NCBI GenBank assembly: GCA_963707875.1
Contig: CAVPRU010000014.1
Span: 149,767-213,766, forward strand
Reading direction: 5' to 3'
Source: an uncultured Gemmatimonadales bacterium
GTDB lineage: Bacteria; Gemmatimonadota; Gemmatimonadetes; Gemmatimonadales; GWC2-71-9
Length of the DNA: 64,000 nucleotides
The notes beneath the pieces are model-generated. The model saw nothing but the letters and a program-made list of their open reading frames with translations. It did no database searches and was not told where the DNA came from. The first letter of the stretch is position 1. Each line of letters opens with the position of its first letter. This document shows positions 1 through 64,000 of this stretch, one piece after another. The position numbers were made by a program, and so were the translations under genes.

Positions 1-675
1 TTCGTTGGTATGAATCGCCGGGACTACCCCGTGGCGCGCGCACCCGGCCATGGTGCGTTCGATGGCGCCGGTCAAGATCGGGTCATCCAGCCGGCCGGCC
101 ACGCCGAGCGCAATGGAGAGATCGGTGGGGCCGATCAGCGCCGCATCCACTCCCGACACCGCCAGAATCTGGTCGAGCCGGTCGACCGCCTCGGCGGTCT
201 CGATCTGGATGATGAGGAAGGTCTCCCGGTTCATGGCCGCCAGAATCTCACTCAGGTTGCCACCCCCGAAGTCAGTGTGCCCCCGCCCCAGCACCCCGCC
301 CCGGCGGCCCGCAGGGGGGTACTTCATCCAGGCCAGACATTGCTCGACCTGCCCGCGCTCGGTCACCCGAGGGAGCATGATGCCCTGAGCACCGGCATCG
401 AGGGGCTGGACCACATGGGCGTACGACAGTTCGGGCACCCGCACAATGGGCGTCACGCCAGCCGCGCGGCCGGCACGCGACAACTCGGCGATGGTCTCGA
501 TCGTGAATGGTCCGTGCTCGTTGTCGATGATGGCGAAGTCGAACCCCGCCCGGGCCAGCCAGCTCATGATGGCCGGTTGCCGCATCTCCACCACCATGGT
601 GCCGACCGCGACCCGGCCGTCCTGGAGAGTCCGGCGAATTCGGCAGGCCGGGACCGGGAGGGCTGGGCTGCTCAT
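1..675 (-). CDS. HpcH/HpaI-family aldolase (2-keto-3-deoxy-acid aldolase type), C-terminus cut by left window edge
   Basis: Not in the ORF track because there is no stop in the window. My minus-strand translation from ATG 675..673 reads [82 protein letters not shown]...FLIIQIETAEAVDRLDQILAVSGVDAALIGPTDLSIALG and stays open to position 1. The ATG overlaps the rdgB stop (ATGA). Confidence 0.75.
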   Translation of the reverse strand, partial: MSSPALPVPACRIRRTLQDGRVAVGTMVVEMRQPAIMSWLARAGFDFAIIDNEHGPFTIETIAELSRAGRAAGVTPIVRVPELSYAHVVQPLDAGAQGIMLPRVTERGQVEQCLAWMKYPPAGRRGGVLGRGHTDFGGGNLSEILAAMNRETFLIIQIETAEAVDRLDQILAVSGVDAALIGPTDLSIALGVAGRLDDPILTGAIERTMAGCARHGVVPAIHTNE

Positions 676-1289
676 GAGGCTCCAGTGAGAGTTCGAAGCA
701 AGGCAGCGAACGCCTTGCCCCGGTGGCTGACCTGATCCTTTTCGTCGGTGGTGGCCTGCCCGAACGACACGCCGAGGTCATCGCTCAAGAACAACGGGTC
801 ATAGCCAAACCCGCGATCACCGATCGGCGCCGTGAGAATCTCGCCGGTGCACGACCCCTCGAAGATCTGGGCGATGGCCCGCGGTTCGGGGAGGTAGGCC
901 ACCGCGCATCGATAGCGGGCCCGTCGCCGCTCCGGCGGGGCACCCAGCAATCGGCGAAGCAGGTAGGCGTTGTTGGCGACGTCCACTTCCACGTCGGTGC
1001 CGGTGGCACCGGACCACCGCCTGGACCGCACCCCGGGGTCACCGCCGAGAGAAAACACCTCCAGCCCGCTGTCATCGGCCACCGTGGGAAGGAACACCTT
1101 CCGGGCGAAGTACTCCGCCTTGGCCCGGGCGTTGGCTTCGAAAGTCGCGCCGATTTCCAGCCGTTCCTCTTCGGGGCTTGGCGGCAGGCCGAGATCCTGC
1201 GGGAACGTCAGATCGACCCCGGTCCCTTCGAAGAGCGCCCGGATCTCCCGCTGTTTGGCGCGGTTCCGCGAGGCGATCAGCAGTTTCAC
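672..1289 (-). CDS. rdgB: dITP/XTP pyrophosphatase (RdgB/HAM1 family)
   Basis: C-terminal 205 aa of ORF 672..1823: [20 protein letters not shown]...[38 protein letters not shown] start at 1289 overlaps the rph stop (GTGA). The upstream part of the ORF is Arg/Gly/Pro junk. Confidence 0.85.
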
Positions 1290-1996
1290 CGCCCCAGCAC
1301 CTGACGTTGAATTTCGAACAGGGTGGCGATCCCCGTCTGCGCCAGGTCCACCATGGTATCGAGTTCCGGTCGGGAAAATGGCGCTCCCTCGGCGGTCCCC
1401 TGGACCTCCACAAACCGGTCGGGTTCCAGCTGGACCACGTTGGCGTCCACCTCGGCATCCTTGTCCTCGGCGTAGCAGAGGTCCAGCAGTGGTTCCCCGG
1501 CGACCATGCCGACCGAGACGGCCGCCACCAGTTGGCCAAACGGGGAGGGGTTGCCGGTGCGTCGGGCCAGCCAGTCGCAGGCATCCGCCAACGCGACGCA
1601 GGCGCCGGTAATGCTGGCGGTGCGGGTGCCGCCATCGGCCTGGAGGACGTCGCAATCGATCCGGATGGTGTACTCGCCGAAGGCCATGGTCCCCATGGCC
1701 GCGCGCAGGGACCGGCCGATCAGCCGCTGGATTTCCTGGCTCCGGCCACCCGGACCGTTGCGCTCGCGCTGGGTCCGTTCGCTGGTGGCGCGGGGCAGCA
1801 TCGCATATTCCGCCGTGACCCACCCCTTGCCGCTCCCCTTTCGAAAGCCGGGGACCCCTTCCTCGACGCTCGCGGTGCAGTGCACCAAGGTCCCGCCAAA
1901 CCGGACCAGGCAGGAGCCCTCGGCGTAGGGGTTGGCGCCCCGCTCCAGTGCGATTGCGCGGAGGGCATCGGGGGCGCGCCCGTCAGCTCGAGCCAT
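1286..1996 (-). CDS. rph: ribonuclease PH
   Basis: [36 protein letters not shown]...[19 protein letters not shown]; full-length RNase PH pattern, 236 aa. Confidence 0.95.
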
Positions 1997-2438
1997 GACT
2001 GCTCCTCAGAATCGTGGTGGTACTGATGCCAGGCACCAATTGCGTCAGGTGGACCTCACCACCCCAGGATTCGACGAGATCGGCACCGACAACTTCCGAT
2101 TTCGCGTAGTCGGCGCCCTTCACCAGAACGTCGGGCCTGACGGCGGCAATGAGCGCTCGAGGGGTATCCTCATCGAACAGCACCACCCGGTCGACGGCGG
2201 CCAGCGCGGCGAGCACCCGGGCCCGTCCTGACTCGGGTACCACCGGCCGGCCCGGACCCTTGCCGAGTCGGCGCACCGAGGCGTCGCTGTTGAGGCCGAC
2301 GACCAGGGCATCCCCCAACTGTCGGGCCGCTTCCAGGCTGGCCACATGGCCTTCATGCAGGAGGTCGAACACGCCGTTGGTGAAGACCACTCGGCCCGCG
2401 ACCGCCTGCCGCCAGCGCCGCAGCTCGTCGAGGGGCAC
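1983..2438 (-). CDS. D-glycero-beta-D-manno-heptose 1-phosphate adenylyltransferase-like cytidylyltransferase (RfaE/HldE domain II only)
   Basis: [50 protein letters not shown]...; stand-alone 151 aa; 14-nt overlap with rph. Confidence 0.8.
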
Positions 2439-2455
2439 GATCTTCGAAGCGGTGG

Positions 2456-2827
2456 TCAGAAGCGGGACTCCACCTTGGGCCGGAAGGTCAGTTGCACGGT
2501 TCGGAACGGGAGTTGAATCAGTTCCCGATACTGGGTCCGGATCACGATCTGGTATGGCGGTCCATCCCGGCGAATCAGCAGCCGCCGCGCTTCAGAGGGC
2601 AGCCCCAGCTCGTCGATCCGGCTGAGAATGTTCCGCCGGATGACCTGGTCAGTCTGGTTCCGGGCAAACCGGGCCTGGACCTTCATCACGTCCACCAGGC
2701 TGTAGTAGCGATAGTAGACCCGGCCGACTTCGGTGCCGTAGTACAGGGCCCCCATGAACAGCACCAGGGTGACCAGGCATCCCAGGGTACTGGCGCCCCG
2801 CCGGTTGCCACCGGGCCGCCCTACCAT
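2456..2827 (-). CDS. hypothetical membrane-anchored protein
   Basis: 123 aa with an N-terminal TM segment ([17 protein letters not shown]) and varied composition. ATG at 2827 overlaps the stop of the upstream LptE-like gene. Confidence 0.5.
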
Positions 2828-3363
2828 TGCGACTGCACCCCATCCACGATGTTGATGATCAGCTTCTCCAGGGCTTTCTGCCGGCCTTCCCGCTCCCGGC
2901 CGGTTTCGTATTCGCCTTCAACCATCATCCCCTGGCGGGTCCAGACCACCCGGTCCGCCACCCGTTCCCGCACCTCCACGTCCACGCTGATCTGGACCAG
3001 CCGGCGGGTCACACTGACCTGATTGCTGGTGGGATCGCCGGTGAAGGCAACCGGGAGATCGGGATCGTATCGCCGTACCGTTCCGGTCACGATCGCGTCG
3101 GCGTTGTTCTCCCCGACCTGCCGGAGCCCCAGCCGTCGTTCCACCGCCTCTCGCACCGCGTCGTTGATCTCGGAAGTCAGGGTGGGATCCGGGGTGAGGT
3201 TCTCGAACGGGAGCACCGCCACGGTCCGAATCTCCGGTGGAAACCCGCCACCGGAAAAGCCGTAGCTGCAGCCGGCCAGGAGCAGGGCGCAGGCCCCCAG
3301 ACTACGGCGCCGGCCGAACCCAGGTATCCGGAGCAAACTCGGTCGCCGTTCTGGTCGAGACAT
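2821..3363 (-). CDS. LptE-like LPS-assembly lipoprotein
   Basis: Lipobox LLLAGC followed by SYGFSGGGFPPEIRTVAVLPFENLT, as in LptE-like lipoproteins. The start is uncertain: ATG 3363 or TTG 3336. The ORF-track start at 3399 overlaps the upstream gene. Confidence 0.55.
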   Translation of the reverse strand: MSRPERRPSLLRIPGFGRRRSLGACALLLAGCSYGFSGGGFPPEIRTVAVLPFENLTPDPTLTSEINDAVREAVERRLGLRQVGENNADAIVTGTVRRYDPDLPVAFTGDPTSNQVSVTRRLVQISVDVEVRERVADRVVWTRQGMMVEGEYETGREREGRQKALEKLIINIVDGVQSQW

Positions 3364-4018
3364 AGGTGATATCCAATCGGGCTGGGACGCTGGGCACATC
3401 GAGTCGAGAGGACTTGAGCCCGCCGTCCGCCTTGAAGACCGTTTCCACTCGCCCGACGCGTTTTCCCGCCTGCCTCACGTCGGCGATCAACCGGTGCTCG
3501 AGGCCGTGGATCCGGGCATACTCCACCGTGTCGGGGCCGGACACAAATCGCCAGGCGACCAACCGCTCGTCCTCAAACCGGGTCACCTCTCCAGCGGGCT
3601 CCGGCATCCGCGCCACCCCGAGCATCGCCCACAGCAGCGGATAGTTGGGCACCAGTTTCCGGACTTCCTCTTCCGGTTCGGCCCACTGGGCCTCTTCCCC
3701 GATCACGAAGGCCGAGCCCCGCCCGGTCCCGAGCGGGCCGGCCGCGTCGAACCGGAGGGAATCCCCGGGGGTGATCCGGGCCGATCCGGGTCCCCCGGCA
3801 CTACCCCCCGTCCCTTCCCGGAACTTCCATTTGAACCGGTGGAGGACGGCTTGGGCGTTGTGCGTCTCGGCCATCCACTCGGCCGCCGCCTGTGCGGTTG
3901 CCGGAACCGCCCCGGACGGCACAACCGAGCCCGGGAGGCCCCCGCAGCCCCAGCACCCTGCTCCAAGATAGGCCGCGGCCAAAATGCGGTCAACGTACCG
4001 ATGCGACGATAATCCCAC
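3302..4018 (-). CDS. putative lipoprotein, function unknown
   Basis: 238 aa with a GTG start. N-terminus RILAAAYLGAGC is lipobox-like. Composition is globular and I recognise no family. Confidence 0.5.
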   Translation of the reverse strand: MGLSSHRYVDRILAAAYLGAGCWGCGGLPGSVVPSGAVPATAQAAAEWMAETHNAQAVLHRFKWKFREGTGGSAGGPGSARITPGDSLRFDAAGPLGTGRGSAFVIGEEAQWAEPEEEVRKLVPNYPLLWAMLGVARMPEPAGEVTRFEDERLVAWRFVSGPDTVEYARIHGLEHRLIADVRQAGKRVGRVETVFKADGGLKSSRLDVPSVPARLDITYVSTRTATEFAPDTWVRPAP

Positions 4019-4053
4019 GTAACCCCTTTATCCCCCATTACTTATGAGCGCCG

Positions 4054-4491
4054 TTACAGCTTCACCGGATCGGCAATCGCCGTCAGACGGCGAACCAGGT
4101 GGCCCGGCAACCGGACAACCACAAAGCTCCGGTCCAAGCTGATCAGCGCGGTCAGGGCCGTGGCCAGGATCTCGCCCCGCTCGGCGTGCTCCACGACGTA
4201 CCCGAAGGTAACCTTTCGGGAAGCGATCTCCCGCACCCAGCAGCGGACCCGAACCAGGTCGTCATACTCCACGGAACGCCGGTATCGGACCTGAAGATCC
4301 GAAACCGCGAGGAGCAGGCCGTCATCCTCCAACTCCCGGTAGCTCACCCCCGTCCGGCGAAGGTGCTCGGTCCGCGCCATGTCGAGCCAGACCGGATAGC
4401 GTCCGTGATACGCCACCCCCATTCGATCGGTTTCGGAGTAGTTCACCCGAACGATGATTTCCGAGATCGGCTCCGGCGGCAGGCCCCTCAC
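4054..4491 (-). CDS. acyl-CoA thioesterase (YbgC/4HBT hotdog family)
   Basis: Last 145 aa of ORF 4054..5208: IIVRVNYSETDRMGVAYHGRYPVWLDMARTEHLRRTGVSYRELEDDGLLLAVSDLQVRYRR. GTG start near 4491 is inferred. Confidence 0.8.
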   Translation of the reverse strand: MRGLPPEPISEIIVRVNYSETDRMGVAYHGRYPVWLDMARTEHLRRTGVSYRELEDDGLLLAVSDLQVRYRRSVEYDDLVRVRCWVREIASRKVTFGYVVEHAERGEILATALTALISLDRSFVVVRLPGHLVRRLTAIADPVKL

Positions 4492-4563
4492 CGGACCCGA
4501 CCCGTCGAAGTCGAAGGCCGGTTTTCTTGCGATCCATCGAGCCAGGTTCCTATACTTGCTGCC

Positions 4564-5292
4564 GTGCTCGGCCACCAATTGATCATTCTCGGCGACGCCC
4601 ACCTGGGGGCGGTGCCCGCGGCCATCGGAGAATCGCTGGCCGCATTTCTTGATGCGGCGCCGGATCTGGGTGATTGTCTGCTCATCAATGGCGACCTGTT
4701 CGATTTCTGGTTCGCCTACCGCCGGGCCATCCCCCGACGGGGATTCCGGATCGCGGGACAACTGGCTGCCCTGGCCCACCGGCTGCCGATCGTGATGACC
4801 GGTGGCAACCACGACCGGTGGGGCGATTCGTTCTGGGAGGCGGAGTGCGGCATCCGCTTTTCCCGGGATCGGATCCGGTTCGGGGTGGGCTCCCGCATCG
4901 TCGAGGCCCATCATGGGGACGGCCTCACCGAACAGCGGTGGGTCGCCCGCAGCCTGCATCGGATCACCCGCTCTCCGGTGACCAGCGCCGTGTTCCGGAG
5001 CTTGCCGGTGGACCTGGGTCTCTGGCTGGTGGACCGGTTCAGCCACCACCTCAGTCAACAGACCCTGGATGCAGCCGTCCTCCGTCGGGCCGCGGAGGCC
5101 CAGCGTCAGTGGGCGGAAGCGCGCCTTGCCGCCGATCCGGGTCTCGGCTTGCTGGTCCTGGGCCACACCCACCGGCCCGCCCTGACGGAGCCCTCTCCCG
5201 GGCAGCACTACCTCAACCCGGGCGCCTGGCTCGATGGACTCCGGTATGCCACCGCCAGCGACGACCGGGTCCGCCTGGCCCAGTTCAGCTAG
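4564..5292 (+). CDS. lpxH: UDP-2,3-diacylglucosamine hydrolase-like metallophosphoesterase
   Basis: LIILGDAHLG...LLINGDLFDFWF...VMTGGNHDRW...VLGHTHRP motifs. In-frame GTG at 4564. The upstream 155 aa of ORF 4099..5292 is antisense to the thioesterase gene. Confidence 0.75.
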   Translation: MLGHQLIILGDAHLGAVPAAIGESLAAFLDAAPDLGDCLLINGDLFDFWFAYRRAIPRRGFRIAGQLAALAHRLPIVMTGGNHDRWGDSFWEAECGIRFSRDRIRFGVGSRIVEAHHGDGLTEQRWVARSLHRITRSPVTSAVFRSLPVDLGLWLVDRFSHHLSQQTLDAAVLRRAAEAQRQWAEARLAADPGLGLLVLGHTHRPALTEPSPGQHYLNPGAWLDGLRYATASDDRVRLAQFS

Positions 5293-6092
5293 CCGGCCAG
5301 GTCTACCAACTCGACCTGGGTCAACCGGCTACCGAGAAACCGGGTCCCGACTTCCAGAAATCTGGCCGCCTCGTCGCTCACCGCAAACCGGTGAGTGGAG
5401 GGATTCCCGGTCTCGGCCTGAAGCCCCCGCTCGGTGAGAGCCCTGGCCACGGCCGCGGCGGTCTCTTCCGCGCTGTCGATCAATCGGACCCCCGGCCCGA
5501 GCACTCGCGCCAACAGTGGCTTCAGCAAGGGATAGTGGGTGCAGCCGAGGACGACGGTGTCGACCCCGGCCTGGATCAGCGGCGTCAGGTACTCGGCGGC
5601 CACCAGTTCCGCGGCGGGGTGGTGAAACCAGCCTTCCTCGATGAAGGGCACGAACAGCGGGCAGGCTTGCTGGATGACCACGGCATCCGGCCGACGGGCC
5701 TCGATGGCCCGTGGGTAGGCTCCGCTGGCCACGGTGCCGGCGGTCCCGATGACGCCGATCCGTCCGGTGGGCGAGGCCACGGCCGCTGCGAGGGAGCCCG
5801 GCTCGATCACTCCGAGCACCGTGACGGGGGAGACCTCCTGCAGCGCCTCGAGGGCATGGGCGGTGCTGGTATTGCAGGCGACGACCACCGCCTTCACCTG
5901 CTGGTCGAGTAGCCAGGCCAGGATCTCCAGGCAGTACCGACGGACCGTCTTGGGCGACTTGGGGCCATACGGCACCCGGGCGGTGTCCCCGAAGTACAAC
6001 GTGGCGTCATGGGGCAGCCGCTCGAAGATGGCGCTGGCGACCGTCAGGCCGCCGAGCCCGGAGTCGAAGATCCCGATCGGGGCGTTGTTCAC
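5289..6092 (-). CDS. murI: glutamate racemase
   Basis: VNNAPIGIFDSGLGGLTVASAI...VVACNTSTAHAL...VLGCTHYPLL; 267 aa from GTG 6092. Convergent 4-nt overlap with lpxH. Confidence 0.9.
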   Translation of the reverse strand: MNNAPIGIFDSGLGGLTVASAIFERLPHDATLYFGDTARVPYGPKSPKTVRRYCLEILAWLLDQQVKAVVVACNTSTAHALEALQEVSPVTVLGVIEPGSLAAAVASPTGRIGVIGTAGTVASGAYPRAIEARRPDAVVIQQACPLFVPFIEEGWFHHPAAELVAAEYLTPLIQAGVDTVVLGCTHYPLLKPLLARVLGPGVRLIDSAEETAAAVARALTERGLQAETGNPSTHRFAVSDEAARFLEVGTRFLGSRLTQVELVDLAG

Positions 6093-6592
6093 GGCAAGCG
6101 GAACGGCACCGACACTCCGAGCCCTGCCCCTCCGGGGATCGCTCGCAGGCTGACATCGGCCGGGAAATCCCAGAGGTGGCTGCTGACAAAGGCCTCCAGA
6201 CCCGCGAAGAGGTGGTTGAACGCGAGCAGCACGAGCCAGTCCTGCCGCTCCTGCTTCTTGCTTTCGATCCGGAGACTGTCGGTCCCCTCGGCCTCGAGGA
6301 AGCGCAATTCGGACGCCGCCTTGAGGGTCATCCCGAGCGACACGCCCTCCCACGCCACGAAGAGACCTGCCGTGAGGCGCCGGTTGAGCTTGGCCTGGGA
6401 CCAGCCCGGAACCACCAGCGAACGGAAGAAGGACCCCATCGGCGACACCGGCGACGGGCGATAGCGGGAAGTATCGGGCGGGACCGGGGGCGGTGCCGGC
6501 GCCGGCTGTTGCTGGATGATCACCAGCGAGGGGGAGACGACGGTGGTGTCCTGCGCCCAGGCTGGCGTTACCAGCAGAATCGCCAGGGTCAC
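6089..6592 (-). CDS. hypothetical exported protein
   Basis: Signal-like LVTLAILLVTPAWAQD, then a Pro-rich linker and SLVVPGWSQAKLNRRLTAGLFVAWEGVSLGM. The start is unclear. GTG 6592 is the only canonical start downstream of the tRNA. The ORF-track N-terminus (to 6733) reads through the tRNA gene. Confidence 0.45.
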   Translation of the reverse strand: MTLAILLVTPAWAQDTTVVSPSLVIIQQQPAPAPPPVPPDTSRYRPSPVSPMGSFFRSLVVPGWSQAKLNRRLTAGLFVAWEGVSLGMTLKAASELRFLEAEGTDSLRIESKKQERQDWLVLLAFNHLFAGLEAFVSSHLWDFPADVSLRAIPGGAGLGVSVPFRLP

Positions 6593-6628
6593 CAGGCCGG
6601 GAACGCGCCACCGCGCCGAGGGACGCGG

Positions 6629-6726
6629 TGGCGGGAGCGTGTGGGAATCGAACCCACCGGAGTCGCCGAGGGCGCCTCCGTCGCGGTTTTGAAGACCGGC
6701 CAAGCCACCAGGCCCGATCCGCCCCC
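6629..6726 (-). tRNA. selC: candidate tRNA-Sec (anticodon UCA)
   Basis: 98 nt: GGGGGCGG-AU-CGGGCC-UGGU-GGCUUG-GCCGGU-CUUCAAA-ACCGCG-AC-GGAGGCGCC-CUC-GGCGACUCC-G-GUGGG-UUCGAUU-CCCAC-ACGCUCCC-G-CCA. It has a 6-bp D stem with a 4-nt loop, a long variable arm, G73 and an encoded CCA. Weak points: the anticodon stem has only 4 Watson-Crick pairs, and acceptor pair 8 is G-A. Confidence 0.7.
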
Positions 6727-6752
6727 AAGACATGGTTGTGGTGCCGGTCCGG

Positions 6753-7136
6753 CTATCCGCGGACCGCGATGACGTCGATCTCCACCCGGACCCCCTTGGG
6801 CAGACCGGAAACCGCCACCGTACTGCGAGCCGGCCGGTGTGATCCGAAGGCCCGCTGGTAGACCTCGTTCATCTCGGCGAAGTCCGCCATGTTGGTGAGA
6901 AAGACGGTGGTCTTCAGGACCCGGTCGAAGCCCGAACCGGCCGCCTCAAGCACCGCGGCCAGGTTCGTCATGACCTGCTCGGTCTGGGCCGCCACCGACT
7001 CGCCGGTGAGCTCCATGGTCGCGGGATCGAGGCAGATCTGGCCCGCGGTGAAGACGAGGTTGCCGGAGAAGGTGGCCTGGCTGTACGGGCCGATCGCCTT
7101 GGGGGCGCTGTCCGTGCTGACGGTCGTAATGGTCAT
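6753..7136 (-). CDS. ridA: RidA/YjgF-family reactive enamine/imine deaminase
   Basis: APKAIGPYSQATFSGNLVFTAGQI...TTVFLTNMADFAEMNEVY...PARSTVAVSGLPKGVRVEI; 127 aa. Confidence 0.9.
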   Translation of the reverse strand: MTITTVSTDSAPKAIGPYSQATFSGNLVFTAGQICLDPATMELTGESVAAQTEQVMTNLAAVLEAAGSGFDRVLKTTVFLTNMADFAEMNEVYQRAFGSHRPARSTVAVSGLPKGVRVEIDVIAVRG

Positions 7137-7148
7137 GGCAATCCCCGA

Positions 7149-8822
7149 TTAGAACAGTCCTTCGATGGTGCCATCCGCATCGACCCGGATGGCTTCGGCG
7201 GCCGGGGTCCTGGAGAGCCCCGGCATGGTCATGATGTCCCCGGCCAGCGCCACCACGAACCCGGCGCCCGCCGAAGGGTACACGTCCCGGATGGTGATCC
7301 GGAAGCCGGTTGGCCGCCCGAGCCGGGTCGGATCGTCGCTGAAGGAGTACTGGGTCTTGGCAATACAGACCGGCGTCCGCCCCATTTTCATGGCGTTGCA
7401 CTGGGTGATCGATCGGAGTGCCACCGGCGTGAAATCCACCCCGTCGGCTCCGTAGATCTCCCGCGCGATGGTTTCGATCTTGGCCTGGATCGACTGGTCG
7501 GTGTCGTACAGCGGCTGGAACGCGGCCTTCCCCTCCTCCAATTCGGCGAGCAGTTCCCGGGCAACCGCCTCGCCCCCCTCCCCACCCCGGGCCCAGACAT
7601 CACTGAGAGCGGACCGGATGCCCCACTCCCGACAGGCTGCCAGCACGGTCTCGAGTTCCTCAGGGGTGTCGGTGAGGAACCGGTTCAACGCCACGATGAC
7701 CGGGACCCCGAACTTCGCGACGTTCCGGGCGTGCGCCTCCAGATTGACGAGGCCGCGCCGGAGGGCGGCGACGTCGGGAGTGCTCAGCGCGTCCTTCTTG
7801 ACGCCGCCGTGCATCTTGAGGGCCCGCACCGTGGCCACCAGGATCGCGGCCTCGGGCTTGAGCCTGGCCATCCGGCACTTGATGTCGAAGAATTTCTCGG
7901 CGCCCAGATCGGCCCCGAATCCTGCCTCGGTCAGGACGATCTCGGCCAGCGAAAGGCCGAGCCGGGTGGCGGCCACCGAGTTGCAACCGTGCGCGATGTT
8001 GGCGAACGGACCGCCGTGAACCAGGGCCGGGCCTCCCTCAAGTGTCTGCACCAGGTTAGGGATGATCGCATCTTTGAGGAGCAGGGTCATCGCCCCGGAG
8101 GCCTTCAGGTCTGTGGCGGTGACTGGACGCTTGTCGCGGGTCAGGCCGACGATGATCCGCCCCAGCCGGGCTTCCAGGTCGGGCAGATCCGTGGCCAGGC
8201 AGAGCACCGCCATAATCTCGCTGCCGGGGACGATCACCCAACGCTCCTCCCGGGAGGGACCGCCGTTGAGCCCACCCAGCCCCACCACCGCGGACCGCAG
8301 GGCCCGGTCGTTCATGTCGATCGTCCGGGGCCAGCTGATCCGCCGCTGATCGATCCCCAGCAGGTTGCCGTGGTGAATGTGGTTGTCGAGCATCGCGGAG
8401 AGCAGGTTGTGGGCGGACGCGATGGCGTGGAAGTCGCCGGTGAAATGGAGGTTGATCTCGTCCATCGGTACCACCTGGGCATACCCACCGCCCGCGGCTC
8501 CGCCCTTCACCCCGAACACCGGACCCAGCGAAGGCTCCCGCACCACCACCATCACCTTCCGCCCCATCCGGCGCAGCGCCTGGCTGACCCCGACCGTCAC
8601 GGTGGACTTGCCCTCGCCGGCCGGGGTCGGGCTGATCCCGGTCACCAGCACGAGGCGGCCGGTGGGGGACCGGCGGCTGACGGCCTCCGGGGTGACCTTG
8701 GCCTTGTTCCGCCCGTAGGGAAGCACCTCGTCAGGGCCCAGCCCGGCTTCGGCGGCGACCTCCAGGATCGGCCGCAGGGTGGCGGCCTGGGCGATGGCAA
8801 TGTCGGTGGGGACCTGGGTCAC
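7149..8822 (-). CDS. fhs: formate--tetrahydrofolate ligase
   Basis: 557 aa: TDIAIAQAATLRPI...LVTGISPTPAGEGKSTVTVGV...GGGYAQVVPMDEINLHFTGDFHAI. Confidence 0.95.
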   Translation of the reverse strand: MTQVPTDIAIAQAATLRPILEVAAEAGLGPDEVLPYGRNKAKVTPEAVSRRSPTGRLVLVTGISPTPAGEGKSTVTVGVSQALRRMGRKVMVVVREPSLGPVFGVKGGAAGGGYAQVVPMDEINLHFTGDFHAIASAHNLLSAMLDNHIHHGNLLGIDQRRISWPRTIDMNDRALRSAVVGLGGLNGGPSREERWVIVPGSEIMAVLCLATDLPDLEARLGRIIVGLTRDKRPVTATDLKASGAMTLLLKDAIIPNLVQTLEGGPALVHGGPFANIAHGCNSVAATRLGLSLAEIVLTEAGFGADLGAEKFFDIKCRMARLKPEAAILVATVRALKMHGGVKKDALSTPDVAALRRGLVNLEAHARNVAKFGVPVIVALNRFLTDTPEELETVLAACREWGIRSALSDVWARGGEGGEAVARELLAELEEGKAAFQPLYDTDQSIQAKIETIAREIYGADGVDFTPVALRSITQCNAMKMGRTPVCIAKTQYSFSDDPTRLGRPTGFRITIRDVYPSAGAGFVVALAGDIMTMPGLSRTPAAEAIRVDADGTIEGLF

Positions 8823-9601
8823 GACGCCTCCTGGGAAGTCTGCAAACGGGCTCCGAACAGCCGCACCGCATTGGCGGTGGTGAGTTCCGCAATCTCTTCA
8901 AAGGTCCGGCCCAGCACCTCGGCCAGCCGCTCCGCCACCCGGCGCACCAGGGCCGGTTCGTTCCGGTGTCCGCGATGCGGCACCGGGGCCAGGTAGGGTG
9001 CGTCGGTCTCAATCAACAGCCGGTCGGGCGGCACCGTCCGCACCAGCACATCCGACGCCCAGGTCCGAAAGGTGATCATCCCGCTCCAGGAAACGTAGTG
9101 GCCCAACGCTACCGCGGTGCGGCACAGTTCAGGACCACTGCTGAAGGAGTGGAGGATGGCGACCGCGTCGGGCTGATTGCGGAGCAGGGCGGCGACGTCG
9201 TCGTCGGCCTCGCGCGCGTGGACCACCACCGGGAGCCTGACCCGGGCGCCGAGCGCGAGCTGGGCGGCAAACGCCTCCTGCTGGCGGGGTCGGGGCGCAA
9301 AGTCATAGTGGTAGTCGAGCCCGGTCTCGCCCACGGCGACCACGACCGGATCCTGGCTGGCCTGATCGAGCCAACCGGCGATGGCGGGGGACCAGCGGTG
9401 GGCTTCGTGGGGGTGGAGTCCGGCCGTGGCCGAGAGGTCGGGGAACGCCCGGGCCAACTCCCGGGCCGCGTCCGATCGCTCCGGGTTCTCCCCCACGACC
9501 ACGATGTGCCTCACCCCGGCGGCGCGGGCCCGGACCACCAGCTCCCCGCGTTCACCGTCGAACGCCGGATCGGCCAGATGGCAGTGGGTATCGATCAGCA
9601 C
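8819..9601 (-). CDS. tatD: TatD-family metal-dependent hydrolase (DNase)
   Basis: MLIDTHCHLADPAFDG...VVVGENPE...VHAREADDD...ILHSFSSG...LLIETDAPYL; 4-nt overlap with fhs. Confidence 0.9.
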   Translation of the reverse strand: MLIDTHCHLADPAFDGERGELVVRARAAGVRHIVVVGENPERSDAARELARAFPDLSATAGLHPHEAHRWSPAIAGWLDQASQDPVVVAVGETGLDYHYDFAPRPRQQEAFAAQLALGARVRLPVVVHAREADDDVAALLRNQPDAVAILHSFSSGPELCRTAVALGHYVSWSGMITFRTWASDVLVRTVPPDRLLIETDAPYLAPVPHRGHRNEPALVRRVAERLAEVLGRTFEEIAELTTANAVRLFGARLQTSQEAS

Positions 9602-9607
9602 GGCCGG

Positions 9608-10582
9608 TCAGCGGACCGGCTGAGCCTTCCGTGCCCCCGCCCCCTTGACCGGGGCCCGAAGACTCTTCACGGCGGCTCCCGGCCACCGGTCTTCGATCAG
9701 CAGCAGCACCGGTGAGGCAATGAAGATCGAGGAGAAGGTGGCGGTGAAGACCGAGAAGAACATGACCAGCGCGAAGGGCCGGATCACCTCACCGGCAAAG
9801 ATGGCCAGCGCGCCCAGAGTCACCAGGGTGGTCCCGTGGGTCAGGATGCTCCGCGGCAGGGTCTCGTTGATCGAGAGGTTGAGCACCTCCGACAGTCCCT
9901 TGCCCTTCACCTTGTGCAAGTTCTCACGCACTCGATCGAAGATGATGATCGTGTCGTTCAGCGAGTAGCCGACCATGGAGAGGATCGCCGCCACCACCAC
10001 CAGGCTGACCTCCAGATTCATGAAGGCGATGAAGCCGATGGTGGTCGCCAGATCGTGGGCGGTGGCCACCACGGCGGCCAGCCCGAAGCGCCACTCGAAC
10101 CGGAAGGCGAGGTAGATCAGCACCGCGAAGAACGACAGGAAGATGGCGACCAGCGCCTTCTGCCGGAGCTCGCCACCGACCTTCGGGCCGACCGCCTCCC
10201 TCGACTCGATGACATAGTTGCCCGCGCCCAGCACCGCATCGAGCCCGACGGCAATCGCGGAAGCCGTCTCCTGGGTGTTGTCGGCATCGCTGCCTTCCTT
10301 CGCGGTCCGGGCCCGGATCACGTAGTCGGTCTGGCTCCCGAGGGACTGGATCTCGGCACCCCGGATCCCCTGCTGATCGAGGCCGGCCCGCAAGGCCACG
10401 ACGTCCAGCGCCGCGGGAGTGGTGATGCGGACCATGGTCCCGCCGGTGAACTCGACGCTGTAATTGAGGCCCCGGAGCCCCAGCGCGATGAGCCCGATGG
10501 CAAGCACGATCGCGGTGACGGTATACGCGATCCGGCGCACCCCGATGAAGTCGTAATTCGCGTGGGCGAAGAAGCGAACCAT
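9608..10582 (-). CDS. secF: protein translocase subunit SecF
   Basis: 324 aa: GLNYSVEFTGGT...IIFDRVRENL...; multi-TM SecF pattern. Confidence 0.95.
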   Translation of the reverse strand: MVRFFAHANYDFIGVRRIAYTVTAIVLAIGLIALGLRGLNYSVEFTGGTMVRITTPAALDVVALRAGLDQQGIRGAEIQSLGSQTDYVIRARTAKEGSDADNTQETASAIAVGLDAVLGAGNYVIESREAVGPKVGGELRQKALVAIFLSFFAVLIYLAFRFEWRFGLAAVVATAHDLATTIGFIAFMNLEVSLVVVAAILSMVGYSLNDTIIIFDRVRENLHKVKGKGLSEVLNLSINETLPRSILTHGTTLVTLGALAIFAGEVIRPFALVMFFSVFTATFSSIFIASPVLLLIEDRWPGAAVKSLRAPVKGAGARKAQPVR

Positions 10583-10583
10583 A

Positions 10584-12206
10584 TCAGATACTCAGCGTTT
10601 CCAGCGCCGGACGGCGCTGCAGCCAGAGAAGGAAGAAGGTCCGGGTCACGAAGATCGCGGTGATCATCGAGGCCACGATACCCATGATCAGGGTGATGGC
10701 GAAGCCCTTGACCGGCCCGGTCCCGAACTGGAACAGGAACAGGGCGGTGATGGCGGTACTGACGTTGGAGTCGATGATGGCCGACATCGCGTGCTTGAAC
10801 CCTTCGTCCACGGCCAGTCGGACCGTCTTGCCGAGGATCAGCTCCTCCCGGATCCGTTCGAAGATCAGCACGTTGGCGTCGACCGCGATCCCGACCGACA
10901 GCACCAGACCGGCGAGGCCGGGCAGAGTGAGGGTGGCCTCGAGCATGGCCAGTCCACCCAGGGCGAACAGGATATAGAGCCCGAGCCCGGCCACCGCGAG
11001 CACCCCGGCCATCCGGTAGTAGCCGACCATGATCGAGATGACGAGCAGGGTGCCGACCAGGCCGGCCGTGATCCCCTGGCGAATGGAGTCGCGGCCCAGG
11101 CTGGGACCGACCTGAAACTCCTCCACGATCTTGAGGGGCACCGGCAGCGAGCCCGCCTTGAGGGTCAGCGCCAGGTCCTGGGCCTCCTGAAGGCTCCGAT
11201 TGGTGAGGGTGATCTGCCCCCGAGCATCGATCCGGCTCTGAATGATCGGTGGCTGGCCCTGCACGAAGTCATCGAGCACGATGGCCATGTGATCGCCGAC
11301 GTGCCGTCCGGTTTCCGCCCCGAACTTGCGGGCCCCGGCCCGATTCAGCTCGAAGATGACGATTGGTCCGTTGCTGATCGGGTCGAGCTGGGCGGACGCG
11401 TTGATCAGGCTGGCCCCCGTGATAATCGGCCGATCCTCCAGCGCGTACAACGATCGATAGCTCTCCACCCCGAGGCTGACGGGGGCATTGGCCCACCGCA
11501 GCTCCACGCTGCGGGGCAACAGCTGCTGGATCTCCTGGAGGCTCAGCATGCTGTCCACCCTGGGATACGCCGACTCCAGCACCAGGTACTCCCCCGGCAG
11601 CTGGCCGCTGGCCACCACCAGGGCGGAGAGGATTGCCGGCCCGGTGTCCACCTTGCTGCTGTCACCGGCGGTGCTGTCGCTTCCGAGGAGTTGCTCGACG
11701 GCCGACGGAGCCTGCCGGCTGCCCTCGCCGCCCTGGACGCCCAGACCCCGCAGGACCCGGTCGATCGCCGGCATTGCGTTGTCCAGAGCCTGGGTCTTGT
11801 CGGTAATCCGGAATTCGAGGAAGGCGCTTTTCTGAACGATGGCCTTGGCCCGTCCCGGATCGGTCAGGCCGGCCAGTTCGACCACGATCCTTGAGCTGCC
11901 CGACTTCTGGACGACCGGCTCGGCCACGCCAAACTCATCGATGCGCTTTCGGAGTACGGTCAGCGCCAGGTCGATGTCGTTCTCGACGTTGGTAGAGACT
12001 CGTTTCTCCTGGTCGAGCTCCAGCCCGAGGTGCATCCCCCCTCGGAGGTCGAGCCCCAGTTTCAGGGGTACCCGGGTGACCCGGACGTCGCGCATCACGC
12101 CGTCCTCGCCCCGTTCCCGGGTCGTCTGATCCCGGGGAAAGAGGTGGAAGATCGAGAGGGCAACCAGTGCCCCGATGCCCAGCAGTCGTTTGGTGATCGG
12201 TGCCAT
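10584..12206 (-). CDS. secD: protein translocase subunit SecD
   Basis: From MAPITKRLLGIGALVALSIF (aa 95 of ORF 10584..12488): LGLDLRGGMHL...IVLDDFV...IDANVLIFERIREE. The first 94 aa of the ORF overlap ribF and are Arg/Gly-rich. Confidence 0.9.
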   Translation of the reverse strand: MAPITKRLLGIGALVALSIFHLFPRDQTTRERGEDGVMRDVRVTRVPLKLGLDLRGGMHLGLELDQEKRVSTNVENDIDLALTVLRKRIDEFGVAEPVVQKSGSSRIVVELAGLTDPGRAKAIVQKSAFLEFRITDKTQALDNAMPAIDRVLRGLGVQGGEGSRQAPSAVEQLLGSDSTAGDSSKVDTGPAILSALVVASGQLPGEYLVLESAYPRVDSMLSLQEIQQLLPRSVELRWANAPVSLGVESYRSLYALEDRPIITGASLINASAQLDPISNGPIVIFELNRAGARKFGAETGRHVGDHMAIVLDDFVQGQPPIIQSRIDARGQITLTNRSLQEAQDLALTLKAGSLPVPLKIVEEFQVGPSLGRDSIRQGITAGLVGTLLVISIMVGYYRMAGVLAVAGLGLYILFALGGLAMLEATLTLPGLAGLVLSVGIAVDANVLIFERIREELILGKTVRLAVDEGFKHAMSAIIDSNVSTAITALFLFQFGTGPVKGFAITLIMGIVASMITAIFVTRTFFLLWLQRRPALETLSI

Positions 12207-12208
12207 CG

Positions 12209-13180
12209 TCAGTCGTCCCCAGGTATCCCCTCGGGCCGCGGGCTGGTGCGGAGGATCTCCTCCGCCCGAGCGCGGTCGTTGAACAATTGTCGCTGGAGCG
12301 CCTGGAGGGATGCAAACCTCCGGATGCCGCGCAGCCGCTGTACCCATTCCACCCGCACCGGCGCCCCATACAGGTCTGGCTCGACGCCAAACAGGTGCAC
12401 TTCCACGGTCTGACCGGTCTCCCCCACGGTGGGACGCGGGCCCTGATTCAGCATCCCGCCGACCCGGCCACCGGCCCACTCGACCCACACCCCGTAGACC
12501 CCGTCCGGCGGGAGCAGCTTCCGGGAGGGCACCGCCAGGTTGGCGGTCGGCACCCCGATGGTCCTTCCCCGCCCGGCCCCCGGAACGACTACGGCGGAGA
12601 GCCGGTACGGTCGGCCGAGGAGGCGGGCGGCCAGCTCCAGCTGGCCCCGTGTCACCGCCTCCCGGATCCGGGTACTCGACACCAACCCCACCACCGGATC
12701 CACCACCGGCGGCACCACGTCCACCGTGAAGCCCAACTCGGCGCCCAGCCGGTTCAGCAGCGCCGCGTCCCCCTGACGCCCCCGGCCGAAGCCGTGGTCC
12801 TCGCCGATGACCAATTCCCGCATGCCCAACCGCGCCAGCAGAATATCCCGCACAAACTGCCCGGGTGGCAGAGTCCTGAGCCCCTCATCGAACTGCAGGA
12901 GGACCGCCCGATGGAGGCCGGTCTCCGCCAGGATTTCCCGACGCTCCACGTCGGTCGTCAACCGCCTGGGCGCCGTCGCCGGGTTGACCACTTCCATCGG
13001 GTGTGGTTCAAAGGTCACCAGCACGCTCTGGCGTCCGGTGACCGCCGCCCGCCGAGTGATCTCACGCAGCACCGCAAGATGTCCCCGGTGCACCCCGTCG
13101 AAGGAGCCCACGGTGACCACCGTTTCGGCCGCTCCCGTCGGCTCGGTCACAGCGGCTCCAGCACCAGCCGCGGACGCCAC
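12209..13180 (-). CDS. ribF: bifunctional riboflavin kinase / FMN adenylyltransferase
   Basis: VTVGSFDGVHRGHLAVL...GEDHGFGRGRQG...VSSTRIREA...GRTIGVPTANL. Confidence 0.9.
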   Translation of the reverse strand: MASAAGAGAAVTEPTGAAETVVTVGSFDGVHRGHLAVLREITRRAAVTGRQSVLVTFEPHPMEVVNPATAPRRLTTDVERREILAETGLHRAVLLQFDEGLRTLPPGQFVRDILLARLGMRELVIGEDHGFGRGRQGDAALLNRLGAELGFTVDVVPPVVDPVVGLVSSTRIREAVTRGQLELAARLLGRPYRLSAVVVPGAGRGRTIGVPTANLAVPSRKLLPPDGVYGVWVEWAGGRVGGMLNQGPRPTVGETGQTVEVHLFGVEPDLYGAPVRVEWVQRLRGIRRFASLQALQRQLFNDRARAEEILRTSPRPEGIPGDD

Positions 13181-13986
13181 CGGTCACCCTGCCCTTCACC
13201 CACGGCCACGAGTCGCCCCTCCCACATCAGGCCTACCTCGCCGGCGGCCTGCGCCCGGAAAACCGCCCGCCCGTGGCCGACATCCTGCCGCTCCTCCGCC
13301 GTCAACTGGAGCCTCGGCAGATCCGGCACCAGGCTCTCCGGCAGGAGCGGCACCACACCGGGGCGGAGGGCCTCCAGCGGGGTCGCCTGCTCCACCCGGT
13401 GGGGGCCGATCGCCGTGCGGCGCAGCGAACGCAGGTGCCCTCCCAACCCGAGCCGCTCCCCGATGTCCCGCCCCAGGGCCCGGATATAGGTCCCCGTCGA
13501 CACGTCCGCCTCGAAGGTCAGGATCGGCGGATTCCAGTCGGTTGCCTCCAGCCGGTACACCGTCACCAGCGTCTCCGGCAACTGCACCGGTTGGCCCGAG
13601 CGGGCCAGACGGTAGGCCCGCCGGCCATCAACCCGCCGGGCACTGAAGGCCGGCGGCCGCTGCTGCCGTACTCCCCGGAACTGGTCCAGGACCGCCTCCA
13701 CCGCCTGTTGATCGGGCCAGGCCACAGGAGTCTGTCCCCCCGTGACCCTCCCCTCCGCGTCGTCGGTGTCGGTCGTCACCCCGATCACCGTCTCGGCGCG
13801 GTAGCACTTGGGATACCGCTTCACCAACCGCGCCATTCTCGTCGCCGGACCGACCATCAGGATGAGCAGGCCCGTCGCAAACGGATCGAGGGTTCCCGCA
13901 TGGCCCACCGCCCTGGTCCCCAAGGCCCGCCGGGCGGCGGCCACCACATCGTGCGAGGTCGGTCCGGCTGGCTTGTCCACCGGCAA
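13147..13986 (-). CDS. truB: tRNA pseudouridine(55) synthase
   Basis: PVDKPAGPTSHDVVAAARRALGTRAVGHAGTLDPFATGLLILMVG. TTG start at 13986, written as M in the track. Confidence 0.9.
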   Translation of the reverse strand: MPVDKPAGPTSHDVVAAARRALGTRAVGHAGTLDPFATGLLILMVGPATRMARLVKRYPKCYRAETVIGVTTDTDDAEGRVTGGQTPVAWPDQQAVEAVLDQFRGVRQQRPPAFSARRVDGRRAYRLARSGQPVQLPETLVTVYRLEATDWNPPILTFEADVSTGTYIRALGRDIGERLGLGGHLRSLRRTAIGPHRVEQATPLEALRPGVVPLLPESLVPDLPRLQLTAEERQDVGHGRAVFRAQAAGEVGLMWEGRLVAVGEGQGDRWRPRLVLEPL

Positions 13987-13994
13987 CCAGCCGA

Positions 13995-14351
13995 TCAGAC
14001 CTCATCTCCTTGTCGGAGGGACGCCAGCAACTGGTCAATCCGGGCGGCGTGCTCCTGACCCCGGTCGAGCTCGAAGACAATTTCCGGCGCCACCCGGGTG
14101 GTCAGCACCTTGGCCACCTTGGTGCGGAGGAATCCCGCCGCACTGCGGAGGCCCTCCATGACCTGGTCCGCATCCACCCCGTCGCCGGTAATCACCCGGA
14201 CCCGGGCCCGGGACAGGTCCGGGGTAACCGTCACGGCGGTAATGGTGACCCGGCCGACCCGGGGATCGCGGATTTCCTGGATCAACGCTTCGCCGAGCAC
14301 CTGCCGCACCGTCTCGGCGACCTGACCACTCCGGTGGGTGTTCTTCTTCAT
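13995..14351 (-). CDS. rbfA: ribosome-binding factor A
   Basis: MKKNTHRSGQVAETVRQVLGEALIQEIRDPRVGRVTITAVTVTPDLSRARV. Start taken at the internal ATG 14351, just after the infB stop at 14356. Confidence 0.9.
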   Translation of the reverse strand: MKKNTHRSGQVAETVRQVLGEALIQEIRDPRVGRVTITAVTVTPDLSRARVRVITGDGVDADQVMEGLRSAAGFLRTKVAKVLTTRVAPEIVFELDRGQEHAARIDQLLASLRQGDEV

Positions 14352-14355
14352 CCGG

Positions 14356-17073
14356 CTACTCCCCTTCAGCCGCCACGTCACCGAGTGTCCGGCGGACTTC
14401 CTCGACCTTGAAGGCCTCGATCCGATCGCCCACCTTCAGGTCGTTGTAGTTCTCGACTCCGATCCCGCACTCAAGACCTTCGCGGACTTCCTTGACGTCG
14501 TCCTTGAACCGCTTGAGGCTGCTGAGTCCGCCGGCGTACACCGCGACGCCATCCCGAACCACGCGGACCTTGGCGGTCCGGGTGATGGTTCCCTCGCGCA
14601 CGGTACAACCGGCGATGGTCCCCACCCGGGAGATCTTGAAGATTTCGAGCACCTCGGCCTCGCCCAGCACGACCTCCTTCTGGGTCGGCTTGAGCATGCC
14701 TTCGAGCGCCAGCCGCATCTCATCCACCGCTTCGTAGATGACCCGATAGGTCCGGACGTCCACCGACTCCCGCTCGGCCGCCGCCCGCGCATTGGCGTCG
14801 GGGCGAACATGGAACCCGAGGATGATGGCCCCCGACGCCTTGGCCAGGAGCACGTCGCTCTCGGTGATGGCGCCGACGCCCCGGTGGATGACATCGACCC
14901 GCACTTCCGCGGTGCTGAGCTGGCCCAGGGCATCGGCCAGCGCTTCCGCCGGACCGCCCTGGTCGGCTTTGATGATGATGGCCAGGTTGCTGATCTCGCC
15001 GGCCTGGAGGGCGCGGGAGATGTCCTCGAGAGTGCCGCCCCGCTGACTGCGGCGGTTCTGCGCCTCCCGCTCGAGCCGCTGCCGCTTTTGGGCGATCTCT
15101 CGCGCCTGGCCCGCGTCGGCCACCACCATGAAGGTGTCACCGGCGGAGGGGACGCCCTCAAACCCGAGGACCTGGACGGGCACCGACGGGCCGGCGGACT
15201 TGACCGTGTTGCCCCGTTCGTCAAACAGCGCCCGGACCCGCCCGGAAAACTTGCCGCAGATGAAATTGTCGCCAGCGACCAGGGTCCCTCGCCGGACCAG
15301 CACGGTGGCCAGGGGGCCCTTGCCGGGATCGAGGGTGGCCTCGAGGACCGCGCCCTGCGCCGCCCCCACCGGGCTGGCCTTGAGGTCGAGGATCTCGGCC
15401 TGGAGGAGCACCTGCTCCAGCAGCTGGGGAACCCCCTTGCCGGTCTTGGCCGACAGCTCGACGCAGAGCACCTGTCCGCCGAACTCCTCCAGCACCACGT
15501 TGTGCTGGAGCAGGTCCTGCTTGACCTTGGGGATGTTGGCGGAAGGCAGATCCACCTTGTTGATGGCGACCACCATGGGCACCCCGGCGTTCTTGGCGTG
15601 GCTGATGGCCTCGATCGTCTGGGGCATTACCTGGTCGTCGGCCGCGATCACCAGCACCACGATATCCGTGACCTGGGCCCCGCGGGCCCGCATCGCGGTG
15701 AAGGCTTCGTGACCAGGGGTATCCAGGAAGGTGAGGACCTTGCCATCCGCCACTTCGACATTGTACGCGCCGATGTGCTGGGTGATGCCCCCGGCCTCAC
15801 CGGCGACGATATTGGCCTTCCGGATGAAGTCGAGCAGTGAGGTCTTGCCGTGGTCGACGTGGCCCATGATGGTCACCACCGGCGGCCGGGGCTCCGGAGT
15901 GCCCTCCTCCTCCACGACGACGTCGGCCACATCGGCCATGTACTCGTCTTCCCGGACCGCCTCGAACCCGAACGCCCCGGCAATCAACTCGATCTGGTCG
16001 AAGTCGAGCCGCTGGTTCATGGTCACCATCAGGCCCAGTTCCTTGAAAGCGAACTGGACGATCTGGCTGGGGGACACCTTCATGATATCGGCCAGCTCCG
16101 AGACCGAGATGAACTCGTTCACCCGGATCCGGGTCTTCTCCCGCTCCCGCTCTTCGGCCGCGAGGCCGGCCATCATGTCCCGATACGACGGATCGTCGGA
16201 CCGTCCCCGCTTGCGCCCACCACCACCACGAATGCCGGCGAGGGTCTTGAGGATGTTGGCCTGCACCACATCCTGGTCCACGTCAGGCCGACGGTTGCGG
16301 CGTCCCTTCTTGCGGGCTCCGCCGGCGCCGCCCCCACCACCGGGCTTCGGCGCCTCGGTCGGACGGGAACTCGGGGGCGATGCCCCGGGCCGTCCGCCTC
16401 GCGGCGGGGCCGGACTGGCGGAACTGAAGACCGGCCGGGGCCCGCCCTCGGGACGACGAACCCGCGGCGGAATGAACGGCGGCTTGGCCGCTGGAGGCGC
16501 GGCGCTTCTGGCGCTGGGGAGCGGAGTGGTCGGTGGGGTGGCCGCCACGGCTGGCTTGGACTTGGGCTCTGCCGGCGCCGGCTCGGGGACGGAGGCTTCA
16601 AGGCTCGCGGCCTCGGGCTCGTCCTTGAACAGCACCCGGGCCCGCTCCTGAATGGTCGGCATCGGCTCGCCCGACTTGGGCTCCGGCACCTCGAAGGCGA
16701 TCTGGCTCCGCTCCTTCTCGAACACCAGAGCCTCTTCGGCGGCCTGGGCGGCCTCGGCCTGCGCCACCGCCTCGGCTTCGGCCACTTCGGCGGCCGTCCG
16801 GCGGCGCCGGGTCGGGCGCGCAGCCACCGGAGCAACCTCCGGTGGTGCCTCCGCTTCCGCCTTCTTCCGCCGGGCGGCCTTGGCCTTCTTCGGGGGCGCC
16901 GCGGCGCGGCGCTTTTCCCGCTCCCAGCGCACCCGGACGGCAGCGACCTGCCCGTCGTCCAGCGACGAGGTCGCGCCACGGGCGGTGACGCCCATCTCGC
17001 GGAGCACGGGCAGCAATTCCGCCGAGGGAACGCCGAATTCCTTGGCCAGGTCCTGCACCTTGGTCTTGACCAC
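14356..17073 (-). CDS. infB: translation initiation factor IF-2
   Basis: 905 aa: [14 protein letters not shown]..., an Ala/Pro/Arg-rich N-domain, and the GTPase core [17 protein letters not shown]...DTPGHEAF...NKVD. GTG start preceded by GGAGGAG. Confidence 0.97.
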
Positions 17074-17394
17074 TCAGTCTCCTCCGTCTGACCCTGTCGC
17101 GGCGGCGCGGACAATGCCTTGCGCCAGACCGTCGTCCACTATCCCAACCACCATCACCGGCGGCCGACCCAGTGCCTGCCCCATGGCGTCGGCCACCGGT
17201 CCTGTCACCATCCGGATTCCACGACCCTGCGCCAGTCGGACGACCTTTTCGATCGCCCTTGGCGAGATATCGCTCGCGGTCACCAAACACCGGCAGCGCC
17301 CGCGCTGCAGCGCCGCCCGGACCGCGTCCACCCCAATCACCACCGCGCCGGCCCGCGCCCCAAGGCCCAGCAGGCCGAGGAGCCCGCCGCTCAT
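17074..17394 (-). CDS. L7Ae/YlxQ-family RNA-binding protein
   Basis: 106 aa in the conserved position between nusA and infB: LLGLGARAGAVVIGVDAVRAALQRGRCRCLVTASDISPRAIEKV. ATGA overlap with nusA. Confidence 0.7.
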   Translation of the reverse strand: MSGGLLGLLGLGARAGAVVIGVDAVRAALQRGRCRCLVTASDISPRAIEKVVRLAQGRGIRMVTGPVADAMGQALGRPPVMVVGIVDDGLAQGIVRAAATGSDGGD

Positions 17395-18782
17395 GCCGGC
17401 TGGGCGTCCTCCGGGCCGGTCGCCACTGGGGGAGCCCCTTCAGCCACGGCGGGGGCCGACGCGGGCAGCTCCGCCTCATCGACCTCCGCCGGCCCGACCA
17501 GCTCGGCCAGGAAGCCGAGAAGCTCGTTCGCCAGGGGTTCCGTCATCCCGGCGATCTTGAGCATGTCCTCCCGCTCCAGATCCAGGACATCATTGAGCAC
17601 CTTCAGCTTGGCCGCGGCCAGCGCCGCCACCAGTTCCGTCGAGAGCCCTTCCATCTCGGCCAGGGGGACCTGGCTGACCACATCCTCCTCGGCCAGCGGG
17701 GGCAAGGCGAACAGCGGACCTTCCCCGCCCCGATCCAGCCACTCCCGGCTGGAGTAGAGGTCGATCTTCCAGCCGGTCAGTTCGGAAGCGAGCCGTACGT
17801 TCTGGCCGTTCCGTCCAATGGCCAGCGAGAGCTGGTCCTCGTCGACCACTGCCTGAATCGTCTTGCTGACCGGATCGGAGAAGACCTTTGCTACCCGGGC
17901 CGGCGCGAGCGCCAGCCGGGCAAATCGCTCGGGATCCGGTGACCACGGCACAATGTCGATCCGCTCACCACTCAACTCATTCACGACCGCCTGGACCCGG
18001 GAGCCCTTGAGGCCGACGCAGGCCCCGACCGGATCGATCGCATCGTCCCGGCTGATGACCGCCACCTTGGTCCGGCTGCCGACTTCGCGAGCGATCCCCC
18101 GAATCTCCACGATGTCCTGGGCGATCTCCGGGACCTCGAGCCGGAACAGCGCGGCCACGAACCCCGGGTCAGCCCGGGAGAGGATCAGCCGGGGCCCCTT
18201 CGGGGTCTCTTCCAGTCGCTTGAGGACGGCCCGAATCGTGTCCCCCTGGTGGAAATGCTCCCGGTGATTCTGTTCGCGATAGGGGATGATGGCTTCGGCC
18301 TCGCGGAACTTGGCCAGCATCAGCACCAGCTTGCCGCGTTCGATCTGCTGGATCTCGCCGGACAGCAGCTCTCCGACTTTGTCGCCGAACTCGTCCCGGA
18401 TCTTGGTCCGCTCGCCCTCCCGGACCCGCTGGATGATCCGCTGCTTGGCGGCCTGAACGGCCAGCCGCCCGAACTCATGGAACGGGACATCCTCCTCCAG
18501 CACGTCGCCGACCGCAAAGTCGGGGTCGATGAACTGGGCCTCTTCAACGGTAACCTGCCAGGAGGGGTCTTCGACCTCCTCCACGACATGGCGCAGCCTG
18601 ACCACGCGGAGGATGCCCTGGAGCTCGTCCACCGTCAGCTCGAACTTGACGCCAGCCCCGAACTTCCGGGCCAGTGCCGCCTGAATCCCATCGGTCAGCA
18701 GGGCCAACAACTCGTTGCGCTCCAGCTGCTTGGCCTGGGTCAGTTCGCGAAAGGCGGCCAGCATCTCCGCGGATCCTGCCAT
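17391..18782 (-). CDS. nusA: transcription termination/antitermination factor NusA
   Basis: From [29 protein letters not shown] (aa 54 of ORF 17391..18941); S1 and KH regions [14 protein letters not shown]...[14 protein letters not shown]...[17 protein letters not shown] lies 5 nt upstream of ATG 18782. Confidence 0.95.
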
Positions 18783-18959
18783 GGGGTCTCCTATGACCTG
18801 GTCCCGAGAGGCTAACCCTCCGGGATATCGTGTGTTACCCGCGCAGGTCCGGCTGGGAACAACCGGCGGTCGTCTCCGACCGGTGGCGTGGGTCGAGCGC
18901 TGCCACAAGAAGCCGGAAGCGGCTGGGGACGGCGGGCGCACAGGCCCCCCTATGGGGCC

Positions 18960-18986
18960 AAAAAAAATGTGGGGGAACCCCCCACA
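18960..18986 (-). terminator. rho-independent terminator in the nusA upstream region
   Basis: Minus strand UGUGGGGGG-UU-CCCCCACA followed by U8, seen on the plus strand as a8 then tgtgggggaaccccccaca. Confidence 0.7.
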
Positions 18987-19022
18987 TCCAACAGTACAGC
19001 AAGAACTTGGTTCCCCTGGAAC
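18960..19022 (-). ncRNA. candidate ~60-nt leader transcript or small RNA (promoter to terminator)
   Basis: Predicted from the promoter at 19029..19057 and the terminator at 18960..18986. Contains a 5' hairpin GUUCC-AGG-GGAAC. I recognise no RNA family. Confidence 0.35.
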
Positions 19023-19028
19023 AACGCA

Positions 19029-19057
19029 AATCTACCCCCGCCCCAACAGACCGTCAA
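19029..19057 (-). promoter_or_regulatory. sigma70-like promoter TTGACG-17-TAGATT
   Basis: Minus strand: TTGACG (19057..19052), a 17-nt spacer, TAGATT (19034..19029). It lies in the gap between the stop at 19086 and the terminator. Confidence 0.5.
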
Positions 19058-19085
19058 CCCGGCCCCACTCCCTGAGGCAGGATCC

Positions 19086-19445
19086 CTAGTTCGGGATGTT
19101 GGAGACGGTGACGACCTGACTGGCGGTTCCACTGTTCCCGACCGCATCGAAGGCCTGGGCCTTGAGCGTCACCGGACCGTTGGACCCGGGAACGGTGTTC
19201 CACTGGGTGGTCCAGGGCCGGGTGGTGTCCTCGAAGAGGACCTGATTCCCGACGGAGAAGATGACCCTTACCACGGCGACGTCATCGGTCGCGTCGGCCG
19301 CGAACTCGACGATGCCGCTGACGATCGGTCCCGCGGGCGAGGTGATGATGATGGTGGGCGGGCCGGCATCGGTCAGCCCGATCCCGAGGCAACCCACGAC
19401 CGCCACCGTTCCACCGGCCAGCAGCAAGGCAAGACGCAATCGCAT
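19086..19445 (-). CDS. small lipoprotein with bacterial Ig-like domain
   Basis: MRLRLALLLAGGTVAVVGC lipobox, then IIITSPAGPIVSGIVEFAADATDDVAVVRVIFSV...VTLKAQAFDAVGNSG. 119 aa taken from the internal ATG of ORF 19086..19838. Confidence 0.6.
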   Translation of the reverse strand: MRLRLALLLAGGTVAVVGCLGIGLTDAGPPTIIITSPAGPIVSGIVEFAADATDDVAVVRVIFSVGNQVLFEDTTRPWTTQWNTVPGSNGPVTLKAQAFDAVGNSGTASQVVTVSNIPN

Positions 19446-19489
19446 CGCTCCATCCTCCTGAGGGGGCCCCGCTTCGCAGAGGGGGAACC

Positions 19490-20233
19490 TTAGGGCCGGA
19501 GTGCGAGGTAGGCAACCATCCGGCCGTCCCGGCCCCCGCTTCGCCGGTGGCTGAAGAGCCGATCCGGGAGTTCCGACGAACATAATTGTGATGTGGATAT
19601 CTCCCCTACCCCCATCCGCCTCGCCTGCGCCACCAGCACCACCCGAAGGTCCACCTGGAACGGGCCGGTCCCCGGGCAGGCGACCCCCAGGGCCCTCGGC
19701 ACCTCGGCGCCAACCTCGTAGCAGGCCCCACAGATCCCCGGGCCCAAGTGCATGGCGACGTCTTCCACCCGGGTCCCCGCCCGCGCCTGGAGGCACTCGA
19801 TCCCGGCGGCCAGGATTCCCGCGGCGGTTCCCCGCCACCCGGCATGGAGCAGGGCGACGGCCCGGGCGGCCGGATCCACCAGATAGACCGGGATGCAGTC
19901 GGCCACCGTCACGGCGAGCAGCAGGCCCGGGGTCCGGCTGGCGTGGCCGTCGCTGCCGTCGTGGAGGGAGAGACCGGCCGGGAGATCCCGGTGCCAGCTG
20001 ACCCGGTTGCCGTGAACTTGGCGGGAGACCACCACCGACCGGGCACCGGTCGCCGCCTGGAGGGCCCGCCAGCGGTCCAGGACGGCCCCGACCGGAGCGC
20101 CTCCCGCCAACCCGAGGTCGAAGGGAGCCGGCTCCCTCCCTCGCTCGGTGATTCCCGCCACCACCCTGAACCGTTCGGACCAGCCGGGCACTTCCGTGTG
20201 GGGTACCTCGACCGGAGAGTCGGGGCTAGTCAC
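19490..20233 (-). CDS. pgeF: YfiH/PgeF-family (DUF152) purine nucleoside phosphorylase / laccase-domain protein
   Basis: SRQVHGNRV...AVTVADCIPVYLVDP...ALLHAGWRGTAAGI...GPGICGACYEVG. GTG 20233 lies just after the murA stop. Confidence 0.85.
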   Translation of the reverse strand: MTSPDSPVEVPHTEVPGWSERFRVVAGITERGREPAPFDLGLAGGAPVGAVLDRWRALQAATGARSVVVSRQVHGNRVSWHRDLPAGLSLHDGSDGHASRTPGLLLAVTVADCIPVYLVDPAARAVALLHAGWRGTAAGILAAGIECLQARAGTRVEDVAMHLGPGICGACYEVGAEVPRALGVACPGTGPFQVDLRVVLVAQARRMGVGEISTSQLCSSELPDRLFSHRRSGGRDGRMVAYLALRP

Positions 20234-21506
20234 TCCGGGCGATCTGCGCCCCAAGGGCCTGGAGTCGCTCGTCGATCCGTTCATAGCCCCGATCGATCTG
20301 TCCGATGTTGTGGATCACGCTCTCCCCTTCGGCTGCCAGGGCGGCCAGCAGGATCGCCATACCGGCCCTGATATCCGGCGATTCCACTCGACTTCCCCGG
20401 AGCCGGGACGGCCCGTGGATGACCGCCCGGTGCGGATCGCACAGGACGATGCGGGCCCCCATCCCGATCAGCTTGTCGACGAAGAAGAGTCGCGACTCGA
20501 ACATCTTCTCGAACACCAGCAACACCCCCGCGCACTGGGTGGCGGTGACCAGGGCGATCGACATCACGTCGGCGGGAAACGCCGGCCAGGGTCCGTCTTC
20601 CAACTTGGGGATGTGGTCCCCGAGATCCGGACGGATCCGGCGCTCCTGGTTGGCGTCGACATGCAGCTGGTCGCCCTCCAGGCGGGGGCGGACCCCCAGC
20701 CGGTCGAAACCCAGCAGGATGCTCCGGAGGTCGGTTCCCCGAACCCCCTCGATCGTCAACCCGCTGTTGGTGACCGCGGCGAGTCCGATGAAGCTGCCGA
20801 TCTCGATGTGGTCGGGCCCGATCTCGAACTGGGTCCCCCGGAGCGGGCGCCCGCCCTGAACCCGATAGGTGTTGCTGCCGATGCCGTCGATCTCCGCCCC
20901 CATGGCCACCAGGAACCGGGCCAGATCCTGGACGTGGGGCTCGCTGGCCGCGTTCCGGAGTATGGTCTCACCCTGGGCGACGACCGCCGCCAGAAGCGCG
21001 TTCTCGGTCCCGGTGACCGATGGCTCATCCAGAAACAGGTCCGTCCCGACCAATCGGCGCGCCTCGATCTCATAGTGCGCCCCCACGAGGATCGACGCCC
21101 CGAGGGCCTCGAACGCCATCATGTGGGTGTCGATTCGGCGCCGGCCGATGACGTCCCCCCCGGGGGGTGGGAGCTTGACCGTCCCGAATCGGCCCAGCAG
21201 CGGGCCGGCGAGCAGGATCGAGGCCCGGATTCGGGCGCAGAGGTCGGGATCGAGCGGTCGGCTCTCGGCGTGGGCCGGATCGATCCGGAGCGCGTTGGAT
21301 CCGGTCCAGGTGACCTCGGCGCCCAGATGGGCGATCAGGGCCGCCATGTCCTCAACATCGCGGATCCGGGGCACGTTGAGCAGGTCCACCGGCCCCTCGG
21401 CCAGGAGGGTCGCGGCCAGAATGGGGAGCGCCGCATTCTTGTTTCCCGCCGGGCGTATCGTACCCCGGAGTGGGGCACCACCCTGAACAACGAATCGCTG
21501 AGCCAT
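20226..21506 (-). CDS. murA: UDP-N-acetylglucosamine 1-carboxyvinyltransferase
   Basis: MAQRFVVQGGAPLRGTIRPAGNKNAALPILAATLLAEG...; 426 aa from ATG 21506. Confidence 0.95.
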   Translation of the reverse strand: MAQRFVVQGGAPLRGTIRPAGNKNAALPILAATLLAEGPVDLLNVPRIRDVEDMAALIAHLGAEVTWTGSNALRIDPAHAESRPLDPDLCARIRASILLAGPLLGRFGTVKLPPPGGDVIGRRRIDTHMMAFEALGASILVGAHYEIEARRLVGTDLFLDEPSVTGTENALLAAVVAQGETILRNAASEPHVQDLARFLVAMGAEIDGIGSNTYRVQGGRPLRGTQFEIGPDHIEIGSFIGLAAVTNSGLTIEGVRGTDLRSILLGFDRLGVRPRLEGDQLHVDANQERRIRPDLGDHIPKLEDGPWPAFPADVMSIALVTATQCAGVLLVFEKMFESRLFFVDKLIGMGARIVLCDPHRAVIHGPSRLRGSRVESPDIRAGMAILLAALAAEGESVIHNIGQIDRGYERIDERLQALGAQIARSD

Positions 21507-21579
21507 GGGGCAAACCTCGCGCTCGACGGCCCGGTGCGTCAAGGCACCATTCGTCAAGAGGGATGCTTATCTTAGAAAC

Positions 21580-22020
21580 ATGCCGATTCTCGGAACCCTG
21601 ATCATGCTCCAGACCGGGGCCGCTCAGCCGGCGGCCTGGGTCGGTCCGACCATGGCCATTTCCCTTGCCGTCCTGGCGCTGTCGTTCGTGGTGATCGCGG
21701 CCATGGCGGCGGTCATTGGCACCCGCACGCTTCGCGCCGGGCGCCGGGTCGAGGAGGCCGCGGACGCGACCCGGGGGCTCGCGGTCAAGGTCCAGGACGA
21801 GGTCACCGAACTGGTCCGGACCAGTCAGCGGCTTCGGTTCGAGGTGGACCGGGGGGTCCGGCGGGCCAAGCGACGGCTCCAGGATCTGGACGCCGTCGCC
21901 GAGGTCGTGCAGGAGGAGATCGAGGAGACGGCGCTGGACGTCGCCGCCACGCTGCGCACCGTCCGGGTTGGACGCGGGGTGCTCGGCCGGATCACTCGGC
22001 TGCTCTGGAAGCGCCGGTGA
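21580..22020 (+). CDS. hypothetical membrane-anchored coiled-coil protein (DUF948-like)
   Basis: From MPILGTLIMLQTG..., a TM segment AISLAVLALSFVVIAAMAAVIG and then a charged helical region. Confidence 0.5.
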   Translation: MPILGTLIMLQTGAAQPAAWVGPTMAISLAVLALSFVVIAAMAAVIGTRTLRAGRRVEEAADATRGLAVKVQDEVTELVRTSQRLRFEVDRGVRRAKRRLQDLDAVAEVVQEEIEETALDVAATLRTVRVGRGVLGRITRLLWKRR

Positions 22021-23024
22021 CCGGTCGCCGCCTGCTCGGGGCGGCACTGGTCGGGTTCGCCGCCCTGTTCCTGCTGCCCGACCCGCTCTGGGCGTGGACC
22101 CCGGGCACCCACATCTGGCTGGCCGAGTCCGTCCTGGCCAATCTCCATCTCCTTCCGCCCCAGGTGGCGGACCTGCTGCACGCTTTCCCCTTCGATTTCC
22201 TGTACGGCAGCATCGCCCCCGACACCTCGCTGGCCAAGAAGTACGTTCCCCCGGGGCGGCACAGTCACTACTGGCAGATCGGGCGGGAGGTCTTCGATCA
22301 AGCCCCGAGCGACGCCCTGCGGGCGTTCGGCATGGGCTACCTGTCCCACCTGGCGGCGGACACGGTGGCCCACAACTTCTACGTGCCGCGCCAACTATTA
22401 CTGACCAGCAGTACCCGCTCGATGGGCCACTCCTACTGGGAGCTGCGGGTGGAGACCCATCTGACCGACGCCTTTGCACGACAGGCCCGCGACATCATCA
22501 TGCTCGACCACCAGGCCGCCGATCGGCACCTGGAGCGGATCATCTCCCCGACCATCTTCAGCGTCCGGACCAATCGCCGTCTGTTCAGGGGCCTGGTGCA
22601 TCTGGCGCACACCAAGAGTTGGCAACGAGCCATGAGCACCGCCCGGGAACGGAGCCGGTGGATTCTGACCGACGCGGACGTGGATCGGCACCTGGCCGCG
22701 ACCTACGATGTAACCATGGAGGCGCTGATTCACCCGACCGTCCCGGCGCTGGCCCTCGATCTGGACCCGATCGGGGCACGCAATCTCCGGCATGCCAAGC
22801 GGATGCGCCGCTCGGAGGTGTTGAAGGGCGTCTGGTTCGAGCCGGAGCGGCTGATTCCGATGGCGGAAGCGGAGTTCGGCTTGCCCTCGCAGTTGCCGGG
22901 GTTCTGGCAGGATTCCATCATCGTGCGTCCTTGGCTGACGGCCGGGACGAATGGTGACGATCAGGCAGAGCGAAGTGCGGCGACCCCATCGAGCAACCGC
23001 TCCACTTCCTCGTCGGAGTTGTAG
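22017..23024 (+). CDS. zinc-dependent phospholipase C-like protein
   Basis: Signal-like N-terminus, then WTPGTHIWLAE, FLYGSIAPD and YLSHLAADTVAHNFY metal-ligand-like motifs. The 3' end overlaps the convergent aminotransferase gene by 64 nt. Confidence 0.6.
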   Translation: MTGRRLLGAALVGFAALFLLPDPLWAWTPGTHIWLAESVLANLHLLPPQVADLLHAFPFDFLYGSIAPDTSLAKKYVPPGRHSHYWQIGREVFDQAPSDALRAFGMGYLSHLAADTVAHNFYVPRQLLLTSSTRSMGHSYWELRVETHLTDAFARQARDIIMLDHQAADRHLERIISPTIFSVRTNRRLFRGLVHLAHTKSWQRAMSTARERSRWILTDADVDRHLAATYDVTMEALIHPTVPALALDLDPIGARNLRHAKRMRRSEVLKGVWFEPERLIPMAEAEFGLPSQLPGFWQDSIIVRPWLTAGTNGDDQAERSAATPSSNRSTSSSEL

Positions 23025-24205
23025 CAGGAATAGCCCACCCGGACCAAACCCTCCCTTTCCAATCCCAGCCGTTCCAGGACGGTGGCCGCGTAGAAGTCCC
23101 CGTGCGAGAGGAACAGCCCCCGATCGACCAGCCGGCGGGCCACCGCCTCACTCGAATGGCCGGCGACGGTGAAACCGAGGGTGGAGGTTCGGGGACGGTC
23201 GGGGCCGGGGCCGTAGACGGTGACCCCGGGGAGGGCCGCCAGCCCCTCCCAAGTGCGCCGGACCTGGGCCGCCGCCCGGGCATGGAGCACGGCGTAGCTG
23301 TCCCGCAGTGCCTCGCGCAGGGTGGTCCGCCCTGGAGCCAGATCACCCAGAAACCGGATCGCCGCTTCGGTCCCGGCGATCGCTTCATGACTCAGGGTGC
23401 CGGTCTCGAGCCGCTCCGGCGCCGTGTCCGGCGCGGGCGCCAGTCGGGGAACCCGCACCGCGGCCAGCAGGTCACCGCGACCCCAGAGGACCCCGAGGTG
23501 GGGACCATAGAACTTGTACGGTGAGCAGGCGAAGAAATCGCAACCGGTACGGTCCACGTCGGGGAGCAGGTGGGGGGTCGAGTGGACTCCATCCACGAAG
23601 GAAAGCGCCCCGGCCGCCCGAGCCAGGTCGCAGGCGCGCCGCACGTCGGAGACGACGCCCAGCGCATTGGAGGCGGCCCCGATCGCCAGGAGCTTCGTGC
23701 GAGGGCCGATCGACCGCTCCAGCGCTTCCCAGATCAACTCGCCGCTGGCCGGGTTGAACGGCACCGACCGGATCACGATCCCGCGTTCGGCTTCCAGGAC
23801 GGTCCAGGGTGCCCGGTTCGCGTGATGATCGAGATCGGTAATCACCACCTCGTCCCCGGGACCCCACTCGCGGGCCAGCCCCCGCGCCAGATGGAAGGTC
23901 AGCGTGGTCATGTTCTGGCCGAATACAACCTCCGAAGCCCGTCCATTCAGAAACTCTGCGACCACCTCCCGGGCCTGGAGGATGATGTCATCGGTTTCCT
24001 CGCTGGACGGATAGGCCCAATGGGTGTTGGCGTTGTGGTGGGTGAGGTAGTCCACCATCGCCCCCAGCACCACCTGTGGGACCTGGGTGCCACCGGGTCC
24101 GTCGAGAAAGGCCACCGGGTGCCCCCGATGGCGACGGCGAAGCGCCGGAAACGCTTCCTGGATCGTCGTGAGATCCGCCACCGCTGGCGTCGTCGTGTCC
24201 CTCAT
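22961..24205 (-). CDS. class V aminotransferase, cysteine desulfurase-like family
   Basis: 414 aa: AFLDGPGGTQVP...VITDLDHHANRAPW...FFACSPYKFYGPHLGVLWG. Confidence 0.8.
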   Translation of the reverse strand: MRDTTTPAVADLTTIQEAFPALRRRHRGHPVAFLDGPGGTQVPQVVLGAMVDYLTHHNANTHWAYPSSEETDDIILQAREVVAEFLNGRASEVVFGQNMTTLTFHLARGLAREWGPGDEVVITDLDHHANRAPWTVLEAERGIVIRSVPFNPASGELIWEALERSIGPRTKLLAIGAASNALGVVSDVRRACDLARAAGALSFVDGVHSTPHLLPDVDRTGCDFFACSPYKFYGPHLGVLWGRGDLLAAVRVPRLAPAPDTAPERLETGTLSHEAIAGTEAAIRFLGDLAPGRTTLREALRDSYAVLHARAAAQVRRTWEGLAALPGVTVYGPGPDRPRTSTLGFTVAGHSSEAVARRLVDRGLFLSHGDFYAATVLERLGLEREGLVRVGYSCYNSDEEVERLLDGVAALRSA

Positions 24206-25620
24206 CCCTTGAGCCTCCTCAGCAGTACCGGCTGCACCCCTTTGGGATCCGCCTTGCCCTGGCTTCGCTTCATGACCTGCCCGACCAGAAACCCGAGCAG
24301 CTTTGCTTCCCCACCGCGGAACCGGGTCACCTCGGCTGGGCAGGCGGCGATCACCTCGTCGACCCAGGCTTCGAGCGCTCCGGTGTCCCGGACCTGGATC
24401 AGCCCCAGCCGTTCCGCCGCCACCAGTGGTGCTTCCCCACCCACCAGTTCGGGGAGCACCTTCTTGGCCGCCTGCAGGCTGACGGTGCCGGCGGCGACCA
24501 GCCCGATCAGAGCCGCCAGCCGAACGGGCTCAACCGCAAACGCCCCGGTCTCGTTGTAGCCGGTCATCACCTCCGACATCACCCAATTGGCGGCCGCCTT
24601 CGGATCGGCTCCGGCACCCACCACCAGTTCGAAATAGTCGGCCAGCGCCACCTCGCTGCTCAGCACCCCGGTGTCATAGTCCGGCAGACCATACACCCGT
24701 CCCAGGCGGGCCCGCTTGGCGTCCGGCAGCTCGGGCAACGCCGCGCGTTCCTGCTCCACCCACGCCGGGGCCAGCACCAGGGGCGGGAGGTCAGGCTCGG
24801 GGAAGTAGCGATAGTCGTGGCTCGCCTCCTTGGACCGCATCGGGCGCGCCTGACCCACGGCCGCGTCGTACAGCATGGTCACCTGACTGATCTCGCCGCC
24901 GCTTTCCAGCACCTGGATCTGGCGATCCCGCTCGGCCTCAAGAGCCCGCTCCACGTTCGCAAAGCTGTTCAGGTTCTTGATCTCGGTCTTGGTGCCCAGC
25001 CGGGTCTCCCCTGCTTGGCGAACCGAGACGTTGGCGTCCACCCGGAGACTTCCCTGCTCCATGCTGCAATCACTGATGCCGGCGTACAGCAGCACCTGCT
25101 TCATCGCGGTGAGGTAGGCCCGGGCATCGGCCGGTGAACCCAGGTCCGGCTCGCTCACGATTTCTGCCAGGGGAACCCCCGCCCGGTTGAGATCCACCGC
25201 AGTCATCCCGGGGAAGCGATCGTGCAGCGACTTGCCCGCGTCCTCCTCCAGATGGAGCCGGGTGATCCCGACGGTCAGCTCGCCCCGCTCCGGGGACCCG
25301 ATCCGGAGTTGTCCTCCCGTGGCGAGCGGCCGGTCGAACTGGCTGATCTGATAGCCCTTCGGAAGGTCCGGGTAGAAGTAGTTCTTCCGGCTGAAGATGC
25401 TGGTCCCATGGATGGTGCAGCCCAGCGCCAGCGCGGCCCGCACCCCGAGGCGGACCGCTTCCTCATTGGGGACCGGCAGCGCCCCCGGGAGACCAAGGCA
25501 GACCGGGCAGACGTTGGTGTTCGGCTGTTCGCCGAACACCGCCGCGCAGCCGCAGAACATCTTGCTCCGGGTCGCCAGCTGGACGTGGACCTCGAGCCCG
25601 ATGACCGTTTCCCAGCTCAT
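24202..25620 (-). CDS. gatB: Asp/Glu-tRNA(Asn/Gln) amidotransferase subunit B
   Basis: MSWETVIGLEVHVQLATRSKMFCGC...NVCPVCLGLPGALPV. Confidence 0.95.
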   Translation of the reverse strand: MSWETVIGLEVHVQLATRSKMFCGCAAVFGEQPNTNVCPVCLGLPGALPVPNEEAVRLGVRAALALGCTIHGTSIFSRKNYFYPDLPKGYQISQFDRPLATGGQLRIGSPERGELTVGITRLHLEEDAGKSLHDRFPGMTAVDLNRAGVPLAEIVSEPDLGSPADARAYLTAMKQVLLYAGISDCSMEQGSLRVDANVSVRQAGETRLGTKTEIKNLNSFANVERALEAERDRQIQVLESGGEISQVTMLYDAAVGQARPMRSKEASHDYRYFPEPDLPPLVLAPAWVEQERAALPELPDAKRARLGRVYGLPDYDTGVLSSEVALADYFELVVGAGADPKAAANWVMSEVMTGYNETGAFAVEPVRLAALIGLVAAGTVSLQAAKKVLPELVGGEAPLVAAERLGLIQVRDTGALEAWVDEVIAACPAEVTRFRGGEAKLLGFLVGQVMKRSQGKADPKGVQPVLLRRLKG

Positions 25621-26996
25621 CGGACCTCCTCCGTGGCTGGGAGATTCCGTTCCAGCACCCCAGCCGCTTCCAGCATCAGGGTATCCCCGAGGTAGGGCGC
25701 GATGAACTGACCGCCGACGGGGAGGCCCTCACTCCGCCCGATCGGGACACTCACCCCGGGCAGACCGGCCAGGTTGACGGCGCAGACGAAGATGTCGGCC
25801 AGGTACATGGCCACCGGATCGCCGATCTTCTCGCCGGCCTTGAAAGCGGTACTCGGCGCGGTCGGGGTGAAGAGCAGGTCCACCCCACCGGCAAAGACGC
25901 CCTGAAAATCGGCGGCGATCGCTGAACGCATCCGCTGGGCCTTGCCGTAATAGGCGTCGTAGTATCCGGAACTGAGCACGTAGGTGCCGGTCAGAATTCG
26001 ACGGCGCACCTCGGGGCCGAAGCCGCGCCCCCGGGTCTGCCGGTACAGCCCCCGCAGGTCAACCGCCGTGTCCGGTCGGCTGGGGCCGTAGCGGACCCCA
26101 TCGTAGCGGGCCAGGTTGGCGGACGCCTCGGCTGGCGCGATGATATAGTAGGTCGGCACCGCGAACGGCGAGTGAGGCAACGAGACCGGAACGACCTTGC
26201 CCCCCAGAGCTCGAATGGCGGCCACCGCCCGGTCGGTCGCCGCCCGGACTCCGGAGTCGAGGTCGGCCGGGAAGTACTCTTCCGGGAGCCCGATCGTGAG
26301 CCCCGAAAAGTCCTTCCGGCCCAACGGCAGGGCCACGGGTGGACGATCCAGCGACGTGGCATCGAGCGGATCGTGGCCGCTGATGGTATGGAGCACCCGG
26401 GCGGCGTCATCCACCGTCTGCCCGAAGACCGAGACGCAATCGAGCGAGGACCCGAAGGCCACGAGACCATAGCGGCTCACGGTACCGTACGAGGGCTTGA
26501 CGCCGATCACCCCGCAGAAGCTGGCCGGCTGACGGACCGATCCGCCGGTCTCCGACCCGAGTGCGGCGGGGACGACGCCCGCCGCGACGAGGGCGGCGGA
26601 ACCGCCGGAGGAGCCCCCGGGAACCCGGGTTGGATCGATCGGGTGGAGGACCCGGCCGAAGGCCGAGTGTTCCGTCGAGGACCCCATCGCAAACTCGTCG
26701 AGGTTGGCCTTGGCCGCGATCAGCGCCCCGGCCTGGCGCAACCGCCGGATGACCGTGGCCTCGAAGGGCGACTGGTAGCCCTCCAGAATGCGAGAGCCGC
26801 AGGTGGTCGGCGTCCCGAGGGTGGCAAGGTTGTCCTTGACCGCCACCGGCATTCCCCCCAGCGTCGACCGCCCCATCGCCTCGACCGCCTCCGCCTGTTG
26901 CAGCAGGTCCCCGGCCGACCAATGCAGCGTCGCGTTCAGGCCACTTGCGGCCTCGAGCTTCCGGGCGACTTCGGTCGCCATCTCCCGCACGCTCAT
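25617..26996 (-). CDS. gatA: Glu-tRNA(Gln) amidotransferase subunit A
   Basis: Amidase signature: VAVKDNLAT...GGSSGGSAALVAAG...GSETGGSVRQPASFCG. Confidence 0.95.
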   Translation of the reverse strand: MSVREMATEVARKLEAASGLNATLHWSAGDLLQQAEAVEAMGRSTLGGMPVAVKDNLATLGTPTTCGSRILEGYQSPFEATVIRRLRQAGALIAAKANLDEFAMGSSTEHSAFGRVLHPIDPTRVPGGSSGGSAALVAAGVVPAALGSETGGSVRQPASFCGVIGVKPSYGTVSRYGLVAFGSSLDCVSVFGQTVDDAARVLHTISGHDPLDATSLDRPPVALPLGRKDFSGLTIGLPEEYFPADLDSGVRAATDRAVAAIRALGGKVVPVSLPHSPFAVPTYYIIAPAEASANLARYDGVRYGPSRPDTAVDLRGLYRQTRGRGFGPEVRRRILTGTYVLSSGYYDAYYGKAQRMRSAIAADFQGVFAGGVDLLFTPTAPSTAFKAGEKIGDPVAMYLADIFVCAVNLAGLPGVSVPIGRSEGLPVGGQFIAPYLGDTLMLEAAGVLERNLPATEEVR

Positions 26997-27295
26997 GCTG
27001 GGTCGTCCATCCCTGCCACCCGAGGGACGATGAAATACCCGTGGCGCCAGGCGGGCGCGAGGTCGGCGGGGCCCAGGGTCAGTGGCACCGGGTTCACCAC
27101 GTCAGGCCGCAGTGGAGTCTGAGAAGGGCCCGGCAGGAAGTCGGGAAGCTCGTCCCCGCCGTCGTAGCCCTTCAGCTGGGCGACGTAGTCCACGATCCGC
27201 TCCAGTTGGGCGACCAGGGTGGGCAGTTCCTCCTCGGTCACCGCGATCTCCGCCAGCTCGGCGATGCGCTGCACGGCGTTTCGGTCCAGGGTCAC
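26993..27295 (-). CDS. gatC: Asp/Glu-tRNA amidotransferase subunit C
   Basis: 100 aa: VQRIAELAEIAVTEEELPTLVAQLERIVDYVAQL. Operon order is gatC-gatA-gatB with 4-nt overlaps. Confidence 0.9.
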   Translation of the reverse strand: MTLDRNAVQRIAELAEIAVTEEELPTLVAQLERIVDYVAQLKGYDGGDELPDFLPGPSQTPLRPDVVNPVPLTLGPADLAPAWRHGYFIVPRVAGMDDPA

Positions 27296-29542
27296 TCGCC
27301 CTCCCAGGCCTTTTCCAGGCCGGCGTAAGCCACCAGCAATTGCTTGGTCCCCATCTCCTCGTCATCGAAAAGTACGGTGACTTTCAGTTCCTTCCCCGCC
27401 CCGGTCAATCCCTCGATGCTCCCGGTCCCGAACCGGCGGTGCCGGACCCGCTCCCCCTTCACGAAACGCGGGGCATCCTGGGAGAGCTCCTCGGTCGGGA
27501 TGCGAAAGACCGAGGACGCTGCCGATGGCGGGGCTGGAGCGGCGCTGGGTCGCGGCCCGCGGCGGGCACCGGACCACGACCGGTTCGACGGTCCCCCAAA
27601 GACCGATGAGGTGCGCTTCTCCTCGATGATCTCCGGCGGAAGGGCCCGAAGGAAGCGGGACGCCATCCCGGGACGGACCTCACCACCGCGACGACGGGAA
27701 CGCGCCCAGGCCAGATACAGCTTGTCCTTGGCTCGGGTGAGCCCGACGTAGAAGAGCCGACGCTCCTCCTCCAGTCCGTCGACCGTTTCCAGGGCCCGGG
27801 CCAGGGGGAACAGCCCATCCTCAAGTCCGGTAATCGCCACCACCGGCCATTCCAGCCCCTTGGCAGTGTGCAGGGTCATCAGGGTCACCCCCCGTTCCTC
27901 GCCCTCCTCCTTGTCCTGGGCCGAAATGAGCGCCGCTTCGGAGAGGAACCGCTCCAGGGCGGTCCCTTCCCGCTCGTCAATCACCTCGGACCAGTCCGCC
28001 GCGGCCGCAATCAGTTCCCGGACATTCTCCCAGCGATCCGCCCCCTCGGGACCCTCTTTGAGCAGGACCCGCTCGTAATCGATCCGGTTCACGAGATCCT
28101 CGAGCACCAGCCCCGGGGAGAGGTCCTCCGAACGGGTGCGGAGATCGGTGACCAGTTCGGCAAAGCCGATCAGGGCATCGCGGACATTGGGCCGCATGCC
28201 TTCGATGCCGCCGGCGAGCGCAGCGGTCGCCAGCAGCGACTTCTTCCACCTGGTCGCCGTCTCCGCGAGGGAGGCGAGGGTGCTGTCCCCCACCCCCCGG
28301 CGAGGAACCGCGATCGCCCGAAGGAAGGCCTCGTCATCGACCGGGTTGGCCACCAGCCGGAGGTAGGCCAGCAGGTCCTTCACCTCGCGCCGATCGTAGA
28401 AGCTGGTGGCGCCAATCAGGCGATAGGGGACCCCGGCCCGCCGGAAACTCTCCTCCATCGCCCGCGACTGGGAATTGGTCCGATACAGCACCGCCATCTC
28501 GAGGTAGGACCAGTCCCCCTCCCGCTGCCGTCGGGCATACTCGAGCGCGATCCACTCCGCTTCGTCCCGTTCGTCCGCGGCTGCCACCACCGTCACCGAC
28601 TCCCCACCGGTACGGCGGGTATGCAGGGTCTTTCCCAGGCGGGAACTGTTCTCGGCGATGACGGCGTTGGCGGCGTCGAGCACGACGCGAGTGGAATCGG
28701 TAGTTCTCCTCCAGCCGGACCAGGCGTACGTCACCAAAGTCCCGCTGAAACTCCCGCATGTTCTTCACTTCGGCCCCGCGCCAGCCGTAGATGCTCTGGT
28801 CATCGTCGCCCACCGCAAACACGTTGCCGTGGCCTCCCAGGGCCCGCACCAGCTGGTACTGGGCCTTGTTGGTATCCTGAAACTCGTCCACCAGGACGAA
28901 CTGGAATCGTTCCCGATACCAGGCCAGCCGGTCGGGGTGGTCCCGGAACAGGTTGAGCGGGTGGAGCATCAGGTCGTCGAAGTCCATCGCGTTGAGGGCC
29001 CGGAGCCCCCCGGCGAGGGCGCCCATCACGTCGGCGGCGACTTTGGTGACGGGGTCCTGCGGGGCGGAAGCGAGCAGCGATTCAGCGCTCTGCATCCGGT
29101 TCTTGGCTCCGGAGATGACGGCCTGAATGAGTTTCGGTGAGAATAACCGGCTCGGATGGTTCCGGTCATCCATCAGCCGACGGATCAGCGACAGCCGGTC
29201 GTCCTCATCGTAGATCGTGAAGTTTCGGCTGAACCCGATCCGCTCGGCCTCTCGCCGGAGGATGCGGGCGGAGAGCGAGTGGAACGTCCCGATCCAGAGC
29301 CCCGCGGGATCGCGCCCCAGCAAGTGGCCAACCCGCGCCTTCATTTCCCCGGCGGCCCGGTTGGTAAAGGTGACCGCGAAGATCCGTTCAGGGGGGACGC
29401 CATGCTCCTGAATGAGGCGGGCGATCCGCACGGTGAGGACCCGGGTCTTTCCGGATCCCGCACCGGCCAGGACCATGATGGGGCCGTGCACGTGCTCGGC
29501 GGCTTCCCGTTGAGTCGGATTGAGACTGCCGAGCCAGTCCAT
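27292..29542 (-). pseudogene. UvrD/PcrA-type ATP-dependent DNA helicase, reading frame interrupted by a 1-nt indel
   Basis: N-half from ATG 29542 lies in ORF 28334..30052: MDWLGSLNPTQREAAEHVHGPIMVLAGAGSGKTR...VLVDEFQDTN...VRLEENYR. C-half lies in ORF 27292..28737: STRVVLDAANAVIAENSSRLGKTL...YRTNSQSR...MTLHTAKGLEWPVV. The frames differ by 1 and join at about 28693..28699. Confidence 0.85.
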
Positions 29543-29547
29543 CGGGG

Positions 29548-30831
29548 TCAGGCGGGCGGGGCGAGGAACTCCACGCCCAGGTACGGCACCAGCGCGGCAG
29601 GAACCCGCACCCGGCCGTCCGCCAACTGATGGGTCTCCAGCAGGGCGGCGATGACTCGCGGAAAGGCGAGTGCCGAGGCGTTGAGGGTGTGCACGAACTC
29701 GAGTTTGGCCCCGACCGATGGGCGGAACCGGATGTTGGCGCGCCGGGCCTGGAAGTCGGTGAAGGTGCTCGAGCTCGAGACCTCGAGCCACGCCTCGACG
29801 CCCGGAGCCCAGGCCTCGAGGTCGAAAGTCCGGGCCGAGGCGAATCCGGTATCCCCGGCGGCCAGCTCCAGCACCCGGTAGGGCAGTTCCAGCCGCTGAA
29901 GCACGGTTTCGGCCTGCTGCGTCAACAGGGCATGCTCCTCGTCCGAACGCGCGGGGTCGACCAAGCGGACGAGTTCCACCTTGTCGAACTGATGGACCCG
30001 GATCAAACCCCGGGTGTCCTTGCCATGCGCCCCGGCTTCGCGCCTGAAACATGGGGTCCAGGCGGTGTAGCTGACTGGCAACTCCGCAGCGTCCAGAATC
30101 TCGTCGCGCCGGAAGTTGGTGACGGGAACCTCCGCGGTCGGAATCAGATACAGCCCGTCGATCGGGACCTGGTACAACTCATCGGCGAACTTGGGCAGGT
30201 TCCCTGTGCCGGTGGCCGTGGTTCTGTTGACCAGATAGGGTGGGCTGAGCTCGAGGTAGCCATGCTCGCGGGTGTGGAGGTCGAGCATGAAGTTGGACAG
30301 GGAACGGATCAGCCGGGCCCCGACCCCGGTAAACACGGGGAACCCGGAACCGGCGATCTTGGCGCCCCGGGGAAGGTCGAACACCTGAAGCCGGTCCCCC
30401 AGTTCCCAATGCGGCAGCGCGGGGAAGTCGAACTTGGGAATGTCCCCCCACGACCGGACGACCCGATTGGCCGAGGCGTCGCCATCGGGGGATGCCGGGT
30501 GGGGAAGGTTCGGGAGGGCGATGACGAGGCCGTCAATCTCTGCGTCCACCTCGCGAAGCAGGGCGTCGAGGGACCTGACCCTGTCCCCGGAGACCTTGAG
30601 GTCGGCCAGCAGGTCGTCCGCCGACTCCTTCGCCTTCTTCCGACGAGCCACTTCTTCCGAAGCGGTGTTGCGCTCGGCCTTCAGCCGCTCGGTCTCCACC
30701 AGGAGTTCCCGCCGGCGGACATCGAGTTCCAGGACCCGCTCCACCTGGCCGACCAGCGACGGGTCGAGCCGGCGACCGAGCGCCGCCCGAACCCCGTCGG
30801 GGTCCTGCCGGATGCGCTTGACGTCCAGCAC
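29548..30831 (-). CDS. serS: serine--tRNA ligase
   Basis: MLDVKRIRQDPDGVRAAL..., a coiled-coil arm, and the class II core TPCFRREAGAHGKDTRGLIRVHQFDKVE. Confidence 0.95.
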   Translation of the reverse strand: MLDVKRIRQDPDGVRAALGRRLDPSLVGQVERVLELDVRRRELLVETERLKAERNTASEEVARRKKAKESADDLLADLKVSGDRVRSLDALLREVDAEIDGLVIALPNLPHPASPDGDASANRVVRSWGDIPKFDFPALPHWELGDRLQVFDLPRGAKIAGSGFPVFTGVGARLIRSLSNFMLDLHTREHGYLELSPPYLVNRTTATGTGNLPKFADELYQVPIDGLYLIPTAEVPVTNFRRDEILDAAELPVSYTAWTPCFRREAGAHGKDTRGLIRVHQFDKVELVRLVDPARSDEEHALLTQQAETVLQRLELPYRVLELAAGDTGFASARTFDLEAWAPGVEAWLEVSSSSTFTDFQARRANIRFRPSVGAKLEFVHTLNASALAFPRVIAALLETHQLADGRVRVPAALVPYLGVEFLAPPA

Positions 30832-30832
30832 G

Positions 30833-31390
30833 TCAGCGGGTGGGAAGGCCCGGCTCGAGGCCCTTGTAGCCGCAATTCAGATTGACCAGGACCCGGAACG
30901 TCATGGAACGGGCCTGATCATCGATCGCGAGGACCTCGAGCTTGGCGTAGGTGGGGGTCCCGAGGTAGCAGGACGACACCGCGCGAGCCCGCAGATAGAA
31001 GCTCTCGCCGACGGTGGCATGCACGGTATCCACCGAGTTGTAACCGCTATTCTCGGCGAAGGTGATCGCGTCGAAAGCCAAGAGGGTGTGGAGCAGTCCC
31101 GGACTGAGGCTCCTCGAGCCTGCCTGACCGATCGCCTGGGCCGGCAGGAGGACCGCCTGGGTTCCCCGAATGTCGAAGCCGAAGTCCGCATTGTTGGTCT
31201 GATCCAGACGCACCACCCGGAACTCGGTTGCCGCGTACCCACTCGGGCGCCAGACCTCGGTACCCGAGAGGGCGTAGACCGTCACCGTGTCGACCCGGTT
31301 CTGGAAATTGGCGGGCGGCAACTGGTTGGGGTCGCCACAGGCCAAGAGACCAAAAACGGCCAGACCGGCCGGGAGAAAAATCAGTCGCAT
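30833..31390 (-). CDS. putative lipoprotein, function unknown
   Basis: MRLIFLPAGLAVFGLLACG lipobox, taken from the internal ATG of ORF 30833..31426. 185 aa with beta-rich composition. Confidence 0.55.
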   Translation of the reverse strand: MRLIFLPAGLAVFGLLACGDPNQLPPANFQNRVDTVTVYALSGTEVWRPSGYAATEFRVVRLDQTNNADFGFDIRGTQAVLLPAQAIGQAGSRSLSPGLLHTLLAFDAITFAENSGYNSVDTVHATVGESFYLRARAVSSCYLGTPTYAKLEVLAIDDQARSMTFRVLVNLNCGYKGLEPGLPTR

Positions 31391-31440
31391 CGGCGGAAGC
31401 TTAAGAGCCACGCCGAAGGGGGTCAACCCACCGATTTTTC

Positions 31441-31469
31441 TTGACTTCGCCCATGGCGGACCCTACGTT
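31441..31469 (+). promoter_or_regulatory. sigma70-like promoter TTGACT-17-TACGTT
   Basis: TTGACT 31441..31446, a 17-nt spacer, TACGTT 31464..31469. Only 6 nt separate it from the GTG at 31476. Confidence 0.45.
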
Positions 31470-31475
31470 GCGGCC

Positions 31476-31823
31476 GTGCTTCGCCGACTCGTGGACGGAC
31501 TCTCAGCCCGGCCGGAAATCACCGGGGTCGCCGTCATCAGCGGCGAGGGCCTGGTCATCCAGCAAGCCCTGGGTCCGGAAGCCGACCCCGATGCCCTGGC
31601 CGCCCTGGCCATGACCCTCGGCCGGCACGGTTCCGAGCTCGGCGAATCGGTGGGGTTGGGGACGCTCCAGACCCTGGTTCTCGAGTTTGAGGATGGTCCC
31701 GCCCTGATGACCCGCTACCGCGATGACACCGCCCTGGTTCTCCTCGCCCGCCCGGAGGCCGACCTCGGCGAACTGCTGTATCTGCTCCGCCGCCAGCGCG
31801 GGGCGATCAACGACCTGCTCTGA
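31476..31823 (+). CDS. Roadblock/LC7 (MglB-like) domain protein
   Basis: VLRRLVDGLSARPEITGVAVISGEGLVIQQALGPEADPDALAALAMTL...LVLEFEDGPALMTRYRDDTALVLLARPEADLGELLYLLR. GTG 31476 is in frame within ORF 31287..31823. Confidence 0.7.
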   Translation: MLRRLVDGLSARPEITGVAVISGEGLVIQQALGPEADPDALAALAMTLGRHGSELGESVGLGTLQTLVLEFEDGPALMTRYRDDTALVLLARPEADLGELLYLLRRQRGAINDLL

Positions 31824-31834
31824 CGGACGAACCC

Positions 31835-32863
31835 ATGGAATGGGTCGTGATCCTCGCCGGCGGTTCGGGCAGCCGCTTCTGGCCCCTCAGCACGCCCAGC
31901 CATCCGAAACAACTGCTGCCGTTGGCCGGCCCCACCCCGACCGCCCTCGGTGCCGTCCAGGCGATAGCGTCGATCGTCCCGCGAGACCGCATTCTGGTGG
32001 TCACCAGCGAGGCCCTGGCGGGGCCCCTCCAGCGGGAGCTCAAGCTCCCCCAGGCCAATGTCCTGGTGGAGCCGAGGGCCGCCTCGACCGCCCCGGCCCT
32101 GGTCTGGGCCACCCACGAGGTCCAGCGACGGGATGCCGGCGGGGTGGTGCTCTCGATGCACGCCGACTGGCTGCTGCGGGACCCAGCCCGCTTCGCTGCC
32201 GCTGCCAGGCAGGCTCTGGCCACCGCGGCATCCTCCGACTTCTTGGTCACCACCGGCGTGATTCCGACTCGGGCAGAACCCGGCTACGGTTATATCGTGC
32301 CCGGGGAGCCGCTGGAGGCCCCCGCCCGGCGGGTTGCCCGATTTACCGAGAAGCCGAGCCGGGAAGAGGCCGAGCGGCTGATCTCCCGGGGGGCGCTCTG
32401 GAACAGCGGGCTGTTCGCCTGGAAGGCTGCCAGGCTACTGGCCGAAGTGGCGGCCCACACCCCGGAACTTGCCCCAGCCCTGCGGCATCTCGACGGCGGC
32501 CAGGTCGCCCGGTTCTTTGCCGAGGTCACGCCCATCGCCATCGACACCGGGTTGCTGGAGCGGAGCGACCGCGTGGCGGTCATCCCGGCCGACTTTCCGT
32601 GGGATGACGTCGGCACCTGGGACGCCCTGGGACGAGTTCGGGAGCGGGATTCGTCCGGCAACGCGACCCATGGGCCGGCCCATCTGGTGGACGCAACCGG
32701 CTGTGTGGTCTGGAGCAGTCGGAGCCCGATCGTGGTGGCGGGGGTCAAGGATCTGGTGGTCGTGGAGGCCAACGGACGGATTCTGGTGATGCACCGTTCC
32801 CGAACGGGGGACCTCAAGCACGTGCTGGAGCAGCTTCCTCCCGAAGTGAGAGATGTCGAGTGA
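31835..32863 (+). CDS. mannose-1-phosphate guanylyltransferase (nucleotidyltransferase domain only)
   Basis: MEWVVILAGGSGSRFWPLSTPSHPKQLLPL...GYGYIVPG...FTEKP...LWNSGLFAW...AIDTGLLE. Confidence 0.85.
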   Translation: MEWVVILAGGSGSRFWPLSTPSHPKQLLPLAGPTPTALGAVQAIASIVPRDRILVVTSEALAGPLQRELKLPQANVLVEPRAASTAPALVWATHEVQRRDAGGVVLSMHADWLLRDPARFAAAARQALATAASSDFLVTTGVIPTRAEPGYGYIVPGEPLEAPARRVARFTEKPSREEAERLISRGALWNSGLFAWKAARLLAEVAAHTPELAPALRHLDGGQVARFFAEVTPIAIDTGLLERSDRVAVIPADFPWDDVGTWDALGRVRERDSSGNATHGPAHLVDATGCVVWSSRSPIVVAGVKDLVVVEANGRILVMHRSRTGDLKHVLEQLPPEVRDVE

Positions 32864-34029
32864 CGCCATTCTACCTCCTTGAACCGTCCGACAAGACCGG
32901 AGCCTGGGCCCCGTTTGCCGGGGTGCGTCCGGTGGCCGAACTGCGGGCCGGGGTCTGGCTGGTCCGCGAGCGGTGGGAGGCGTCGGTTGGCCGCCCGGCG
33001 ACGGCAGTGGTGTCAGATGCGCTCGCCGGCTTCGTAGATGTCGGAACCGTGCCGGTCGTCGGGGAGGACGTCGTCCTTGGTCCTGCGCTGGTGGTCCGTT
33101 CGGACTTCCTCCCGGCCCGGACCGCGATCGTCATCCCCGAGGGGACCCGCACCCTGATGTGCGACGGCGCCGTGGTCGGCTTCGTCCTAGCCAAGAGCGA
33201 GTCGCTTGCCTCGGCCCAGACCGATGGCCTGGCGTGCGAGGTGGCCGGTCGCTGGCTGGCCGGCACCTGCGACCTCCTCATGGCGGTGGAGGAACTGCTC
33301 CCCGCGGACTGTGAGGAGTTCACTCTCGCCGACTCCGACCCGGTCCCGGAAGGCGCCATCGTCTTCGGCAACCCTGGGCGCCTGGTCTCGCTGGGTGCCC
33401 GGGTGGAACCCGGCGTGGTGTTTGACCTCCGGGCAGGCGCGGTCGTGCTGGCCGAGGGCTCGGAAGTGCGGTCTGGCACTCGCCTGGAAGGGCCGGTCTA
33501 TGTCGGACCCGAAACCGTGGTTTTCGGTGGGAGGATCCGGGGATCGTCTTTCGGACCCCAATGCCGGATCCATGGCGAAGTCTCCGCCAGCGTCTTCATC
33601 GGTTACGCCAACAAGAGCCATGACGGCTTTCTCGGCCATTCGGTGGTGGGCCCGTGGGTAAATCTCGGCGCCGGCACCATCACGTCCAATCTCAAGAACA
33701 CCTATGGCCCGGTCCGGCTGGACCTCCCCCAGGGCCGGATGGAAACGGGCCGGACGTTCGTCGGCAGCCTGATCGGGGATCACGCGAAGACCGCCATCGG
33801 CACCACCCTGGCGACCGGCTCGGTCATCGGCGCGGGAGCCAATGTGTTCGGCCCGGGGGACGTCCCACGCTTCGTGCCACCCTTTGCCTGGGGATCCTCA
33901 GGTGTCGAGCGACTGAACGTGACCGGCTTTGTCCAGATCGCCCGGCGGGTCATGCCCCGCCGCGGCATCGAGGTGACCCCCGCCATCGAAGCCAGCCTCC
34001 GGAGTCTGCACGCCCGCCTGGCGCCATGA
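32860..34029 (+). CDS. putative sugar nucleotidyltransferase with left-handed beta-helix C-domain (alternative GlmU-like family)
   Basis: 389 aa. The C-half has hexapeptide repeats: GPVYVGPETVVFGGRIRGSSFGPQCRIHGEVSASVFIGYANKSHDGFLGHSVVGPWVNLGAGT. GTGA overlap with the previous gene. Confidence 0.7.
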   Translation: MTPFYLLEPSDKTGAWAPFAGVRPVAELRAGVWLVRERWEASVGRPATAVVSDALAGFVDVGTVPVVGEDVVLGPALVVRSDFLPARTAIVIPEGTRTLMCDGAVVGFVLAKSESLASAQTDGLACEVAGRWLAGTCDLLMAVEELLPADCEEFTLADSDPVPEGAIVFGNPGRLVSLGARVEPGVVFDLRAGAVVLAEGSEVRSGTRLEGPVYVGPETVVFGGRIRGSSFGPQCRIHGEVSASVFIGYANKSHDGFLGHSVVGPWVNLGAGTITSNLKNTYGPVRLDLPQGRMETGRTFVGSLIGDHAKTAIGTTLATGSVIGAGANVFGPGDVPRFVPPFAWGSSGVERLNVTGFVQIARRVMPRRGIEVTPAIEASLRSLHARLAP

Positions 34030-34874
34030 TCCGGTTGCACGTGCTGGGCTCGGGCTCCAAGGGGAACGCGTTCGCGGTCACCTCGACCTCCGGCACTCTG
34101 CTCATCGAAGCCGGCTTCAGCACCAGATCGATGGTCAAGCGGCTCGAGCTCGCCGAGGTTGAGCCGTCATCGGTCCGGGGCATCGTGCTGACCCACGAGC
34201 ACGGGGACCATGCGCGCGGGGGTATCGCCCTGGCGGACCGACTCGGGGTCCCGGTGGCCTGCTCGCCCGGCACCTGGAGGGCACTCCACCGGGGCGAGGC
34301 CGCCGGGCCATTCCAGCCGCTGAGCACCGTTCGGCCGACCGCACTGTCCGACTTTCTGGTGCACGCCCAGCCCACCACCCATGATGCCGCCCAACCGCTG
34401 GCCGTGGCCATCGAGGTGGCCGGGGTGCGGGTGGGGTTTGTGATGGACATCGGGCGCCCCACCACTGCGGTGCGGTACCTCATCAGCGGCTGTCACGCGG
34501 TGGTGGTGGAGAGCAACTACGATGAGCTGCTGCTGCGGACCGGGGCGTATCCGGCGTCGGTGCAGGCCCGGATCGCCGGATCTCAGGGACACCTCTCCAA
34601 CCGGGCGGCCGCCGACCTGCTGAGCGAGATGTGCCATCCCGGCCTCTCGGCGGTCGTCCTGGCCCACCTGAGTCAACAGAGCAACACCAGGGAGCGGGCC
34701 CGGGAGACGATCGAAACCGCGCTCCGCGCCCGAGCCTTCAAGGGAACGGTCTGGGTGGCCGATCAGGACGAGCCGCTTCCGCCGATCGAGGTAGCGGCCG
34801 CACCCCGTCCAGACCAGGGAGAACTCCGGCTGCTGTGGGACCGGGAACCGGCGGTCGAGCCCCGGGGAGGTTGA
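34026..34874 (+). CDS. MBL-fold metallo-hydrolase
   Basis: MIRLHVLGSGSKGNAF...VLTHEHGDHARG...ESNYD...GHLSN. ATGA overlap with the previous gene. Taken from aa 125 of ORF 33654..34874. Confidence 0.8.
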   Translation: MIRLHVLGSGSKGNAFAVTSTSGTLLIEAGFSTRSMVKRLELAEVEPSSVRGIVLTHEHGDHARGGIALADRLGVPVACSPGTWRALHRGEAAGPFQPLSTVRPTALSDFLVHAQPTTHDAAQPLAVAIEVAGVRVGFVMDIGRPTTAVRYLISGCHAVVVESNYDELLLRTGAYPASVQARIAGSQGHLSNRAAADLLSEMCHPGLSAVVLAHLSQQSNTRERARETIETALRARAFKGTVWVADQDEPLPPIEVAAAPRPDQGELRLLWDREPAVEPRGG

Positions 34875-34917
34875 GAACCCGGAAGGTCGTGTCCTTTCAC
34901 CCGCCAGTGGAGCCCAT

Positions 34918-35463
34918 ATGCCAACGACACCCCCCGTCCCCTCGACGGCCTCGTCCCGCCACTTCCTCCGGTTCCACACTCCGCACGTTCATCTTCATTC
35001 TGTCTTCGGCGATGACTGGTTCGCCCTCAGGGCCGAGGGGTTCGCCCGGTGGTTCGGAACCCCGCGCTTTCTGGTGGGGCAGACCATGGCGGTGGCCACC
35101 TGGATCGTGTTGAATGCCACGGGGGTGATTGGGTTCGACCTGTATCCGTTCATCCTCCTCAACCTGGCCTTCAGCCTTCAGGCCGCCTACGCGGCGCCAC
35201 TCATCCTGCTGGCCCAGACCCGGCAGGCGGAGCGGGACAAAGTCCACACGGCTGCGGACGCAGAGCATCGGGAACAGCTGGCCACGGCGGCGGTGGAACG
35301 GATGGCGGTCGCGGAGCAGCAGACGCACCAGCTGTTGCAGCTCCTGGAGCAGAACACCGCGTTGACCAGTCTGACGAAGGAGTTGAGTCAGCGGATCGAG
35401 GCCCTTACCCTCGAGGTCCATACCAGGGTGGTCCGGGGCTCCATCGCCCCCGGCCCAGCGTAG
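34918..35463 (+). CDS. DUF1003-family membrane protein
   Basis: FGTPRFLVGQTMAVATWIVLN...FDLYPFILLNLAFSLQAAYAAPLILLAQTRQAERDK. Confidence 0.75.
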   Translation: MPTTPPVPSTASSRHFLRFHTPHVHLHSVFGDDWFALRAEGFARWFGTPRFLVGQTMAVATWIVLNATGVIGFDLYPFILLNLAFSLQAAYAAPLILLAQTRQAERDKVHTAADAEHREQLATAAVERMAVAEQQTHQLLQLLEQNTALTSLTKELSQRIEALTLEVHTRVVRGSIAPGPA

Positions 35464-35470
35464 CCACCGG

Positions 35471-35854
35471 CTATCGCCGGAGCGGCGGTTCGTTGTCGGG
35501 ATCCGGGGGAACCGGGACCCCCTGCGGGCGGGGTGAGGGCGGCCCCACGCGGGTCAGGTTGACCGGATCGGGGAGGTCCGAGCCGGAGAGGGTCAGCCTG
35601 TTGCCCCGGACCCGGACTTTGTAGGTCTCCCACATCCCGCCCACCGCGATCATGATCTGGCGCTCCCGGTCGATCAGCCGCCACCGGGCATGCTCGTCCC
35701 CCCAGCTGGCGCTCGAGTCGGACCGGATGATGACTTCGCGGGGTCCCTTGGTCTTGACGTTGGCGTCGGTGACCCGCCAGGTGCCGATGAGATCGGTCCC
35801 CTGCCAGCCAAGCACCGCGACAACGATGATCCCCAGCAATCCAGTCTTGAGCAC
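35471..35854 (-). CDS. hypothetical membrane-anchored protein
   Basis: GTG start preceded by GAGGAG. N-terminal TM segment LLGIIVVAVLGW, then a lipocalin-like GTWRVTD motif. 127 aa. Confidence 0.5.
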   Translation of the reverse strand: MLKTGLLGIIVVAVLGWQGTDLIGTWRVTDANVKTKGPREVIIRSDSSASWGDEHARWRLIDRERQIMIAVGGMWETYKVRVRGNRLTLSGSDLPDPVNLTRVGPPSPRPQGVPVPPDPDNEPPLRR

Positions 35855-35883
35855 TCCACTCGCTCCTCAGGTGTCTTGAGCAA

Positions 35884-35917
35884 TATAGCGAAAGCGCCCC
35901 AGCAACACCGGGGCGCT
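35884..35917 (-). terminator. putative groEL terminator hairpin
   Basis: Minus strand AGCGCCCC-GGUGUUGCU-GGGGCGCU followed by UUCGCUAUAUU, about 30 nt after the groEL stop. The U-tract is imperfect. Confidence 0.5.
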
Positions 35918-35949
35918 TCCCTGACAGCGATCGGCTTGGCCGCTGCCGA

Positions 35950-37587
<1,638 letters not shown>

Positions 37588-37616
37588 ACGATCTGCTCCT
37601 GTCGGTTACAGTAAGC

Positions 37617-37937
37617 TCAGCCAATCTTGGCGAGCACGTCAGACGCCTTGATGATCACCACTTCGTCACCGTTCTCGAGCGTGAACGGCGTCCCGCTGTA
37701 CTTCCCGTAGATGACCCGGTTTCCGACCGCGACTTCCATCGCGATCCGCTCCCCCTTGTTCGTCATCCGGCCGGGGCCCACCGCGATGACCTCACCCTGG
37801 GTCGGCTTCTCCTTGGCCGTGTCGGGGATGTACAGCCCGCCCCGCATGCTGGCGGTTTCTTCATCGGGCATGATGACGACCCGATCCTCCAGCGGGTTGA
37901 TCTTGACCTTCGACTTTGGCTTCGTGGCACTGGACAT
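37617..37937 (-). CDS. groS: co-chaperonin GroES
   Basis: [44 protein letters not shown]. Confidence 0.95.
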
Positions 37938-37982
37938 AGGAACTCCCTCAGACTGAAGTGTAACTTGTTGTGGGACAAGAAA

Positions 37983-38009
37983 TTGGCACTCTTAGCAGGT
38001 GAGTGCCAG
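37983..38009 (-). promoter_or_regulatory. CIRCE-like HrcA operator
   Basis: TTGGCACTC-N9-GAGTGCCAG inverted repeat, versus the canonical TTAGCACTC-N9-GAGTGCTAA. It lies between the putative promoter and the groES start. Confidence 0.8.
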
Positions 38010-38019
38010 AACTGATTCA

Positions 38020-38048
38020 ATAATAACCCCCTCCTGGCAAAGATCCAA
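38020..38048 (-). promoter_or_regulatory. groESL sigma70-like promoter TTGGAT-17-TATTAT
   Basis: Minus strand: TTGGAT (38048..38043), a 17-nt spacer, TATTAT (38025..38020), in a locally AT-rich patch just upstream of the CIRCE element. Confidence 0.55.
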
Positions 38049-38100
38049 GCCGGATTCCTGGGTTGGTCTGGGGGCTGGCAAAGCAACTGAGGGGCCGCTG

Positions 38101-38129
38101 AAAACTGCCGGGATGGCAGAAAGCCCGGC
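38101..38129 (-). terminator. putative terminator after the NlpC/P60 gene
   Basis: Minus strand GCCGGG-N11-CCCGGC (or the inner CUGCC-AUCCC-GGCAG) followed by AGUUUU, about 35 nt after the stop at 38162. Confidence 0.55.
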
Positions 38130-38161
38130 GGAGGAATCCAGCCCCGTGGCAGAGGACCTGC

Positions 38162-39076
38162 CTAAGGAGACGAAATGACCCGCCGAGTTCCGACCCAGCG
38201 CGTGATCCACCACCTGGCGGCCGGATCGCTGGAACTGATGGCGCTTACCATGACCCCTCGGCTCGCACTGTGGATAAACGCCCCATCTCCAAGGTAGAGG
38301 CCAACATGAGACACTTGACCTCCGGTTTCAGAGAAGGTCAGAATGTCTCCTGGGACGAGCAGTTCCAGCCGCCCATCGACCGCCACTCCAGCCCTGGCCT
38401 GGTCCACGCTTCTCCTGGGGAGAGCGATCCCGGCCTGCGCATAGGCGTGCTGAATCAGCCCTGAGCAGTCGAATCCGTTCTCATCGGACCCGCCCCACAG
38501 GTAGGGTGTCCCCACCGCCGCCCGGGCGGCGGTGACGACCGTGGAGCGGAGGACCGCGGCCGCCGTGGAGGATTCCGGGCCGGCGGCACCGGCAGCGCGT
38601 CCCCGACCAATCCGGAATCCCACCATGCCGAGCAGTTCCACGCCCGAGGAGGACGCGTCGCCGCTCAGCCATCGATAGCGCCCGTCGACCCCGAGAGTGA
38701 CCGGCCCATCGAGCAGGGCATACCTCGTCCCGGCCGACCAGCTGCCCCACGTCAAGGGTTCCGATCCGCTGCCGAGTCCGCCCCCGACCCCGGCCACGAC
38801 GGTCCACCGGCGAACCCCGATACCCAGGTCGAACCCCAGCCCGTATCGGGTGCCGGAGGAGGTCCCCATCGTGCCGCCGGTGAGCATCACTTCCATAGGG
38901 CCGAGCCGAGGTGGCGAATACCCGAGCCAGAGGGTGAGGTAGTCCTGGGCAGCCCAGGTCCGACCCAGGCGGAAGCTCAGGTCCTGCCCCGCGAGCGGGG
39001 TCGGCGCAATCAGGATGGAGAGGAGCAACAGCGAACGGAGGAATGCCTCGCGGGCGGCAGCCGGCAACTGCGTCAT
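38162..39076 (-). CDS. NlpC/P60-family peptidoglycan peptidase with Gly-rich N-terminal domain
   Basis: Signal peptide LLLLSILIAPTPLAGQ. C-terminal GTPYLWGGSDENGFDCSGLIQHAY...VSHVGLYLGDGAFIHSAS. Confidence 0.8.
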   Translation of the reverse strand: MTQLPAAAREAFLRSLLLLSILIAPTPLAGQDLSFRLGRTWAAQDYLTLWLGYSPPRLGPMEVMLTGGTMGTSSGTRYGLGFDLGIGVRRWTVVAGVGGGLGSGSEPLTWGSWSAGTRYALLDGPVTLGVDGRYRWLSGDASSSGVELLGMVGFRIGRGRAAGAAGPESSTAAAVLRSTVVTAARAAVGTPYLWGGSDENGFDCSGLIQHAYAQAGIALPRRSVDQARAGVAVDGRLELLVPGDILTFSETGGQVSHVGLYLGDGAFIHSASRGVMVSAISSSDPAARWWITRWVGTRRVISSP

Positions 39077-39446
39077 CGGTTCGGCAGGGGGCGTGGTCGG
39101 ACAAAGGCGTAATCGACCCGGTAGACCCCGGCCGGTTGACAGGACTTGGACAGCACGGCGCGCATCGTCGTGTCCTCAAGGGCCGTCGGCGCTTCCCGGG
39201 TATAGAGCAGCGGAACCGTCAGTCGGCTGGTGTCGGTCCGGATTTCCAACGCCCGCTCGAGGCAGGCGACCCCATCGGGGCCGATGGCTTCGCGAACATC
39301 CGTGAACCAGACGGTGATCCCCCGGGGGCCGACCAGCACCAGCGAATCTGCCGGCCTCACCGTCGCAGCCGGCTGGACGTCTGCATGGCGGGATCCGCAG
39401 CGGTACAGCCCGGAGTAGCGAGCCAGGCCCCGAGGAGCAGCGCCAT
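39073..39446 (-). pseudogene. small putative lipoprotein gene with interrupted frame
   Basis: ATG 39446 with GGAGG 6 nt upstream encodes MALLLGAWLATPGCTAADPAMQTSSRLRR and then TGA at 39359..39357. The globular body (RPADSLVLVGPRGITVWFTDVREAIGPDGVACLE...) continues in the -1 frame as ORF 39073..39360. Confidence 0.45.
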
Positions 39447-39460
39447 CCTGCCCCTCCCGA

Positions 39461-39784
39461 TCATGAGGAGTCTTCGGCCTTCTCGGCCAGGACCTCTCCC
39501 GCCATGTCGACCAGTTCGACGGCTACCACGGGCACCCCCTCCTCGGTGACCCCCAGTTGCTCTCGAAGTTCCGGGGAGCGCTGGAGCAACCGGATCCAGG
39601 CCACGGTAGCGGCGATTGCACACACCGCTCCCCCGATCAGCGTGGCCCAGAGTCCGCCAGTGGACCCCGCCAGCCCACCTGCCACCTCGGCGCCCAGCCA
39701 GGCCCCCAGAAACGAAGCAGCCCACGCGACCAGAGGCGTGAGCAGCCAACCAACGAGACGGGACAGAAGACGAGGGATTGCCAC
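39461..39784 (-). CDS. hypothetical small membrane protein
   Basis: 107 aa with two or three TM helices (LVGWLLTPLVAWAASFLGAWLG; LWATLIGGAVCAIAATVAWI) and an acidic tail. Confidence 0.55.
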   Translation of the reverse strand: MAIPRLLSRLVGWLLTPLVAWAASFLGAWLGAEVAGGLAGSTGGLWATLIGGAVCAIAATVAWIRLLQRSPELREQLGVTEEGVPVVAVELVDMAGEVLAEKAEDSS

Positions 39785-39788
39785 GGCG

Positions 39789-40418
39789 CTACTGTCGGGA
39801 TTCCCCCAAGCCGGTGATCATGACTGTCAGGGCGAGCGCCGGGAGGAAGGCCACCGAAATGGTACCGAGCCCGAACGAGGCCCCGGGAAGACTGAGCATT
39901 GCGGCCAGGCCACCGAGGATCACCGCCAGCACCACCGCGATCCCCAGCACGGCGACCGGATTCGGGCCCGGTCCCTTGGCGGTCTGATTGGCCAGCGCGT
40001 AGCTGCCCATCCACGGGAGGAAGGTGCCCACCATCCACCAGACGGGGTGATACCACCAGTTGCTGCCCCCGCCGATCTCCAGCCACCGATTGGTGTACGT
40101 CCCCAGGGGCTGCAGTACCGAGACGTCGATCAGGAGGAAGACGACTGCGGCCGCGAGACCGATCCCGGCGGATCCCGCGATCCCCTCGATGGTCCGGACC
40201 CGGGTCCACAGCCCCGGCAGCACGGTCACTGCGCCCACACCAACCAGCACGATCAGGCTCTGGGCGGCAAGTTCCACCCCGCCGGAGAGATAGCGTGAGA
40301 CGATCGAGAAGAGGAACACCAGCACCGCCTCCAGCACGCCCAATTGCACTGCATGGCGGAGGACGCGAAGCAGGTTGGTCCGGTCGTAGGACTGCTGGGT
40401 CTGGGCAACAGCGGCCAT
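39789..40418 (-). CDS. hypothetical polytopic membrane protein
   Basis: 209 aa with about 6 TM segments and a Trp-rich loop (NRWLEIGGGSNWWYHPVWWMVG). I recognise no family. Confidence 0.6.
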   Translation of the reverse strand: MAAVAQTQQSYDRTNLLRVLRHAVQLGVLEAVLVFLFSIVSRYLSGGVELAAQSLIVLVGVGAVTVLPGLWTRVRTIEGIAGSAGIGLAAAVVFLLIDVSVLQPLGTYTNRWLEIGGGSNWWYHPVWWMVGTFLPWMGSYALANQTAKGPGPNPVAVLGIAVVLAVILGGLAAMLSLPGASFGLGTISVAFLPALALTVMITGLGESRQ

Positions 40419-40460
40419 GAAATCGGCTCCGTGATATGGATCGGATTGAGCGACAGAAAC

Positions 40461-41399
40461 CTAGGCGAAGCCGGCGAGAATGGCCAGATCAACCGCTGCC
40501 CAGGCGGCCAGGGCGAGATACATCCTTCGCTGGTGCGCTGGAGCCGAGAGCCGGGTACCCTCCATTCGCCACCACCACAGCCCTCCCAGCCAGACCGCCG
40601 CGGCGACGACGAGACCGCCCCACCGGAGTGGAACGGCCAGATCCAGCCATCCCGCGCGGATGCCACCGAGTCCGAACAACGCGAAGGCCACGAGGCCGGA
40701 CCCGAGCGCCAGGTCGAGGCTGCGTTCCACGCCCAGCACCGTGGCCAGGGTGCGGTCTCCACGGGCCCGGTCGGCCTCGATCTGGTAGAGCTGGGTCAGC
40801 GGATAGAAGCTCGCGAACAGGGCACCGAATCCGACCAGGATGGCCACACCAGCCGGGGTGACCGGCCGCCCGGTCGCCGCCCACCCGGCGTACGGAGTGA
40901 GTGCCCCGAAACCCCACAGGTTGATGAACCAGTCGGCGCCGGCCACTCCCTTGAGCCGGACCGGCGGCACCGAATACAGCACCGAGAGAACCAGGCAAAG
41001 CGCGTAGGCCGCGAGGTAGCCCCTCGGCAACAGCATTGCGCCGGCAAGCCCCACCGCCATCAGGCTCAGGCCAAACACAAAGAGATATCGAGGCGGTGGG
41101 GGGGGAGCCCGGAGGTAGGCCACGTCCTCGGTATCCCGGTCGAAGGCCGAATTGATCGCGAGGGTGCCGCCATTGAGACAGATCACCCAGAGGGTGAGGC
41201 CAAGCAGCAGCGGAGAGAGGTCTGTCTGGGCGACCTCCGACCAACCCACCGCCAGGATCATCCCCAACCCGGTGTGAGCGGCCATGATTGGCCACTCGGC
41301 GGGTCGGAGGTGCAGGAGATAATCGAAGGAACCGCCCAACACCCGGTACCCGAGCACTCGCCTCGACGAGCGGGCGGATTCAGGCGAGGACGACGGCAT
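40461..41399 (-). CDS. UbiA-family prenyltransferase
   Basis: From MPSSSPESARSSRRVLGYRVLGGSFDYLLHLRPAEWPIMAAH...; polytopic, with the Asp-rich motif LAINSAFDRDTED and a second motif YQIEADRARGDRT. Confidence 0.8.
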   Translation of the reverse strand: MPSSSPESARSSRRVLGYRVLGGSFDYLLHLRPAEWPIMAAHTGLGMILAVGWSEVAQTDLSPLLLGLTLWVICLNGGTLAINSAFDRDTEDVAYLRAPPPPPRYLFVFGLSLMAVGLAGAMLLPRGYLAAYALCLVLSVLYSVPPVRLKGVAGADWFINLWGFGALTPYAGWAATGRPVTPAGVAILVGFGALFASFYPLTQLYQIEADRARGDRTLATVLGVERSLDLALGSGLVAFALFGLGGIRAGWLDLAVPLRWGGLVVAAAVWLGGLWWWRMEGTRLSAPAHQRRMYLALAAWAAVDLAILAGFA

Positions 41400-42081
41400 C
41401 ACCGGCGGTGATTTCCCTGGTGAGCCCGGTCTCGGTCCGGATCCGGAGCGAGCCCGCCGGGGTAATCCCGGCCGCCCAGCCCGCGATGGGGGCCGTGACC
41501 GCGCGGCCGGCCAGCATATCGCGGCGCGCAAACTCGGCCATCTCCTCCTCGGTCAGCACGCTGGCCCACCGACCCGCCGAGGCCACACCCACCCGGACGA
41601 CCTCGGCCAGTCGATCGAGCGGGATCGGGGTGGCCCGATCCGCCAGGCGGGTGGCGGTGTGGGACAGCTGATCGGGTATTGGATTGCTGACGTTGATCCC
41701 GACGCCAACCACCACCCAGCCCAGGCGGGGGCCATCCCATCGGGATTCACAGAGGATGCCGGCAAGCTTGCGGCCCTCGACCAGGACATCGTTGGGCCAT
41801 TTGACCGTCAGCGGTCCCAGCCCCGGCATCATCCTCTCAAGCCCCTGGGCCACGGCCAGTCCACTGCGGAGGCTCAGGCACTCGAGACCCTCTACTCCGT
41901 CCGGGCGACAGATCACGCTCATCCACACCCCGCCTTCCGGGCTGCTCCAGGCGCGCCCCCGGCGGCCTCGGCCGGACCGCTGGGCCCGCGCGGCAATCGC
42001 GGTACCGTGGGGGGCGCCCTGCCGGGCCCGACGGTGAGCTTCGTCCATGGTGGACGGCAGCTGATCATGCCACTCGATCAC
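41380..42081 (-). CDS. birA: biotin--[acetyl-CoA-carboxylase] ligase
   Basis: VIEWHDQLPSTMDEA...[18 protein letters not shown]...VKWPNDVLVEGRKLAGIL. GTG 42081 overlaps the uppP stop (GTGA). There is no N-terminal HTH domain. Confidence 0.85.
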   Translation of the reverse strand: MIEWHDQLPSTMDEAHRRARQGAPHGTAIAARAQRSGRGRRGRAWSSPEGGVWMSVICRPDGVEGLECLSLRSGLAVAQGLERMMPGLGPLTVKWPNDVLVEGRKLAGILCESRWDGPRLGWVVVGVGINVSNPIPDQLSHTATRLADRATPIPLDRLAEVVRVGVASAGRWASVLTEEEMAEFARRDMLAGRAVTAPIAGWAAGITPAGSLRIRTETGLTREITAGDAVVLA

Positions 42082-42872
42082 CCGCGGCCGAACCCGATCC
42101 AGACGAAGCTGACCACCGCAAGGACCGCACAGTACCAGGCAAAGTGATGAACCCGGCCGGCTCTGAGCAGGCGGACCAGGAACCGGATGGCCCAGATCCC
42201 CGACACCAGTGCGGTGACGAACGCCGTCACCAGCCCCGCGCTCCACAGGTCGAAGCCCGGAGGGACCTCCGTGAGCATCAACAGTCCGGAGCCGCCCACG
42301 GCGAGGATCGACATCAGAAACGAGAACTCGGCGGCAGCGGCCGGTCCGATTCCGGACCAGAGCCCGGCGACGATCGTCGTTCCGGCGCGCGACACGGCAG
42401 GCAGGATGGCCACCGCCTGGGCGGCCCCCATCAGCAGGGCGGCTCCCGGGGTGATCCGCTCGGGGCTGGGACCGGGTTTGGCCCACCGGGTGGAGAAGAG
42501 CGCCAGGGCGGTCAAGAGGAACCCGGCGGCCAGGGTGACCCCGGAATCGAAGGCCCGCTCGAGAATCGATCGAAATCCGATCCCGACCGCGGCGGCGGGC
42601 AGCGAGGCCAGCAGCAGCAGCCCGAGGTAACGCCAGGATTCCCCCTCACGGCGCAGGGCACCCCGAAGCAGCGCCAGCAACCGTTCACGATAGGCGATTA
42701 CCACGGACAGGAGGGTGGCGACGTGAAGCACCACCTCGAACAGGACGCCGGCGGGCTCGAAGCCCAGCAGCTCCTGCCCCAGCACCAGGTGGCCGGAGGA
42801 GGAGATCGGGAGGAACTCCGTCAGCCCCTGGATCAGGCCGAGGAGGAAGCCATCCCCGAGAGAGGGATTCAC
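42078..42872 (-). CDS. uppP: undecaprenyl-diphosphate phosphatase
   Basis: FLLGLIQGLTEFLPISSSGHLVL...SRAGTTI...; 264 aa, polytopic. Confidence 0.95.
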   Translation of the reverse strand: MNPSLGDGFLLGLIQGLTEFLPISSSGHLVLGQELLGFEPAGVLFEVVLHVATLLSVVIAYRERLLALLRGALRREGESWRYLGLLLLASLPAAAVGIGFRSILERAFDSGVTLAAGFLLTALALFSTRWAKPGPSPERITPGAALLMGAAQAVAILPAVSRAGTTIVAGLWSGIGPAAAAEFSFLMSILAVGGSGLLMLTEVPPGFDLWSAGLVTAFVTALVSGIWAIRFLVRLLRAGRVHHFAWYCAVLAVVSFVWIGFGRG

Positions 42873-43990
42873 CCGAGCGCCCGCCGGTAGACTTCCTCAT
42901 ACATCGGCACCACCGTCGCGGCGGCGAAGTCCTGGGCGCGGAGCGCGGCGGCCGCCGCCATCCGCTCGTACCGGACCGGATCCCGAAGCAGATCGATCGC
43001 GCGCCGGGCCATCGCCTCGACCGAGCCCGGCGGTTCCAGGATTCCGTCCACCCCATCGGTGATCACTTCCGGGAGCCCGCCAACCCTGCTGGCCACTACC
43101 GGTGCCCCGCAGGCCATGGCCTCCAGCGCGGCCAGCCCGAACGACTCGGTCTGGGACGGCAGCAGGAAGAGATCGGTGGCCTGCAGGAGATCGGCCACGG
43201 TGTCGAGCCGACCCACAAACCGGACGTCCTCCTCCACGCCAAGTTCCCGAGCTTCTCGCTCGGCGTCCCCGCGCTCCGGACCGTCCCCGATCATCAGCAG
43301 GGTGGCCGGGACCGCCTTCCGGATCCGGGAGAAGATCCGGACGACGTCCCGGACCCGCTTCACCTCACGAAAGTTGGAAGCGTGGGTGATGAGGCGGTGC
43401 CCGGCCGGCGCCAGGCCTTCGCGCTTGTGGGAGGCCCCGGGCTGGTACTCGCCCTGGCAGACGAAGTTGGGAATGACGTGGATCGGCTTCTGAATTCCGA
43501 ATGCCCGAATCGTCTCGTCCTTGAGATACTGCGAGACGGTGGTCACCACGTCCGACTGCTCGATCGAGAACCGGGTGATGCCGTAGAAGCTGATCTCCTG
43601 ACCCACCAGGGTGATGTCGGTGCCGTGGAGGGTGGTGACCACCTTGAGCTGTCGGGTGTCCTTCAGCATCTCGCGGGCGAGATAGGCCGTGGTGGCGTGG
43701 GGAATCGCGTAGTGGACGTGGAGGATGTCGAGTCCCTGCTCCTTGGCGACCTCGTGCTGCTTGGACGCCAGCGCCAGGGTGTAGGGATAGTGATCGAACA
43801 GCGGGTAGTGACCGAAGCTGGTCTCCACCTCGTGGAAGTACACCCGTTCCGCATACCCGCGGAGCCGGAACGGATAGGCGTAGGTGATGAAGTGCACCTC
43901 GTGCCCCCGGCCGGCCAGGGCCAGGCCGAGTTCGGTGGCCACGGCGCCCGAGCCCCCGTAGGTCGGATAGCAGGTGATTCCGATCTTCAT
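42869..43990 (-). CDS. bshA: GT4 glycosyltransferase, BshA-like (N-acetyl-alpha-D-glucosaminyl L-malate synthase)
   Basis: MKIGITCYPTYGGSGAVATELGLALAGRGHEVHFITYAYPFRL...HVHYAIPHA...TTLHGTDITLVG...LLPSQTESFGLAALEAMACGAPVV. Confidence 0.75.
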   Translation of the reverse strand: MKIGITCYPTYGGSGAVATELGLALAGRGHEVHFITYAYPFRLRGYAERVYFHEVETSFGHYPLFDHYPYTLALASKQHEVAKEQGLDILHVHYAIPHATTAYLAREMLKDTRQLKVVTTLHGTDITLVGQEISFYGITRFSIEQSDVVTTVSQYLKDETIRAFGIQKPIHVIPNFVCQGEYQPGASHKREGLAPAGHRLITHASNFREVKRVRDVVRIFSRIRKAVPATLLMIGDGPERGDAEREARELGVEEDVRFVGRLDTVADLLQATDLFLLPSQTESFGLAALEAMACGAPVVASRVGGLPEVITDGVDGILEPPGSVEAMARRAIDLLRDPVRYERMAAAAALRAQDFAAATVVPMYEEVYRRALG

Positions 43991-44955
43991 GACGTCAGGG
44001 CACTCCCAGAGACAGGGCGACGACCAGGTCCGATGGCCTCCGCGGTTCGCCAGGCGGTGAGGATGGCCTGGGCAAGTTCATCGGGGGGCCGGGTCGCATC
44101 GAGGAGCAGCACCGGGCCGGTGAGCTGGTGGCGGAACCAGGTCTCCTGCCGCTTCGCGTATCGTCTGGTGCTGATGGTAATCGCCTCAGCCACCGTATCC
44201 CGATCCCGCCGTCCATGAAGGTATTCCACCGCCTCCCGAATCCCGACTCCATCCAATCCGGGCGCCCCGGCCGGGTGTCCCTCGGTCAGCACCGAGGCCA
44301 CCTCTTCGACCAGGCCCCGGCGGATCATCTCCTCGGCCCGGACCCGGATCCGTCGATGCAGGACGGGACGCGGCACCCTCAGCAACACATACCATGGCTC
44401 GATGGTTCCCGCGGTCCGGGCGGCCCGCTGCCAGTAGCTCAGAGGCGCTCCCGTGAGGAACGCGACCTCGATCGCCCGGGTGGCGCGCTGGCGACCTCCA
44501 CCCGTGAACCCGGGGTCGAGCCGGGCCGCCCAGCGGACCAGATCGCCCGGCGGCAGACTGGCGAGCCACCCGTCAAGCCGCTTTCGCCGGGTGGGATTCA
44601 GGGGCGGTTCCCGGAACAGGCCGTCCGCCAGCGCCCGGATGTAGAGACCGGTCCCCCCGACGATGACCGGCTGGACGCCACGGCCCCGGATCTCCTCGAC
44701 CCATCCGGTGGCGTCGGCCGCAAATCGCCCCGCACCGTACCGGTGGCCCGGATCGATCAGGTTGAGGCCATGATGAGGAACCCGACGCTGCTCCCGGCGG
44801 GTGGGCGTGGCGGTCCCGATGTCGAGCCGGCGATACACTTGGCGCGAATCGGCCGAGACCACCTCCATCGGCAGATGGTCCGCCAGGGCCAGCGCCACGG
44901 CGGTCTTTCCGACGGCGGTGGGCCCAACGATGATCAGGGTCCTATCGCCGGCCAA
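43987..44955 (-). CDS. miaA: tRNA dimethylallyltransferase
   Basis: TTG start, then AGDRTLIIVGPTAVGKTAVALALA...VVSADSRQVYRRLDIGTATP...PVIVGGTGLYIRAL. 14-nt overlap with mutL. Confidence 0.9.
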   Translation of the reverse strand: MAGDRTLIIVGPTAVGKTAVALALADHLPMEVVSADSRQVYRRLDIGTATPTRREQRRVPHHGLNLIDPGHRYGAGRFAADATGWVEEIRGRGVQPVIVGGTGLYIRALADGLFREPPLNPTRRKRLDGWLASLPPGDLVRWAARLDPGFTGGGRQRATRAIEVAFLTGAPLSYWQRAARTAGTIEPWYVLLRVPRPVLHRRIRVRAEEMIRRGLVEEVASVLTEGHPAGAPGLDGVGIREAVEYLHGRRDRDTVAEAITISTRRYAKRQETWFRHQLTGPVLLLDATRPPDELAQAILTAWRTAEAIGPGRRPVSGSALTS

Positions 44956-46660
44956 ACCGTCGCTCCAGTTCTTCCCGGGGGAGCTGGACGATCGTGGCCC
45001 GGCCATGCACGTCGTGCGGAGGAAGCGCCGTCTGGAAAAGCCGCTCCAGCAGCCTCCGCATCTCCTCTTCGTGGAGCGAGGTGCCGCCCTTGACCGCCGC
45101 CCGGCAGGCGTAGGTCGCGGCAAACCGTTCCAGGCGATTGGCCCATCCGGCAAACCGGCCGCCGGCCAGATCGGACACCATGTCCCGGAAGCAGGCGCCA
45201 GCATCGAACCGGGGATGCGGGGCCGGGACCGCGTGGAGGACCACGGTGCGGCCCCCGAACGGAGCCACCTCGAACCCGATCCGTTCCAGCACTTCCCGAT
45301 GCGCTTCGACCACGTCCAGCTCTTCATCGGTCAGTTCGAAGGTCAGCGGCAGTAACAGGCGCTGGGACGAGGCCTCGACCCCGTTGAGCTGGGCCATGAT
45401 CATCTCGTACAGGATGCGCTCATGAGCCGCGTGCTGATCCACCATGACGAGGCCCTCGGGGGCCTCGAAGACGAGGTAGGTGTCGAACAGTTGCCAGACG
45501 GGGGCGGCAAACGGCGCCGGGGCGGATTCCACCAGGGGTTCGACCGGACCGAAGTGGCCGAAGAGATCAGCCGCCAGCTGAGGCGGCTCGCCGGGCCGAT
45601 CCTCCACTCCGATGGTGCCGCCGGTCGGCATCGGGCGCCACGACCCGAGCGGCGCGGCAGCAATCAACTCGCCGAGCGTGGCCCGGACCGCCTCTTCGAG
45701 GGTTCGCTCCAGTCCGATCCGATCCCGGAACCGGACTTCCAGTTTGGCGGGGTGCACGTTGACGTCCACTTCGGAAGGAGCCACCTGGATGTCGAGAAAG
45801 GCGCAGGGTCGGTCGCCCGGGTGGATCGCCGATCGGTAACCTGCCTCGATCGCCCGAACCAGAAACCCGTCCCGGAACGGGCGGCCGTTGACGAGCAACT
45901 GGACCCGTCGCCCGGTCGGCCGGGCATCGCCGGGACGCTGGACAAACCCCTCGATGGCAAAGGCCCCGGCCGCGTGCGCCACGGGAAGCATGGTGCCCGT
46001 CAGGTCGCGTCCCCAGACCGCGGCCAGCCGTTCCGCGCGGCTCTGGCCCGGGGGGACGTCGAGCCGCAGTTGCTGATCCGCCAGAAACTCGAACCCGACT
46101 TCGGGATGGGCGAGCGCCAGGGTTCCGATGATGTCCCACACGGCGCGGGTTTCACTCCCGACGGAGCGGAGGAATTTCCGGCGGGCAGGCGTGTTGAAGA
46201 AGAGCCCTCGAATCGTGATCGTGGTCCCCCGCTGCCGCACCCCATCGGTTACCTGTTCGACCCGACCGCCGACCACCGCCACCGAGGTCCCGACGTCGCC
46301 ATCCGACGTGACCATCAGGAAGCGGGACACCGATGCCATCGCCGGGAGCGCCTCACCGCGAAAACCGAACGTGGGCACCCCGATCAGGTCAGCCGCCACG
46401 GCGATCTTGCTGGTGGCGTGGCGCTCGAGGGCCAGCACCGCGTCCTCCCGCCCCATCCCGCTGCCGTCGTCGCTCACTTCGATCAGGGTCTTCCCGCCCT
46501 GTTCGATCGCCACCCGGACCCGGCTCGCGCCGGCGTCGATGGCATTCTCCACCAGCTCCTTGACCGCCGAGCCTGGGCGCTCCACCACCTCCCCGGCGGC
46601 GATCTGATCAGCAACCGCATCGGCCAGGAGCCGGATGCGAGGACCTGCGGAAGCAGTCAT
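44942..46660 (-). CDS. mutL: DNA mismatch repair protein MutL
   Basis: From MTASAGPRIRLLADAVADQIAAGEVVERPGSAVKELVENAIDAGA...FGFRGEALPAMASVS. ATGA overlap with the upstream gene. Confidence 0.95.
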   Translation of the reverse strand: MTASAGPRIRLLADAVADQIAAGEVVERPGSAVKELVENAIDAGASRVRVAIEQGGKTLIEVSDDGSGMGREDAVLALERHATSKIAVAADLIGVPTFGFRGEALPAMASVSRFLMVTSDGDVGTSVAVVGGRVEQVTDGVRQRGTTITIRGLFFNTPARRKFLRSVGSETRAVWDIIGTLALAHPEVGFEFLADQQLRLDVPPGQSRAERLAAVWGRDLTGTMLPVAHAAGAFAIEGFVQRPGDARPTGRRVQLLVNGRPFRDGFLVRAIEAGYRSAIHPGDRPCAFLDIQVAPSEVDVNVHPAKLEVRFRDRIGLERTLEEAVRATLGELIAAAPLGSWRPMPTGGTIGVEDRPGEPPQLAADLFGHFGPVEPLVESAPAPFAAPVWQLFDTYLVFEAPEGLVMVDQHAAHERILYEMIMAQLNGVEASSQRLLLPLTFELTDEELDVVEAHREVLERIGFEVAPFGGRTVVLHAVPAPHPRFDAGACFRDMVSDLAGGRFAGWANRLERFAATYACRAAVKGGTSLHEEEMRRLLERLFQTALPPHDVHGRATIVQLPREELERRFGRR

Positions 46661-48882
46661 GCGCCGGAATCTAACCGGGTGGTTTCGGCCAGCGTCTGGG
46701 CCGGGGTCCAGCCCACGAGGCCCGAGGGGAGCCGGATCATCCGCCACCCCGCCCGGGAGCCGATCACCCGGACCACGGCCAATTCCTCAACCTGTCCCGC
46801 CGTTTCGGCGAGGCCGAACGGGGCCACCCGCAGAGTGGCCTGGCGGGTCACCACGGCGATGGGCTGACGATACCACTGCCGCACCCCCCAGGCCCCGAGC
46901 GAGAAGACCACAGCCCCGGCAAACGCGACGCCCGCCAGGCGGCGGCGCGCGAAGCCCAGCAACACCCATCCCGCCCCCCAGCCCAAGAGACCGAGCAGGA
47001 GGAGCTCGGTGGCGGTGACCGGGGCCGCCCGTCCCCATCGCTCGAGATCGGGAGCTCGGAGGGCAATCATCCGCCAGGCCGCGCGAATCGCTGGATCCCG
47101 TGGGGCCAGCCGAAGCGCCTGCACCCACGCCGCGGCCGCCTGGGCGTCCCGTCGCGTCATGAAGGCCTCCGCCCCCAGGTTGTACCAGCGCTGGGCGCTG
47201 GGGGCCGCGACCGGCATGGGCGACGGCACCGGCTGGGACTGGGCATCCGCCGGGGAGGACAGCATCGCGAGCAGCAACAGGGGAAGCAACCGGGCGGGCC
47301 ACCGGCCCAGCAGGTCGCGGGCTCGACGCTCAATCTCGGCCTCGGTCGATTCGCCCCCGGGCCGATACCGGCCCGTCGCATCATCGAGGTACAGGTCGGC
47401 CGCCTGACCGCTCAGGTCTTCGGGGGTTCCCGCCTCCCGGAGGGTTTCGGCGATCCGGTCCGGCCGCCAGCGATGCTCCTCGGGCACCAGCCGATGGACG
47501 AGCCGACGGAGCCGGTGGTGCGCCGACCCGGCGGTGCCCCGGGGGGATGCCCGCCGGCCCGCGCGCCGACGGAACCCGAGGAGCAGGTATCCCACCGGCG
47601 GCAGCAGGAAGAGCAGCGCGGGCCAGAACACGCCCGGAAATCCAAGTCCCGCCGACGCGGCCGGCTCAGTGGTCATCAGCGAGACCGTCCCGCGCCGGTC
47701 ACCCGAGGCATCCGCGGGCTGAACCGGCAGCACCATCGGCTCCGCGATCGCCTCGCCCCATCGGCGCGCCGCCAGGTCGTAGTAGGGATAGCGGACCCGC
47801 GGAAGGACCAGACTCCCGGCGGAATCGGCCAGCACACTGAAGCGAAAGCGCTTTTCCCCCTGAATGACTCCGCCGGGCTGCCGGATCAGATCCTGGGGGC
47901 GGTCCGGATACCCTCGCGCCCCATCGGGCCAGTCCACCACCGGGGGAGGCCACAGGGCGATGTTCCCGACTCCACTGAGGACCAGGGTCACGAGGATCGG
48001 TTCACCGGCCACGGCTGGGTCCGGTGTCAGTTCGTAACCCAGGGAAAGCCGGGCGCCCGAAGGCCCCCCCAGGAGGCCACCCTCCGGAGGCGGCACCACC
48101 GCGATCGTCAGCGGACCGCTCTCGAGCCGATAGGACTTCTCCTCGCTGAAGTACTGCCGGCCCTGGGGAACGGCGAAGGCAAGGCCCGCCGGGGGAACGT
48201 CGATGCGCCCGGCCGTCAGCGGGAACACCACCTGGTGGGCGACGTAGAGGTCGTACCAGACACCATCCACCAGTCGGCTGGCACCGATCCCCGCCACCGA
48301 GGGCTGTACCGCGTTGAACACGCCGGCGATGGTCGGCGGACGCAACTCCGGTGGCCGTCGCAACTGCGACAGCAGCTGCCGGGGAAACCAGGCCACGGTG
48401 ATCAGATCGAGCTGTTCACCGACCACCACGGAATCCCCGGAGGCCAGCAGACTCACCGCCACGTCACCCCGGGCCGGAGACCGTGCCCGGTCCAGGACAG
48501 CGCTGACCCGCGGGGACAGCACCGGCGTCGCCCGGCCCCCGGGCGCCGTCACCTCGACCAGCATCTCCGGGGACAGCACCACCTGTCCACCCTGCTCGAC
48601 CCGGACCCCACCGATCATCCAGCGCCCGACTTGCACCGCCCGGAGTTGGAACTCCATGACCAGGGTGACCGGGAGGGCCGGCAGCGAGTCGCGCCGCTCC
48701 GCGCGGCCCACCACGAAGAACCCGTTGAAGGTCGGCAAGAAGGTCCGGACCGGGGCGTTGCCGGCCAGGACCACCCGCACGGTGTAGGTGAGGGCATCGC
48801 CCACGGCCAGTCGTTCGCGATCCACTTCGGCGGAGGCCTGTAGCCCCTGGGTTCCGGCCAGAACCGCCAGTAGCAGGAGCAT
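46657..48882 (-). CDS. BatD-like oxygen-tolerance protein fused to a TPR/TM/SH3 (BatE-like) C-terminal region
   Basis: 741 aa. N-terminus: signal MLLLLAVLAGTQGLQA plus AEVDRERLAVGDALTYTVRV and repeated beta-domains. A central TM segment. C-terminus: WYNLGAEAFMTRRDAQAAAAW (TPR-like), a TM segment, and an SH3-like tail ATLRVAPFGLAE...GWRMIRLPSGLVGWTP. Confidence 0.7.
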   Translation of the reverse strand: MLLLLAVLAGTQGLQASAEVDRERLAVGDALTYTVRVVLAGNAPVRTFLPTFNGFFVVGRAERRDSLPALPVTLVMEFQLRAVQVGRWMIGGVRVEQGGQVVLSPEMLVEVTAPGGRATPVLSPRVSAVLDRARSPARGDVAVSLLASGDSVVVGEQLDLITVAWFPRQLLSQLRRPPELRPPTIAGVFNAVQPSVAGIGASRLVDGVWYDLYVAHQVVFPLTAGRIDVPPAGLAFAVPQGRQYFSEEKSYRLESGPLTIAVVPPPEGGLLGGPSGARLSLGYELTPDPAVAGEPILVTLVLSGVGNIALWPPPVVDWPDGARGYPDRPQDLIRQPGGVIQGEKRFRFSVLADSAGSLVLPRVRYPYYDLAARRWGEAIAEPMVLPVQPADASGDRRGTVSLMTTEPAASAGLGFPGVFWPALLFLLPPVGYLLLGFRRRAGRRASPRGTAGSAHHRLRRLVHRLVPEEHRWRPDRIAETLREAGTPEDLSGQAADLYLDDATGRYRPGGESTEAEIERRARDLLGRWPARLLPLLLLAMLSSPADAQSQPVPSPMPVAAPSAQRWYNLGAEAFMTRRDAQAAAAWVQALRLAPRDPAIRAAWRMIALRAPDLERWGRAAPVTATELLLLGLLGWGAGWVLLGFARRRLAGVAFAGAVVFSLGAWGVRQWYRQPIAVVTRQATLRVAPFGLAETAGQVEELAVVRVIGSRAGWRMIRLPSGLVGWTPAQTLAETTRLDSGA

Positions 48883-48884
48883 GG

Positions 48885-50507
48885 CTACCAGTCCTTCTTC
48901 CCGGCCGGGGCCCGCACCTGCTGCTGTCGGGTCAACCGGGACCGGGTGGCCAACTCCCCGCGCTCCACCGAGGCCAGGATCGCGTCCGCCTGGGCCTCCG
49001 ACAGTTCACCCGACGTCGGGGTGGGGGCCTGCCCTTCGGACGGATCCGGCGGCGGCTGGGGTGACTGGTTCTGCCCTCCGGACGTCGGAGGGACCGGGTC
49101 GGGGGCCGCCAACTCGAGGTTCCACTTGGCCTCTTGCGAGGCCGGGCTCAGCAGCAGCGCCTCCCGAAACCGCTCGGTGGCATTCTGCTCCCGCTCGGGC
49201 CGGTCGGTGGAGTCACGCCGAGCCGCAACCAGGTGGACCAGCCCCAGGTTGTAGAGCGCCTTGAACCGCAATTCGGGGTCGAGCGTCTCGGCGGCTTGAG
49301 CCAGCGCCTCCTCAGCCTCAGCCAATCGGCCTGCGGCCAGCGCGATGGTACCGGCATTGTACCATGCGGTGTCCGGCGCCGTCCCGTTGACGGCCTGCGC
49401 CCGGAAGGCGGCCTCGGCCTCCGCCGTTCGTCCTTGACCGGCGCGACGACCGCCGGCCGACTGGCGCTGCGCATCCACCGGTGGCGACCCGGTGAGGAGG
49501 AGCCCCCCCATCCCGATCAACGCCGCTGTCCGACGTCCCACCGATTGCAGCAGCAGCGCGAGCATCGCGAGAAGAGCCATGAGCCAGGCAAGCGGGTTAA
49601 GGTCCGCCAGCCTCCGTTCCCGGATCGGCCGCCGGGTGAGGGCGGTCAGGACGTCTCGCACCGCACCCGCCTGGTCGGAGACCTCGGCCTGCACCACCGT
49701 GGCATCGAGGGCCCCAGCCATGACCGCGATCAGGTCATCCCGGCGGCGCGTCTCCACCACCGCGCCCTGATCGTCCCGCTTGTAGTCGATCAGACGACCG
49801 GTCATGTCCCTGATGGGAATCCGAGTCGGGGTCTGGCTCCCGACCGCGACCAGTACCACCCGGACGCCGGTACGGCTGAGTTGTCGGGCCGCGGCCGTGA
49901 TGCCATCAACCGAATCGTGGGCCTCACCATCCGTGAAGATCACCAGCACCCGATCGCCGCCCTCCAGCGACGGGCCGAGCACCTGCTCTGCCTGGGTGAG
50001 CATCCCTTCCATTTCGGTCCCGCCCGCGGAGGCCAGGTCCGGATCCATGGCCTCCAGGTACATCGCCGCGGCCGAGTGATCGAGGGTGAGCGGCGTGAGG
50101 ACGTAGCTCTGCCCGGCAAAGGCAATGACCCCGATCCGGTCCCCGGGAAGATCCTGCACCAGACGCCGCGCCTCCGACACGGCCCGCCCGAGGCGATGGG
50201 GTTCGGCGTCTTCCGCCAGCATCGACCGGCTGATGTCGATCGCCAGGAGCACGTTGAGACCCCGTTCCTCGGCCAGCCGGTCCACTCGACCCCCGCGCGG
50301 GCCGGCCACCCCCAGCGCCGCCAGCAGCCCGGCGACCACGACGGCGGTAACCCCGAGCGGGCCTGCCCGGCCGGCCTGGGCCCCCAGCTCGGCGGACCAG
50401 GAGCGCGCCAACGCGACCCGACGGTGGCGCGCCCAGTGAGCCGTGGCGCCCAGGAGCAGCGCCACCAGCGGCGCGACCCACAGCAGGATCGGATACTCGA
50501 ACCTCAT
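48885..50507 (-). CDS. VWA-domain membrane protein fused to TPR region (BatB plus BatC-like)
   Basis: MRFEYPILLWVAPLVALLL..., VWA core LLAIDISRSMLAEDAEP...VIAFAGQSYVLTPLT...VLVIFTDGEAHD, a TM segment, then TPR-like WYNAGTIALAAGRLAEAEEALAQA...ALYNLGLV. Confidence 0.75.
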   Translation of the reverse strand: MRFEYPILLWVAPLVALLLGATAHWARHRRVALARSWSAELGAQAGRAGPLGVTAVVVAGLLAALGVAGPRGGRVDRLAEERGLNVLLAIDISRSMLAEDAEPHRLGRAVSEARRLVQDLPGDRIGVIAFAGQSYVLTPLTLDHSAAAMYLEAMDPDLASAGGTEMEGMLTQAEQVLGPSLEGGDRVLVIFTDGEAHDSVDGITAAARQLSRTGVRVVLVAVGSQTPTRIPIRDMTGRLIDYKRDDQGAVVETRRRDDLIAVMAGALDATVVQAEVSDQAGAVRDVLTALTRRPIRERRLADLNPLAWLMALLAMLALLLQSVGRRTAALIGMGGLLLTGSPPVDAQRQSAGGRRAGQGRTAEAEAAFRAQAVNGTAPDTAWYNAGTIALAAGRLAEAEEALAQAAETLDPELRFKALYNLGLVHLVAARRDSTDRPEREQNATERFREALLLSPASQEAKWNLELAAPDPVPPTSGGQNQSPQPPPDPSEGQAPTPTSGELSEAQADAILASVERGELATRSRLTRQQQVRAPAGKKDW

Positions 50508-51475
50508 GGGACCCGGACCACCAGGGTAGCCCCGAGCAGGAGTTCCAGCGCCAGCAGACCCAGGCCGGCGAGCAGAAACGGACGGGTCTGCTGGTCAGCA
50601 TCGGTCTGAATCCGCTGGGATTGCTCCGATCGTTCCAGGGCATCGATCTGGCTGAAGATCCGGCTCAGCGCCTCCCCGTCGGTGGCCCGGAAGTAGCGAC
50701 CGCCGGTGCCCTCGGCGATCTCGGTCAGGAGCGGCTCGTCAATCCTGACCGGAACCACCTCATAGCGGAGTCCACTGAGTCCGCGGCCGGTCGGAATGCG
50801 CGCCTCGCCCTGGGTGCCGACCCCGATGGTATAGACCCGAACGCCAAGCGCCTGCGCGGCCCGGGCGGCGGTCCGCGGATCGACCGCCCCCCGGTTGTTC
50901 TCCCCATCGGTGAGGAGGAGCACCACCTTGGACCGATTGGGGATCCGGCGCAGCCGGTTGAGGGCCGTCGCCAGCCCGGTCCCGATCGCCGTTCCGTCTT
51001 CGAGCCCTCCCACCCGGAGGTTGCCGATCGACTGCTCCAGCATCCGATAGTCGAGGGTGAGCGGGACCTGGGTCAGCGCTTCGCCCGCGAAGGTCACCAG
51101 TCCGATCCGATCGGCCTGGCGGCCCCTGACAAACGCGGTCGCCTGACGCTTGGCCACCTCGAGTCGATTGGACGGGGCGAAATCCTCCGCCAGCATGCTG
51201 CTTGACACGTCGATGGCCAGGACGATCGCGATCCCCTCACCGCGCAGCAGCATCTCCCCCGTCCCGAACTGGGGGCCGGCGGCGGCAAGGGTCCAGAGCG
51301 CCAGGGTCGTGGCGCGAAGAGCGGGAGGAATCCTGGGCCACCAGGACGTGGTCGCCGCGTGGCCAGGGATCGCCACGTCGCTGATCGCCACCGCCACCTG
51401 GTGCCGGCGGCGGAACCACAGCCAGAGAGGGATCGCCAGCAGGAGCAGCAGCATCCAGGGACGGGCCAGGGTCAT
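50504..51475 (-). CDS. VWA-domain membrane protein (BatA-like)
   Basis: From MTLARPWMLLLLLAIPLWLWF...: VLAIDVSSSMLAEDFAPSNRLEVAK...LVTFAGEALTQVPLT...VVLLLTDGENN, with a C-terminal TM segment. Confidence 0.8.
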   Translation of the reverse strand: MTLARPWMLLLLLAIPLWLWFRRRHQVAVAISDVAIPGHAATTSWWPRIPPALRATTLALWTLAAAGPQFGTGEMLLRGEGIAIVLAIDVSSSMLAEDFAPSNRLEVAKRQATAFVRGRQADRIGLVTFAGEALTQVPLTLDYRMLEQSIGNLRVGGLEDGTAIGTGLATALNRLRRIPNRSKVVLLLTDGENNRGAVDPRTAARAAQALGVRVYTIGVGTQGEARIPTGRGLSGLRYEVVPVRIDEPLLTEIAEGTGGRYFRATDGEALSRIFSQIDALERSEQSQRIQTDADQQTRPFLLAGLGLLALELLLGATLVVRVP

Positions 51476-52200
51476 GACCGGTCGCTCCCGATCATCGCCA
51501 GCGCCTCCCGCTGCAACCGGGCGACCGCCTCCGGATCCCGCTCTCCATATCGTGCCGCGTCCAGCCGGGCCAGCAGCCCCACCCGTTCCGGCGAATCCGG
51601 AAGGGCCCGGATCCGGGCTCGCCACTCGTCGAGCACCGCGCGTGACTCGCCGGCGGCAAGCCATCGCTCCAACCGTTGCACCATGGGTACCCCAGGATCG
51701 CCGGGCGGAGTCAGGACGCGGGGCCCCCGGCGTTTCCACCACCGATGGAGCGGCAGCAGCCCCAGCCCGGCCACCAGGACCAGCCAGAGGGAGGGCTGGG
51801 GACTCCGCTCGAGCCGCTCGATCAGCGCCGCCGCCGGCTCCGGCGGGATCGAGTCCAGTTCACCGGGCGGCAGGACCGATCCGATCTCCACCCGGGCCAC
51901 GCTCGCCGGCAGGGTATCGGACCAGCCGTCCGGCCGAACTACGATCGGTCCCGGCAGTTCCACCCGATGGGCCCCGGGACGCCAGAACACCAGCGGGTAC
52001 CGCAACACGATTTCATCCCCGCGAAGCACCACCACCGGCGCGGCGAGCGGGTCCAGCAGAGCGGACGGCTCGATCGGGCGGGGTCGGATCGTGGCTCCGG
52101 CCGGGAGTCGGACGGAGCGTTCAATCCAGACGGTGTCCCCGACCGTGGGCCCTTGCGGTGCCTGCCGCGGCGCCAGAAGGAGGAGCAGGAGGAGGGTCAT
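51472..52200 (-). CDS. hypothetical membrane protein of the MoxR/VWA cluster
   Basis: From MTLLLLLLLAPRQ...; a central TM segment WLVLVAGLGLLPL followed by HRWWKRR. ATGA overlaps on both sides. Confidence 0.55.
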   Translation of the reverse strand: MTLLLLLLLAPRQAPQGPTVGDTVWIERSVRLPAGATIRPRPIEPSALLDPLAAPVVVLRGDEIVLRYPLVFWRPGAHRVELPGPIVVRPDGWSDTLPASVARVEIGSVLPPGELDSIPPEPAAALIERLERSPQPSLWLVLVAGLGLLPLHRWWKRRGPRVLTPPGDPGVPMVQRLERWLAAGESRAVLDEWRARIRALPDSPERVGLLARLDAARYGERDPEAVARLQREALAMIGSDRS

Positions 52201-53081
52201 CTCCCTCTCCGGTGGATCCGCCGAGCGAAGGCCCGCCGGAGCGGGATCGCATAGTCTCCGGTGGTGGCGATTGGCACATGGTAGGCTCCGGCCGACCGGA
52301 TGCGATCCGCCCTGGCCCGCTGGCGGCGCTGCCCGGCGACGGTCCACTTCCTCCGCCGCTTCTCATCGCCGAGGTCCACCAGCACTCGCTGATCCGACTC
52401 GGCATCCGCCAGAGTCAGCCACCCCGAGGCAACCGGCTTCGTGTCGCGGGGATCATCCACCGTGATCGCGAAGACTTCGTGTCGGGTCGCCAACTGGCGG
52501 AGCGCCTGGTCCCACTCCGGGGCAATGAAGTCCGAGAGGATGATCACCACGCTCCGATGCTTGAGCAGACGGGCCGTGTGATGGAGGGCCGCGACCAGAT
52601 CGGTTCCCTGCCCCGAAGGCCGAAACGCCAACAGGTCCCGGATCACCCGGAGTGCGTGGCGCCGACCCTTGGCCGGAGGCACCACGTGTTCAATGCGGTC
52701 GGAAAAGACCAGAGCGCCGACCCGGTCGTTCTCCCGGGACGCAGCCAGGGCCAGCACGGCGGCGACCTCGATCTCTCGATCTCCCTTGGCAACCGGGTCA
52801 CCGACTGCGGTCGAAGCGGAGCGATCCACCACCAGGAAGAACGTGACTTCCCGTTCTTCGGTGAAGGTCTTGATGTACGGCTCGCCCAGTCGGGCCGAGA
52901 CGTTCCAGTCGATGGCGCGGTAGTCATCCCCATCGGCGTAGGCCCGGACCTCGGCGAACTCCATCCCCTGTCCCCGGAAGACCGAGCGGTACTCGCCGGC
53001 CAGCAGCGTATCGACCAGGCCCCGGGTCTTCAGGGCCAGGCGACGGACCTGCCGCAGAATCTCCGGAGGGATCGGGGGCAT
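52197..53081 (-). CDS. DUF58-domain protein (MoxR-associated)
   Basis: GEYRSVFRGQGMEFAEVRAYADGDDYRAIDWNVSARLGEPYIKTFTEERE. Confidence 0.85.
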   Translation of the reverse strand: MPPIPPEILRQVRRLALKTRGLVDTLLAGEYRSVFRGQGMEFAEVRAYADGDDYRAIDWNVSARLGEPYIKTFTEEREVTFFLVVDRSASTAVGDPVAKGDREIEVAAVLALAASRENDRVGALVFSDRIEHVVPPAKGRRHALRVIRDLLAFRPSGQGTDLVAALHHTARLLKHRSVVIILSDFIAPEWDQALRQLATRHEVFAITVDDPRDTKPVASGWLTLADAESDQRVLVDLGDEKRRRKWTVAGQRRQRARADRIRSAGAYHVPIATTGDYAIPLRRAFARRIHRRGR

Positions 53082-53096
53082 GGCGGCTGGTGCCCG

Positions 53097-54083
53097 TCAG
53101 GGCGTCCGGACCGCGGCTACCACCTTGGCGATGATGTGATCGGTGGTGACGTCCTCGGCCTCGGCTTCGAAGGTCAGCACGATTCGGTGGCGCATCACGT
53201 CCGGTGCAATGGCCTGGATGTCCTCGGGGATAACGAAGGCGCGCCCTCGAAGAAAGGCCAGGGCCCGAGACGCTTGGGCCAGGGCAATGGAGGCGCGGGG
53301 CGAGGCCCCGTACGCCACCAGCGGAGCGAGATCAGCCAGCCCGACGGCCGCCGGAGTCCGGGTTCCCCGCACCAGGTCGACGATGTAGTCCACCAGTCGG
53401 GGATCGAGATGGACGCCCCTGGCCTCCTGGCGGGCGTGCAGAATCGCGGCCGGCGTCAGCCGAGCGACGACCGGAATCGGTTCCCCGCCGCTCATCCGGA
53501 CCAGAATGTCCTTCTCCTCCTGCCGGCTGGGATAGTCGACTCGGACCTTGAGGAGGAATCGATCGAGCTGCGCCTCCGGCAGGGGATAGGTCCCTTCGCT
53601 CTCGATCGGGTTCTGGGTGGCCAGCACCAGAAACGGCGAAGGGAGGGGGTAACTGGTGCCGCTGATCGAGACCTGGCGTTCCTGCATCGCCTCGAGCAGC
53701 GCGGATTGGACTTTGGCCGGAGCGCGATTGATCTCATCGGCCAGGACGATGTTGGCGAAGATCGGGCCCTTCTTGACCCCGAATTCCTGGGTCTTCATGT
53801 CGAAGACCATGGTCCCGATGACATCGGCGGGGAGCAGGTCGGGGGTAAACTGAATCCGCGAGAAGCTGGCGTGGATGATTTCCGCCAGAGTGCGAACCGC
53901 CAGCGTCTTGGCCAGCCCCGGCACTCCCTCGAGGAGGATATGCCCTCCGGTCAGCAGCCCGATGACCAGCCGCTCGACCATGAGCTCCTGCCCGACCACC
54001 CGGCGGCCGACTTCGGCCACCGCCTCCCGGATCATCCGGATGGCTTCCTCACCGCTGGCGGTCGGGACCTTGGCGGTGGTCAT
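53097..54083 (-). CDS. MoxR-family AAA+ ATPase
   Basis: VVGQELMVERLVIGLLTGGHILLEGVPGLAKTL...VLADEINRAPAKVQSALLEAMQE...ATQNPIE. Confidence 0.95.
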   Translation of the reverse strand: MTTAKVPTASGEEAIRMIREAVAEVGRRVVGQELMVERLVIGLLTGGHILLEGVPGLAKTLAVRTLAEIIHASFSRIQFTPDLLPADVIGTMVFDMKTQEFGVKKGPIFANIVLADEINRAPAKVQSALLEAMQERQVSISGTSYPLPSPFLVLATQNPIESEGTYPLPEAQLDRFLLKVRVDYPSRQEEKDILVRMSGGEPIPVVARLTPAAILHARQEARGVHLDPRLVDYIVDLVRGTRTPAAVGLADLAPLVAYGASPRASIALAQASRALAFLRGRAFVIPEDIQAIAPDVMRHRIVLTFEAEAEDVTTDHIIAKVVAAVRTP

Positions 54084-54814
54084 TCCCCCCCCTCGGGGTC
54101 GAGCTTGATCGCCTTGTAGAGGGCGGTGAGCTCCTCCGGGAGCAGCGGGCGCGAAGCCCCTGGCGCCAGGTCACCGAGCCGGATAGGACCATAGGACATC
54201 CGGGCCAGCCGCTCCACCTTCAGGCCCATGGCCTGGCACCACTTCCGAACGATATGGTGACGTCCCTCGGTCAGCGTGAGGTCCACGATGCTCCGTCCCC
54301 CATGCCCGCCCCGGACCCGGACCTGGGTCGGCTGCACCGGGCGACCATCGACCAGAACCTTTCCGAGAACGGCCTGCTCCACCTCAGCGGTGGGTCGGCC
54401 ATGGACCAGCGCCGTGTACCGGCGCGGCACCCGATACCGGGGGTGGGTCAGCCGGAAGACCGCATCGCCATCGGTGGTCAGCAGCAGAAGGCCGGTGGTC
54501 ATCACGTCCAACCGCCCTACGTACGCCAGCCCGGCCGGGTCTTGAATCAGATCGAAGACGGTCCGGCGACCTTCCTCGTCGCTGGCCGTGGTGACCACCC
54601 CGAGTGGCTTGTGGAAGGCGAGCCAGCGTCGGTCCTTGAGTTTGACCACTCGCCCACTGACCGTGAGCTTCTGGCGGGACGGGTCCAGCTTCGCCCCGAT
54701 CGTCACCACCCGGCCGTCGACCCGCACCTTGCCCGCCCGGATCAGTTCCTCCGAGGCGCGCCGTGAGGCCACGCCAGCCCGTGCCAGCGCCCGTTGCACC
54801 CGCATTTCCGTCAT
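54080..54814 (-). CDS. rluB: pseudouridine synthase, RsuA/RluB family
   Basis: S4 domain RVQRALARAGVASRRASEELIRAGKVRVDG and the catalytic GRLDVMTTGLLLLTTDG. Confidence 0.85.
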   Translation of the reverse strand: MTEMRVQRALARAGVASRRASEELIRAGKVRVDGRVVTIGAKLDPSRQKLTVSGRVVKLKDRRWLAFHKPLGVVTTASDEEGRRTVFDLIQDPAGLAYVGRLDVMTTGLLLLTTDGDAVFRLTHPRYRVPRRYTALVHGRPTAEVEQAVLGKVLVDGRPVQPTQVRVRGGHGGRSIVDLTLTEGRHHIVRKWCQAMGLKVERLARMSYGPIRLGDLAPGASRPLLPEELTALYKAIKLDPEGGE

Positions 54815-55401
54815 GACTCTGCTTCCACGTACAGCGCGGCATCCTGGTCGGGAGCCACTTCAGGCACCGGAGGCGTGAGCGCGATACTGAACTCCTCCGC
54901 CTTTGGCAGGTTGCTGAGGTCCGCCAGGCCAAGCAGCTCGAGAAAAAGGGCCGTCGTGCCGTAGAGCAGCGGCCGGCCCAGTGCTTCGCTCCGGCCCACC
55001 ACCTCGATCAGATTCCGCTCCTGCAGCGATCGGAGCACCCCGCTGGCCTGGACCCCACGAATCTCCTCAATCTCCGCCCGGCCGACCGGCTGCCGGTAGG
55101 CGATGGTCGCCAGCGTCTCCAGCATGGCGGCGGTCAGGCGTGGGGACCGCTGCACCACCCGGGCGCGTTCCAGCGTCTCCGCCAGCCCGGATCGGGTCAC
55201 GACCTGCCAACCGCCCGCCAGTTCGGCCACCTCGACCCCGTGGCCGTCAAAATCGTAGTGATCTCGCAGGCCCTCCAGCGCCGCGCGCACCTCGGCGAGA
55301 TTGCTGTCGGGGTCAAGCACACTCAATTCCTCGAGCGTGAGCGGCCGGGCCGAGGCGAAGAGGGCGGCCTCAATCAGTTGCGAAAGCGGATTCACGGGCA
55401 A
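54811..55401 (-). CDS. scpB: segregation and condensation protein B
   Basis: LIEAALFASARPLTLEEL...TLATIAYRQPVGRAEIEEIRGV...LGRPLLYGTT. Confidence 0.9.
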   Translation of the reverse strand: MPVNPLSQLIEAALFASARPLTLEELSVLDPDSNLAEVRAALEGLRDHYDFDGHGVEVAELAGGWQVVTRSGLAETLERARVVQRSPRLTAAMLETLATIAYRQPVGRAEIEEIRGVQASGVLRSLQERNLIEVVGRSEALGRPLLYGTTALFLELLGLADLSNLPKAEEFSIALTPPVPEVAPDQDAALYVEAES

Positions 55402-56122
55402 TCACCGGCGGGTGAAAGGGAGCGGGTTGGGACACCCGGAGCCGGCCCTGGCGGGCAAGCTCGAGCAGGGCAATCAGCGTGGACAGGACGTCAACGATGG
55501 TCGGATTGGGCCCGATCGCTTCGGCCCAAGTCAGGCGATCCCGGACCAGCAACAAGGTCTCGAGCCGGAGGGTAGCTCCCTCGACATCCAGCGGTCGGGC
55601 CACCACGCTGTGCAGCACCGGATGGAGAATCTCCGAAATGACCTGTTCCACCGCCGCCAGCAATTCCAGCAGGTCGAGTTGCAGCGGCAACGGGGGAAGG
55701 TCTGGTGGCGGCGGCAGGAACCCACGGGAGAACTTGAGGGCGCGCCGGTCAACCGACCGGCCGATCCAGAGGGCGACTTCCTTGATCTGCTGGTATTCCA
55801 GGAGTCGGCGAACCAGCTCCGCGCGGGGGTCTTCCCAGCCCTCCTCGGATCCCGGTCGAGGAAGCAGCATCTGGATCTTGAGCCGAAGCAGCCGGCTGGC
55901 CATCTCGAGGTAGTCCGCCGCCTGATTCAGGCCCAGCTGGTGAACCACGGCGAGAAACTGATCGGCAATCCTGGCAATCGGAATGTCACTGATGTCGATC
56001 TGCTGTTCTCGCAGCAAGTGGAGCAACAGATCGAGCGGGCCGTTGAAGCCATCCAGCTCAACGACAAAGCCGGTCTCCCCGGGCAAGCCGAGGACCGGGA
56101 CGGGGGCGGGAATCGCTGTCAT
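55370..56122 (-). CDS. scpA: segregation and condensation protein A
   Basis: VVELDGFNGPLDLLLHLLREQQIDISDIPIARIADQFL. Confidence 0.9.
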   Translation of the reverse strand: MTAIPAPVPVLGLPGETGFVVELDGFNGPLDLLLHLLREQQIDISDIPIARIADQFLAVVHQLGLNQAADYLEMASRLLRLKIQMLLPRPGSEEGWEDPRAELVRRLLEYQQIKEVALWIGRSVDRRALKFSRGFLPPPPDLPPLPLQLDLLELLAAVEQVISEILHPVLHSVVARPLDVEGATLRLETLLLVRDRLTWAEAIGPNPTIVDVLSTLIALLELARQGRLRVSQPAPFHPPVIARESAFATD

Positions 56123-56267
56123 GCTCTGGGGCGGCCCGGGCCGCGGGGTCCGTCAAGGACTGGCCGGGTGGGCGGCCGCGTCTTAGTCAGGTCGCTCATG
56201 GATACAGGCTGGGGTGAGGCGGGGAAGGTAAGGGTCCGCCCATGGCATGTCAAAACCCATATCCCAC

Positions 56268-56296
56268 TTGCATTTGCCCCTCCCGGCCCTTAGCTT
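56268..56296 (+). promoter_or_regulatory. rpsT sigma70-like promoter TTGCAT-17-TAGCTT
   Basis: TTGCAT 56268..56273, a 17-nt spacer, TAGCTT 56291..56296. A GGCGCC-N11-GGCGCC hairpin follows in the leader. Confidence 0.5.
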
Positions 56297-56361
56297 TTCC
56301 CGTTCTGCGTCTGGCGCCCTGACCGGGCCGGCGCCACATGAACCGAACCCCGAGGACTGCC

Positions 56362-56616
56362 GTGCCGCGTACCAAGGCCGCCAAGAAGCACCAGCGTCAG
56401 ACCAAGACCCGCACCGCGACCAATCGCCAGCAGCGGTCCAAGCTCCGGACCGTCGTCAAGCACGCGCGCGCGGCCGGCCCGGAACAGCTCCCTGCCGCCA
56501 TCAAGCTTGCCGAGCAGTCGCTCGATCGGGCCGGGCGGAAGGGCCTGATCCACCCCAACACCGCCGCCCGGCTCAAGAGTCGGCTGGCCAAGCGGGCCAA
56601 GGCCGCCACGGCCTGA
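56362..56616 (+). CDS. rpsT: 30S ribosomal protein S20
   Basis: V-PRTKAAKKHQRQTKTRTATNRQQRSKLRT... aligns with the S20 N-terminus. GTG 56362 has GAGGA upstream. The ORF-track ATG at 56338 has no Shine-Dalgarno sequence and would add 8 aa. Confidence 0.9.
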   Translation: MPRTKAAKKHQRQTKTRTATNRQQRSKLRTVVKHARAAGPEQLPAAIKLAEQSLDRAGRKGLIHPNTAARLKSRLAKRAKAATA

Positions 56617-56643
56617 TTTCGCCGGACCGGCCTTGAAGCAGAC

Positions 56644-56670
56644 GGGGCCTCCCATTTGGGAGGCCCCTTT
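56644..56670 (+). terminator. rho-independent terminator after rpsT
   Basis: GGGGCCTCCC-ATTT-GGGAGGCCCC followed by TTTCCTGTT. It sits between the convergent rpsT gene and the 56701..57642 gene. Confidence 0.7.
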
Positions 56671-56700
56671 CCTGTTGCGGCACCTGGAACCCGGCCCCAC

Positions 56701-57642
56701 TCACAGGGCGGCCAGCTCTGCCCCGCACCGCTCGCAGTACCACTCAGTCGGCCGGTTCATCGAGCCGCACTCCACGCATTTGAGGGTCTTGGCATTGGCT
56801 CCCCGGGCCGGACGGGTTTCGGGGGCCTCGGGACTTTCCAGCGCCACCGACTTCAGGAAGGTCATCTCATCGACATTGGGCGCCGCCGTCTCCGGGGCGG
56901 GAGCCGCCTTGGGAAACCGGAGGGTCCGGGTCGGCCGCTCGCGCCGGATGGCTTCGCTCGCCTTGGGGATGAACCGAGGAGCCTCCGGCGGCCGGGGGCG
57001 CTCGGCGGCCTCATCGACCAGCGCCAGATCCCCGGCCTGGTCCCGGGGCGGGCTGGTCGGCAAGTCGGCTTCCACGTCACCTTGGCGGGATTCCAGTTGA
57101 AGGTCCCCGGGCTCGATGACCTCGACGTCCAGCGCCTCAGGCGCATCGACCGCGACCGTCAGGACAGGGGCGGTCGATGCCGCGGCGGCCGGGGCCGCCA
57201 CCGGCTCGGGCTCCGGGCTCACCTGGGCCAGGACCTCCTCCAGTCGGCTGATCTCATCCACCAGGGCATCGATGTCCGCTTGCAGGCCCTCGAGTTGGGT
57301 GGTCGACGCCGCCTCGTACTCCTGCCACTCGGCGTCGCTGTACTCGCCGACCGTGTGACGCAGGGAAGCCTCGGCCCGTTCTTCCTCGGCCTCGGTCTTG
57401 ACTGCGTGGACATCGTTAAGTCGGGAACGCTGCTCAGCCAGCGAGCCCGCCAGGGCTTCGGAGAAGCCGCGAAGCCTGACCACGACCTCGGCCAGTCGAC
57501 CCTCGTAGTCGGCCTGCACCCGGGTCCGCACCGCAGCGGGTGCCTTGGCAGCGTCGAGTTTGGCGAGCCAATTCTGAAGGCGCTGGCGATCCGCCAGCAG
57601 CGCTTCGATCTCGCTGGTGCCGTTGGATACTTCGTCGGTCAT
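56701..57642 (-). CDS. hypothetical coiled-coil protein with C-terminal zinc ribbon
   Basis: 313 aa. N-terminal ~130 aa are heptad-like (EIEALLADRQRLQNWLAKLD...LEGLQADIDALVDEISRLEEVLAQV). A Pro/Ala/Glu-rich linker follows. C-terminus: LKCVECGSMNRPTEWYCERCGAEL. Confidence 0.6.
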   Translation of the reverse strand: MTDEVSNGTSEIEALLADRQRLQNWLAKLDAAKAPAAVRTRVQADYEGRLAEVVVRLRGFSEALAGSLAEQRSRLNDVHAVKTEAEEERAEASLRHTVGEYSDAEWQEYEAASTTQLEGLQADIDALVDEISRLEEVLAQVSPEPEPVAAPAAAASTAPVLTVAVDAPEALDVEVIEPGDLQLESRQGDVEADLPTSPPRDQAGDLALVDEAAERPRPPEAPRFIPKASEAIRRERPTRTLRFPKAAPAPETAAPNVDEMTFLKSVALESPEAPETRPARGANAKTLKCVECGSMNRPTEWYCERCGAELAAL

Positions 57643-57760
57643 CGGAATCTGTCCCCCGGAGGCTATCAGCTAATCTAACGAATGCTCCGAATTTCGAAAC
57701 ATGTTCCCGAGTTGGGCGTCAACTTCCCCGACAGTGGCGGCGGCGCCACAGGGGCAGCAC

Positions 57761-59043
<1,283 letters not shown>

Positions 59044-59047
<4 letters not shown>

Positions 59048-60006
59048 CGGTCCTCATTCCCCGGTGCCGGGGCCGTCCAGTCGGGGGACCCTCCGGCCAG
59101 GAGGTACAGCACCGCCATCCGAACGGCTACCCCGTTGGTCACCTGCGGGAGAATCACGCTGTGGGGTCCGTCCGCCACATCGCTGTCGATCTCGACGCCC
59201 CGGTTCATCGGGCCGGGATGCAGCACCACAATATCCCGGGGAGCCCGGGCCAGTCGATCGCTGGTGACCCCGAAGACCCGGTTGTACTCCCGCAGGGAAG
59301 GAATGAACCCGGCCTCCATCCGCTCCAGCTGGAGCCGGAGCACGTTCAGCGCGTCGGCCCACTGAATGGCATCTTCGATCCGGGGCAGCACGGTCACACC
59401 CAACTCGGCAATGTTGCGGGGCAGCAGGCTGGGTGGGCCGCAGACGCCGACCTCCGCGCCCAGATGGAGCAGCCCCCAGATGTTGCTCCGGGCGACCCGG
59501 CTGTGGAGCACATCCCCGCAGATGGCGACCTTGAGACCCTCGATCCGGCCGAACCGGTCCCGGAGCGTCAGCAGATCGAGCAGCCCCTGGGTCGGGTGCT
59601 CGTGCTTCCCGTCTCCTGCGTTCACCACATTGGATCGGATCCGGTCGGCGAGGAACTTGGCGGCGCCGGACGACTGGTGGCGGATCACCACCATATCGAT
59701 CCGCATCGCCTCGAGGTTGCGGGCGGTATCCACCAGCGTCTCACCCTTGCTCACCGACGAGCCGCTGGCCGCGACGTTCACGGTGTCGGCCGAAAGCCGC
59801 TTCTCGGCAAACTCGAACGAGATCCGGGTCCGGGTGGACGCCTCGAAGAAGAGATTGACGATGGTCTTCCCGCGCAGTGCCGGCACCTTCTTGATGGGCC
59901 GCTCGCTGACTTCCTTGAACGGCTCGGCGGTATCCAGAATGGCGGTGATCTGAGCCCGGCTGAGGTGCTCCAGCCCGATCAGGTCCTTCCCCAGCGCCGG
60001 CGTCAC
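59044..60006 (-). CDS. pyrB: aspartate carbamoyltransferase catalytic subunit
   Basis: [17 protein letters not shown]...HPTQGLLD...[17 protein letters not shown] overlap with pyrR. Confidence 0.95.
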
Positions 60007-60551
60007 GTCTCGGTCCCCCCAGCGAATACCTCAACCCCGTCACGGCCATCGAGTTCCGTGACCGAGACGTCCACCCGGTCCCCGGGGGCAATGGCGGCCC
60101 GGAGCCCGGTGACATCCGCCTGGATCGGGAGTTCCCGGCCGCCCCGGTCCACCAGCACCGCGAGCAGAATCCGCCGGGGGCGTCCGAAATCAGCGAACTC
60201 ATCGAGCGCGGCCCGGATCGTCCGACCGGTGTACAACACGTCGTCGACAATCACGATCATCCGGCCGTCGAGGGTCGGCGGCAGGACGGTCTCCCCCACC
60301 ACCGGGCGGGGCCCGATGGCCTGCAGATCGTCGCGATAGAGTGTGATGTCGAGTTTACCACGGTGGACCGGGCGTCCAGTCCGGGATTCGATCAGCGCCG
60401 CCAGGCGTTCGGCCAGCTCAACCCCGCGGCGCTGAATCCCCACCAGCAGGAGGTCGCCATCCCCTCCGGTCAGATCGACGATCTCTCCGGCCATGCGCTC
60501 CAGGATCTGAGCGATGGCGGATGCGTCGAGAAGTGGCGTCCGGCTGGGCAC
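60003..60551 (-). CDS. pyrR: bifunctional pyrimidine operon regulator / uracil phosphoribosyltransferase PyrR
   Basis: [20 protein letters not shown]...[16 protein letters not shown]...[18 protein letters not shown]. Confidence 0.9.
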
Positions 60552-60596
60552 GGAGCGAGAAACTAAGCCAACCTCCCTGCTCCGGCAAGCCGAAGG

Positions 60597-61232
60597 TTAC
60601 CGCTCTGGTGGCACGCGGGGGGCACCCACCGGCGGCCGGCGAGACCGGTGGCTGGCGAGGAGCCGCAGTGCCGCCAGCCCTCCGACCGCCACCAGATAGG
60701 GCCAGAGCGGGCTCAGATCCTTCTTCTGCGCCCAGGCAAAATGGAGCAGGCCGAGCGGCACCACGAAGTAGATCAGCCGGTGAAGTCGCTGCCACCGCTT
60801 GCCGCCCAGCCACCGAACCATGGCCACGGGTGACGTCACTGCGAGCGCGAGCAGCATTGTCCAGGCGGCGAAGCCGACCGTGATGTAGGGGCGCTTGGCG
60901 ATGTCTTCGCCCAATTCGGCCAGGACCAGGCCCCGATCGAACACGAAGTAGATCAGCAGGTGGACCACCGCGTAGAAGAAGGCAAACAGCCCGACCAGGC
61001 GGCGGACCCGCCCCAGTCCCTGCCGGCCGGAGAGGTTCCGGATCGGGGTCACCGACAGGGTCAGCATCACAATGATGAGGGTGGTCCGGCCAGTGAAGTG
61101 GGTGATGTACTTGACCGGATCGGCCGACAAGCCGCCGTGGAATCCGGTCCACACCAGCCAGGAGATCGGAGCCAGGCCGGCCAGCCAGAGAGCTGGCTTG
61201 AGCAGGCGCCGTACGACTTGTGCTTCGGTCAC
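60597..61232 (-). CDS. msrQ: protein-methionine-sulfoxide reductase heme-binding subunit MsrQ
   Basis: KPALWLAGLAPISWLVW...DPVKYITHFTGRTTL...LVGLFAFFYAVVHLLIY...WQRLHRLIY. Confidence 0.9.
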   Translation of the reverse strand: MTEAQVVRRLLKPALWLAGLAPISWLVWTGFHGGLSADPVKYITHFTGRTTLIIVMLTLSVTPIRNLSGRQGLGRVRRLVGLFAFFYAVVHLLIYFVFDRGLVLAELGEDIAKRPYITVGFAAWTMLLALAVTSPVAMVRWLGGKRWQRLHRLIYFVVPLGLLHFAWAQKKDLSPLWPYLVAVGGLAALRLLASHRSRRPPVGAPRVPPER

Positions 61233-61238
61233 TCGGGG

Positions 61239-62132
61239 TCAGTAGTTGGCCCGGAGATCCATGCCGCGATAGAGCCCCGCCACCTGGTCCGCATAGCCGT
61301 TGAACGGCAAGGTCTTCTGGCGGAGCAGCTTCCCGAGCCGACGCTCGGTGGCCTGGCTCCAGCGCGGATGATCGACCGCCGGATTGACGTTGGCGTAGAA
61401 CCCGTACTCCCGGGGCGCCGCCAGATTCCAGGCGGTCCGCGGCATCTGCTCCAGCAGCCGGATCCGGACGATACTCTTGCCTCCCTTGAACCCGTACTTC
61501 CAGGGCACGATGAGCCGGACCGGAGCGCCATTCTGGTTGGGGACCGGGCGGCCGTACACTCCGGTCACCAGCAGGGTCAGGGGGTGCATCGCTTCATCCA
61601 TCCGGAGCCCTTCGACGTAGGGCCAGTCGAGCACGTTGGAGCGCTGCCCGGGCATCTGCTGTGGGTCGAACAGGGTGGTGAACTCCACGAACCTGGCTCG
61701 GGAAGTCGGCTCCAGGCGCTTGATGACCTGCCCCAGGGGATATCCGTTCCAGGGCACCACCATCGACCAGGCCTCGACACAGCGGAACCGGTAGATCCGC
61801 TCCTCCTGGGCAATCCCCTTGAAGAGCGCTTCCAGGTCGTAGCTGCCCGGGCGTGCCACCTCCCCTTCCACCTTGACCGTCCAGGGCCTGGTGCGGAGGG
61901 AGCCGGCATGGCGGGCCGGATCGTCCTTGCCGGTGCCGAACTCGTAGAAGTTGTTGTAGCCGGTGACCTCCTCCCAGGAATTGGGGTCGTCTTGGGCGGC
62001 CAGGAGGGGCCGAGGAAAGGCGGCGGCGGCCACCCCGAGCCCCAGGCGCCGGATCCAGCTCCTCCGGTCCAGATAGAGGCGCTCGGGGGTGATTTCTGAC
62101 GGTGCGATGTCGGCCGGGGATCGGATCAGCAC
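61239..62132 (-). CDS. msrP: protein-methionine-sulfoxide reductase catalytic subunit MsrP (molybdopterin)
   Basis: Tat-like [17 protein letters not shown], then [13 protein letters not shown]...[17 protein letters not shown]...[13 protein letters not shown]. Confidence 0.9.
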
Positions 62133-62185
62133 GGGCGCTCGAGGGAAAGGGGTTCCTCAGGATAACGTCTGGTGGGGCTCAATGG

Positions 62186-62214
62186 TTCACACCGCGGGGC
62201 CCTCTGGTTAGAAT
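62186..62214 (+). promoter_or_regulatory. tRNA-Ser promoter TTCACA-17-TAGAAT
   Basis: TTCACA 62186..62191, a 17-nt spacer, TAGAAT 62209..62214, about 10 nt before the mature tRNA 5' end. Confidence 0.5.
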
Positions 62215-62224
62215 TCCCGCCCCC

Positions 62225-62311
62225 GGACAGGTGCTCGAGCGGTTGAAGAGGCACGCCTGGAAAGCGTGTATACGTGCAAGCGTATCGTGGGTTCGAATCC
62301 CACCCTGTCCG
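62225..62311 (+). tRNA. tRNA-Ser (anticodon GGA)
   Basis: 87 nt. Acceptor GGACAGG/CCTGTCC plus G73. Anticodon arm CACGC-CTGGAAA-GCGTG. Long variable arm. T arm GTGGG-TTCGAAT-CCCAC. No encoded CCA. Confidence 0.9.
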
Positions 62312-62385
62312 CTGGTGCCCGTTCTGCCGTTCAAGGGCGGGCGGGCCTCCTTACTCGTGGGTTGAACTGCGGACGAAGCTGCGGC

Positions 62386-62726
62386 CTAGGGCAGCATGGC
62401 GATCCCACCGGCCTGCTTCCCCATCTCCAGACTGGCCACCCGCTCCAGGCCCGCCAGGTCGATGACGTCCACCGTGCCGGGCTCGCTACCCACCCCCTCC
62501 AGCGTCACAAAGGCGTACCGGGAATCCGCCTGACCACCACCCCGCTCGCGATCCGCCGGCTGCCCGGCACCTCGCCGAGCAGGGTCGCATCGGCCAGGCG
62601 CCAGATCGAGGTGGTGCCGGGCTCCACGGCCACCCGGGCGACGACGGGTGCCTGGGCCTGGGCCAGCGCCAGCCCTGGGGAGACCAGCAAGGTGAGAAGG
62701 AGGGAAGAACGGCTGCGGAACGACAT
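62386..62726 (-). pseudogene. small exported beta-propeller-repeat (YVTN/YncE-like) protein, frame interrupted
   Basis: ORF 62505..62726 gives the signal peptide MSFRSRSSLLLTLLVSPGLALAQA plus VAVEPGTTSIWRLADATLLGEVPGSRRIASGVVV. The continuation ADSRYAFVTLEGVGSEPGTVDVIDLAGLERVASLEMGKQAGGIAMLP lies in the frame of ORF 62386..62754. The junction is at about 62526..62532. Confidence 0.5.
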
Positions 62727-62755
62727 GGCAACTCCTGCTATCGGGGTTCCACAAA

Positions 62756-64000
62756 TCAGTCTGACGTCTTGCGTGGTGCGGCGGCCCTCTTGGCCGACTT
62801 GCGCCTGGAGGTAGTGCCCTTGGTGCCGGTGGCCTTGGGCTTCTTGACTGCCGTCTTCACCTCGGGGGCCTTCGCCTTGGCGGCCTTCGATGCTTTCGCC
62901 TTGGCGGCCTTCGATGCTTTCGCCTTGGCGGCCTTGGGTGCTTTCGCCTTGGAGGCCTGGGGTGCTCTCACCTTCGGGGCCCGGGCCTTGGGCGCGGCTC
63001 GCCGCTTGGTGGTGCGACCCCCACCCATCGCGCGCTTCGCCGCGATGAGTTCCACCGCCATCGGGAGGGTCACGGTCGCGGGATCAGAGTCCTTTGGTAT
63101 CGAGGCACTGACTTCGCCGTGCTTCACGTACGGCCCGTACCGGCCATCGTAGAGACCCACGGGTTCCTGGTCGTCCGGGTGGGCGCCCAGCTGCCTGAGC
63201 GGAGTGGCCGCTCCCCGGCGACCGCGGGTGGCCTTGGGCTGAGAGAGCAATTCCAGGGCGCGAGCGAGCGAGATCGTCAGCACGTTGTCATCGCCCTTGA
63301 TGGAACGGTAGTCCTTCCCCTCCTTGCCCTGATCGTGAACCACGTAGGGACCGAACCGTCCCAGGTCGGCCAGGACGCGGCCCCCGGAGACTGGGTGGCT
63401 CCCGAGCAATCGTGGGAGGCTCAGCAACCCGATCGCCAATTCCGCCGTTACGTTGTCGGGGGTCGAGCCCTTGGGGAGCGACTTCCGCTTCGGCTTGGGG
63501 TTCTCGTCGGTGGCCTCCCCCAGTTGCACATACGGTCCATACTGCCCCACCAGCACGAAAATCGGCTGATTGGTCGCCGGATCACGCACCAGTTCGGTCG
63601 GGCCCTCCCGCTTCTGACGCAGCAGCACCTCGACCTGGGCATCGGTCAGATCCGCCGGCGGGACGTCGCGCGGCAGCGTGGCCCGCAGCGGCTCGCCCTC
63701 GTGGGGAACTTCCACGTAGGGACCGTATCGCCCGATCCGGATCTTGGCGCTCAGCCCCTCGAGCAGCACGGTCCGGGCCTCCATCGCGTCGATCCCATCG
63801 GCCTTGTCCTCGACCTGCTGGCGCAGCCCGTCCGCCCCGAGATAGAACTGCTGGAGGTAGGGCAGCCACTCGGCATGACCCTCGGAGATCTCGTCCAGGG
63901 TCTGTTCCATCTGGGCGGTGAAGCCAATATCCACCAGGTGAGGAAAGTGCGCCTCCAGCAACCCGGTCACCGCGAACGCGGTGAAAGTCGGGACCAGCGC
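62756..64000 (-). CDS. topA: DNA topoisomerase I, C-terminal part (N-terminus beyond right window edge)
   Basis: The frame is open to position 64000 (ALVPTFTAFAVTGLLEAHFPHLVDIGFTAQMEQTLDEISEG). Repeated GRYGPYV / GQYGPYV / GRFGPYV modules are followed by a Lys/Ala-rich tail. No Zn-finger Cys motifs. Confidence 0.92.
   Translation of the reverse strand, partial: ALVPTFTAFAVTGLLEAHFPHLVDIGFTAQMEQTLDEISEGHAEWLPYLQQFYLGADGLRQQVEDKADGIDAMEARTVLLEGLSAKIRIGRYGPYVEVPHEGEPLRATLPRDVPPADLTDAQVEVLLRQKREGPTELVRDPATNQPIFVLVGQYGPYVQLGEATDENPKPKRKSLPKGSTPDNVTAELAIGLLSLPRLLGSHPVSGGRVLADLGRFGPYVVHDQGKEGKDYRSIKGDDNVLTISLARALELLSQPKATRGRRGAATPLRQLGAHPDDQEPVGLYDGRYGPYVKHGEVSASIPKDSDPATVTLPMAVELIAAKRAMGGGRTTKRRAAPKARAPKVRAPQASKAKAPKAAKAKASKAAKAKASKAAKAKAPEVKTAVKKPKATGTKGTTSRRKSAKRAAAPRKTSD
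62871..62966 (-). repeat. 24-nt tandem repeat x4 inside the topA tail
   Basis: Plus strand: ttcgccttggcggccttcgatgct twice exactly, then two diverged copies. It encodes (SKAAKAKA)n. Confidence 0.8.

Follow-up and report, generated by a model that had tools for sequence, protein, structure and literature searches.

A conserved promoter and putative leader terminator at the 5' end of the Gemmatimonadales nusA-infB operon

A sigma-70-type promoter followed at short distance by a GC-rich hairpin and eight uninterrupted U residues lies upstream of nusA in the 64-kb stretch of DNA analyzed here (the window), and the same module is kept at most of the related nusA loci that we compared. From sequence comparison, we give a probability of about 75% to the reading that this element serves the nusA-ylxQ-infB-rbfA-truB-ribF operon as promoter and leader terminator (attenuator). 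An earlier note on this DNA had proposed either an attenuator or an independent small RNA (sRNA) of about 60 nt. The attenuator is favored by the conserved module at the operon 5' end and by the lack of a conserved second promoter; the sRNA agrees poorly with the short product expected in a deeper clade and with the unconserved sequence upstream of the hairpin.

The module and its surroundings in the window

Genes on the minus strand are ordered murA, yfiH (Cu-oxidase_4), a lipoprotein gene (Big_7), a gap, nusA, ylxQ, infB, rbfA, truB, and ribF. The gap spans 303 nt between the lipoprotein stop (19086) and the nusA ATG (18782). Its features and the adjoining genes are as follows.

19460-19086, minus strand: small lipoprotein gene with a bacterial Ig domain (Pfam Big_7, E = 1.5e-12)
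19057-19052, minus strand: -35 hexamer TTGACG (promoter scan; alignment of relatives)
19034-19029, minus strand: -10 hexamer TAGATT, 17-nt spacer to the -35 hexamer (promoter scan; relatives)
19023-19021, minus strand: predicted transcription start, about 7 (6-8) nt past the -10 hexamer (from the usual -10-to-start distance)
19022-19010, minus strand: GUUCC-AGG-GGAAC, a small hairpin at the predicted transcript 5' end (sequence, fold)
18986-18968, minus strand: putative terminator hairpin UGUGGGGG-GUU-CCCCCACA, its 5' arm rich in G and its 3' arm rich in C (scan, fold, covariation)
18967-18960, minus strand: U8 tract abutting the stem (sequence, T-run count)
18959-18783, minus strand: putative read-through leader, 177 nt, GC-rich, standing where most relatives have rimP (sequence)
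18791-18787, minus strand: Shine-Dalgarno sequence GGAGA of nusA (sequence)
18782-17391, minus strand: nusA (open reading frame; Pfam NusA_N, KH_5)
17394-17074, minus strand: L7Ae-like gene ylxQ (open reading frame; Pfam Ribosomal_L7Ae)
17073-14356, minus strand: infB (open reading frame list)

NusA of the window is 95% identical to NusA of a Gemmatimonadaceae metagenome-assembled genome, and its best relatives are all Gemmatimonadales. The lipoprotein gene, whose product has an N-terminus (MRLRLALLLAGGTVAVVGC) that fits a lipobox on direct reading, ends the murA-yfiH-lipoprotein run, with its stop 29 nt before the -35 hexamer; homologues were found at the equivalent position in only 5 relatives. 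Four open reading frames in the gap (18715-19089 and 18888-19493 on the plus strand, 18835-19029 and 18950-19147 on the minus strand) had no Pfam match and were read as high-GC frame artefacts.

The promoter matches the consensus at 9 of 12 positions and was the sole sigma-70-like site returned by the promoter scan within positions 12000-26000. Taken alone, it stands at chance level (1 site versus 0.9 expected in the 14 kb scanned), and it is convincing only because it is conserved in relatives. The hairpin was dominant in every fold computed and, with its T-run, was one of four terminator-like sites found by a consensus scan of 12000-26000. Its stem has 8 bp (UGUGGGGG/CCCCCACA), 6 of them G-C, closed by a 3-nt GUU loop (-14 kcal/mol). 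All the sequence features of a canonical intrinsic terminator are present (GC-rich stem, at least 5 bp; loop, 3-8 nt; U-tract adjoining the stem, 7-9 nt). The U8 tract is the sole T run of at least 6 on either strand of the window (68% GC), and its occurrence there is far beyond chance.

These observations bear out the earlier note, save for one small correction. The TTGACG-17-TAGATT promoter and the small GUUCC-AGG-GGAAC hairpin are present on the minus strand where it had placed them, as are the terminator hairpin and U8, whose "perfect" 9+8 stem with a 2-nt loop has to be replaced by the 8-bp stem and 3-nt loop given above. The GC-rich, hairpin-prone leader that it had described downstream (e.g., CGGUCG-GAGA-CGACCG) and the GGAGA were also found, the leader measuring 177 nt. 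Its failure to see another persuasive -35/-10 pair before nusA was repeated here: the best other match in the gap was 7/12, none was convincing in 18959-18783, and an alignment of eight rimP-less sequences, including the window, had no conserved promoter in the leader, which is without conservation beyond close relatives.

Both genes that the earlier note had reported as missing are indeed absent from the locus. No rimP was detected anywhere in the 64-kb window (tblastn, E <= 10); the lack of any such match within the 177-nt leader led us to reject the idea that it is a decayed rimP. From the comparison of loci, rimP is best read as having dropped out of the operon in a specific lineage. Since the nusA stop (17391) and the start of the L7Ae-like gene (17394) overlap, there is no ylxR between the two genes, and ylxR is likewise absent from this position in all relatives checked.

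Conservation and covariation among related loci

For comparison, nusA loci were taken from 80 related species-level genomes. The earlier note had held that the absence of the hairpin and U-tract from relatives would count against it; the complete promoter-terminator module is kept in 76 of these 80 loci, which gives 77 elements with the window. All 77 have the order TTGACn-16/18-TAnnnT, 31-84 nt, GC hairpin, T-run. Leaders fall into two length classes, measured from the -10 hexamer to the T-run: 31-42 nt (23 relatives) and 53-84 nt.

TTGAC is near-invariant among 72 distinct related loci (T71, T71, G72, A64, C69), and TAnnnT is kept in 70 of the 72 distinct relatives, which backs the promoter seen in the window. 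The spacer (n = 77 loci) is 17 nt in 55, 16 nt in 18, and 18 nt in 4. A match of at least 9/12 occurs in 56 of 77 element windows, versus 18 of 3,797 (0.5%) random windows from the same loci. The window and its relatives thereby share the 16- to 18-nt spacer and conserved position of a sigma-70-type promoter. Relatives share GCUG(U) at the predicted 5' end; elsewhere the sequence upstream of the hairpin is without conservation, and the small 5' hairpin is lineage specific, being common to the window and one relative (L001) only.

Comparison of the relatives' nusA upstream regions, a check suggested in the earlier note, found compensatory changes in the terminator helix. Pairs switch from UA to CG in 19 rows and from GC to CG in 20 rows (both sides, two positions), which probably represents few evolutionary events. 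In the hairpin alignment, 89.7% of cells are paired, the covariation was reached by 0 of 500 shuffles, and every slid register was worse. Because of the compensatory changes, the hairpin appears to be under structural selection. The stem is GUGGGGG/CCCCCAC in the window's clade and GCGGGC/GCCCGC in a deeper clade, with GUCGGG/CCCGAC and GGGGGC/GCCCCC as further variants among relatives. The deeper-clade terminator has a 6-bp stem with a 7- to 8-nt loop, set apart from the U-tract by 2 nt, a weaker design than that of the window.

The related loci (612 kb, both strands) contained 62 T runs of at least 7, all of them the leader element; these loci all sample one neighborhood, so the counts mean that no neighboring gene has such a terminator and do not extend to whole genomes. 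In 559 kb of metagenome contigs there were 120 such runs, again all the leader element. The leader terminator is the only U-rich terminator in all of the DNA sampled. Of 120 metagenome contigs carrying the commonest variant as an exact 27-mer, 100 have it directly before rimP and 11 before nusA without rimP; the remaining 9 contigs were too short to place, and none had it in any other context. A covariance model of the Gemmatimonadales element recovered a single copy in the window (43.9 bits). A general-purpose terminator or repeat was therefore rejected, the exact 27-mer occurring only at the operon and the model matching once in the window.

In about 62 relatives, rimP is the next gene after the element (tblastn; Pfam RimP_N). 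The distance from the T-run to its start is mostly 0-30 nt (56 nt at the most), and in several loci of one clade the start falls directly at UUUUUUUUAUG. This leaves no space for a promoter between the T-run and rimP, so in most relatives transcription of the operon would have to cross the hairpin and U-tract. Without rimP, the window and 16 relatives keep the element 63-210 nt before nusA (177 nt in the window). Since it is kept before nusA where rimP is missing, the element appears to go with the 5' end of the operon and not with rimP. The loss of rimP amounts to a natural experiment, with the module intact and now directly before nusA, and argues that the element serves nusA/infB expression rather than rimP.

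A conserved antiterminator was sought and rejected. RNAalifold, run on 35 long leaders, returned the terminator helix and no second conserved helix or antiterminator. In a duplex test, complementarity between the upstream leader and the terminator was significant in 10 of 51 sequences (mean z, -0.66), and it was not significant for the window or most relatives; GGGGAACC (19016-19009) in the window is an exact 8-nt complement of GGUUCCCC (18980-18973), with p = 0.15. The conserved core for this reason consists of promoter and terminator only. Four relatives (L030, L033, L037, and L038) carry an upstream GGGGAGCUCC segment complementary to the terminator; the complementarity reaches -25 to -28 kcal/mol (equaled by 0 of 200 shuffles), and GGGGAGCUCC and GGAGUUCCCC are the candidate pairing partners. 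An antiterminator may thus have evolved in some sublineages. A K-turn target for the L7Ae-like YlxQ was also rejected, by inspection, as the GUU loop and fully paired stem leave no tandem G-A pairs.

Proposed attenuation and rival explanations

Under the attenuator reading, RNA polymerase would start about 7 nt past TAGATT, near 19022, and reach the GC hairpin and U8 about 60 nt later. Part of the polymerases would terminate at U8 and release an RNA of about 60 nt, while the remainder would read through to make the operon mRNA. NusA stimulates hairpin-dependent pausing and intrinsic termination, so read-through would be expected to fall when NusA is abundant, a negative feedback on the operon. 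Both termination at the leader hairpin and its modulation by NusA are what we infer here, and by analogy we give even odds to NusA being the effector. The earlier note had linked the element to NusA autoregulation; the link agrees with the rimP-leader literature (PMC2965389, PMC4448216, PMC12288461), and to this organism it carries over by extrapolation. NusA-dependent terminators in Bacillus subtilis tend toward weak stems or broken U-tracts, and strong ones there depend less on NusA (PMC8060035). The chief weakness of the feedback reading is thus the strong terminator of the window (perfect 8-bp stem, uninterrupted U8), at which NusA might add little.

The hairpin and U8 could instead be the ordinary 3' terminator of the murA-yfiH(-lipoprotein) unit, with read-through as a constitutive leak and the hairpin as an insulator rather than a sensor. 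We consider this unlikely. The hairpin does lie 100 nt past the lipoprotein stop in the window and about 45 nt past the yfiH stop in the deeper clade, where that stop overlaps the -35 hexamer, and the lack of a conserved antiterminator also speaks for it. However, U-rich terminators are absent from every other gene end of the window and the related loci, and this unit has no obvious special need of one. A promoter precedes the terminator by 31-84 nt in all 77 elements, despite the wasted transcripts that this order implies, and the element stays at the operon 5' end with either rimP or nusA as first gene and with or without the inserted lipoprotein gene. In other phyla, moreover, such an architecture is recognized as an attenuator (PMC2965389, PMC4448216). 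Attenuator and 3' terminator are compatible roles: the leader hairpin would also end transcripts arriving from the upstream murA-yfiH-lipoprotein genes, which may be a further function.

Two further explanations concern the RNA itself. That the hairpin and U-tract act after transcription, as an mRNA-stabilizing 5' stem-loop with a U-rich S1 ribosome landing site for rimP, would suit the many relatives in which the rimP AUG follows U8 by 0-13 nt without a recognizable Shine-Dalgarno sequence, and the short-leader clade, in which about 4-6 nt separate the hairpin from the predicted 5' end. We nevertheless hold this to be very improbable, given that the hairpin and U-tract are fully kept in the window and 16 rimP-less relatives, 63-210 nt before a nusA that in the window has its own GGAGA; a GC stem abutting eight U residues is also the canonical termination signal, to which polymerase would be expected to respond. 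A trans-acting sRNA of about 60 nt, independent of a nusA that has its own promoter, seems to us exceedingly unlikely. A promoter with a strong terminator about 60 nt on is standard sRNA gene anatomy, and the weak Rfam matches to a 91-nt slice were all sRNAs with similar terminators; none came near its gathering score, and, as terminators of unrelated sRNAs, they were rejected as chance. In the 23 relatives with only 31-42 nt from the -10 hexamer to the T-run, however, the RNA would hardly exceed the hairpin itself (about 30-35 nt), and the region before the hairpin, which is unconserved in sequence and structure, shrinks to about 5-10 nt. Most relatives have no room for a promoter before rimP, the window's clade has no conserved one before nusA, and the element was never found apart from the operon 5' end. 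Across relatives, we found neither a conserved seed region outside the terminator nor an operon-independent locus, as would be expected of an sRNA.

The attenuator reading allows a more speculative extension, which we regard as quite doubtful. U-rich terminators may have been nearly purged from Gemmatimonadales and the nusA leader kept as a gauge of NusA or termination capacity, with the GGGGAGCUCC antiterminator of some sublineages forming a switch that responds to a further signal. If this were so, retention of the element after the loss of rimP would make nusA, not rimP, the regulated target. 

Apart from that extension, the element, as the sole U-rich terminator of the sampled DNA, indicates that Gemmatimonadales RNA polymerase can still be expected to obey canonical terminators, and it makes the leader a handy site at which to begin studying termination and NusA function in the phylum. 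In genome annotation, it would mark the true 5' end of an essential operon.

Comparison with known systems

The element fits a Gemmatimonadales form of the generic rimP-leader. As described, that leader is a terminator whose 5' arm is rich in G and whose 3' arm is rich in C, built on a GGGc...gCCC core and followed by a U stretch; it stands 4-130 nt before the gene and has no antiterminator, and NusA is the proposed effector (Naville & Gautheret 2010, Genome Biol 11:R97; PMC2965389). Shared with it are the position in the 5' leader of the (rimP-)nusA-infB operon, the terminator arms, the U stretch, and the lack of an antiterminator. The deeper Gemmatimonadales clade has the exact core (GCGGGC-N7/8-GCCCGC-U8), whereas the core in the window is GGGG/CCCC (GUGGGGG...CCCCCAC) rather than GGGC/GCCC. 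The U-tract of the window is 177 nt from the first gene, outside the published range of 4-130 nt because rimP has been deleted. Membership is assigned on architecture and context, common descent being beyond the reach of about 30 nt of sequence. Gemmatimonadota were not found in the supplementary lists of Naville & Gautheret 2010 (PMC2965389), and no Gemmatimonadota literature on terminators, rimP, or nusA was among the matches listed, nor did that literature search bring up a Gemmatimonadales transcriptome.

The Rfam search (cmsearch) that the earlier note had recommended matched no leader family in the window, seven relatives, or 91-nt slices. RF01770 (gathering score, 47 bits) had no match at E <= 10 in any of these, and it scored 102 bits on the Escherichia coli leader as a positive control. 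Our own covariance model did not match the E. coli rimP leader; sequence homology to the E. coli or Firmicute leaders is not demonstrable, and we claim a likeness in architecture only. RF01770 is a Gammaproteobacterial family of 102 nt with two tandem terminators downstream of the metY tRNA, in contrast to the single hairpin behind a promoter here. The operon and the logic are the same, and 17 nt lie between the end of the second E. coli hairpin (GGGC-UUUAG-GCCC-U7) and the rimP start. E. coli NusA represses metY-rimP-nusA-infB (Plumbridge 1985, Nakamura 1985, and Bylund 2011, as cited in PMC2965389 and PMC4448216). The likeness to it lies in terminators between promoter and rimP, and the difference in the metY tRNA gene between promoter and terminators, where the Gemmatimonadales leader directly follows its promoter.

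In B. subtilis, NusA autoregulates via NusA-stimulated leader termination (Mondal et al. 2016, as summarized in PMC12288461). Going by that summary, the systems are alike in having an intrinsic terminator in the 5' leader before nusA, with the operon's own product as the effector there and as the presumed effector here. The mechanism was shown experimentally in B. subtilis, and NusA-dependent terminators there tend toward weak or interrupted forms (PMC8060035), in contrast to the strong terminator of the window.

A further parallel comes from Streptococcus agalactiae, in which RNA sequencing of gbs0413-gbs0418 (rimP-nusA-infB-rbfA) found a short and a long RNA from one start (Rosinski-Chupin et al. 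2015; PMC4448216). Intrinsic termination occurs 31 nt past the start, and NusA feedback was proposed (PMC4448216). In the short-leader Gemmatimonadales clade, where 31-42 nt separate the -10 hexamer and the T-run, the geometry is the same, while the window's leader is about twice as long; S. agalactiae belongs to another phylum, and its transcripts were mapped, whereas those of the window are predicted. The rimP-leader attenuator, so far known mainly from Firmicutes and Gammaproteobacteria, would by this comparison extend to Gemmatimonadota, a little-studied high-GC soil phylum.

Leader length and predicted transcript 5' end

The distance from the -10 hexamer of the nusA-operon promoter to the T-run of the leader terminator fell into two classes, 31 to 42 nt (23 loci) versus 53 to 84 nt (54 loci, including the window). 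In the shorter class, the hairpin begins about 4 to 6 nt past the predicted transcription start. The additional ~30 nt of the longer leaders are GC-rich and without conservation. Most long-leader relatives keep a GCUG(U) motif at the predicted transcript 5' end (5 to 8 nt past the -10 hexamer), which may be part of the initially transcribed or discriminator region. The equivalent position in the window reads UUGUU:

window 19028-19020, minus strand: position equivalent to GCUG(U)

Start codon of rimP at the U-tract

In nine of the loci from related Gemmatimonadales genomes (L052, L056, L057, L058, L061, L066, L068, L070, and L071), the U8 tract is directly adjoined by the rimP start codon (UUUUUUUUAUGCUC...), for example:

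L057:3117-3127: junction of U8 and the rimP start (UUUUUUUUAUGCUC...)

No Shine-Dalgarno sequence precedes the rimP start in these nine loci. Close relatives carry 1 to 2 added nucleotides (C or CC) between U8 and the AUG with the reading frame unaltered, which supports the abutting AUG as the real rimP start. Terminated transcripts of such loci would have their 3' end just 5' of the start codon.

Candidate antiterminator and apparent rarity of U-rich terminators

An upstream GGGGAGCUCC segment, complementary to GGAGUUCCCC, was identified in L030, L033, L037, and L038, where ~60-nt leaders precede the T-run and GGAGUUCCCC covers the terminator loop and 3' arm. The predicted GGGGAGCUCC:GGAGUUCCCC duplex (-25 to -28 kcal/mol) was equalled by 0 of 200 shuffles, and GGGGAGCUCC may be an antiterminator specific to these lineages. 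A segment of this kind was not seen in most relatives, and complementarity within the window was not significant.

Apart from the nusA leader, no T run of 6 or more was found on either strand of the window (1-64000), and canonical U-rich terminators thus seem very rare in this genome. Around 10 weaker hairpin-plus-T-rich sites were detected in the window (e.g., near 37982, minus strand, and 4645, plus strand).

Gene neighborhood of the operon

In most genomes, the promoter lies immediately 3' of yfiH, and its -35 hexamer in the deeper clade, TTGACA, shares bases with the stop codon of yfiH. The yfiH/promoter gap holds a small lipoprotein gene in only the window and five relatives (L001, L014, L019, L026, and L028), all belonging to the group that lacks rimP:

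window 19086-19460, minus strand: gene for a small lipoprotein with a Big_7 (bacterial Ig) domain, 3' of yfiH and 5' of the nusA-operon promoter

Further upstream, one relative carries an inverted repeat in which no U-tract was found; microRNA-family matches there, on both strands, were rejected as spurious products of the GC-rich repeat:

L057:2228-2316: long GC-rich inverted repeat (GGCGGCAAGG...CCUUGCCGCC), between murA and yfiH

At 6629-6726 on its minus strand, the window encodes a tRNA-Sec with anticodon TCA, which scored 67 bits with Rfam and was also predicted by ARAGORN, implying selenocysteine use by this organism.

Downstream, infB directly follows ylxQ in the window and most of the relatives checked. 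The earlier note's claim that ylxR is absent between nusA and the L7Ae-like gene (ylxQ) was borne out: the nusA stop overlaps the ylxQ start in the window (17391-17394) and overlaps or abuts it in most of the 8 relatives checked (exceptions, L003 and L006, with the called ylxQ open reading frame beginning 54 to 105 nt after the nusA stop), so that ylxR is missing from this position across the order, not in the window alone.
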